Positions 1-30,763 of a DNA stretch of 30,763 nucleotides are shown piece after piece. The translations under genes were made by a program, and so were the position numbers. The notes beneath the pieces are model-generated. The model was not told the DNA's origin. It did no database searches and worked only from the letters and a program-made list of their open reading frames with translations. The stretch is taken from the IMG/VR virus record IMGVR_UViG_2718218434_000001; one strand, written 5' to 3'. The stretch is from a virus (lineage: Duplodnaviria > Heunggongvirae > Uroviricota > Caudoviricetes). Every line of letters begins with the position of its first letter. The stretch's first letter is position 1.

Positions 1-19
1 CTATTTGATAAATATTAAA

Positions 20-1315
20 TTAATTTTTTATTGCTTCGTTATGGGGCATGGTTGGGGCAAACTCGTTTAACTGTGTATTTAACAAAGCTACCTGTGCATT
101 ATTGTTTTCAGACATCCATTTTCCGTATACCTGAAATACCATTTGCGCATCTGCATGGCCCATCTGGTTTGCTATAAATGCCGGGTTAGCACCAGCTGTC
201 AGCGACCAGCAGGCATAAGTATGTCTCGACTGATATGATTTTCGATGGCGGAGTCCGGCACGTTTTATCGCTGCGTCCCACATCTGCCTTATTGAGTCAA
301 CGGTAAAATGGTCACCATAATTTTTTACTCTCGCTGACACTTCAGGTTGAAAAACAAAGGTGCATTTTTGTTTTTCTGTTCTGCCATACTCTCTGAGGTG
401 AACATCAATGATATGCTCTTTACTCAGTCTCGTTAATGTCATCTGACTCCGGAGAGCGTCGATTGCTGGCTTAATAAGATGAATGACCCGATTGGTTCCC
501 GCCTGTGTTTTTGGTACCGTGAAACGGTCTTTTGCTAAATTTCTCCTGATCATCATTGTTCCATTTTTCAGATCTATGTCCTCCCATCCAAGTGCACACA
601 GCTCACCAGGGCGAACGCCAGTATAAACAGAAACACACCATAAATTTTTTGCTTGCTGATTTCTGCACGCATCGATAAGACGGATAAATTCCTCCCGCGA
701 AAGAGGATCCGGAATGGTTCTTGATTCCTTTAATGGCGAGATCCCCTTAAACGGATTATCTGCCAGGTAACCGTTATCAACACCAAACTGGAACACGGCG
801 TTAAGATTTGTCATGTAATTATTTACAGTTACAGCCGATCTCCCTGGTTGTGTAACAATATAGTTACTTTTGGGGATCTGGTATCCAGTCAGTAGCTCTT
901 TACGAACCTCCAGTAATTTTTCTTTATTAATCGATGAGGCAAGATTTTTTTCACCGATTATGCTCAGGATATTTTTGATGACGGCACGGTATGTGTTGAG
1001 TGATGTTTTGGCGACTTCATTTTCTTTCAGTGCCAGAAATTTTTCAGCCAGTTCTTTTATGGTTAAATCTTGTCGGGCCTCACCAAATTTTTCCAGATTG
1101 CGTGAGGAGGGAAACTGTTTTGCATAGTCGAAAACACCAGTTTTTATTGCGTAACAAACAGAGGAGCGTAGTTCACCTGCAACGCGCCTGTTTTTTGCTG
1201 TGTCAGGAACCCCCAGATTTTCCCTGACTCTTACGCCTTTATAAACAAACCAGATACGTAATTTCCCTCCATGGTTTTCCACGCCTGTCGGATATTTCAT
1301 TTCAACTTCTCTCAT
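20..1315 (-). CDS. int: Tyrosine-type phage integrase (site-specific recombinase); likely true start at 1300 (MKYPTG...)
   Basis: ORF translation has the C-terminal tyrosine-recombinase box (SRHTYACWSLTAGANP...MGHADAQMVFQVYGKW) with catalytic Tyr context; sits at the prophage edge next to an excisionase-like gene. Family assignment from recalled motifs, no search run. Confidence 0.85.
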   Translation of the reverse strand: MREVEMKYPTGVENHGGKLRIWFVYKGVRVRENLGVPDTAKNRRVAGELRSSVCYAIKTGVFDYAKQFPSSRNLEKFGEARQDLTIKELAEKFLALKENEVAKTSLNTYRAVIKNILSIIGEKNLASSINKEKLLEVRKELLTGYQIPKSNYIVTQPGRSAVTVNNYMTNLNAVFQFGVDNGYLADNPFKGISPLKESRTIPDPLSREEFIRLIDACRNQQAKNLWCVSVYTGVRPGELCALGWEDIDLKNGTMMIRRNLAKDRFTVPKTQAGTNRVIHLIKPAIDALRSQMTLTRLSKEHIIDVHLREYGRTEKQKCTFVFQPEVSARVKNYGDHFTVDSIRQMWDAAIKRAGLRHRKSYQSRHTYACWSLTAGANPAFIANQMGHADAQMVFQVYGKWMSENNNAQVALLNTQLNEFAPTMPHNEAIKN

Positions 1316-1334
1316 TAGTTAGTGTGGCTTTTAG

Positions 1335-1586
1335 TCAAGTAAGATGACGTCTTGGTCTCGCTGATGCCTGGCGCTCAATCCAGCGATCAATTTCTTCCAG
1401 GTTGTAAAAGCATGGACTGTTATCCCATGGCATACCGTCATGAGCGACATGCTTATATTCCCTTCCTTCCATAAACGATTTTTCCCGGGCCTTTTTTAAC
1501 GTACCTTTTTTTATTCCTTTCAGCGCAATTAACTGCTCTTCGGATACCCATTTGCCGGGAGAGACAATCATGATTACTTCGCTCAT
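1335..1586 (-). CDS. xis: Excisionase-like small DNA-binding protein (Xis)
   Basis: Small basic ORF immediately upstream of int on the same strand; GREY-containing segment resembles lambda-type Xis; position-based inference. Confidence 0.55.
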   Translation of the reverse strand: MSEVIMIVSPGKWVSEEQLIALKGIKKGTLKKAREKSFMEGREYKHVAHDGMPWDNSPCFYNLEEIDRWIERQASARPRRHLT

Positions 1587-1658
1587 CGATTTCTTTATCT
1601 CTTACATCAGACGAGCGCCGGTTGCAGAATACCAGTCACAACCGGCGACAGTTGAACA

Positions 1659-4130
1659 TTAAGAATCAGCCTGACTCGGGATCAGTTTTTGCCAGATAAC
1701 TGAAACGTATTTTGCCTGGTAACGGGCGTCATCAAGTGCATTATGGCGCTCACCTTCGAATGGAATAGCCGTTCTGGCATCGAAGTCTATGGCTTTCCCC
1801 AGCTCAACGATTGTGCGTACATCGCGATCGTTGTAGTAACGCCACGGGCAGGGGATCCCCTGCCGTTCGTATGAACGGCGCAAAATCGTGTTGTCGAAGT
1901 TGGCTCCATTTCCCCAAACCTGAACAAAAAATTCACCGGAGTTTTCGTCGATAAATTCCCGCAATTGTAACAGTGCATCATCTAACGGGATTTCATCGGT
2001 CATAATGGCAGATTGCGCTTCGCGTGATTGCTTAAGCCACCATTTAATGGTGTCCCGATCAATGACTCCGCCAGCAGTTTCCAGATCGATAGTCTTACTA
2101 AATTCCGGTCCCATATCTCCGGTTTGCGGATCGAAAAATATTGCACCTATTGAGATGATCGGGGCATCAGGATTTTTTCCCATGGTTTCAAGGTCGATCA
2201 TTAGATGGTCACACGTCCTGCTGGTGGATGTGATTTCGTGATGACCGTTCACCTTAATTGAGTGATCTGCCGTCTCGCCAGTTTCATTATCGCTATTGTG
2301 ATGCTGATTGCCGCCAGTGTTCTCCTTGTGTGGATGTTCAGCGCCTTCCATTTCCTCCGGATCATCTTCCTGAACTTCAACCTGATACTCTTCATCGAAT
2401 GTTTCCTGGTATGTTGCGTCGCCCATCACCGCGCCACAATCAGGGCAGTTGCCGCCGCCGGTCTGACCGCAGGCGGTGCAGACTTTTTCCACTTCCTGTT
2501 GCGCCACTGGTTCAGGCTGTTTCGTTTCTGGCTCGTTTTGTAACGCATTTGGGCTGTTTTGTTCCGCTTTTTGGTAGTTCCGTTCCGATTCATGCTGGTT
2601 CTGGTTCACAGAATCGCGGGTCTGGATCCCCTTAACCCATTTCGGATCATTCGGGTCACTAATCCCTTCAACAAATTCACCACGTGATGCAGCAAGCAAC
2701 TTATCGGCGTCAGGCTGGCTGATATTGGCTGCCTGCATAATTTTGTTTACTTCGTCAGCGGTAACTTTTATCGGTTCTGGTTGTTCTGAATCTTCAGCGG
2801 TATCTACATTTTGCGGTAAGCCCGTGTATGTGCCATTTTTTCGGGCAAAATATTCTTCTTTTGTGATTTCAGTGGCGCCAGCAGCCAGTGCCTTATCCAG
2901 ACCAGAAAGTTTGTTTGCGCGACCGTATTTTTCTCCGTCCTTATCTGCGAAGAGGAAATAGAACGGCCCCTCACGCTCTACAGATGGTTCAGCTTCCGGC
3001 GCGGTTTCATTTTTTGGGATATCAGATACCTCAGTTTCCACTGCATCAGTTTGTGTTTCTGATGACTGGAGAACATCAACAGTGCCCAGGTCTGTTTCTT
3101 CATTCTCAAACACGCCCTTTGTCGTCAGGTATTCGCAGATATATTTGTTCAGTGCTACGGGATCTTTGTGAATGTCGATCGGACGCTCACGGACAAGGCC
3201 AAAAATAGTTTGGCGGGCGTAGCGAAGGGCATCAGGCTGTTTGCGCATTGATGCCGAGATACGCTTCCAGTCTTCGCGGTCGTTGTCGATAACTTCTTTT
3301 TTTGCCCAGCGATGGATGCTGCCGTCAATGTTTCCGGCAACCACATCACCAGGCCAGAGAGCGTAGGCCAGTTCGTCATCCAGTGTTTTCCATGTCTGCT
3401 TGTATTCGCGATGAATGGCAGCAATGACCGGGCTGATTTTTCCTGTTGAATTTTCAGTGTACTGTTGATTGGCTCTGGTGCGGGCGAGATCAACAACAGA
3501 CGTGTATTTTCCGGTTTCATTGCGTTCACCTTCGCGACGTTTTTTCCAGATGCGCATCTCTGCCTGAATTTCGGGCCATTTAGCACCAGGAATACATTTA
3601 TGCTTAACCCACCCAATGGCGTGCAACTTAAGCTCCGGAAACATGGCGTTAACTTCTGGCATTTTCATCAACGCTTCAACGATATGTCCGTCGAATGTTG
3701 CCATGTCTTCCTGCAACAATTCCTGTGCGCTAATAACCATATCAACGGTGATGTTTTCACATGTGTCGAACTTAACCATGACAGCGTTCTGTACTTCAGG
3801 GGCCAGCTTGTCAAAAGTGACGTTCATCGGATCGGATTTAGTCTCAACCGGGACAAAAGAAGCAGACTCCTCATCCCAGCGGTTTTCCTGCATATATTCA
3901 GCATCCCATGAATCGAGGGCAGGGCGGGGTATGCCAGGTTTATCCTCGCAGACAATAAATTTATAAGCGCAGTCCTGAGCAGCCGGATAATGTTCCAGGA
4001 ACTGCCAGTGAAATTTTGCTCGAGCACGGCGTTCGTCGCCAGCTTCAATGGCAGTGGCTACAGCCACAGCGCCTTCTTCCCTTGTTGCCAGTTCGTCAGG
4101 AATAGCGGCGCAAATAAAGACTTTACTCAT
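1659..4130 (-). CDS. Large prophage exonuclease (exodeoxyribonuclease VIII-like / YdfE-like) with C-terminal DEDDh 3'-5' exonuclease domain
   Basis: 823-aa ORF; C-terminus shows the three DnaQ-like motifs (DLET, WGNGANFDN, HNALDDARY); acidic and Gln-rich low-complexity middle and a CxxC...CxxC zinc-ribbon-like segment; no recT-like partner present. Confidence 0.8.
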   Translation of the reverse strand: MSKVFICAAIPDELATREEGAVAVATAIEAGDERRARAKFHWQFLEHYPAAQDCAYKFIVCEDKPGIPRPALDSWDAEYMQENRWDEESASFVPVETKSDPMNVTFDKLAPEVQNAVMVKFDTCENITVDMVISAQELLQEDMATFDGHIVEALMKMPEVNAMFPELKLHAIGWVKHKCIPGAKWPEIQAEMRIWKKRREGERNETGKYTSVVDLARTRANQQYTENSTGKISPVIAAIHREYKQTWKTLDDELAYALWPGDVVAGNIDGSIHRWAKKEVIDNDREDWKRISASMRKQPDALRYARQTIFGLVRERPIDIHKDPVALNKYICEYLTTKGVFENEETDLGTVDVLQSSETQTDAVETEVSDIPKNETAPEAEPSVEREGPFYFLFADKDGEKYGRANKLSGLDKALAAGATEITKEEYFARKNGTYTGLPQNVDTAEDSEQPEPIKVTADEVNKIMQAANISQPDADKLLAASRGEFVEGISDPNDPKWVKGIQTRDSVNQNQHESERNYQKAEQNSPNALQNEPETKQPEPVAQQEVEKVCTACGQTGGGNCPDCGAVMGDATYQETFDEEYQVEVQEDDPEEMEGAEHPHKENTGGNQHHNSDNETGETADHSIKVNGHHEITSTSRTCDHLMIDLETMGKNPDAPIISIGAIFFDPQTGDMGPEFSKTIDLETAGGVIDRDTIKWWLKQSREAQSAIMTDEIPLDDALLQLREFIDENSGEFFVQVWGNGANFDNTILRRSYERQGIPCPWRYYNDRDVRTIVELGKAIDFDARTAIPFEGERHNALDDARYQAKYVSVIWQKLIPSQADS

Positions 4131-4223
4131 TTTGTTTTAACCTCATGACAGATTTAAGGATGAACAAATCCCTGCCATTGCTGGCATATAAGAATGAAAC
4201 CGGATATTTATTACGGAACTGTT

Positions 4224-4415
4224 TTAAAGACCTGCCGGGATTTCGATATTATCCTGGTGAATAACTTTATCGACCGGGGAACAGTTACCGGGAATTTTCT
4301 GTTCGGTTGCTGCAGTCATACACTCCTGCATTGTCTTGTGAACACTGACTGCAATATCAACTGGCTCTCCGGAAACAAGAAAAACTGTCAGAACAAGCGC
4401 AAATGCTGAATTCAT
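4224..4415 (-). CDS. ydfD: Qin-type lysis protein YdfD (63 aa)
   Basis: Internal Met start gives MNSAFALVLTVFLVSGEPVD..., matching recalled YdfD; start codon overlaps dicB stop (ATGA). Confidence 0.8.
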   Translation of the reverse strand: MNSAFALVLTVFLVSGEPVDIAVSVHKTMQECMTAATEQKIPGNCSPVDKVIHQDNIEIPAGL

Positions 4416-4600
4416 TGTGCACATCCTTTTGGCATCAGACGTAAACGAGCCAGCATTGAAACAATGCATATTTTATTTAATAGCTCCCGTTCTTGTTTTC
4501 TCTTGTTAATGGCATCTTCAGTAAATACAGGGTTACTGATAGTGACACCAATTTCAAAACAACCTTCAGACGTATTAACGTTTGGTAATAACGTTTTCAT
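4412..4600 (-). CDS. dicB: Cell division inhibitor DicB (62 aa)
   Basis: Translation from internal ATG (MKTLLPNVNTSEGCFEIGVTISNPVFTEDAINKRKQERELL...MPKGCAQ) matches recalled DicB; GAGGA RBS 7 nt upstream. Confidence 0.85.
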   Translation of the reverse strand: MKTLLPNVNTSEGCFEIGVTISNPVFTEDAINKRKQERELLNKICIVSMLARLRLMPKGCAQ

Positions 4601-4770
4601 TATCGCGTCCTCAACAATGAATTTTGTGATGCAGTGCCTGGTGCCTCCAGGTGACGTTAACCAGTTAACAATTAACGCCGGATACAGAGAATCCACCCAT
4701 AACACTGTTTTTGGTTTTAACTGTTCCGCGTGCGCTTAGCCGCATTCACCGCATCACAAAATTCACTTTA

Positions 4771-4827
4771 AAAACGGCGGCAGAGCAGTCACGGAGTAAA
4801 ACTGATACCGCCAAACGTCACCAGAAA
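4771..4827 (-). ncRNA. dicF: DicF small regulatory RNA (ftsZ-targeting), with 3' stem-loop and U-tract
   Basis: Minus-strand sequence TTTCTGGTGACGTTTGGCGGTATCAGTTTTACTCCGTGACTGCTCTGCCGCCGTTTTT matches the recalled DicF sequence; located between ydfB/C-like gene and dicB as in the dic operon. Confidence 0.8.
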
Positions 4828-5102
4828 ATTGATAACAGAGGGCGTTGCAGCGGGGTTGTCACTTAAGCGTATGGTCAACCTGACAACTCGGTGTCCTCAA
4901 CGGGGAAGGAATAACCCCGCCATACTTACCGCCGCGCCATTTCGCGGGTTGCCACAACCGGAAGCGCACGGTCGAATTAAATTTAACGACACCGTACAGT
5001 GAGACGAACTTCGCCGTGCGCTTTCGTGTTGTGTGCCTGCTTTTAACCACGTCAGGCGAGGTGGTATCCTTCTTATCCCGAATAACCAAGAAGGAAATCT
5101 AT

Positions 5103-5303
5103 ATGACTAAAGAAGAATTTGTCTCTTATATTTTTGATAAAACGGTTGAAATGTATGCCGCTACTTACGGGTCCTGTAATCCTCTGAATAAACCAGAGGG
5201 GAAAGATGATTTCGACAAAATTTACCGCTTCTTGGAGGACCGCTATATCAAAAGGTTAGAGGACGCAGGGATCAAATCCCCAGTGAAGTCACCATTGTCC
5301 TGA
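5103..5303 (+). CDS. Hypothetical small protein (66 aa, MTKEEFVSYIFDK...), antisense to the dic operon
   Basis: ATG with AAGGAA RBS 7 nt upstream; AT-rich codon usage; overlaps the 3' end of the minus-strand 125-aa ORF; no recognisable family. Confidence 0.35.
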   Translation: MTKEEFVSYIFDKTVEMYAATYGSCNPLNKPEGKDDFDKIYRFLEDRYIKRLEDAGIKSPVKSPLS

Positions 5304-5649
5304 GAACTTGCAGGACGTCATGATCGTAACTTCCATCCAAACCGCGACGGCAAATTGCTTCTCGTATTACCGGAAGCAGTTCGCTGGAAATCTCGGTGCA
5401 TATTTCACCTGATAATACGCCTGGCTCAAGTGAGAATATTGGTGAACTTACGGTCTTGGTCTCGACAGTTTCAGAGTCAGTGCCAACATTATAAAGCTCA
5501 ACGAAAGCGGTCTTGATTTTCCGGGCCAGATCTTTTGCTGGCTCGCTTGCAATATCTTTCCCGATTTCTCGCAGCACAGAATGCAATGTATGAGCTGCTG
5601 TTTTCTGTACATCAGACGGTAAATCTTTAAATTCCATCGTTAGCCTCAT
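5272..5649 (-). CDS. Hypothetical dic-operon protein (YdfB/YdfC-like region, 125 aa)
   Basis: ORF between ydfA and dicF on the operon strand; start overlaps ydfA stop (TGATG); identity to YdfB/YdfC is positional inference only. Confidence 0.5.
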   Translation of the reverse strand: MRLTMEFKDLPSDVQKTAAHTLHSVLREIGKDIASEPAKDLARKIKTAFVELYNVGTDSETVETKTVSSPIFSLEPGVLSGEICTEISSELLPVIREAICRRGLDGSYDHDVLQVLRTMVTSLGI

Positions 5650-5801
5650 CAGTCAGTGTTTCTGGCTAACCAGCAACGCGCGCCAGATTCGGTTTTAAAC
5701 GTTTTGCTTTTGGTATATGTCATCGCGGTGAACGTACCGTCCTGGTTGGGGAACACGCCACATACCAGAGATTCGCTGTTGCCAAGATCGATAGTATCCA
5801 T
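5649..5801 (-). CDS. ydfA: Small protein YdfA (50 aa)
   Basis: Internal Met start MDTIDLGNSESLVCGVFPNQDGTFTAMTYTKSKTFK... matches recalled YdfA; GAGGT RBS upstream of ATG at 5801. Confidence 0.7.
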   Translation of the reverse strand: MDTIDLGNSESLVCGVFPNQDGTFTAMTYTKSKTFKTESGARCWLARNTD

Positions 5802-5993
5802 GCTGACCTCATTTCCCCTTAACGCCGGGGTAGCGGAACTGTTTGCTGAGAACACCGTGCGGTGTGTTGATGGAGGTAATTTAGTTTTCTCATTATTTTT
5901 CGTCAAGGCTTTTTGATGAGAAAACTCAAGTATTGGCGCAAGATAAAGCCAATACATTGAAATGTAAGGCTTTAAAATTTTGTGAAGGGATGA

Positions 5994-6401
5994 TTATTGA
6001 TGCTTGTTGCGTTTGCGAGCCTCTAATAGCTCGGTGAACAGGCGATTAAAATTCTCAACGCGGGCGCGGAGTTCGCTGAGTTGTGCTTGTTGCTCTGATT
6101 TAGGAAGTGCGCGATACAAACGCAGCATCTCTAACTCATCTTCCGATAAGTCTAAGGCACTATCGAGTGAAACAGGGGGAGCTGGTGTTTTGTCCTCGTC
6201 GCCAAACAGTATCCAGGTTGGTGAACATTGCAATACCTCGGCGAGGCGATGCAAATTTTGCCCGCGCGGGGCTGTATGGTCACTTTCCCATAATGAAATT
6301 GATGAGCCAGATACGCCAGCAGCTTTGCTTAAACCGTTTTGACTTAAGCCTACCTGCTTACGTCTTTCTCTAATGCGTTGACCTAAAGTTTTCTCGTTCA
6401 T
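5994..6401 (-). CDS. dicA: DicA-like HTH (XRE-family) prophage repressor, 135 aa from internal Met
   Basis: HTH segment (LSQNGLSKAAGVSGSSISLWE) and LQCSPTWILFGDEDK motif shared with recalled DicA; divergent from a Cro-like gene. Confidence 0.75.
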   Translation of the reverse strand: MNEKTLGQRIRERRKQVGLSQNGLSKAAGVSGSSISLWESDHTAPRGQNLHRLAEVLQCSPTWILFGDEDKTPAPPVSLDSALDLSEDELEMLRLYRALPKSEQQAQLSELRARVENFNRLFTELLEARKRNKHQ

Positions 6402-6478
6402 ATTTAGATATCTTAATAACCCTTGACTTGAGATTCCTTGAGTGATTAGCATTGAGAAAACTCAATGCTGGAGGTGCG
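6402..6478. promoter_or_regulatory. Divergent promoter/operator region between dicA-like repressor and Cro/DicC-like gene
   Basis: 77-bp spacer between divergent start codons containing repeated CTTGAG / TTAGATATCTTAA elements; operator identity not verified. Confidence 0.45.
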
Positions 6479-6706
6479 ATGTTTAAATCAGACGTAATTA
6501 ATTTTTACGGTACGAAAGCCAAAGTAGCGAAAGCTGCTGGCGTTGACCCATCTGCTGTTTCTCAATGGCAAGAGCTGGTTCCTGAAGGTCGCGCGATGCG
6601 TCTACAGGAGGCATCTGGCGGCGAGCTTCTGTATGATCCCAAGGTTTATGACGAATATCGTAAGACGAAGCGGGCGGGGCGGTTGAACAATGAAAATCAC
6701 TCCTGA
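6479..6706 (+). CDS. dicC: Cro/DicC-like (YdaS-type) small HTH regulator
   Basis: GGAGG RBS 5 nt before ATG at 6479; translation MFKSDVINFYGTKAKVAKAAGVDPSAVSQWQ... is a Cro-like HTH; divergent to repressor. Confidence 0.65.
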   Translation: MFKSDVINFYGTKAKVAKAAGVDPSAVSQWQELVPEGRAMRLQEASGGELLYDPKVYDEYRKTKRAGRLNNENHS

Positions 6707-7211
6707 ACAGGCTCGTGAGGCTCTGGATGCCTGGATATGTCGACCAGGAATGACACAGGAGCAGGCGACGATATTAATCACTGAAGCATTCTGGGCTTTG
6801 AAAGAGCGCCCGAACATCGATGTTCAGCGTGTCACAGATGAAGGTGGCGCGGTTGATCAGCGAGCGCTTGGCGTTAATCGAGTGAAGATATTCGAACGCT
6901 GGAAGGCTATCGACACCAGGGATAAGCGTGAAAAGTTCACGGCGCTAGTGCCTGCAATTATGGAGGCTATCCGGATTAATGATTTCAGGTTGTATCGTGA
7001 AATTAGTGACGGAAAAAGCATCACGTACATGATCGCCGGGTTAAACAAAGAATATGGCGATGTGGTGGAATCCGGACTGCTTTTTGCTGATCCTGCCGTA
7101 GTGGATCGTGAAACTGACGAACTTATAGAAAAAGCAATTGCTTTCAAACTTGCGTATCGACAGCAATACCAACAAAAAGCTGGATGGAATTATGAGCCTT
7201 CTTTTTGCTGA
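6690..7211 (+). CDS. Early-region regulatory protein (YdaT-like / CII-position protein)
   Basis: 173-aa ORF overlapping the end of the Cro-like gene, in the position occupied by ydaT/cII in related prophages; family assignment uncertain. Confidence 0.45.
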   Translation: MKITPEQAREALDAWICRPGMTQEQATILITEAFWALKERPNIDVQRVTDEGGAVDQRALGVNRVKIFERWKAIDTRDKREKFTALVPAIMEAIRINDFRLYREISDGKSITYMIAGLNKEYGDVVESGLLFADPAVVDRETDELIEKAIAFKLAYRQQYQQKAGWNYEPSFC

Positions 7212-8157
7212 ACGCCCACTGGTTATAAACACACAGCTTGCGATGAAGATTGGCTTAAATGAAGCCATTGTGTTGCAGCAGTTGCATTACTGGTTGAGAG
7301 ATACCAATTCCGGCATGGAATGTGATGGTGTTCGCTGGATTTACAACACAACGGAACAATGGCTGGAACAGTTCCCATTCTGGTCAGAGTCAACGTTAAA
7401 GCGCGCGTTTGCAAGTCTGAAAACGCTGGGGCTTTTGCGTTGTGAAAAGCTCAATAAATCAAAGCGCGATATGACCAATTTCTACACGATTAACTATGGG
7501 AGCGAGCTTTTAGATGATGGCAAATTGAGCGAATCCATCGGTTCAAAATGCGCCGCTCCATCAGGTCAAAATGACACGATGGAAGAGGTCAAAATGAAAC
7601 GCTCCATTGGTTCAAAACGACCCAATGTCATCGGGTCAAAATGGCCCGATGATCCTACAGAGAATACAACAGAGATTACTACAGAGAATAAAAACACTTT
7701 TCGTCCGGAAGCTTCGCAACCGGACCCGCAGACGGCTGAACAAGATTTTTTAATCCGGCACCCTGGCGCAGTTGTGTTTAGTGCGAAAAAACGCCAGTGG
7801 GGTAGCCAGGAGGATCTGGCGTGTGCGCAGTGGATATGGGGGCGGATCGTGGGTCTCTACGAACAGGCCGCCAGTGATGATGGCGAGATCATGCGACCAA
7901 AAGAGCCTAACTGGACTGTCTGGGCCAATGATGTGCGCACAATGCGGATGCTGGATGGCAGAAGCCACAGACAAATTTGTGAAATGTTTGGTCGGGTACA
8001 GCGGGATCCATTCTGGGTAAAAAACATCATGAGCCCGTCAAAGCTCCGCGAAAAATGGGACGAACTGGTCATCCGCCTGGGGCGTTCACCTGTACAGCGT
8101 TGTGTTAATCATATTTCTGAACCGGATACAGAAATTCCGCCTGGTTTCAGAGGATAA
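7192..8157 (+). CDS. Replication initiator (O-like replisome organiser) with internal origin
   Basis: N-terminal region resembles phage replication-initiator N-domains; coding sequence contains five iteron-like repeats (IGSK peptide repeats) followed by AT-rich direct repeats, as in lambda O/ori. Confidence 0.6.
   Translation: MSLLFAERPLVINTQLAMKIGLNEAIVLQQLHYWLRDTNSGMECDGVRWIYNTTEQWLEQFPFWSESTLKRAFASLKTLGLLRCEKLNKSKRDMTNFYTINYGSELLDDGKLSESIGSKCAAPSGQNDTMEEVKMKRSIGSKRPNVIGSKWPDDPTENTTEITTENKNTFRPEASQPDPQTAEQDFLIRHPGAVVFSAKKRQWGSQEDLACAQWIWGRIVGLYEQAASDDGEIMRPKEPNWTVWANDVRTMRMLDGRSHRQICEMFGRVQRDPFWVKNIMSPSKLREKWDELVIRLGRSPVQRCVNHISEPDTEIPPGFRG
7534..7700. repeat. Candidate prophage replication origin: five ~14-bp iterons (consensus ATCGGTTCAAAATG) spaced 22-25 bp, then AT-rich TACAGAGAATA direct repeats
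   Basis: Iteron copies starting near 7537, 7559, 7585, 7604, 7629; TACAGAGAATA repeated at 7656 and 7678; seen directly in sequence. Confidence 0.55.
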
Positions 8158-8197
8158 GTTTTGATTTCAGGTCATGAGGTAATTTTAAGGGGGACTT

Positions 8198-8599
8198 GTG
8201 GCAAAAGTTTTTACACAAGAAGAGCGGGAAAAAATTAAAGGGCAGGTGGTGGAACTCGTGCGCCAGAGCGGTCGTGAGACGTTACGGCAACTGGAAGCTA
8301 AAACAGGTGCGACTAGATATCTGATGAGCGTTCTTGCCAGAGAGCTGGTAGCCAGTGGCGATGTATACAACTCCGGCTACGGGTTATTCCCATCTGAACA
8401 GGCGCGTAAGGACTGGCAAAACGCCCGCAAAAAACTCTCGAGGGCAAAGGTGAAGAAAACAGCTGTGGTTGATCCGGACCTTATCTGGTCGTTACCTGAT
8501 GGAGAAATACGTCGCTACGACAGTCGCCTAAACATAATCTGTCGCGAGTGCCGGATGAGTGAAGTTATGCAGCGCATACTGGCATTTTATCAGGGATAA
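8198..8599 (+). CDS. Hypothetical protein (133 aa), GTG start
   Basis: AAGGGGGA RBS before GTG; basic protein with no recognised family; occupies the slot where a helicase loader (P/DnaC-like) would be expected but is too small and dissimilar. Confidence 0.55.
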   Translation: MAKVFTQEEREKIKGQVVELVRQSGRETLRQLEAKTGATRYLMSVLARELVASGDVYNSGYGLFPSEQARKDWQNARKKLSRAKVKKTAVVDPDLIWSLPDGEIRRYDSRLNIICRECRMSEVMQRILAFYQG

Positions 8600-8696
8600 T
8601 GTTAGGTATTTTAGACGTTACTAGATTAAAAAGCATTAGTTCAGGAGTGAATTGACATTCTCATTTTTCATGGCACAGGGTAGATCTGGCGTGGTT

Positions 8697-8720
8697 GTCC
8701 GCTTTGTGCCAAAAGCGGAC
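8697..8720. terminator. Stem-loop (GTCCGCTTT-loop-AAAGCGGAC) between convergent genes; no U-tract
   Basis: 9-bp perfect inverted repeat seen in sequence between the 133-aa gene and the 595-aa gene; function as terminator is inferred. Confidence 0.3.
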
Positions 8721-8817
8721 ATCGAATAATTTCAGCAGCACTCAACCTTATTAACCAAATCGCCTCAACTCATATGGACATGCATCCGGAAGTGCCAACT
8801 TCGTAAACTTATTCACT

Positions 8818-10605
8818 TTAAGTCTGAGCCTCACTCTCTTGGCCATAAGTGGCTTGCCAGTATCTCGCCGTAGGGTTCATTAGAATGTGCAATACAAGCC
8901 ACCATGCAAAAATGCAGGGAGGTTGATTGTAGTAACCGGCAGGCACATATCCGTGAGCTAGTTGATTTCGTAAATCACCATAGATTTTATCTACCAGTAA
9001 GGCCTGAAGATTGCCAATTATGTCTACGCCGAAAGCTTCAATAATCAGTGGATTATCTAGTAATCCCTTGAGTCCATTTCGCTCTTGCGAACCGTCCCCG
9101 TGAAGCTGCGATGGTTCCTCACCTTTAATTTTAGCCACATATCTCAGACTATTTTCGATCTGGGGAATCAACACGTGGCATGCCGTCATAAAATCTCCAT
9201 TGAAACCGCAAACCATACCCTTGATGAAAAACTCTTCATGCCCAAACGGGATGAAGGGATGATTGATGAACATATCGCGAAAAAACGCCTCCGAGATTGG
9301 ATATTTCATTGTGATCTCATCTGTAGCAGGAATAATTTGCCCAGCTACTGCCAACTCATGGTCGATACGCATTCTCGTCATCATTATGGGCCAAATAACT
9401 GCCCCATTTGCATCATCAATCCCCAATCCTGCGGGTATGCGAGCAAGTGTCATTCCCTCATGATCAATATGTGTTGATCCAAACATCCAAGCTATGCTGT
9501 TGGCCTTTTGTTCTATTGCTTGAGCCTTAAGTCTCTCAATGCTGGTTGGCCGACAGACCAGCATCGCAAGTCTGAAAACCATATCAAACAAATCTCTTCC
9601 GACTACCCGACTCTTGGCTTGATGGACAATCTCACTAATATCTTGAGGGGGAGACTGAAGGATAGACATCTGGTGACGGGATTCGATTTGGTAATCACGC
9701 ATTTCTTCATACAGCGCAAGACGTTCTATTCGGGTTCCTGGAATATTAGCCAGTGCTTCAATAGCATTCTGCATGCAGGCTGCCGAAATCATACCGCCAT
9801 CTTGGAATTTTGATTCTTCCAGATGTGTATCGGCAAGAAGCCGCCAGAATTCAAACTGTGTATCTCTGTCACAGCACCTATTCGCAATCGGGATTGCGGT
9901 TTTACAGGCATCGACGGCAAATGAAAATAATTTTTGAGCCAGATAGTTTTTTGTCAGAAACAGGAGTTCCTGGGCAATAAAAGATGGCTCACTCACTTTA
10001 CAGTCGATATCGAGTTGCAGGAGTCGCAGCGGATAAGGTGAATCGCCTTGTTCTCTGGTACGTTCATACTCTGCTAGTAGATGTGCCGAAAGCTGATCAA
10101 ATTCATCCCTGAAATCAGTATTCTTTCGAAAAAAACAACACAGCCTAAGCGCACGCTCTAGGCGTTCTAAAGCACTAACCCACGTCCCTTGCGATGTCAT
10201 AATAGCTATACTGGACGCATAATAAGCACGGACTGCCAGCAAAGGAAAACGGATTCCACCAATTTTACGAACCCAAAGTGTATCAGCAATACGAGCTTGA
10301 AGTTCGGGTAGCTCTATCGTCGGGCAAAATTGAGAAAGTACCTCCAGCGACAACCCGTTAATGTCATCCGGAATTGCAGATCTACCTTGGCTGCTTTGAA
10401 AGCACGGACCAAATGGTACCTGTGGATTTTCGGGACGAAAGTGAAAACCGCAAATATGGGTTAGCAGTCTTATCTCCGCTCTTCCATCACCTAGGCTAGA
10501 AAGATACTTTGTGATATCAAAGCAGGTAACTGGCAGCTTACTCTGGATTAAGGGGGATAAATCAATAGTGTTAAGTTCGTCGAGGCTGATATTAATATCG
10601 TCCAT
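8818..10605 (-). CDS. Orphan 595-aa protein, unknown function; candidate single-gene anti-phage/abortive-infection effector with C-terminal HEPN-like R-x4-H motif
   Basis: Long ORF with strong RBS (AAGGTGA 4 nt before ATG); on the strand opposite to flanking early genes; flanked by noncoding spacers; C-terminal DLRNQLAHG fits the Rx4-6H HEPN signature; no other motif recognised. Confidence 0.8.
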   Translation of the reverse strand: MDDINISLDELNTIDLSPLIQSKLPVTCFDITKYLSSLGDGRAEIRLLTHICGFHFRPENPQVPFGPCFQSSQGRSAIPDDINGLSLEVLSQFCPTIELPELQARIADTLWVRKIGGIRFPLLAVRAYYASSIAIMTSQGTWVSALERLERALRLCCFFRKNTDFRDEFDQLSAHLLAEYERTREQGDSPYPLRLLQLDIDCKVSEPSFIAQELLFLTKNYLAQKLFSFAVDACKTAIPIANRCCDRDTQFEFWRLLADTHLEESKFQDGGMISAACMQNAIEALANIPGTRIERLALYEEMRDYQIESRHQMSILQSPPQDISEIVHQAKSRVVGRDLFDMVFRLAMLVCRPTSIERLKAQAIEQKANSIAWMFGSTHIDHEGMTLARIPAGLGIDDANGAVIWPIMMTRMRIDHELAVAGQIIPATDEITMKYPISEAFFRDMFINHPFIPFGHEEFFIKGMVCGFNGDFMTACHVLIPQIENSLRYVAKIKGEEPSQLHGDGSQERNGLKGLLDNPLIIEAFGVDIIGNLQALLVDKIYGDLRNQLAHGYVPAGYYNQPPCIFAWWLVLHILMNPTARYWQATYGQESEAQT

Positions 10606-11279
10606 GTCGTCACCTTGATGATTTGTTAATGCGGGGGCAACATTAATAAATGTACTTGAGACCGCAATTTGTCGATGGAGCCAACATTTATAACTATGTG
10701 CTTCTACCCTCTGAATTTTTACATGTGAATTGCTAGCTTGAATAGCTCTATCATTATATACGTGGCACTAAATTATGGCTGTTTTTCGCTCAAAGCGGAC
10801 TAGAAGGTTAGCTTGTGTCGGACTTTGCGTATTAAAAGAAGTGCTGGTGGTGACTAGTGGTTGTGCCCCATTTCCACAGAAAAAATCAGAGAAACTATAC
10901 CCAATAGTTGTATTGAATCACTGACGAGACAGCCTCATATTCATCAGGACTGGTCTACGTCCAATACAGGAGGTTGTGGTGCTGGTTCTCAAATGTGCGC
11001 TGGCTATTACGGCTGTAATGGCGATTTATTGTCTTGCTATTGTTCTTATGGATCGCCTTTCTGACTGATTTCATATTGGCGAGGTAACGGTAGTTAAGTA
11101 GAATGGCTGCGGGTGCTTGAGGCTATCTGCCTCGGGCATGAACACCAAAGGCAGATAGAGAAAAGCCCCAGTTAACATTACGCGTCCTGCAAGACGCTTA
11201 ACATTAATCTGAGGCCAATTTCATGCTAGACACATGTAGGTTAGCCTCTTACGTGCCGAAAGGCAAGGAGAAGCAGGCT

Positions 11280-11435
11280 ATGAAGCAGCAAAAGGCGATG
11301 TTAATCGCCCTGATCGTCATCTGTTTAACCGTCATAGTGACGGCACTGGTAACGAGGAAAGACCTCTGCGAGGTACGAATCCGAACCGGCCAGACGGAGG
11401 TCGCTGTCTTCACAGCTTACGAACCTGAGGAGTAA
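11280..11435 (+). CDS. hokD: Hok/Gef-family membrane toxin (HokD/RelF-like, 51 aa)
   Basis: Translation MKQQKAMLIALIVICLTVIVTALVTRKDLCEVRIRTGQTEVAVFTAYEPEE matches recalled HokD; structured leader upstream (10-bp inverted repeat CTATCTGCCT/AGGCAGATAG); no relBE upstream. Confidence 0.85.
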   Translation: MKQQKAMLIALIVICLTVIVTALVTRKDLCEVRIRTGQTEVAVFTAYEPEE

Positions 11436-11505
11436 GAGACCCGGCGAGGGAGAAATCCCTCGCCACCTCTGATGTGGCAGGCATCCTCAACGCACCCGCA
11501 CTTAA

Positions 11506-11530
11506 CCCGCTTCGGCGGGTTTTTGTTTTT
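11506..11530 (+). terminator. Rho-independent terminator after hok (CCCGC-TTCG-GCGGG + T-run)
   Basis: GC stem-loop followed by TTTTTGTTTTT, seen in sequence. Confidence 0.7.
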
Positions 11531-11651
11531 ATTTTCAACGCGTTTGAAGATCTGGACGGTGCCGGAATAGAATCAAAAATACTTAAGTAGCGCGCAGGGA
11601 TAAGAGGGATGGTCCCTTAAAGGGGAGAGCTAATTATCCGGAAGGATTCTG

Positions 11652-11903
11652 ATGATGAACATCGAAGAACTGCGTAAAATTTTTTGTGAAGATGGCCTCT
11701 ATGCTGTGTGCGTTGAAAATGGAAATCTTGTTAGTCATTACCGCATTATGTGTTTGCGAAAGAATGGGGCTGCGTTAATTAATTTTGTGGATGGTCGAGT
11801 GACAGACGGATTTATCTTGCGCGAAGGTGAGTTTGTCACTTCATTACAGGCACTGAAAGAGATCGGAATAAAAGCAGGCTTTTCAGCTTTTGCAGAAGAA
11901 TAA
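11652..11903 (+). CDS. Hypothetical small protein (83 aa), possibly Rem-like by position
   Basis: ORF with GGAAGGA RBS; sits between hok and ydfU where rem lies in K-12 Qin; sequence identity not verifiable from memory. Confidence 0.5.
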   Translation: MMNIEELRKIFCEDGLYAVCVENGNLVSHYRIMCLRKNGAALINFVDGRVTDGFILREGEFVTSLQALKEIGIKAGFSAFAEE

Positions 11904-11969
11904 ACTCATCTACAATCTTGCGCGGGGCTGAACTCCCGCTGAGTAACACCGTGCCACCGGAGAAAACCG

Positions 11970-12248
11970 ATGGCACGCAACGTAAAATATTACAATTCTG
12001 ATAATTCGCCCGTTCTTGCCTGCACGCACGAGCGGTATTCTCACGCATTCAAGTCTGAATGGTTCCAGCACCCTCCATGCACTGAAGAGCAGGCTGAATG
12101 GATAATTCAGTGTTACCGCAGGCGCGGATACGAGGTTAAGAAAGCTCTTAGTCTCGACTACCGTCACTGGATAATCTCAGTCAGATTGCCTTACTCCGAA
12201 CGCCCACCGAGTCCGTCCCGTACATTCCAGCAACGCATCTGGAGGTAA
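11970..12248 (+). CDS. Hypothetical small protein (92 aa)
   Basis: ORF with GGAG RBS; stop immediately precedes ydfU start; no family recognised. Confidence 0.45.
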   Translation: MARNVKYYNSDNSPVLACTHERYSHAFKSEWFQHPPCTEEQAEWIIQCYRRRGYEVKKALSLDYRHWIISVRLPYSERPPSPSRTFQQRIWR

Positions 12249-12249
12249 C

Positions 12250-13299
12250 GTGCGGGTATTACTTCGACCTGTTCTGGTACCGGAACTCGGGCTGGTGGTC
12301 GTTAAGCCGGGCCGTGAATCCATGCCGGTATTCCACAATACCCGGGTACTGGTGGAGCCGGAACCGAAAAGCATGCGTAATCTGCCGTCCGGGGTCGTTC
12401 CTGCCGTTCGCCAGCCGCTGGTGGAAGACAAAACATTGCTGCCGTTTTTCAGTAACGCACGGGTAATTCGTGCTGCTGGTGGTGCTGGTGCATTGTCTGA
12501 CTGGCTGTTGCGCCATATTAAATCCTGCCAGTGGCCACTCGGCGATTATCATCACAGCGAAACCGTTATTCACCGTTATGGTACCGGCGCAATGGTGTTG
12601 TGCTGGCACTGCGACAACCAGCTGCGTGACCAGACATCCGAATCACTCGAGCAACTTGCTCATCAAAACCTGTCAGCATGGATGATTGACGTCATCGGTC
12701 ACGCAATAAGCGGTACGCAGGAGCGTGAATTATCTCTGGCTGAATTATCCTGGTGGGCGGTCCGCAATCAGGTGGCGGACGCGCTACCGGAAGCGGTATT
12801 ACGTCGCTCGCTGGGATTACCAGCGGAAAAAAACTGCTCGGTGTACCGCGAAAGCGACATCGTACCGGGAGAGCAGACCGCCACCAGCATATTGAAACAG
12901 CGCACAAAAAATCTTGCACCGTTGCCTCACGCCCACCAGCAACAAAACCCATCACAGGAAAAGACGGTGGTAAGCATCACCGTTGATCCAGAGTCTCCGG
13001 AATCTTTCATGAAGCTGCCTAAACGTCACCGTTGGGTTAAGGAGAAATACACACGCTGGGTTAAGACACAGCCGTGTGCTTGCTGCGGTATGCCAGCCGA
13101 CGATCCGCATCATCTGATTGGTCACGGGCAGGGCGGAATGGGAACCAAAGCACATGATCTCTTTGTGTTGCCTTTGTGCAGAAAGCATCACGACGAGTTG
13201 CATACGGATACCGTGGCATTTGAAGAGAAGTATGGCTCCCAACTGGAGCTGATTTTTCGATTTATCGATCGCGCGCTGGCAATTGGTGTGCTGGCCTAA
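12250..13299 (+). CDS. ydfU: DUF968-family protein YdfU-like with C-terminal Cys/His (HNH-like) cluster
   Basis: 349-aa ORF, GTG start preceded by GGAGG; C-terminal CACCG...HHLIGHG...CRKHHDELH motif; position immediately upstream of Q as in nin regions. Confidence 0.7.
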   Translation: MRVLLRPVLVPELGLVVVKPGRESMPVFHNTRVLVEPEPKSMRNLPSGVVPAVRQPLVEDKTLLPFFSNARVIRAAGGAGALSDWLLRHIKSCQWPLGDYHHSETVIHRYGTGAMVLCWHCDNQLRDQTSESLEQLAHQNLSAWMIDVIGHAISGTQERELSLAELSWWAVRNQVADALPEAVLRRSLGLPAEKNCSVYRESDIVPGEQTATSILKQRTKNLAPLPHAHQQQNPSQEKTVVSITVDPESPESFMKLPKRHRWVKEKYTRWVKTQPCACCGMPADDPHHLIGHGQGGMGTKAHDLFVLPLCRKHHDELHTDTVAFEEKYGSQLELIFRFIDRALAIGVLA

Positions 13300-13316
13300 T
13301 TTTGTGGAGTAAGTTG

Positions 13317-13693
13317 ATGCGTGATATTCAGATGGTTCTTGAGCGTTGGGGGCATGGGCGGCTAATAATCATGAAGATGTGACCTGGTCGTCCATTGCCG
13401 CCGGTTTTAAGGGATTAATTCCTTCAAAAGTAAGATCTCGTCCGCAATGCTGTGACGATGACGCGATGATCATTTGTGAATGTATGGCTCGCCTGAAAAA
13501 AAACAACAGCGATTTACATGATTTATTGGTGGACTATTATGTCGGCGGCATGACTTTTATGGCGCTTGCACGTAAGCATGGGCGATCTGATTGTTGGGTT
13601 GGCAGGATGCTCCAGAAAGCTGAGGGCGTAGTGGAGGGCATGCTGATGGTGTTGGATCTCCGATTGGAGATGGATGCTGATTGTTCGAAATAA
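13317..13693 (+). pseudogene. Late antiterminator Q (Q82/QuuD-like), N-terminal frameshift at a G5 tract
   Basis: ATG at 13317 with GGAG RBS encodes [11 protein letters not shown] then stops after 21 codons; the rest of Q ([15 protein letters not shown]...) continues in the -1 frame from 13346 with no ATG; frames join at G run 13348-13352. Confidence 0.6.
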
Positions 13694-13699
13694 TTAAAG

Positions 13700-13790
13700 G
13701 AAAAGTTGCTGTCTGATTTTCATTAGTCTAACATTTTAAATGTTGGAATCGCAACGTAGTTATTATCATATAACAGCTTGTTTCCTGATT
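13700..13790 (+). promoter_or_regulatory. Candidate late promoter (pR'-like) / qut region downstream of Q
   Basis: TTGGAA ... TATCAT-like hexamers about 45 bp upstream of a strong terminator; by analogy with the lambdoid pR'-tR' arrangement; not verified. Confidence 0.3.
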
Positions 13791-13793
13791 TAG

Positions 13794-13821
13794 CCAGCCT
13801 CCCCAAAGGCTGGTTTTTTTC
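13794..13821 (+). terminator. Rho-independent terminator (tR'-like): CCAGCC-loop-GGCTGG + T7
   Basis: Perfect 6-bp stem followed by TTTTTTT, seen in sequence. Confidence 0.65.
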
Positions 13822-13848
13822 TAATAAGTATCATTTCGGGTGGGGATT

Positions 13849-14373
13849 TTATTGTTTAACCCATAATAGTTCATTGACATTGAATCCCAACTTTTGAGCG
13901 GTACGCACATAGTCTGCTTTTACATTATCTGGAATAGTTTGGGTCCTTGCCAGAATCCATAGGTATTCTCTGTTCGGACCACTGACAAGAGCATACTTAT
14001 ACTCATCATCCAGCTTGATTACATTATAGCCACCATAGAAGGGGCCAAAAAACGAAACTTTCAACGCTGCAGTTTTAGTATCTCCAGTAAAGTATGCTTT
14101 ACCTTCGCTCTCGCTCCATTTGTTTTTCGTTGGATCGTATCCACGGTTAAGTACGCGAATCCCTCCGTCGTTCCGTTTTTCATAAGTAGCGCTGACCTGT
14201 TCCAGACCACGTTCGAACCAGTTCTCGAGGCGAGCTATTTCATACCATTTTCCGAGGTAGCGGTTGGCGTCAAAATTTGTAATCGGCTGCACACCTTTAG
14301 GTGGTGTCGGGGCCTTACATGCTATAAGAGTGAAAGAGAGTGCAATGCCAGTCAACACAGGCCATAACTTCAT
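13849..14373 (-). CDS. blc: Outer-membrane lipoprotein Blc-like bacterial lipocalin
   Basis: Lipoprotein signal with lipobox (LIAC) and lipocalin motifs (NFDANRYLGKWYEIARL, KVSFFGPFYGGYNVI) matching recalled Blc. Confidence 0.85.
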   Translation of the reverse strand: MKLWPVLTGIALSFTLIACKAPTPPKGVQPITNFDANRYLGKWYEIARLENWFERGLEQVSATYEKRNDGGIRVLNRGYDPTKNKWSESEGKAYFTGDTKTAALKVSFFGPFYGGYNVIKLDDEYKYALVSGPNREYLWILARTQTIPDNVKADYVRTAQKLGFNVNELLWVKQ

Positions 14374-14565
14374 AATAAATCCTGTACTTTTGATAGTTGA
14401 GAGTAAGTATGAAAGATAGATGAGTACGACCGATCACTTAAAGAACTTTCCTACTATATTAGGAATAGTCAATAACAGAAAAATTGTCAGTGATGAAGCC
14501 AGAAAGGCAATTTAGTCCGTGCACTACAAAGTTTATGTGTTAATGAATTAGTCAAGGGGGAGGAA

Positions 14566-15525
14566 ATGATAAAAAAACCTGTGATTGGGATCAGCGGTTG
14601 TTTGGGCGGTTCTGCTGTTCGTTTTGATGGTGGTCACAAAAGAGATGACTTTTTAATGGACAAATTAGTGGAATGGGTAACATTCAGACCAGTATGTCCG
14701 GAAATGGCTATAGGGCTGCCAGTTCCGCGTCCTGCTCTACGACTTGTGCGCTCGAAGCAAGGAAATATACGGATGTGTTTCAGCCACGACCAGAATGAGG
14801 ATGTGACAGAGAGAATGACAGAGTTTAGTCGTTCTTATATGGACAAATTAAAGGATGTATCGGGGTTTGTGGTTTGTGCTAAATCTCCCAGCTGTGGCAT
14901 GGAGCGCGTGCGTGTCTATGATGAAAATGGTAATCGAGGTCGTAAAGATGGAGTGGGACTATTTACGAGCACTTTGATGGAAAAGTTTTCCTGGCTACCG
15001 GTTGAAGAGGATGGGCGATTACATGATCCAGTGCTTCGTGAGAATTTTATTGAAAGAGTTTTTGCTTTGCATGAGCTCAATCATCTTTACAAGGAGAAAT
15101 TATCAAGAAGAGAGTTATTAGCTTTTCATAGTCGTTATAAGCTTCAGTTGTTGGCGCATAGCCAGGCAGGCTATAAAGATATGGGACCATTTGTGGCTGC
15201 AATACACGAGTGGGCGGACCTTGAATCATACTTTGAGGTGTATCGTGATAATCTGATGGCGATTCTCAGAAAACCAGCATCACGTAAAAATCACACGAAT
15301 GTGCTGATGCATATACAGGGGTATTTTAGTAATTACTTAAGTACACGCCAGCGTAAAGAGTTGAGCGAGGTTATACTTAACTATCGCTTTGGCACATTGC
15401 CTCTTCTTGCGCCGTTGACTCTGCTGAAGCATTATCTGGGTGAGTATCCTAATGATTACTTGCTTACACAGAATTACTTCGATCCCTATCCGGAAGAACT
15501 GGCTCTAAGACTGATGGTGAATTAA
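14566..15525 (+). CDS. DUF523 (TudS-like Fe-S thiouracil desulfidase family) fused to DUF1722 (YbgA-like) protein
   Basis: N-terminal GISGCLGGSAVRFDGGHK with additional conserved Cys (CPE, SPSCG) typical of DUF523; strong GGGGGAGGA RBS. Confidence 0.7.
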   Translation: MIKKPVIGISGCLGGSAVRFDGGHKRDDFLMDKLVEWVTFRPVCPEMAIGLPVPRPALRLVRSKQGNIRMCFSHDQNEDVTERMTEFSRSYMDKLKDVSGFVVCAKSPSCGMERVRVYDENGNRGRKDGVGLFTSTLMEKFSWLPVEEDGRLHDPVLRENFIERVFALHELNHLYKEKLSRRELLAFHSRYKLQLLAHSQAGYKDMGPFVAAIHEWADLESYFEVYRDNLMAILRKPASRKNHTNVLMHIQGYFSNYLSTRQRKELSEVILNYRFGTLPLLAPLTLLKHYLGEYPNDYLLTQNYFDPYPEELALRLMVN

Positions 15526-15999
15526 CTGTATGCGATATCATCTGAAAGTGATGAGTTCCTGTATGCAGGATATTTACAATCGTAAAAACTACGCTATGAT
15601 GCCCATAGTGTCAGTTTGTATAAAAATCCTGTTCACGCTAAAGAAAACATTGAGATGCAATTTAATGTTGGTAAACATACCAGCCCCAAAAGATTTTATT
15701 CAATCTGTTTTTATATGAAGATATTTCAAGTGAATATTAAGAGCATATAATATTATTATTGCACGCAGCTATTATAATATAACAGATTAGTTTAATGATT
15801 TGTTTTTTGTGAGTTAAACACATGGTTTTATAGTTGTGATGCAATGAGATTTTCCTTATTGTTGAACTGGCGAATATTGATTTTCCACCTATACTTACCT
15901 GGTGTAACCCCAATGATATCAGGTGGATAATATGCCATACATATGTTCTATCATTTTGGTGTTGAACTCGTTTGTTGTCCGAATTGGTAAAGAAGATAT

Positions 16000-16644
16000 T
16001 TGTTTAAAAAAGGAAATGCTGTCCTCATTGAATACAATTTAAAAGATCTTTTTTCGTCAAATACAGATCATCTAATGATCGTAGATGTTGAGGAGAAAAC
16101 AGTTAATGATTTCTTTAAAAACTACACACTCTCACCTTTTTCTGTAAGAAGGTTTTATCCGTCATACTTGATAGTAGAATGTGAAGATTTTTCATTGTTA
16201 AGGAACTTGGTTGCATGCTTGAATTGTGATAGCAAAACCGTGGATGTAGTTAGAAATCAAATATCACTTGCATGTCTTGCTGTCTTATCTTCAGAGAAAA
16301 TAGTGCAAAGTTTTTTGTTCGGAAGTCTTAATAGCTTAGGTTGTAAAGTTAAGGCTATTATTCACTCGGATATCTCAGCGTCATGGAGACTTTGTGATAT
16401 ATCTTCAAGATTATATATGAGCGAGAGTTTGTTAAAAAGAAAATTAAAAGACGAAGGATTATCGTTTAGTAAATTAATTCTTGAAGAACGAATGATGATG
16501 GCGCAAAGATTATTGATCTACAGTAACCATACTGTCGGCAAGGTGGCGGGAATATGCGGGTATGACAATGCATCATATTTTGTAAGTGTTTTTAGAGGAT
16601 ATTTTGGTGTGCCTCCGCACCAATATTTATCAAGATTTTCTTAG
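16000..16644 (+). CDS. AraC-family transcriptional regulator (AppY-like); N-terminus uncertain (TTG start or truncated)
   Basis: C-terminal AraC HTH region (GYDNASYFVSVFRGYFGVPPHQY); preceded by a very AT-rich ~280-bp region. Confidence 0.65.
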   Translation: MFKKGNAVLIEYNLKDLFSSNTDHLMIVDVEEKTVNDFFKNYTLSPFSVRRFYPSYLIVECEDFSLLRNLVACLNCDSKTVDVVRNQISLACLAVLSSEKIVQSFLFGSLNSLGCKVKAIIHSDISASWRLCDISSRLYMSESLLKRKLKDEGLSFSKLILEERMMMAQRLLIYSNHTVGKVAGICGYDNASYFVSVFRGYFGVPPHQYLSRFS

Positions 16645-16892
16645 AAGATATGATGTGATGGCATTTTATAAAGTTATTTTTTGAAGTGTAAGATTATACG
16701 ATATTTTTAGCTACGCTAGAATAATTGCTGGCGTTTTTCTTTTTGAATAGATGTTCGGGCCTTACGCTAATGTAACTTCTTTCCTTCTTCGAACCAAACC
16801 GTGTACACCATCCGTTATCTGCGGAGGTGATCTTACCCAGCAATAGTGGACACGCGGCTAAGTGAGTAAACTCTCAGTCAGAGGTGACTCAC

Positions 16893-17192
16893 ATGACAAA
16901 AACAGTATCAACCAGTAAAAAACCCCGTAAACAGCATTCGCCTGAATTTCGCAGTGAAGCCCTGAAGCTTGCTGAACGCATCGGTGTTACTGCCGCAGCC
17001 CGTGAACTCAGCCTGTATGAATCACAGCTCTACAACTGGCGCAGTAAACAGCAAAATCAGCAGACGTCTTCTGAACGTGAACTGGAGATGTCTACCGAGA
17101 TTGCACGTCTCAAACGCCAGCTGGCAGAACGGGATGAAGAGCTGGCTATCCTCCAAAAGGCCGCGACATACTTCGCGAAGCGCCTGAAATGA
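16893..17192 (+). CDS. insE: IS3 transposase OrfA (InsE)
   Basis: HTH-containing orfA translation [29 protein letters not shown]... within IS3. Confidence 0.85.
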
Positions 17193-18055
17193 AGTATGTC
17201 TTTATTGAAAAACATCAGGCTGAGTTCAGCATCAAAGCAATGTGCCGCGTGCTCCGGGTGGCCCGCAGCGGCTGGTATACGTGGTGTCAGCGGCGGACAA
17301 GGATAAGCACGCGTCAGCAGTTCCGCCAACACTGCGACAGCGTTGTCCTCGCGGCTTTTACCCGGTCAAAACAGCGTTACGGTGCCCCACGCCTGACGGA
17401 TGAACTGCGTGCTCAGGGTTACCCCTTTAACGTAAAAACCGTGGCGGCAAGCCTGCGCCGTCAGGGACTGAGGGCAAAGGCCTCCCGGAAGTTCAGCCCG
17501 GTCAGCTACCGCGCACACGGCCTGCCTGTGTCAGAAAATCTGTTGGAGCAGGATTTTTACGCCAGTGGCCCGAACCAGAAGTGGGCAGGAGACATCACGT
17601 ACTTACGTACAGATGAAGGCTGGCTGTATCTGGCAGTGGTCATTGACCTGTGGTCACGTGCCGTTATTGGCTGGTCAATGTCGCCACGCATGACGGCGCA
17701 ACTGGCCTGCGATGCCCTGCAGATGGCGCTGTGGCGGCGTAAGAGGCCCCGGAACGTTATCGTTCACACGGACCGTGGAGGCCAGTACTGTTCAGCAGAT
17801 TATCAGGCGCAACTGAAGCGGCATAATCTGCGTGGAAGTATGAGCGCAAAAGGTTGCTGCTACGATAATGCCTGCGTGGAAAGCTTCTTTCATTCGCTGA
17901 AAGTGGAATGTATCCATGGAGAACACTTTATCAGCCGGGAAATAATGCGGGCAACGGTGTTTAATTATATCGAATGTGATTACAATCGGTGGCGGCGGCA
18001 CAGTTGGTGTGGCGGCCTCAGTCCGGAACAATTTGAAAACAAGAACCTCGCTTAG
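17189..18055 (+). CDS. insF: IS3 transposase OrfB (InsF), DDE integrase-type catalytic domain
   Basis: orfB in -1 frame overlapping orfA end, typical IS3-family organisation. Confidence 0.85.
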
Positions 18056-18095
18056 GCCTGTGTCCATATTACGTGGGTAGGATCAAGGTGAGGCT

Positions 18096-18311
18096 ATGAA
18101 ATCCATGGATAAGTTAACAACGGGCATCGCCTACAGCACCTCTGCAGGCAGTGCTGGCTACTGGTTTTTACAGTTGCTCGATAAAGTCACGCCCTCACAG
18201 TGGGCGGCAATAGGTGTATTGGGTAGTCTGGTATTTGGCATGCTGACGTATCTGACAAACCTTTATTTCAAGATTAAAGAAGACAGGCGTAAGGTTGCGA
18301 GAAGAGAGTAA
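18096..18311 (+). CDS. Class II pinholin (phage 21 S-like, 71 aa) with dual-start MKSM motif
   Basis: Translation [24 protein letters not shown]...RKVARRE matches recalled S21-type holins; RBS partly formed by the IS3 target duplication. Confidence 0.85.
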
Positions 18312-18315
18312 TCCA

Positions 18316-18867
18316 ATGACTCAAGACTATGAACTGGTTGTGAAAGGAGTTCGCAATTTTGAGAATAAAGTGGCGGTAACTGTAGCCTTACGGGACAAAA
18401 AACACTTTGACGGTGAAATTTTTGACCTGGACATCTCGCTGGACCGTGTTGAAGGTGCCGCGCTGGAGTTTTATGAGGCAGCAGCCAGAAGGAGCATCAG
18501 ACAGGTCTTCCTGGATGTTGCTGCCGGGTTATGTGAAGGGGATGAGCAGTCGCCGGAAAAGCGCCCCATAATTTTAGAGGCGCAGAATGTGTGGATAACC
18601 TACAAAGGAAAGCTACCGGGAAGAATTACTGGTTCTCTGAAGACGCCACCGACGGCATTGCGGTCAGAAAAAGATGATATTGAATCGCCCATTGAAAAAC
18701 TGGAGGGCAGCGTCGCTGATCTGAATAAAAAATTGTCGGTGCTGATTCCTTCTGAAGATGAAAAAAAACGCCGCGATGAGCAGTTTGCGGCGTTTTACGA
18801 TTATTGCATTGAAGTTACTCGCAGGAATTTTGTGAAGATTTTTGAGGAGGGTAAATCTCTTCAGTAA
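18316..18867 (+). CDS. Hypothetical protein (183 aa) inserted between holin and endolysin
   Basis: ATG at 18316 with purine-rich RBS, overlapping holin stop region; no recognised family. Confidence 0.5.
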   Translation: MTQDYELVVKGVRNFENKVAVTVALRDKKHFDGEIFDLDISLDRVEGAALEFYEAAARRSIRQVFLDVAAGLCEGDEQSPEKRPIILEAQNVWITYKGKLPGRITGSLKTPPTALRSEKDDIESPIEKLEGSVADLNKKLSVLIPSEDEKKRRDEQFAAFYDYCIEVTRRNFVKIFEEGKSLQ

Positions 18868-19075
18868 GCTTATTGGCGGACGCTGCAATTAATTCAGGAA
18901 GGTCCGCAAGGTCATCTGTCAGTGGATATGATGAAAAATCGGCGGCAGTTCTGTTAAGAAGCGCTTTAACTAATTCCTTTTCCTTCTCCGGCAACAAGTT
19001 GATTAGAGCTACGACTGCTTGCCTGAGTGCGATTAAATCAGCAAAAGTTTGTTTAGGTAGATTTGTGTAATCCAT
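18815..19075 (-). CDS. Hypothetical acidic protein (86 aa), convergent with and overlapping the 183-aa gene
   Basis: Good RBS (AGAGG, about 6 nt spacing) upstream of ATG at 19075; no recognised family. Confidence 0.4.
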   Translation of the reverse strand: MDYTNLPKQTFADLIALRQAVVALINLLPEKEKELVKALLNRTAADFSSYPLTDDLADLPELIAASANKLTEEIYPPQKSSQNSCE

Positions 19076-19188
19076 AGTCGCCTCTGTGTTTATCAGATTG
19101 ACATCCTCCTCCCGCCAGTGCCCATCACTGGTGAGGTAAGATTTAACATATCCGGGGATTTGAAGCCGATAAATCCTGATAAATATCC

Positions 19189-20216
<1,028 letters not shown>

Positions 20217-20579
20217 ATTAATATTAAATCGGATTATTTTTAGCGCTGAATGTGAAATTTAAATAAAAAGGACTCTTCCATGAGTCAAAATCCTTGAAAT
20301 CTTAAGGGTAAGATAAAAGGTCATTAGACAGAATGACACGTTTTATTAATAAATAAAGCTATTGTTTCATTCGTGTGTTTTTCTTTACAAAAGTAATCCT
20401 TGCTATGGTTGGTTAATCATGCGTTAATGGTGTTCTGGTTTGTTACAAAATTATCTGAAGCAGTCATTGTTATAATTTTATTATTTGTACCTCTTGAGAT
20501 TTCCTTGTTGGTTTTTCTCTCTGATATTTTTTTTCGGACCATTCTGCCCAAGGGCTAACTTCTTCAAAAGGTAATAATG

Positions 20580-20792
20580 ATGTCTAACAAAATGACTGGT
20601 TTAGTGAAATGGTTTAACCCTGAAAAAGGTTTTGGTTTCATCACGCCGAAAGATGGTAGCAAAGATGTGTTTGTCCATTTCTCAGCTATTCAGAGCAACG
20701 ATTTCAAAACGTTAACTGAGAATCAGGAAGTCGAATTTGGTATTGAGAACGGACCTAAAGGCCCCGCGGCTGTTCATGTTGTGGCACTTTGA
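20580..20792 (+). CDS. cspI: Cold-shock protein CspI-like (CspA family, 70 aa)
   Basis: Translation [38 protein letters not shown]... with RNP motifs; long AT-rich 5' UTR (20220-20576). Confidence 0.9.
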
Positions 20793-20991
20793 GGTAGAAA
20801 ATATTACAAACCATATTCACTTTAGATGCCCGTGTTGCCATGGTTCTCAGTATAGAACATCATCTTTTGATGTTTCTGACAGGAATCCTTTCGGGGCAAA
20901 ATGTATCTTTTGTAAATCAATGATGATTACATTTGATAATATTTCACAATACTTAAATGTTAGCCGTCTATCGTTAGATTTAAGAAAGTGA
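20776..20991 (+). CDS. Candidate small zinc-ribbon protein (CxxC...CxxC) downstream of cspI (YnfQ/YmcF-like?)
   Basis: ORF overlapping cspI end in another frame; contains CPCCHG and CIFCKS pairs; start codon uncertain. Confidence 0.3.
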
Positions 20992-20995
20992 AAAT

Positions 20996-21020
20996 GAAGG
21001 CTCCTTCGGGAGCTTTTTTG
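20996..21020 (+). terminator. Rho-independent terminator (GGCTCC-TTCG-GGAGC + T6)
   Basis: Stem-loop plus T-run seen in sequence after the csp locus. Confidence 0.7.
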
Positions 21021-21063
21021 CTTAGTGTCTAGTCGATGGATACTCACATATTACGGTAACATT

Positions 21064-21294
21064 ATGAAAAAAATAATAGTTTTTTTTAACTCTGAACCAG
21101 CAATGGTAGTGCCAGTGATGACCGGAGTTAACACCATCATGCGTGAATATCCAAATGGCGAAACAACACACCTCACTGTAATGGCTGCAGGGTTTCCATC
21201 TCTGACCGGAGATCATAAAGTCATTTATGTAGCAGCGGATCGACATGTAACTTCAGAAGAAATTCTGGAAGCAGCAATGAGACTCTTGAATTGA
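21064..21294 (+). CDS. Hypothetical small protein (76 aa)
   Basis: ORF from internal ATG (MKKIIVFFNSEP...); weak RBS; no family recognised. Confidence 0.4.
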   Translation: MKKIIVFFNSEPAMVVPVMTGVNTIMREYPNGETTHLTVMAAGFPSLTGDHKVIYVAADRHVTSEEILEAAMRLLN

Positions 21295-21466
21295 TTTGAT
21301 TCTAATGCATTGATAATAAATGATAATCATCTTTATCTGTTTGTGTGAAATTTAGACCGTCGTATGTTGATTATTGCGATGTTTCATCTTATCTTTTATA
21401 CGTTTGCTCCATATAATTGACACTACTGTGTACCAGGAAAGTCATAACAGACTAAAAGAGGAAATG

Positions 21467-21640
21467 ATGAACATTGAAGAGTTAAAAACAAAAACAGAAG
21501 CAGATATTTCTGAATATATAACAAAAAAAATCATTGAGCTTAAGAAAAAGACCGGGAAAGAAGTTACCAGTATCCAGTTTACTGCACGGGAAAAAATGAC
21601 TGGTCTTGAAAGCTATGATATCAAGATTGATTTAATCTAG
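21467..21640 (+). CDS. gnsB: GnsA/GnsB-family small protein (57 aa)
   Basis: Translation MNIEELKTKTEADISEYITKKIIELKKKTGKEVTSIQFTAREKMTGLESYDIKIDLI resembles recalled GnsB; GAGG RBS. Confidence 0.7.
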   Translation: MNIEELKTKTEADISEYITKKIIELKKKTGKEVTSIQFTAREKMTGLESYDIKIDLI

Positions 21641-21933
21641 TCTGTTTAGTATTAGCATCAATTTCTCATCAGATGCTATTCAACAATACAAATTACCCAT
21701 AAACCTCGTTTTTACGGGGTTTTGTTATATTTAAACATTACCGAATAGGTATAAATCTCGATTGTCGATGGTATTGGTTGTGTGACAATACCTAGTCTTT
21801 CCGGTATGCCTGATGAGAATACAAACGACAGATTATGTAAGGGAAACGCGCTGAATCTTTAACTCTTTCATGCTGAGTGATTTGACGTTATATTTTTAGC
21901 CGTAAGTGAAGAGCAAACGCATGGAGCGACAAA

Positions 21934-22140
21934 ATGCATAAAGATCAATACACTGATGCCCCCTCCCAGGAGCAGGTTCGTGTAAAAACTATGCTTAATA
22001 GCACCATTTCGATGGGTTACCCGGATGTTGTAATTGCATGTATAGAACATCAAGTGTCTCTGGAAGCATTCAGGGCAATTGAGGCCGCGTTAGTAAAGCA
22101 CGATAAGAATACGAAGGATTATTCCCTGGTGGTTGACTGA
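21934..22140 (+). CDS. Hypothetical small protein (68 aa)
   Basis: ATG with GGAG RBS 6 nt upstream; no family recognised. Confidence 0.4.
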
Positions 22141-22479
22141 TCACCATAACTGCTAACCATTCTGACCATTTCACAAGTGACAGAGTCAATATCGTATTCT
22201 GTCACTGTCAGGCTAATACAGCAATGCAATTCAACTACAGCAATGCCTCGTATTTAGGTGAATTTACAATATCGTCCAGTTCGGATGCCGGCTGCATTTC
22301 TGAAGATAAGGCATTTCGGTTCTCGTATTTTCCCCTCATGCTCGTCAGTCCTGCGCGTAGTAAGAAACAGGACACTCACACTAATTTGTGTGGGCATGCT
22401 GTGATGTCCTTCTGAATTATCCCCATGCCATTATGTAAAGCTCTGTTACAGATGCTCGTCACGGTTGTCAGGCTGTCGG

Positions 22480-22570
22480 GTCCTCCCAGTGGGGGGCCCT
22501 GCCACGGGGCGGGAGCGTCGCGGAAAAAGGCTAGTTTTTGAAATTTTATTCGTCATCACCACTACTGTAA
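22480..22570. other. Candidate cos site (cosN-like ACGGGGCGGGAGCGTCGCGG followed by AT-rich cosB-like region) upstream of Nu1
   Basis: Sequence around 22504-22523 resembles recalled lambda cosN (ACGGGGCGGCGACCTCGCGG) and downstream TGAAATTTTAT; lies about 170 bp upstream of the Nu1-like gene. Confidence 0.5.
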
Positions 22571-22692
22571 TTGATTGATATTACAGTTGTTTTATTTTTA
22601 TGGTGTCGATTCTGATTGTTTTTTGTTCATCACTAACACCGTTTGCCTAAAGTTGTTCGCAAGATGCATGTTTAAAACATTCTGGAGCGGGT

Positions 22693-23187
22693 ATGGATCG
22701 AGAGTTAAAAAATCTGACGCTGAATATCAGTCAACTGGCGGCATTGTCAGGTGTACATCGCCAGACTGCTGCGGCAAGGCTGCAAAATCTACCCGTTGCA
22801 GGGGGGCATGAAAGCAACCTCAAGCTTTATCGGGTGGTTGATATTGTGTCGGCATTTCTGGCATTACCACCGCCGGTTGCAGAAGGCGAAATGGACGCGC
22901 ATGAGCGCAAAGCCTGGTATCAGTCTGAACGTGAGCGTCTTAAGTTCGAACAGGAAACGGCACAACTCATTCCGGCCAGTGATGTCAGACGGGAGTTTGC
23001 CATCTGGGCAAAAGCGGTCGTGCAGGTGCTGGAGACATTACCGGATATTCTTGAACGTGACTGCGGTCTGCAGCCTGCCGCTGTGAGCCGTGTTCAGTCC
23101 ATTATTGATGATCTGCGCGATCAGATAGCCCTGCGGGTGACTGAAGCAGGTGCGGATGATGAGGAGGAATTACAGCAGGAGGAGTAA
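22693..23187 (+). CDS. nohA: Terminase small subunit (Nu1/NohA-like) with N-terminal HTH
   Basis: Translation MDRELKNLTLNISQLAALSGVHRQTAAARLQ...; GGAG RBS; acidic C-terminus. Confidence 0.7.
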   Translation: MDRELKNLTLNISQLAALSGVHRQTAAARLQNLPVAGGHESNLKLYRVVDIVSAFLALPPPVAEGEMDAHERKAWYQSERERLKFEQETAQLIPASDVRREFAIWAKAVVQVLETLPDILERDCGLQPAAVSRVQSIIDDLRDQIALRVTEAGADDEEELQQEE

Positions 23188-23618
23188 TGCTGAATCAGGA
23201 AACCGCAAAGGCAGCACGAACCGATTCAGGTTATATCCTTCGCGCACCGAGACGAATGCGGGTTGCTGATGCCGTTGCTCAGTATATGCGGGTGCGTAAC
23301 CGCTGGTTCAGCGTGATGGCGGGGCCGTCTGTGCGCGTGAATGAATGGTTCAGCGCGTATGCGATGGCGGGTATGGCTTACAGCCGTGTGTCGACCTTCT
23401 CCGAGGATTATCTCCGCGTAACTGACAACAAGGGGAAAACGCACGATGTGCTGACCGGAAGTGATGACGGTCGCCACAGCAACACGTCTCTGGCGTGGGG
23501 GGCTGGCGTGCAGTTTAACCCGACCGAATCCGTGGCCATTGACCTTGCTTATGAAGGTTCCGGCAGTGGTGACTGGCGCACTGACGGTTTCATCGTGGGT
23601 GTCGGTTATAAATTCTGA
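23187..23618 (+). pseudogene. Lom/Ail-family outer-membrane protein remnant (C-terminal ~110 aa fused to unrelated N-terminal ~25 aa); deletion junction
   Basis: C-terminus ...SVAIDLAYEGSGSGDWRTDGFIVGVGYKF matches recalled lambda Lom end; no signal peptide; start overlaps Nu1 stop (TAATG). Confidence 0.6.
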
Positions 23619-23644
23619 TTAGCCAGGTAACACAGTGTTATGAC

Positions 23645-23671
23645 AGCCCGCCGGTTCAGGCGGGCTTTTTT
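23645..23671 (+). terminator. Rho-independent terminator (AGCCCGCC-GGTTCA-GGCGGGCT + T6)
   Basis: Perfect 8-bp stem plus T-run immediately upstream of the tail-fibre RBS. Confidence 0.7.
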
Positions 23672-23682
23672 GTGGAGTGGAT

Positions 23683-26031
23683 ATGGCAGCAGTAAAAATC
23701 TCAGGTGTGCTGAAAGATGGTGCGGGAAAACCAATACAGAACTGCACTATTCAACTGAAGGCAAAGCGTAACAGCACCACGGTACTGGTGAACACGGTGG
23801 CCTCTGAAAATCCGGATGAAGCCGGGCGTTACAGCATGGATGTTGAGCATGGCCAGTACAGCGTCACCCTGCTGGTTGAAGGTTTTCCGCCTTCACATGC
23901 CGGAACCATTACCGTCTATGAAGGTTCCAGACCAGGTACGCTGAATGATTTTCTCGGTGCCATGACGGAAGATGATGTCATGCCGGAGGCATTGCGTCGT
24001 TTTGAGGCAATGGTGGAAGAAGCGGCACGCAACGCCGAAGCCGCCTCTCAGAGCGCAGCGGCGGCAAAGAAATCCGAAACTGCAGCGGCATCATCGAAGA
24101 ACGCGGCGAAAACCTCAGAAACGAATGCAGCTAACAGCGCACAGGCGGCAGCGTCCTCGCAGACTGCATCGGCAAACTCCGCGACAGCAGCCAAAAAATC
24201 AGAAACCAACGCGAAAAACAGCGAGACAGCCGCAAAGACGAGCGAAACCAACGCAAAGTCCAGCCAGACGGCAGCGAAAACCAGCGAAACGAATGCCAAA
24301 GCCAGTGAAACTGCGGCGAAAAATAGCCAGAATGCAGCAGCCGAAAGCGAGAGCGCGGCAGCCGGTTCTGCGACTGCAGCAGCTGGATCAGCAACTGCTG
24401 CGGCTAACAGCCAGAAAGCAGCGAAGACGAGCGAAACTAACGCAAAGTCCAGCCAGACGGCAGCGAAGACCAGCGAAACAAATGCCAAAGCCAGCGAAAC
24501 TGCGGCGAAAAGCAGTCAGGATGCAGCAGCCGAAAGCGAGAGTGCTGCAGCTGGTTCTGCAAGTGCGGCGGCTGCTTCTGCCACTGCATCAGCAAACAGT
24601 CAAAAAGCTGCAAAAACCAGTGAAACCAATGCAAAGACAAGCGAGACTGCAGCGGCGAACTCGGCGCAAGCATCGGCAGCAAGCCAGACAGCAGCTAAAG
24701 CAAGTGAGGATGCAGCCAGAGAGTATGCAAGCCAGGCAGCAGAGCCGTATAAATATGTCTTACAGCCACTGCCTGATGTGTGGATACCGTTTAACGATTC
24801 ACTGGATATGCTTGCTGGCTTTTCGCCTGGTTATAAGCAAATAACCGTAGGTGATGATGTTATTAAAATGCCATCCGATAAGGTTGTTAGCTTCAAACGC
24901 GCATCAGGTGCAACATACATTAATAAATCAGGTGTATTAACCGTTGCTGAAGTTGACGAACCGCGATTTGAACGAGAAGGTTTGCTGATTGAAGGACAGA
25001 GAACAAACTATTTCAGAAATTCAAATACACCAGAAGCATGGAATAACACGGGTAGTGTGTCTGTTGAGTCGTTCGACAGTGATAAGGGGTTTAACTATGG
25101 AAGGATAACTGTTATTAATGAAAATCCGACAGCACAAGGATATCAGGCAATTGCTGTAAACACGAATGATGCTTACACCTGCCCGGCAGGTTCTTATACG
25201 ACGATATCGTGTCTGACGAAAAGTGATAATTCCCGGTGTCGTGCAAGGTTCGGAAAAATGTCTGATAATGGTGCGTTTGTTTTTCATTCAGATGCAGTTC
25301 TGGATCCTGTTACGGGAAATGTTGTTCATGGAAATAATGTGACGGTGACGGCAGAAAGAGTCGGTGAATGGTGGTTGTTTACCGCCACTCTTTTTGCAGA
25401 TGCGGAAATGATAATCAGCTCAAGATTTGAAATCCTGGCGATGCCTGGAATCAGTATTATCCCCAATGGCTCTACGTTAGATATTGCGATGCCTCAGGCG
25501 GAGATTGGGTCGTACAGGACGTCATTTATCATTACTGAAGGGGCTCCTGGCACTCGCTCCAGCGACATGGTGACAATACCTGTAAGAAACAATATTCACC
25601 GATTACCATTCAGTGCTCTTGTTGAAGTTAATAAAAACTGGGATATCCCTCCCAGCAAATCACCATTAATCTTTAATGTTAAAGATTATCAGGAAAATGG
25701 TCTGTTCACGCATGGATTCCGTGGTAATAATTTCTCTGATGCCGGTTCTCCTTTTATTTCTATGGGAGGGTGTAATAAATATGTGGCAACAACCCAGAGG
25801 AAAATCATTTCAGGCTTCCGTTGTGGCGCTGATGGAGATGTTCAGGCCGTATGTAATGGTGAATTATCTGTTGCGGCAAAAACAACATGGACTTCAATTG
25901 TTCCACGGGCAGTATTGCGAATTGGAGGGCAGGGCACTAATGGGGAGTATCATCTTTTTGGTCATATCCGTAATCTGCGTATCTGGCATAAAGAATTAAC
26001 TGATGCGCAAATGGGGGAGAGTATTAAATGA
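23683..26031 (+). CDS. Side tail fibre protein (Stf): conserved lambdoid N-terminus, Ala/Ser/Thr-rich repeat shaft, divergent C-terminal domain
   Basis: N-terminus MAAVKISGVLKDGAGKPIQNCTIQLKAKRNSTT... matches recalled Stf N-terminal domain; central AAKTSETNAK repeats; GGAG RBS. Confidence 0.85.
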   Translation: MAAVKISGVLKDGAGKPIQNCTIQLKAKRNSTTVLVNTVASENPDEAGRYSMDVEHGQYSVTLLVEGFPPSHAGTITVYEGSRPGTLNDFLGAMTEDDVMPEALRRFEAMVEEAARNAEAASQSAAAAKKSETAAASSKNAAKTSETNAANSAQAAASSQTASANSATAAKKSETNAKNSETAAKTSETNAKSSQTAAKTSETNAKASETAAKNSQNAAAESESAAAGSATAAAGSATAAANSQKAAKTSETNAKSSQTAAKTSETNAKASETAAKSSQDAAAESESAAAGSASAAAASATASANSQKAAKTSETNAKTSETAAANSAQASAASQTAAKASEDAAREYASQAAEPYKYVLQPLPDVWIPFNDSLDMLAGFSPGYKQITVGDDVIKMPSDKVVSFKRASGATYINKSGVLTVAEVDEPRFEREGLLIEGQRTNYFRNSNTPEAWNNTGSVSVESFDSDKGFNYGRITVINENPTAQGYQAIAVNTNDAYTCPAGSYTTISCLTKSDNSRCRARFGKMSDNGAFVFHSDAVLDPVTGNVVHGNNVTVTAERVGEWWLFTATLFADAEMIISSRFEILAMPGISIIPNGSTLDIAMPQAEIGSYRTSFIITEGAPGTRSSDMVTIPVRNNIHRLPFSALVEVNKNWDIPPSKSPLIFNVKDYQENGLFTHGFRGNNFSDAGSPFISMGGCNKYVATTQRKIISGFRCGADGDVQAVCNGELSVAAKTTWTSIVPRAVLRIGGQGTNGEYHLFGHIRNLRIWHKELTDAQMGESIK
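24231..24606 (+). repeat. Near-perfect tandem duplication (2 x ~186 bp) inside stf shaft region
   Basis: Nucleotide units about 24231-24417 and 24418-24606 differ at only a few positions; encodes a duplicated 62-aa Ala/Ser/Thr-rich segment. Confidence 0.7.
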
Positions 26032-26309
26032 AAGATTTAACACTCAAATTTGCAGACAGGGCCGACTTTTCGGCCTTTATGGAGAGTATTGGCTATTATG
26101 ATGACGAGTCGATGCAGGATGATATTCTTATTGACGTGATAGGTAACGTGTACAAAGAAACCGGAGAACTGACTGAAGATGGCGAACCGGTATGTGTTAA
26201 GGAAGACGGATATTTTGTAAACGTGCGCATCATTAATGATGTAAAAAAATCGTCAATATTCGATAAATACGCGGTTGTTGTTGAGCATCAACTTCGTGGC
26301 TGGATGTGA
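26028..26309 (+). CDS. Hypothetical acidic protein (93 aa) downstream of stf
   Basis: Strong RBS (GGGGGAGAG), start overlaps stf stop; no family recognised. Confidence 0.5.
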   Translation: MKDLTLKFADRADFSAFMESIGYYDDESMQDDILIDVIGNVYKETGELTEDGEPVCVKEDGYFVNVRIINDVKKSSIFDKYAVVVEHQLRGWM

Positions 26310-26318
26310 GGGAGACAA

Positions 26319-27023
26319 ATGGCTACATCGACAGTAATTCCAGGAGATATCACCACGCTAAAGGGAGATGTCAGTAAAACTAAGGAAGATATTTCCTCAA
26401 TTAACGGAAAAGTATCAACGCTTCAGACTGATATGACCAGTGCAAAGCAGGATATCAGCACCAGATACACAAAAACTGAAGTTGATAATAAGCTGAAAAA
26501 CAAACTGGAAGTGAACGATCTGGAAAGCGGTCGTTATGGTGGAGATTTTTACCCGTTGACTGGCCGTGAAGCGTTTTATATGTGGGGATTGGGCACGACT
26601 ACAGCGGCGGCAAACCTTTATCTTAATCCTGACCCTGCAATTTCGTCTGTACTGCGGTCAACATCGTCTATTCGCTATAAACATTCAGTAGAGACGATAG
26701 ATTCAGAGCACGCCGATCTCATTTTCAGGATGCGCCCTGTGTGGTACAGGTCGCAATGCGAAAATGACAGGCGTGACTGGGGATTCTACGGATTGATTGC
26801 CGAGGAAGTAGGAGAAATTGCCCCTCAGTTTGTACACTGGCGACCAGCTAACGAAGATGATGCTCCTGAAGCTATTTCCAGCAATGGCCTTGTTGCCGAA
26901 GGTGTAATGTACGAACGTCTGGTTGTTCCACTGATTCACCATATCCAGAAACTGACTGAAAGAGTTGATGAACTTGAGTCAGAATTAAAGTTGTTATTAA
27001 CTTCCCGAAGCGATATTAGATAA
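26319..27023 (+). CDS. Tail-fibre-tip-like protein (234 aa) with C-terminal intramolecular-chaperone-like domain
   Basis: N-terminal coiled-coil-like region; C-terminal segment (DWGFYGLIAEEVGEIAPQFV...MYERLVVPLIHHIQKLTERVDELE) resembles chaperone domains of tail fibres/tailspikes; GAGGGAGA RBS. Confidence 0.5.
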   Translation: MATSTVIPGDITTLKGDVSKTKEDISSINGKVSTLQTDMTSAKQDISTRYTKTEVDNKLKNKLEVNDLESGRYGGDFYPLTGREAFYMWGLGTTTAAANLYLNPDPAISSVLRSTSSIRYKHSVETIDSEHADLIFRMRPVWYRSQCENDRRDWGFYGLIAEEVGEIAPQFVHWRPANEDDAPEAISSNGLVAEGVMYERLVVPLIHHIQKLTERVDELESELKLLLTSRSDIR

Positions 27024-27033
27024 AGGAGGAGTA

Positions 27034-27327
27034 ATGGATATAACACCTTTTCTTCATGCGCTTTGTGCTGTGGCTGCGCAGACACTGGTTGGTCTTTTTA
27101 CCGGAAACTGGGCTTATGGGGCGATAGCTGGTTGTACGTTCTTCATTGCGCGTGAACACACCCAGGCAGAATATCGCTGGATTGAAATGTTCGGGCATGG
27201 CAAGCGGATTAACATGCCGTGGTGGGGCGGTTTTGATCCGCGTGTTTGGGATGTGGCAAGCCTGATGGATTTTGCTGTGCCGGTGGTGGCGTGTCTGCTG
27301 ATCTGGCTGTTGGTTAATCGTGGGTGA
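27034..27327 (+). CDS. Small membrane protein (97 aa, two predicted TM segments)
   Basis: Strong AAGGAGGA RBS; hydrophobic N- and C-terminal segments; no family recognised. Confidence 0.5.
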   Translation: MDITPFLHALCAVAAQTLVGLFTGNWAYGAIAGCTFFIAREHTQAEYRWIEMFGHGKRINMPWWGGFDPRVWDVASLMDFAVPVVACLLIWLLVNRG

Positions 27328-27337
27328 AAAAAGGTGA

Positions 27338-27457
27338 GCTGTATATGCAACGGAGGAAGAAACCCCGTTGCTGGAAGCCAGGAAAAAGTATCGGGTGTTG
27401 CTGAACCGTGTTGATACGTCAACTGCACAGGATATTGAATGGCCAGCACTGCCGTAG
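27338..27457 (+). pseudogene. Tail fibre assembly protein (Tfa) 3' remnant, last ~39 codons, no start codon
   Basis: Open frame ending ...[33 protein letters not shown], the conserved Tfa C-terminus; in-frame stop at 27335-27337 immediately upstream. Confidence 0.55.
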
Positions 27458-27554
27458 GGTAAAACATATAAATTCTATAATTAGATGTATCTTTCCATTT
27501 ACGGCAAGGAAGGGGGCTTGGAAGACGTAAAGCATCTCACACCGAGATTATTTT

Positions 27555-28145
27555 TTATATGTCAGGTGTCTGAAGTTTTGCTTTGGCTCTTAAAATGGTT
27601 TGCCGCGAGGTTTTGAATTCCCGGGCAATGGCACTTATACTTACACCTGACTTAATCCGTTCGAATACCACCTGTTTCTGTTCTTCATTTAACACAGGTG
27701 GTCGACCAAAACGTTTCCCTGCGCCCCGGGCTCTTACTATCCCGGAATGAGTGCGTTCAAGTAAAAGGTCTCGTTCAAATTCAGCGACTGCTGAAATTAC
27801 TTGCATCATCATTTTTCCTGTTGGACTGGTCAGGTCAATGCCCCCCAATGCTAAGCAATGCACTCTGATACCTGTTTCGGTCAGTTGTTCCACTGTTTTC
27901 CTGATATCCATTGCATTACAACCAAGGCGATCCAATTTTGTCACAATCAATTGATCACCACATTTCAGGCGAGCAAGCAACCGGTTAAAACCAGGACGCT
28001 CACTGGTTGCTGCTGAGCCGCTAATGTGTTCTTCGATTATTTGCTGAGGTTTGATTTTAAAACCTGCACTTTCGATTTCCCGGCGTTGATTTTCGGTGGT
28101 CTGATCCAGCGTTGATATCCGACAGTAAGCAAAAATTCGAGACAT
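27555..28145 (-). CDS. pinQ: Serine recombinase / DNA invertase family protein (PinQ/PinR-like, 196 aa)
   Basis: N-terminal catalytic motif YCRISTLDQ and C-terminal HTH; position next to ydfK as in Qin/Rac. Confidence 0.8.
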
Positions 28146-28460
28146 AGTGAGACTCTATACGAAATTGGTGTTCATATCATAATGCATCTCAGAAAATAAT
28201 TTTGATTATTTTTGTGCATATTTGTATGTACACGTTCGAAAATAAACGAATGCGTATGCAACCCCGTAATTTTGGTGAGACCCAAAATCGATTTTGTGAA
28301 AAATGGCTTTAACTCGGTTTGTTTTTCGAGTTCCAGGCGGACTCAAGGAAGAAGAATAGTGTTGCGTGTTATTTTAACCAGATTTCAAGTTGTTTGGTCG
28401 TGGAAAAGTGGAGCAAAATGTTGTTAAAGTGGAAAATGATAAAAAAGTAAGTTAATTATA

Positions 28461-28694
28461 TTACATTTTACCATTTAAATTTTGGTTGTCTTTAAGAACT
28501 GATATCGCTGTTTGTAATAATTCTTTGTTATCCAGCCATGATTTTTTCTTTATGTTTCCTTCAATGTAATCAAGCAATGTTCTGGTATTGATAGGTCTTC
28601 CCTGTTTTGCTACTTCCACTACAGCATCCCCTAGGATAATTCTTACTTCAGGAAGCTGCGCAGGGAACCACTTTAGGGTGTCTTTTGATTTCAT
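28461..28694 (-). CDS. ydfK: Cold-shock-induced small protein YdfK/YnaE family (77 aa)
   Basis: Translation from internal ATG MKSKDTLKWFPAQLPEVRIILGDAVVEVAKQGRPINTR... matches recalled YdfK/YnaE; AAGGA RBS. Confidence 0.75.
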   Translation of the reverse strand: MKSKDTLKWFPAQLPEVRIILGDAVVEVAKQGRPINTRTLLDYIEGNIKKKSWLDNKELLQTAISVLKDNQNLNGKM

Positions 28695-29479
28695 GAAGAT
28701 ATTCCTTAAAATATTATTGATTTTCATTGCGATATTGTATGTCTGATTCAGGATATGTTGACTTATACATCGGTTTTGTCTGGGTTATTGGATATGCCAA
28801 TCCCTAATTTTATTAGGGCATGACTAAAAATGCTGAATATGATAAGGAGAGAAGTGATTATCAGTATGCTGTTCATATAGCCTCGAATTAGTAATGTGTT
28901 ATATATGATATAGTTGACGATTTTTATCCTGGGTGTTCTTAAAGTTCGTAGATAAACATTGTCGTTTCAGGTATACAGGAATGCTAACAGGTGGCAGCAA
29001 AAATCAGGCGGTTTATGGCGCAAGCTGAAGCGGCAACTGCAAACTATCTTATGCAGAGACTCTACACGGATTGGGTTTAAAAGTATACATAGATAACAGT
29101 TTTTATCTGAAGAAGAAAAATATCAAGGTGATATAGCCTATATGCCTTTGATGCGGAGGAATGAATGTGATGGGAGTGATGTATCTGAATAGTTGAAAAA
29201 CCGCAGACACGCCTTATGCAAGAACGTGCTGCGGTTGGCTGGTAAATTTTTCGATAGTGTGTGTATTGAATGATTTCCAGCCGTTCTTGATTTTACGCAT
29301 AAATCCATGAAAAAACCACTTATCTGTTGGGGAGTTTTTTTGGGGCATATATGGGACAGAAATAGGCCCCAGATAGACACTGAGATCGAACTCAGGATGC
29401 TTTTTAAAAAATGCAACTATCTGAAAAAACCTAGAAAACGCCAAGGGAACCACAGGATGGGAAAAAACACCTGTGAATT

Positions 29480-30763
29480 ATGGATTTCCAGTTATATTCG
29501 CTCGGCGCAGCGTTAGTGTTTCATGAAATATTTTTTCCTGAATCATCAACGGCAATGGCGTTAATTTTGGCAATGGGAACCTACGGTGCAGGTTATGTGG
29601 CGCGTATTGTCGGAGCATTTATTTTCGGCAAAATGGGCGACAGAATAGGGCGTAAAAAAGTGCTCTTTATTACCATCACCATGATGGGGATCTGTACCAC
29701 CTTAATTGGTGTGTTACCGACCTATGCACAGATTGGTGTTTTTGCCCCCATCTTGCTGGTGACGCTGCGTATTATTCAGGGGTTGGATGCAGGTGCGGAA
29801 ATTTCCGGTGCCGGTACGATGCTGGCGGAATATGCACCAAAAGGTAAGCGCGGAATTATCTCCTCATTTGTAGCTATGGGAACTAACTGCGGAACCTTGA
29901 GCGCAACGGCAATCTGGGCCTTTATGTTCTTCATTCTCAGTAAAGAGGAACTGCTGGCGTGGGGATGGCGTATACCGTTCCTGGCGAGCGTTGTCGTGAT
30001 GGTCTTTGCTATCTGGTTACGTATGAATCTGAAAGAAAGCCCGGTCTTTGAGAAGGTTAATGACAGCAACCAACCCACAGCAAAACCTGCACCTGCTGGT
30101 AGCATGTTCCAGAGCAAATCCTTCTGGCTGGCAACAGGGCTGCGTTTTGGTCAGGCGGGTAACTCCGGGTTAATTCAGACTTTCCTTGCAGGCTATTTAG
30201 TGCAGACGTTATTGTTTAACAAAGCAATTCCAACAGATGCATTGATGATTAGTTCGATTCTCGGCTTTATGACCATTCCGTTCCTTGGTTGGTTATCCGA
30301 TAAAATTGGTCGCCGGATCCCGTATATTATTATGAATACCTCCGCGATTGTGCTGGCATGGCCAATGCTTTCTATCATTGTAGATAAAAGCTATGCCCCG
30401 AGCACCATTATGGTTGCACTGATTGTGATTCATAACTGTGCGGTGCTGGGATTATTTGCTCTGGAAAACATTACCATGGCAGAAATGTTCGGCTGTAAAA
30501 ACCGCTTTACCCGGATGGCTATTTCTAAAGAAATTGGTGGTCTTATCGCTTCCGGTTTTGGTCCTATCCTGGCGGGTATTTTCTGCACCATGACGGAATC
30601 CTGGTATCCGATCGCCATTATGATCATGGCATATTCAGTGATTGGTTTAATCTCTGCGCTGAAAATGCCAGAGGTGAAAGACCGTGATTTAAGTGCGCTG
30701 GAAGACGCTGCGGAAGATCAACCGCGTGTTGTAAGAGCTGCGCAACCTTCCAGAAGTCTGTAA
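29480..30763 (+). CDS. ydfJ: MFS transporter (metabolite:H+ symporter family, YdfJ-like), apparently lacking the N-terminal part of TM1
   Basis: 12-TM MFS-like sequence with GDRIGRK motif; ORF begins inside what should be TM1, consistent with prophage integration in the 5' end of the gene. Confidence 0.8.
   Translation: MDFQLYSLGAALVFHEIFFPESSTAMALILAMGTYGAGYVARIVGAFIFGKMGDRIGRKKVLFITITMMGICTTLIGVLPTYAQIGVFAPILLVTLRIIQGLDAGAEISGAGTMLAEYAPKGKRGIISSFVAMGTNCGTLSATAIWAFMFFILSKEELLAWGWRIPFLASVVVMVFAIWLRMNLKESPVFEKVNDSNQPTAKPAPAGSMFQSKSFWLATGLRFGQAGNSGLIQTFLAGYLVQTLLFNKAIPTDALMISSILGFMTIPFLGWLSDKIGRRIPYIIMNTSAIVLAWPMLSIIVDKSYAPSTIMVALIVIHNCAVLGLFALENITMAEMFGCKNRFTRMAISKEIGGLIASGFGPILAGIFCTMTESWYPIAIMIMAYSVIGLISALKMPEVKDRDLSALEDAAEDQPRVVRAAQPSRSL

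Follow-up and report, generated by a model that had tools for sequence, protein, structure and literature searches.

How did a small terminase gene come to lie directly against a fragment of lom, beside a cos-like site, in a prophage that lacks the head genes normally found between them? The locus lies in a 30,763-nt stretch of viral DNA (IMG/VR record IMGVR_UViG_2718218434_000001), here called the window, and an initial annotation had ascribed the arrangement to a large internal deletion. The element belongs to the lambdoid prophages and occupies the Qin/ydfJ site in a chromosome of E. coli type. The int gene (20-1315, minus strand) starts 19 nt from the left edge of the window, and a ydfJ gene without its N-terminus marks the chromosomal boundary on the right. 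This layout, from int to truncated ydfJ, is collinear with four annotated genomes and is that of integration at the Qin site, as described previously (PMC6379469). Prophages at this site have lost morphogenesis genes and span a wide size range (PMC6379469). Since the element ends inside the window on both sides, no structural genes lie further out, which removes the possibility that the missing genes are located elsewhere in the same element. Within E. coli genomes, a median of 3 and a maximum of 15 places match the region.

Table 1. Features of the prophage around the deletion and at its boundary (window coordinates).
Feature	Position	Strand	Basis
IS3 element inserted 10 nt before the holin ATG	16828..18085	+	99.9% identical to annotated IS3 of EC931
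CGGGTCCT motif, candidate cosQ region	22477..22484	+	Position as in lambda
cosN-like 12-nt cohesive-end sequence GGGCGGGAGCGT	22507..22518	+	Comparison with lambda
AT-rich spacer between cosN and terS, cosB-equivalent by position	22519..22692	+	Repeat scan
Small terminase gene (terS), intact, DUF1441 type, 164 aa	22693..23187	+	Pfam, phrog, DNA identity
terL stub, codons 1-36, gpA-type large terminase	23187..23295	+	100% identical to EC931 and PSJ-07 terL 5' end
Deletion junction, GTGC microhomology (4 bp)	23292..23295	+	Base-by-base comparison with EC931, PSJ-07 and PD23
lom 3' fragment, Lom residues 93-199 (R93-F199)	23296..23618	+	Pfam Ail_Lom; in frame with terL stub
Intrinsic terminator downstream of lom (T-run and 8-bp stem with 7 G-C pairs)	23645..23672	+	Terminator scan
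Side tail-fibre gene, retained	23683..26031	+	Pfam phage_tail_N 1.9e-66; start per PD23 annotation
ydfJ, 5'-truncated, right chromosomal boundary at the Qin attachment site	29480..30763	+	N-terminus missing per ES2, PSJ-07, EC0026B and PD23 annotation

The extent of the loss is defined by two intact relatives, the complete E. coli genomes PSJ-07 and PD23, each of which carries a prophage at the same site (rspB/int…ydfJ') in which the complete morphogenesis module separates the positions of the two breakpoints. Identity to the left arm is 99.75-99.9% for PSJ-07, whose interval measures 18,085 bp; for PD23, identity to the right arm is 99.56% and the interval, with an IS cluster in it, measures 22,030 bp. 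The window follows PSJ-07 up to 23295 and PD23 from 23292; identity of the right arm to PSJ-07 is 90.6%. As the closest relatives of the arms differ, no single sequenced genome is the exact parent. The missing block of ~18.1 kb starts after codon 36 of terL and runs through the head-tail connector, the portal, the protease/capsid fusion, the head-completion genes, the tail shaft, the tape measure and the tip genes as far as J into lom, whose first 92 codons are gone. The window contains neither the body of terL nor any portal, capsid or tail-shaft gene. With 16 genes absent and two truncated relative to PSJ-07, the element is an ordinary decayed E. coli prophage that has lost its particle-formation genes. 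The proposed internal deletion is thus borne out by the very comparison with intact relatives that had been recommended. The claim that all tail genes are gone went too far: the side tail fibre, further fibre and assembly ORFs and pinQ survive. A second lesion in the late operon is the IS3 element, which is flanked by an AGG target duplication and absent in PSJ-07. Its location upstream of the holin may weaken late expression.

Alignment to terL 5' ends and to lom placed the joint within four bases that both genes hold in common: GTGC closes …GCGGGTGC before CCATGG in terL, and …TTCCGTGC before GTAACC in lom. Here, terL nt ~108 is joined to lom nt ~278. The result is a fusion ORF of 143 amino acids (23187-23618), in which residues 1-36 are the N-terminus of TerL and residues 37-143 correspond to Lom R93-F199. 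In intact TerL, the GpA_ATPase domain spans residues 41-304 and the GpA_nuclease domain residues 326-644 (Pfam). The catalytic domain is therefore gone from a stub that ends at codon 36, and neither the gpA-type ATPase nor the endonuclease is represented. The lom fragment, 99.5% identical to lom of EC931 and 99.56% to that of PD23, matches positions 89-199 of the 199-position Ail_Lom profile (1.1e-63), the C-terminal half of the barrel, instead of the complete profile. The signal peptide of intact Lom, MRKLYAAILSVAICLAVSGAPAWA, is missing from the fusion ORF, whose N-terminus is the hydrophilic TerL stub MLNQETAKAARTDSGYILRAPRRMRVADAVAQYMRV. The ORF had been described as Lom-like over its C-terminal ~110 residues and as lacking a signal peptide, and this is what we find; it is not a complete, signal-bearing gene. 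It is a TerL'::'Lom hybrid, which annotation pipelines may label as hypothetical or as Ail/Lom. Given the in-frame joint, a cytoplasmic TerL(1-36)::Lom(93-199) hybrid of 143 amino acids should be made from the ribosome-binding site of terL and through its coupling to terS. With the terminase domain and signal peptide absent and half a barrel left, this product would be a functionless by-product.

Upstream of the joint, the small terminase gene is undamaged. Its product matches phrog_141 ('terminase small subunit') over its full length (residues 1-164, 7.2e-74) and Pfam DUF1441 (PF07278) over residues 10-150 (2.7e-41). The DNA is 100% identical to the copy in EC931, annotated as WP_000373425.1, a protein shared with the intact prophages of PSJ-07 and PD23, and the exact protein occurs on at least 1000 contigs. 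The gene had been taken for an intact Nu1/NohA gene. Its integrity stands, and the family does not: no Pfam match to Phage_Nu1 was obtained even at E<=1, and BLASTP against lambda Nu1 gave E=20, so that membership in the Nu1/NohA family was rejected in favour of DUF1441/phrog_141. As judged from sequence comparison, the DUF1441 small subunit is an analogue of Nu1, not a detectable homologue. Its position is nonetheless Nu1-like, as intact relatives show the order cos, a spacer of 175 nt, terS, and a gpA-type terL entered through a TAATG overlap. That overlap is retained in the window as originally described (23185-23189). Lambda has the same gene order, including the stop/start overlap, with a small subunit to which that of the window shows no detectable sequence similarity. 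Two annotations are thereby corrected, the 'Nu1' gene to a DUF1441 TerS and the 'Lom' ORF to the hybrid.

The reported cos-like site is likewise confirmed, as a lambda-type cosN. Eight of the 12 bases of GGGCGGGAGCGT match lambda GGGCGGCGACCT; bp 1-6, the left half, are identical, whereas bp 7, 8, 9 and 11 differ. The flanks, ACG and CGCGG, are identical to those of lambda, including the CG beside each nick. This is the pattern of variation described for lambda-like cosN sites, which strongly resemble lambda, especially at bp 1-6, and conserve CG beside both nicks (Feiss 2015, PMC4669245). The record of phage cdtI, filed as circular with termini chosen by its depositor, starts at the equivalent of 22507 with an identical 12-mer, and that of phage Tritos, its termini likewise a depositor's choice, ends at the equivalent of 22506. 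These record ends support cleavage at the site, short of proving it. The CGGGTCCT 8-mer lies 22 nt upstream of the cut, compared to 23 nt in lambda, and is tentatively placed in the position of the lambda cosQ region, where lambda-like sites have a conserved 7-bp element. In the spacer, where a lambda-like cosB would have R elements for TerS binding and an IHF site, the sole repeats detected between 22519 and 22692 were an 11-nt inverted repeat (22561-22571/22580-22590, 91% complementary) and short direct repeats. The 5' region of terS/terL shares 95-99.5% DNA identity with mEp460, phi458, Ayreon and vB_EcoS-569R4, which are viable or inducible lambdoid phages, and the DUF1441 TerS of cdtI is 42% identical. 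Unlike the window, the mEp460 group and cdtI have complete terL and morphogenesis genes.

On its own, the element would be unable to cut cos, package DNA or build particles. Still present are cosN, the putative cosB equivalent and TerS without damage. In principle, the remnant could be cut and packaged by a phage of matching terminase type, whether resident in the same cell or superinfecting it. The mEp460/PSJ-07-like type of terminase occurs in roughly one in four complete E. coli genomes (1,360 of 5,426 are intact across the site). The remnant measures ~29.6 kb, or ~64% of a 46-kb parent. Packaging in lambda has a lower length limit of roughly 75-78%, and by this analogy, which may not transfer exactly to the phage from which the prophage derives, a monomer of the remnant probably falls short of the length that stable cos packaging requires; the case for helper packaging is weakened to that extent. 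A precedent for packaging of terminase-defective prophages in trans is Sp4 of O157 Sakai, likewise a lambdoid prophage without working terminase or head genes and with its cos kept, whose DNA was found in particles, apparently packaged by the Sp14 terminase acting on a near-identical cos (PMC2669165). The defect of Sp4 is an IS in nu1, and its structural region is largely present; in contrast, the window element has lost the whole head and tail block and is far shorter.

The exact terL/lom junction was not found in any other genome or protein record searched. Unexpectedly, its left end, …ATGCGGGTG, is common, to ±1 nt, to seven distinct junctions on diverged backgrounds, each with a right partner of its own; at least six of these deletions are independent of that in the window, and the six other junctions come from complete genomes and independent assemblies. 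Some right partners are internal to terL (nt 989 and nt 1709). In two genomes (ETEC4067/fox-isolate type), terL is joined to J (…GCGGGTGC followed by GTGAGTATCC…), and one of the two already has a second deletion into lom. The length of the microhomology fails to predict the position of the breakpoint. Seven junctions with seven partners at one nucleotide make this position a hot spot of illegitimate recombination, and together with the poor predictive value of microhomology they mean that prophage decay at this module is non-random. The pattern suggests that a defined 3' end (…GGGTG-3') could pair through 2-7 nt with variable downstream partners. We advance as a conjecture, more probably wrong than right by a wide measure, that terL codon 36/37 (…ATGCGGGTG, then CCCATGG…) marks a defined DNA end made repeatedly in gpA-type terminase genes and joined through 2-7 nt. 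Such an end might arise from a site-specific nick, from arrested replication, or where an excised mobile element left a scar. If true, one process would repeatedly turn a widespread class of E. coli prophages into head-less, tail-less elements with cos and TerS. The breakpoint offers a natural, easily assayed hot spot of illegitimate recombination in E. coli and bears on the reasons why remnants with cos and a small terminase abound in enterobacterial genomes.

For the window itself, the lambdoid prophage at Qin/ydfJ very probably lost its morphogenesis block in a single illegitimate deletion mediated by microhomology. This event looks recent, and private to this prophage: the arms retain 99.6-100% identity to intact relatives, and none of the other records searched contains the junction. 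The loss might instead have occurred in two steps, with a terL-to-J deletion of the ETEC4067/fox-isolate type followed by slippage between 6-bp GTGCGT repeats, one at that junction and one in lom (nt ~273-278). Anchored, successive events of this kind would account for the recurrent left end, and the intermediate is real, as is the further deletion into lom in one of its two carriers. We regard this as unlikely: over 800 nt, the left flank has no differences from EC931, which is intact at the site, and 12 from the terL-to-J copies; PD23, matched by the right arm, retains the whole module; and several other junctions cannot be derived in this way, since the terL-internal partners at nt 989 and nt 1709 lie upstream of J. 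Somewhat less probable still is recombination between two elements, either two different prophages or an infecting phage and a remnant already resident, one of them contributing cos-terS-terL' and the other 'lom-stf-pin-ydfJ. Lambdoid mosaicism is well documented, the arms have different nearest relatives, and the several matching places per E. coli genome (median 3, up to 15) would supply partners. However, the arms stand in the order and orientation of a single prophage at ydfJ, PSJ-07 and PD23 each hold both, the homology at the joint amounts to 4 bp only, and the affinities are equally well accounted for if the stf region was already an ordinary allelic mosaic when the deletion occurred. 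A mis-join of two reads or contigs at a short repeat is the least credible of the alternatives. The junction is unique among all records searched and no second assembly supports it, yet an assembler would not be misled by 4 bp in common, the arms keep their native order, and six like junctions at the same terL nucleotide occur in complete genomes and independent assemblies.

The retention of cos and TerS raises a further reading, that of a selected, satellite-like element that depends on a helper and hijacks the capsids of a related phage. Both have escaped damage in the window and in several independent remnants, the trans-packaging of defective lambdoid prophages is documented (PMC2669165), and cos-type phage-inducible chromosomal islands, which carry cos and depend on the terminase and capsids of a helper, exist in E. 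coli (PMC6739421, PMC6092414). Against this, the window element derives collinearly, by deletion, from a 46-kb prophage, is ~29.6 kb long and lacks satellite-specific organisation; compact satellites have helper-redirecting functions and no lysis or fibre genes, and it retains a lysis cassette, stf/tfa and pin. Its junction is private, IS3 interrupts the late operon, its length is unfavourable for cos packaging, and the TerS of ES2 has a frameshift while that of NCCP12480 is truncated. We therefore consider selection as a satellite very improbable, and decay by a single deletion remains the preferred account.

Among the closest known systems is the cryptic prophage Qin of K-12 with its strain variants, which shares the attachment site, the 5'-truncated ydfJ and the neighbouring cargo (dicB, hokD, rem, ydfU, essQ/rrrQ/rzpQ, cspI, ynfN, gnsB, pinQ, ydfK and ynfT). 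K-12 Qin presumably has a Nu1-type NohA and different deletions. The window differs from it in its DUF1441 TerS and gpA-type TerL, and its integrase, excisionase and early region look intact. The finding itself is routine, a nucleotide-level account of the disabling of one Qin-site prophage. Compared to Qin, the joint of terL nt 108 to lom nt 278 is specific to the window.

The prophage in the window has lost its head and tail-shaft genes through a single large deletion, which joins the 5' stub of terL to the 3' part of lom. All elements that the initial annotation had listed for 22480-23690 are present, including the overlap of stop and start codons (see the table below). Positions 22400-23295 are 100% identical to E. 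coli EC931, which then runs on into terL, while from 23292 on the window is 99.5% identical to mid-lom of the same genome. Alignment, the check proposed for placing the breakpoint, therefore sets the joint between terL and lom at 23292-23295, where the parent sequences (terL …GCGGGTGC/CCATGG and lom …TTCCGTGC/GTAACC, the slash marking the break) have the four bases GTGC in common.

Features of the prophage in the window, from left to right
Feature	Position	Strand	Remark
Phage integrase (int)	20-1315	minus	Annotation of near-identical genomes
xis, exonuclease, dicB, immunity region, hokD, rem, ydfU, Q			In this order after int
Lysis genes essQ/rrrQ/rzpQ, then cspI, ynfN, gnsB			Up to the region of interest
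CGGGTCCT motif	22477-22484	plus	
cosN-like 12-mer GGGCGGGAGCGT	22507-22518	plus	
AT-rich spacer	22519-22692	plus	174 nt
164-codon ORF	22693-23187	plus	Small terminase subunit
143-codon ORF	23187-23618	plus	Fusion; ATG overlaps the preceding stop (TAATG, 23185-23189)
Strong intrinsic terminator	23645-23672	plus	
Long tail-fibre gene (stf)	23683 onward	plus	
More fibre ORFs, pinQ, ydfK, ynfT			Right of the region of interest
ydfJ	29480-30763		5'-truncated

An apparently complete prophage at the same rspB/int…ydfJ' site, in E. coli PSJ-07, is 99.75-99.9% identical to window 1-23295, except for one IS, and here the two breakpoints lie 18,085 bp apart. The interval takes in terL (700 aa), one small head-tail gene, the portal gene, a fusion of ClpP protease and major capsid, and two head-completion genes, followed by the tail genes as far as tape measure, L, K, I, and J, and by lom codons 1-92. 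Compared to PSJ-07, 16 genes are gone from the window and 2 are truncated, in support of the proposed large internal deletion that removed terL, portal, capsid, and tail-shaft genes. The right arm (23296-30763) is 99.56% identical to PD23, which carries the full module at the same site (interval 22,030 bp, including an IS cluster), whereas its identity to PSJ-07 across lom and the beginning of stf is just 90.6%. The differing closest relatives of the two arms are consistent with ordinary mosaicism of the tail-fibre region, and the window as a whole reads as an ordinary mosaic of known alleles plus one large deletion. Judged from these alignments, the deletion is most simply an ordinary scar in a decaying Qin-site prophage, mapped to the base.

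By comparison with annotated near-identical DNA, the window lies at the Qin prophage site of E. coli. Qin is a prophage integrated at the 5' end of ydfJ. The element starts approximately at the left edge of the window, marked by int, and ends within it, at the truncated ydfJ. Because its limits fall within or at the edge of the window, structural genes cannot lie farther out in the same element, a possibility the initial annotation had raised. The size of Qin-site prophages varies by strain, between 11 and 97 kb (PMC6379469). Between the replication and hokD regions, a gene of 595 aa with a DUF4209 domain lies on the opposite strand (8818-10605, minus); this cargo gene is common to PSJ-07 and EC0026B. 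Within the tail-fibre gene, at 24217-24654, internal direct repeats of ~190 nt (~84% identity) encode Ala/Ser/Thr-rich 'AAKTSETNAK' units.

The small terminase subunit (164 aa) matches DUF1441 (2.7e-41) and phrog_141 'terminase small subunit' (7e-74) in profile searches, and is 42% identical to the DUF1441 protein of phage cdtI. The Phage_Nu1 profile gave no match to it even at E<=1, and BLASTP detected no similarity to lambda Nu1 (E=20). The protein acts in Nu1's position while standing, by sequence, outside the Nu1 family; of the 'intact-looking Nu1/NohA gene' described earlier, the 164-codon small terminase gene in the Nu1 position is retained, and its family is revised to DUF1441/phrog_141. 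The intact large subunit is of the lambda gpA type; its ATPase spans residues 41-304 and its nuclease residues 326-644. The 36 TerL codons left in the window contain no catalytic domain. The fusion ORF is composed of TerL 1-36 followed by Lom 93-199, and covers only positions 89-199 of the Ail_Lom profile. The Lom signal peptide is missing, so that this half-profile ORF agrees with the earlier description of a Lom-like C-terminus without a signal peptide, and is not a complete Lom gene. In any late transcript, translation would start at the Shine-Dalgarno sequence of terL itself, and we infer that the product is probably a cytoplasmic, non-functional by-product.

The joint is contiguous in no complete E. 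coli genome searched. The exact 143-aa fusion protein is absent among ~15 billion sequences, no gene on record has that product, and a homology search with it returned no full-length, high-identity match. The event appears recent and private, as intact relatives match both arms at 99.6-100% identity. The specific junction is new; the kind of event is well known and common, as the protein search yielded many chimeras ending in Lom, including lambda gpA::Lom, portal::Lom, lysozyme::Lom, and TerL-C-terminus::Lom. lom seems often to serve as the right-hand end of prophage deletions, in a view that is biased by the query. Many chimeric ORFs in public data (P0024, P0026, P0029, P0095, P0107, and P0108) have the same C-terminal half of Lom, and their N-termini derive from lambda gpA, portal, lysozyme, a fibre-like protein, or the TerL C-terminus.

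The sole feature possibly of interest to a specialist is the recurrence of the left breakpoint. Seven distinct junctions, that of the window and six others, break terL within ±1 nt at …ATGCGGGTG(C)/, and continue into seven different right partners, on flank haplotypes that have diverged (loci L001, L003, L005, L111, L131, L137, and L140). This hot spot at codon 36/37 corresponds to window 23294-23295 and to 23035-23036 of locus L007. Four junctions lead into lom: at nt ~278 in the window (shared bases GTGC), nt ~350 in ES2 (GCGGGT(G)), nt ~580 in the 042/AR group (GGGTG), and nt ~190 in GCA_004793215 (P0016/L140, 18 contigs; TG). ETEC4067 and a fox isolate continue into mid-J (TGC), the fox isolate having an extra J-to-lom deletion atop the ETEC4067-type event, and the IMG/VR contigs L111 and L131 continue into terL nt 989 and nt 1709, respectively (both TG). 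In the reference sequences, TG precedes the partner site in six of the seven junctions; the ES2 partner would also be preceded by TG if ES2 lom had the Val (GTG) allele of the fox isolate. Taken together, the seven junctions resemble the joining of a single fixed 3' end to its partners by pairing over a few bases.

Descent of all junctions from one ancestor was rejected on their 800-nt left flanks: for each deleted copy there is an intact one whose flank is no more distant than those of the other deleted copies, and L131 departs from all others at >110 of the 800 positions. These flanks argue for at least four independent origins, although the pairs window/ES2 and fox-isolate/L111 could be related by descent. 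A site-centred query found the best copy truncated in 28 of 1,388 genomes, and both of the two sampled stop at the hot-spot nucleotide. By a naive estimate, six more breaks would fall within one 2-nt window of terS-terL (2.6 kb) with a chance of ~1e-19, a figure to be read with an ascertainment partly biased towards this site. A metagenome scan for non-intact continuations past the site gave no match, and viral scans with shorter anchors turned up just two 17-mers, L138 and L139, both unrelated and matched by chance. As a control, recurrent breaks at two other positions, terL nt 999 and nt 358, each continue into one and the same partner; each is a single event passed on by descent and looks like a mobile-element end. 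A second cluster of left breaks, at terL nt 1393-1399 (L007 24320-24326; L009, L108, and L120), has three different continuations within 6 nt and may represent a second hot spot. At terL nt ~999, five loci (L002 5781-6032, L015, L021, L099, and L102) break identically; next come ~250 nt of unrelated AT-rich DNA, the same in all five, and then a short J fragment that meets lom at roughly the lom nucleotide of the window's joint.

None of the tested causes accounts for the hot spot. A hairpin or cruciform is not indicated: when the intact site was folded as DNA, on either strand, z-scores ran from -0.45 to +1.67, no better than shuffles. A correctly oriented Chi lies 35 nt downstream; no Chi is found within 300 nt of other left breakpoints (terL nt 1521; PSJ-07 25949, 31863, 38928, and 26882), so that Chi-limited RecBCD resection fails as a general rule, and a role of Chi at the hot spot itself is neither supported nor excluded. 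An ATG PAM (minus strand) sits exactly at the deleted edge, as regards type I-E CRISPR self-targeting, which was rejected for this register: among 5,426 genomes no spacer was found in the ATG-PAM register, and the repeat-spacer-repeat query, made in one register, returned repeat-level matches only (89% identity, two pieces). When microhomology was compared between terS/terL and J/lom, a pure length model did not predict the site, leaving 293 shared 8-mers and repeats of up to 12-13 nt unused; a 5-mer in common with lom occurs at 54% of left positions. A second GCGGGTG, in terS, is unused by the sole nearby breakpoint seen (L006). By-eye comparison gave no convincing match to terminase secondary, relaxase nic, dif/Xer, or Pin/Hin sites, or to G-quadruplex motifs.

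The hot spot falls where the variable, TerS-specific N-terminus of TerL gives way to the conserved body, near-identity of the window and cdtI TerL types starting at 'MRVP' (codons 34-37). The stretch up to the hot spot has the look of an exchangeable TerS-specificity module. Between window-type and cdtI-type terminases (L007 22928-23040 and L136 733-845), TerL is 88% identical, with residues 1-20 unalignable and 21-36 only loosely similar, and TerS is 42% identical.

The cosN-like 12-mer is identical to that of lambda at bp 1-6 and in the flanks ACG and CGCGG, with four differences (bp 7, 8, 9, and 11), and the CG pairs at the nicks are conserved. The half containing bp 7, 8, 9, and 11 is naturally variable and mutation-tolerant (Feiss and colleagues, PMC4669245). 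The phage cdtI record starts with the identical 12-mer, at window 22507, and the phage Tritos record ends at 22506. The terS/terL 5' region is common to the viable phages mEp460, phi458, Ayreon, and vB_EcoS-569R4 (95-99.5% identity). The cos assignment, and with it the suggestion that a cos-like site was retained, is well supported by sequence. Helper packaging of a terminase-defective prophage has a precedent in Sp4 of O157 Sakai, which is without an intact terminase and was found in particles, credited to the Sp14 terminase acting on a near-identical cos (PMC2669165). Potential helpers are common, with terS-terL intact across the site in 1,360 of 5,426 complete E. coli genomes. The remnant, at ~29.6 kb, amounts to ~64% of its ~46-kb parent. 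Lambda chromosomes below ~75-78% of wild-type length are poorly packaged or stabilised, and by this comparison the length of the remnant would count against helper packaging. Also against it, an IS3 copy (16828-18085) with an AGG target duplication, 99.9% identical to an annotated IS3 and lacking in PSJ-07 and EC0026B, is inserted in the Shine-Dalgarno region and ends 10 nt before the ATG of the holin gene essQ (18096), where it may reduce expression of the late operon.

Follow-up and report, generated by a model that had tools for sequence, protein, structure and literature searches.

Does the tail fiber region of this prophage, in which an stf gene is followed by three further genes and a start-less end of tfa, represent a damaged stf-tfa module or an intact unit of another kind? 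A sequence-only reading had favored the replacement of the distal stf part and of tfa by a foreign cassette. The region resides in a DNA stretch of 30,763 nt (the window, i.e., the whole sequence analyzed) containing a Qin-type prophage, which is clearly degraded: its head and tail genes are gone, and a fusion joins a Nu1-like gene to the 3′ part of lom. Since tail genes are lacking, the prophage has no virion of its own that the module could serve. Taken as a whole, the region is best explained as an intact copy of a widespread alternative side-tail-fiber module of lambdoid coliphages, an interpretation we consider probable. It comprises the following features:

23683-26031, + strand: stf, intact open reading frame (782 aa from ATG 23683, 784 aa from the alternative GTG 23677)
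23689-24078, + strand: lambda-type N-terminal domain of Stf (residues 5-134; PF08400), the presumed attachment end
24079-24738, + strand: Ala/Ser-rich repeat shaft of Stf (approximately residues 135-354) with internal direct repeats; similarity to lambda Stf stops within it, at residue 275
24739-25026, + strand: conserved linker of the distal module (Stf residues 355-450, approximately), proposed left homology arm for exchange, with a GC drop
25006-25518, + strand: hypervariable lectin-like beta-sandwich (Stf residues 444-614), probable first receptor-binding domain
25576-26028, + strand: second, LamG-like beta-sandwich (Stf residues 634-784), the last ~35 residues of which are conserved
26028-26309, + strand: 93-aa acidic protein (pI 4.3; phrog_1361), companion of this fiber type
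26319-27023, + strand: 234-aa short fiber with putative docking N-terminus (residues 1-32), coiled coil, small tip and chaperone domain from residue 116
26664-27020, + strand: intramolecular chaperone domain (Peptidase_S74-type) of the 234-aa protein; the Pfam match and the motif SSIRYK both start at residue 116
27034-27327, + strand: 97-aa three-helix membrane protein (phrog_1443), accessory gene behind receptor-binding genes
27346-27457, + strand: tfa 3′ remnant (last 36 codons and stop, no start codon), recombination scar and probable right homology arm
27555-28145, - strand: pinQ-type serine recombinase (Resolvase, E=2.5e-36), convergent with the module; context only

Composition of the side tail fiber protein

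The Stf protein, which is 100% identical to the products of annotated genes in other E. coli genomes, matched phrog_1419 ("tail protein") over its whole length. Its N-terminus was assigned to the lambda-type domain PF08400 with an E-value of 1.9e-66, and over 23491-24035, an interval that also takes in the last part of lom, the DNA shows 83% identity with lambda. Similarity to lambda Stf itself is restricted to residues 5-275 (59% identity), in agreement with the earlier description of a lambdoid N-terminus and shaft leading into a divergent end. The direct repeats of the shaft (24217-24527 versus 24406-24716) share approximately 79% identity. Near 24750-24800 the GC content decreases from ~0.55 to ~0.42, as expected for a mosaic junction.

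The C-terminal part of Stf, for which a profile analysis had been suggested, revealed a match to the RcGTA head spike fiber (PDB 6tb9, E=4.7e-15) and, at residues 437-628, to the domain NF048003. More than 2600 protein clusters are homologous to this distal domain, among them lateral tail fibers of virulent phages. Stf is a chimera, in which a lambda-type anchor and shaft are joined at about residue 355 to a non-lambda distal unit that is common to the lateral tail fibers of T1-like, 9g-like and T5-like virulent phages. In this unit, a conserved linker leads into a hypervariable lectin-like beta-sandwich, for which the RcGTA head spike fiber is a homologue; a second beta-sandwich, conserved at its end, follows. 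Identities of the linker amount to 70-82% in Tritos, PhiR49_1 and ev243 and to 60-82% in the virulent phage ESCO3, while the flanking sequences diverge.

Proteins encoded downstream of stf

A homologue of the 93-aa protein invariably comes after the distal Stf unit; in T1-like and 9g-like phages the two genes are adjacent. In the window, the ATG of the 93-aa gene overlaps the stf stop codon. Homologues of this protein were found in 183 phage records, and a lateral tail fiber gene adjoined in every record examined. Comparisons with lambda Tfa and with the PDB entries revealed nothing similar; the protein is probably an assembly factor or connector.

Often, the distal unit and the 93-aa homologue are in turn followed by a variable fiber gene keeping the same N-terminus of ~30 residues. 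The third gene of the window encodes a mini-fiber of 234 aa, which combines a T5-type tip with a self-cleaving chaperone domain. Its N-terminal 27-32 residues recur in the 346/351-aa fibers of Tritos and ESCO3, and also in T1-like phages. The Peptidase_S74 match covers residues 116-172 (27.1 bits at a cut-off of 22 bits), and the domain is predicted to cleave itself off. Moreover, the C-terminus resembles that of the L-shaped tail fiber (PDB 8hqz; SSIRYK compared to SGIEYK), and the protein matches the C-terminus of phrog_3299. The initial assignment as a fiber-tip-like protein with a chaperone-like C-terminus was confirmed.

The distal part most likely builds a branched fiber, which would attach to surface polysaccharide and do without Tfa. 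In this arrangement, the third protein would dock via its conserved N-terminus on the conserved end of Stf, either together with the 93-aa protein or by way of it, and the resulting branched fiber would present two receptor-binding domains to the surface polysaccharide. Published models of IrisVonRoten place the distal fiber on a proximal fiber with a galectin-like end (PMC11990801), and branched LtfA/LtfB fibers have been described for DT57C (PMC10713586). It is the absence of tfa beside such fibers that points to Tfa independence; if the fiber indeed needs no Tfa, tfa could be lost for this reason.

Alternatively, the 234-aa protein (346-574 aa elsewhere) might act in trans, its S74 domain serving as a folding chaperone for Stf and the 93-aa protein as a second chaperone. 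Neither protein would then be present in the virion and the fiber would be unbranched. In mature form, the 234-aa protein would indeed retain only ~115 residues, few for a fiber that binds a receptor. In addition, the PeterMerian homologue was labeled "putative lateral tail fiber chaperone" by the BASEL annotators, several other homologues carry the label "chaperone of endosialidase", and ev243 and 4C10 manage without the third gene. However, S74 domains act on their own polypeptide, as in endosialidase and T5 pb1. Longer variants of the third gene contain fiber-tip regions homologous to the ends of long tail fibers, and the pattern of a conserved N-terminus followed by hypervariability after the first 30 residues is that of a docking segment and a receptor-binding part, respectively. 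The IrisVonRoten homologue has also been modeled as a distal fiber (PMC11990801). Action in trans is therefore unlikely, and a branched fiber is the reading we prefer.

The 97-aa membrane protein

The fourth gene, whose product had been thought to span the membrane twice, encodes a protein for which AlphaFold modeled three helices instead (residues 4-23, 26-53 and 74-96; pLDDT 92). Together with its relatives it forms a family of membrane proteins with three helices and a length of ~100 aa; in phages, the genes are located directly behind tailspike or fiber genes. An alignment of the family disclosed the invariant loop AREHTQAEYRWI..FG.GKR.NMPWWGGFD. Searches of PADLOC, Pfam, PDB and a viral structure library gave no match, nor was there any significant one to holin families. 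The gene is preceded by a perfect ribosome-binding site (AAGGAGG), and homology between phages begins only 11-12 nt ahead of its ATG; in relatives, the start often overlaps the upstream stop. No promoter was predicted by a crude consensus search, a result that is still compatible with expression from the prophage.

In 54 of 59 diverse viral contigs, of sipho-, podo- and myovirus type, a same-strand open reading frame of at least 150 aa ends just upstream of the 97-aa homologue. Forty-two of these 54 reading frames have at least 500 aa, and most of the 43 that were scanned match tail fiber or tailspike families. Because the phage genes are situated behind receptor-binding genes and have no conserved promoter of their own, their products are probably synthesized late and along with the receptor-binding protein. 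The 97-aa protein is 93-95% identical behind different Stf types and also occurs behind a P22-like tailspike. Being nearly invariant behind fibers of different specificity, it cannot be receptor-specific. Furthermore, the virulent phage ESCO3 possesses the same fiber trio without the 97-aa gene. By these comparisons the 97-aa protein is not a fiber component, and in that sense the earlier suggestion that it has no obvious role in fiber assembly and could be cargo is plausible.

Our best guess on its function, a tentative one, is an inner-membrane accessory role affecting either surface-polysaccharide assembly or secondary DNA entry. Ranking next, and already doubtful, is a lytic-cycle partner of the receptor-binding proteins, concerned with their maturation, with lysis timing, or with progeny release from polysaccharide-coated debris. 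The tight coupling to diverse tailspike and fiber genes in all three contig types would suit such a partner, as would two Salmonella loci, in which the homologue lies between two tailspike genes (L017) or directly before holin genes (L018). On the other hand, not only ESCO3 but also T1-like phages with the same trio do without the gene, the lambdoid lysis genes of the window are at another site, no match to a holin family is significant, and homologues also exist in non-phage chromosomal settings, among them positions next to housekeeping genes.

The sequence-only reading had suggested an exclusion or immunity gene. That the prophage expresses the protein for superinfection exclusion or lysogenic conversion is in our view unlikely. 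The end of a late operon next to an attachment site or cargo genes is the usual place of conversion genes, and the 97-aa homologue indeed lies between tailspike and integrase in JEP4 and adjoins sitABCD or ompT cargo in 4C10 and ev243. Its phage matches are mostly temperate phages, and virulent ESCO3 lacks it. This reading is opposed by the homology that starts at the ribosome-binding site with no conserved promoter, by the negative PADLOC result, by the chromosomal homologues outside phages and by the near invariance behind fibers of different specificity. Partial homologues were moreover found in large Aeromonas phages and in HC6, an apparently virulent phage that has the gene downstream of a probable tailspike gene.

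Origin of the tfa remnant and distribution of the module

The start-less tfa stub had been estimated to cover the last ~39 codons from 27338. A start codon is indeed missing, and the reading frame is open from 27338, right behind an in-frame TGA (27335-27337). However, alignments with K-12 tfaQ and lambda tfa both showed homology only from 27346 on, which leaves 36 codons. Downstream of this position the identity to K-12 Qin is 98.9%, in a block running through pinQ and ydfK; the lambda tfa 3′ end is 91% identical to the remnant. In identical genomes the remnant is annotated by PGAP (NCBI) as a partial tail fiber assembly pseudogene. The alignments support a recombination junction at 27345/27346, the left edge of the remnant.

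The whole module including the scar was found, with 99-100% identity, in 107 of 5426 complete E. coli genomes, and the 97-aa gene with the scar in 1729 of them. Full-length prophages at the ydfJ, sitABCD-side and appY/ompT sites harbor the module, always together with the scar, and so do the viable phages Tritos and PhiR49_1. The junction between the 97-aa gene and the scar is identical in 4C10, ev243, PhiR49_1 and Tritos. Identity profiles disclosed three or more conserved linkers flanking two hypervariable receptor-binding segments, and the 97-aa gene and scar travel independently of the fiber genes. Hence, of the proposed cassette replacement the junction inside tfa was corroborated, but neither a local event nor a single cassette. 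This distribution marks the module as a standard, circulating one and not as the product of a replacement in this genome. The remnant would be a scar dating back to a single old recombination event, the junction of which has since become fixed beside the 97-aa gene. From its distribution, the tfa 3′ end probably persists as a right-hand homology arm for the exchange of fiber cassettes among lambdoid phages, yet it could instead be a neutral hitchhiker. As a mosaic the region is nothing unusual, and what it offers as a modest lead is the 97-aa membrane protein.

It is very improbable that the module is or was part of a Pin-invertible host-range switch, as known from Mu, P1 and e14, with the remnant left over from the inverted alternative. 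A pinQ-type recombinase gene does lie 98 bp downstream in convergent orientation, and the layout is alike in Tritos. Nevertheless, the fiber genes all point in one direction, the module exists without pin at two other prophage sites, and searches revealed neither inverted repeats flanking the region nor a gix/pix-like core site (AAACCNNGGTTT-type crossover core) near the module. The degraded state of the prophage might also suggest that a truly intact stf-tfa locus lost part of tfa recently in this genome alone or was misread in sequencing or assembly, the latter an objection foreseen in the sequence-only reading, but this is refuted by the 1729 complete genomes, by the junction recurring at 99-100% identity in independent complete genomes, in phage isolates and in prophages at three sites, and by the in-frame stop right before the remnant, upstream of which the sequence is that of the 97-aa gene.

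Comparison with known systems

The lambda stf-tfa and K-12 Qin stfQ-tfaQ-pinQ loci share the position after lom and the Stf N-terminus with the region studied here. Qin additionally has the same right flank (last 112 nt of tfaQ, then pinQ, ydfK and ydfJ′; 98.9% identical). In comparison to both, the Tfa-dependent distal Stf part and ~155 tfa codons are missing and are replaced by four other coding units. The domain at Stf residues 437-628 is homologous to that of the RcGTA head spike fiber (6tb9), where it is part of a capsid spike and not of a tail fiber end.

Small envelope proteins are encoded beside receptor-binding genes in other phages as well, e.g., Llp of T5 and Cor of phi80/N15, and conversion genes reside behind the tailspike genes of epsilon15 or P22. 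The likeness of the 97-aa gene to these is only positional, a small envelope product encoded behind a receptor-binding gene. Unlike them, the 97-aa protein is uniform across receptor specificities and has chromosomal members outside phages; it shows no similarity to them in sequence or fold and no lipoprotein signal.

The same trio is present in virulent siphoviruses of the T1-like (Drexlerviridae) and 9g-like (Queuovirinae) groups (ESCO3, tunus, SLUR29, JenP1). In ESCO3, the companion protein has 92% identity with the 93-aa protein, and at the DNA level the stretch running from the end of stf through the 93-aa gene into the first part of the third gene reaches 89%. The fiber N-terminus and shaft of these virulent phages, by contrast, are only ~30% identical, and ESCO3, the one checked in detail, contains neither the 97-aa gene nor the tfa remnant.

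The same gene order also exists in the T5-like phages IrisVonRoten (gp22-gp23-gp24) and DT57C (LtfA/LtfB): a proximal fiber ending in lectin-like beta-sandwiches, a protein of ~92 aa, and a distal fiber with T5-like tip and chaperone domain. IrisVonRoten gp22 is 43% identical to Stf residues 133-783, gp23, encoded between the fiber genes gp22 and gp24, is 38% identical to the 93-aa protein, and gp24 has an N-terminal motif in common with the third gene product. For these fibers, models and genetics describe a distal fiber that is carried by the proximal one (PMC11990801, PMC10713586). At the proximal end, however, the T5-like phages have the T5 Ltf N-terminus and its LtfC collar where the module studied here has the lambda Stf anchor (PF08400). 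The third protein of this module has 234 aa instead of 574 aa, without a Gp12-like domain, and its gene is followed by the 97-aa membrane protein gene and the tfa scar.

Organization of the fiber region

All ORFs that a sequence-only reading had described in the fiber region were present. They are located on one strand and comprise the following features.

23683-26031, + strand: stf (ORF call), beginning with ATG at 23683 or alternatively with GTG at 23677
26028-26309, + strand: ORF for a 93-aa protein (pI 4.3), the ATG of which overlaps the stf stop codon
26319-27023, + strand: ORF for a 234-aa protein (third gene), with an S74 domain from residue 116
27034-27327, + strand: ORF for a 97-aa protein, with a perfect AAGGAGG ribosome-binding site
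27346-27457, + strand: tfa remnant, 19 nt after the 97-aa ORF, encoding a typical Tfa C-terminus and lacking a start codon

Near 24750-24800 the GC content changes from ~0.55 to ~0.42. Between the lom end and the stf start, a strong terminator-like hairpin was found at 23645-23666 (8 base pairs including 7 G-C pairs, and then a T run). Direct repeats of ~310 nt are located in the Stf shaft (24217-24716; offset 189 nt, ~79% identity) and could cause variation of the shaft length; related Stf proteins comprise 689 to 812 aa.

The surrounding DNA is a Qin-type prophage inserted in ydfJ, with integrase and exonuclease genes at the left end of the window and a right flank (pinQ, ydfK, truncated ydfJ) that is 98.9% identical to K-12. 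To the left of the module reside a Nu1-like gene (DUF1441, 22693-23187) and an ORF (23187-23618) that starts with 32 non-Lom residues and continues with the 111 C-terminal residues of Lom. Since full-length prophages are identical only from 23292 onward, the head and tail genes between the terminase and lom have all been deleted here. The prophage is defective. Its exact 22693-23292 junction occurred in no complete E. coli genome of the collection; at most four genomes covered 80% of it, in two pieces.

The module adjoins a pinQ-type resolvase gene (27555-28145, minus strand; E=2.5e-36). Neither suitable inverted repeats nor a crossover core of a Pin/Gin/Cin segment were detected in the region, by which a Pin-invertible segment was rejected, and the remnant lies outside any such segment. 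The recombinase is an orphan with no invertible segment nearby, a layout also seen in phage Tritos.

A widespread mosaic with an old tfa scar

The region had initially been read as a foreign cassette that replaced the end of Stf and most of tfa, with its right junction inside the ancestral tfa gene. The junction was confirmed by alignment against K-12 Qin and lambda, to which homology resumes at 27346, corresponding to the last 112 nt of tfaQ. An intact tfa directly downstream is absent: instead of a full-length ORF of ~190 aa with a start codon, only 36 startless codons are left, which retain the C-terminal motif alone and are annotated as a pseudogene. An in-frame TGA (27335-27337) resides just upstream. 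The scar had thus been recognized correctly; its interpretation as a local event did not hold, since 107 of 5426 complete E. coli genomes possess the entire 4-kb region at 99-100% identity. Full-length lambdoid prophages in these genomes contain the module at three sites, namely at ydfJ, adjacent to sitABCD and at appY/ompT, and the remnant accompanies it in every case. The lambdoid phage PhiR49_1 possesses the same four genes and the remnant, and Tritos harbors Stf, the 93-aa gene, a gene for a 346-aa fiber, the 97-aa gene, the remnant, pinR and an integrase gene. The 97-aa gene together with the remnant was detected in 1729 of the 5426 genomes. This conservation across genomes rules out a sequencing error or a local deletion as the origin of the remnant, which is one old scar fixed beside the 97-aa gene.

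Nor did the notion of a single cassette stand. The module is a nested mosaic, in which conserved linkers surround variable segments. Identity profiles against Tritos, PhiR49_1, the lambdoid phage ev243 and the virulent phage ESCO3 revealed a conserved linker at Stf residues ~355-450, a hypervariable stretch at ~450-750 (20-54%) and conserved final 34 residues (67-82%). In the third gene, only the first 27-32 residues are kept, beyond which a different protein of 234, 346, 351 or 574 aa follows; ev243 and the lambdoid phage 4C10 are devoid of this gene. The 97-aa gene, its ribosome-binding site and the remnant form a separate unit, as homology to 4C10 and ev243 starts at 27022/27023 and that to the P22-like phage JEP4 at the ATG of the 97-aa gene.

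At the two prophage sites other than ydfJ, identity stops at 27443-27444, within the last codons of the remnant, indicating that the conserved tfa end is itself a crossover point. Judging from its distribution, the remnant probably persists because most lambdoid phages have the conserved 3′-end of tfa in common, which provides a homology arm for swapping fiber cassettes. It contains no promoter, terminator or RNA family according to a consensus scan and an Rfam search over 22000-29500. In E. coli 2016-17-292 (L170), a different Stf of 1101 aa is followed by a startless tfa fragment of another length (135 nt, 10746-10880 of that locus), which suggests that independent replacements also ended inside tfa. 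The functional lambdoid phages PhiR49_1 (L004), 4C10 (L005) and ev243 (L006) carry host-type cargo right after the 97-aa gene and the remnant. In ev243 and PhiR49_1 it consists of ompT, a ybcY-like methyltransferase gene and a second tfa fragment, in 4C10 of sitABCD; the latter phage also contains IS-type mobile-element genes between the fiber gene and the companion gene.

Altogether, the module represents a frequent type of lambdoid fiber locus that has already been annotated and whose distal unit also occurs in virulent siphoviruses. For annotation this means that the arrangement should be regarded as a complete, functional type of side tail fiber, not as a damaged stf-tfa pair, and the adjacent 'partial tail fiber assembly protein' as a fixed scar. 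In phage engineering, natural splice points are offered by three conserved linkers (Stf ~355-450; the stretch from the Stf end across the 93-aa gene to the third-gene start; the 97-aa gene with the tfa remnant), at which two receptor-binding domains could be swapped on a lambda chassis.

Stf is a chimera with a lateral tail fiber end

The chimeric nature of Stf, as proposed in the sequence-only reading, was affirmed. Its N-terminal domain PF08400 is highly significant (E=1.9e-66; 222.6 bits, cut-off 26.6). BLASTP against lambda orf-401 and orf-314 gave matches only at residues 5-275 of orf-401, and no homology of the distal part to orf-314, the C-terminal half of lambda Stf. At residues 437-628 the NCBIfam domain GTA_spike_fiber (NF048003) was identified (66.8 bits, cut-off 36), and in the PDB a profile of distal Stf homologues matched the RcGTA head-spike fiber 6tb9 (E=4.7e-15). 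Strong PDB matches of this profile to lambda J and depolymerases were discarded, because they were caused by N-terminal extensions of a few aligned homologues and not by the sequence of the window.

The AlphaFold model (mean pLDDT 70.7) displays two beta-sandwiches with a lectin-like fold; Stf residues 444-614 reached pLDDT values of 83-94. The model is poor over its first 87 residues, which is to be expected when a trimeric stalk is predicted as a single chain. Homologues of the distal part were found in more than 2600 protein clusters, among them lateral tail fibers of T1-like, T5-like and other virulent coliphages. By its spike-fiber domain, its companion protein and its fold, Stf falls into the lateral tail fiber class phrog_1419/5939 of T1-, 9g- and T5-like phages.

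The 93-aa protein belongs to phrog_1361 (E=2.4e-46) and follows Stf as a companion type of ~92 aa. Homologues of the protein exist in 183 phage records, and in every record examined they were encoded beside a lateral tail fiber gene. The protein is 90-92% identical in PhiR49_1, Tritos and ESCO3 despite the differing variable core of Stf. It showed no similarity to lambda Tfa or any solved structure; a Tfa-type chaperone was dismissed, as hhalign against lambda Tfa yielded a probability of 0.2% and no PDB match was obtained. The 93-aa gene and the third-gene N-terminus have directly adjacent homologues in T1-like and 9g-like phages.

The 234-aa product of the third gene contains an intramolecular chaperone domain of the Peptidase_S74 type (residues 116-172; 27.1 bits, cut-off 22) and resembles the end of the L-shaped tail fiber protein (PDB 8hqz), with SSIRYK at residue 116 aligning with SGIEYK of 8hqz. 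It also resembles the C-terminus of the 1385-aa fiber family phrog_3299.

The 97-aa membrane protein

The 97-aa membrane family is the sole real point of interest left by the module. Roughly one third of complete E. coli genomes carry a member; the family lacks a Pfam model and occupies an unusually consistent site behind receptor-binding genes. At 90% identity it falls into 579 clusters, and at 50% identity it is represented by 427 sequences; nearly all members listed have ~65-145 aa, mostly 90-120 aa. None of the listed members with Pfam annotations carried a Pfam domain, and 25 members scanned directly gave no significant match. Two transmembrane segments had been assumed; the AlphaFold model (pLDDT 92) discloses three helices. 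From Escherichia to Aeromonas and Comamonas, members share an invariant loop, AREHTQAEYRWI..FG.GKR.NMPWWGGFD, as well as the invariant residues D2, H8, Q16 and D79. The Lys+Arg count of 5.5 in this loop versus 0.9 on the opposite side suggests that the loop faces the cytoplasm. Fold searches retrieved generic helix bundles only.

ESCO3 contains the trio of Stf distal unit, 93-aa protein and third-gene fiber without the 97-aa protein, which is 93-95% identical behind different Stf types. Therefore, it is not a fiber component. Homologues were found behind the tailspike of JEP4, behind S74-bearing fibers of P2/HP1-like prophages (Aeromonas, Leclercia), between two pectate-lyase tailspikes (Salmonella), behind an SGNH-esterase spike (E. 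coli) and, in Comamonas, after gpJ and a 72-aa gene. In 54 of 59 diverse viral contigs, a same-strand ORF of at least 150 aa ends -11 to +108 nt from the aligned start, 42 of these 54 ORFs having 500 aa or more. Among 43 upstream ORFs scanned, 27 matched a tail fiber family, 24 a tailspike family and 15 S74; pectate-lyase domains were present in six and the P22 head-binding domain in three. Homologues directly behind tailspike or fiber genes, often overlapping the upstream stop, were seen in sipho-, podo- and myovirus-type contigs (loci L007, L010, L015-L018, L171-L249). Escherichia phage HC6, which appears virulent, contains an unannotated partial homologue (L252, 3501-3659; residues 41-93, 40% identity) immediately downstream of an 859-aa ORF, where its structural genes end.

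A first neighbor survey on species-representative genomes was noisy. In these genomes, many copies adjoin housekeeping genes (ligA, pirin, DAHP synthase, PNPase); such chromosomal copies were encountered in Aeromonas and sphingomonads. Given these many homologues outside phage contexts, the family is not specific to phages.

A consensus scan detected no own promoter or terminator around the 97-aa gene, and Rfam no family in 22000-29500. As no conserved promoter precedes the gene, the protein is probably a late product, synthesized along with the receptor-binding protein. A holin was not supported: the only match among 25 family members was that of one member to Phage_holin_8 (E=0.042), the gene does not lie in a lysis cassette, and at locus L018 the homologue is followed by separate holin genes. 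In the prophage, the Rz-like lysis gene is located at 19719-20216. PADLOC defense and exclusion profiles gave no match to the 97-aa protein at E<=0.1. Searches of the literature with phage names and protein accessions yielded nothing on the module proteins, and the general exclusion literature no homologue.

The suggestion that the protein is cargo with an exclusion function is compatible with its position, by which a role in exclusion or conversion is possible. A more far-reaching reading, which we consider rather improbable, is that of an undescribed, widespread family of three-helix inner-membrane proteins (~100 aa) with an invariant, probably cytoplasmic loop rich in His/Glu/Asp, whose genes were placed repeatedly, by phages with any of the three tail types, directly behind genes of polysaccharide-targeting tailspikes or fibers and whose specific function is tied to receptor-binding proteins. 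If this were true, the protein could block an inner-membrane step of surface-glycan assembly, or DNA entry.

Proposed fiber structure and comparison with known systems

Most likely, the module builds a branched side fiber. Anchor and shaft would come from Stf, as would a first receptor-binding domain of lectin-like type. Through its own conserved N-terminus, the third protein may dock on the conserved Stf end, and the 93-aa protein is a putative connector or assembly factor. After self-cleavage of its chaperone domain, the third protein is predicted to add a second, small tip. A fiber of this kind would not need Tfa, which would have made the loss of tfa possible. The main rival to this branched fiber holds that the third protein and the 93-aa protein are merely folding helpers. 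Some annotators indeed name proteins of these types chaperones, and the mature 234-aa product would comprise only ~115 residues; even so, we judge this explanation to be unlikely.

With lambda-type Stf proteins that depend on the presence of a Tfa partner gene, the Stf studied here has the N-terminal domain PF08400 in common, whereas the lambda distal half and an intact tfa are missing. Lateral fibers of siphoviruses, both small and large ones, have been described in the earlier BASEL paper as consisting of one, two or more proteins and as probably binding O-antigen (PMC8594841), and branched LtfA/LtfB fibers were described for DT57C (PMC10713586). In the T5-like phage IrisVonRoten, gp24 has been modelled in the BASEL work as a distal fiber on a proximal fiber with a galectin-like end (PMC11990801). 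The gene order gp22, gp23, gp24 of this phage parallels the module: gp22 is 43% identical to Stf residues 133-783, gp23 is 38% identical to the 93-aa protein, and gp24 shares the N-terminal motif and the chaperone domain with the third-gene protein.
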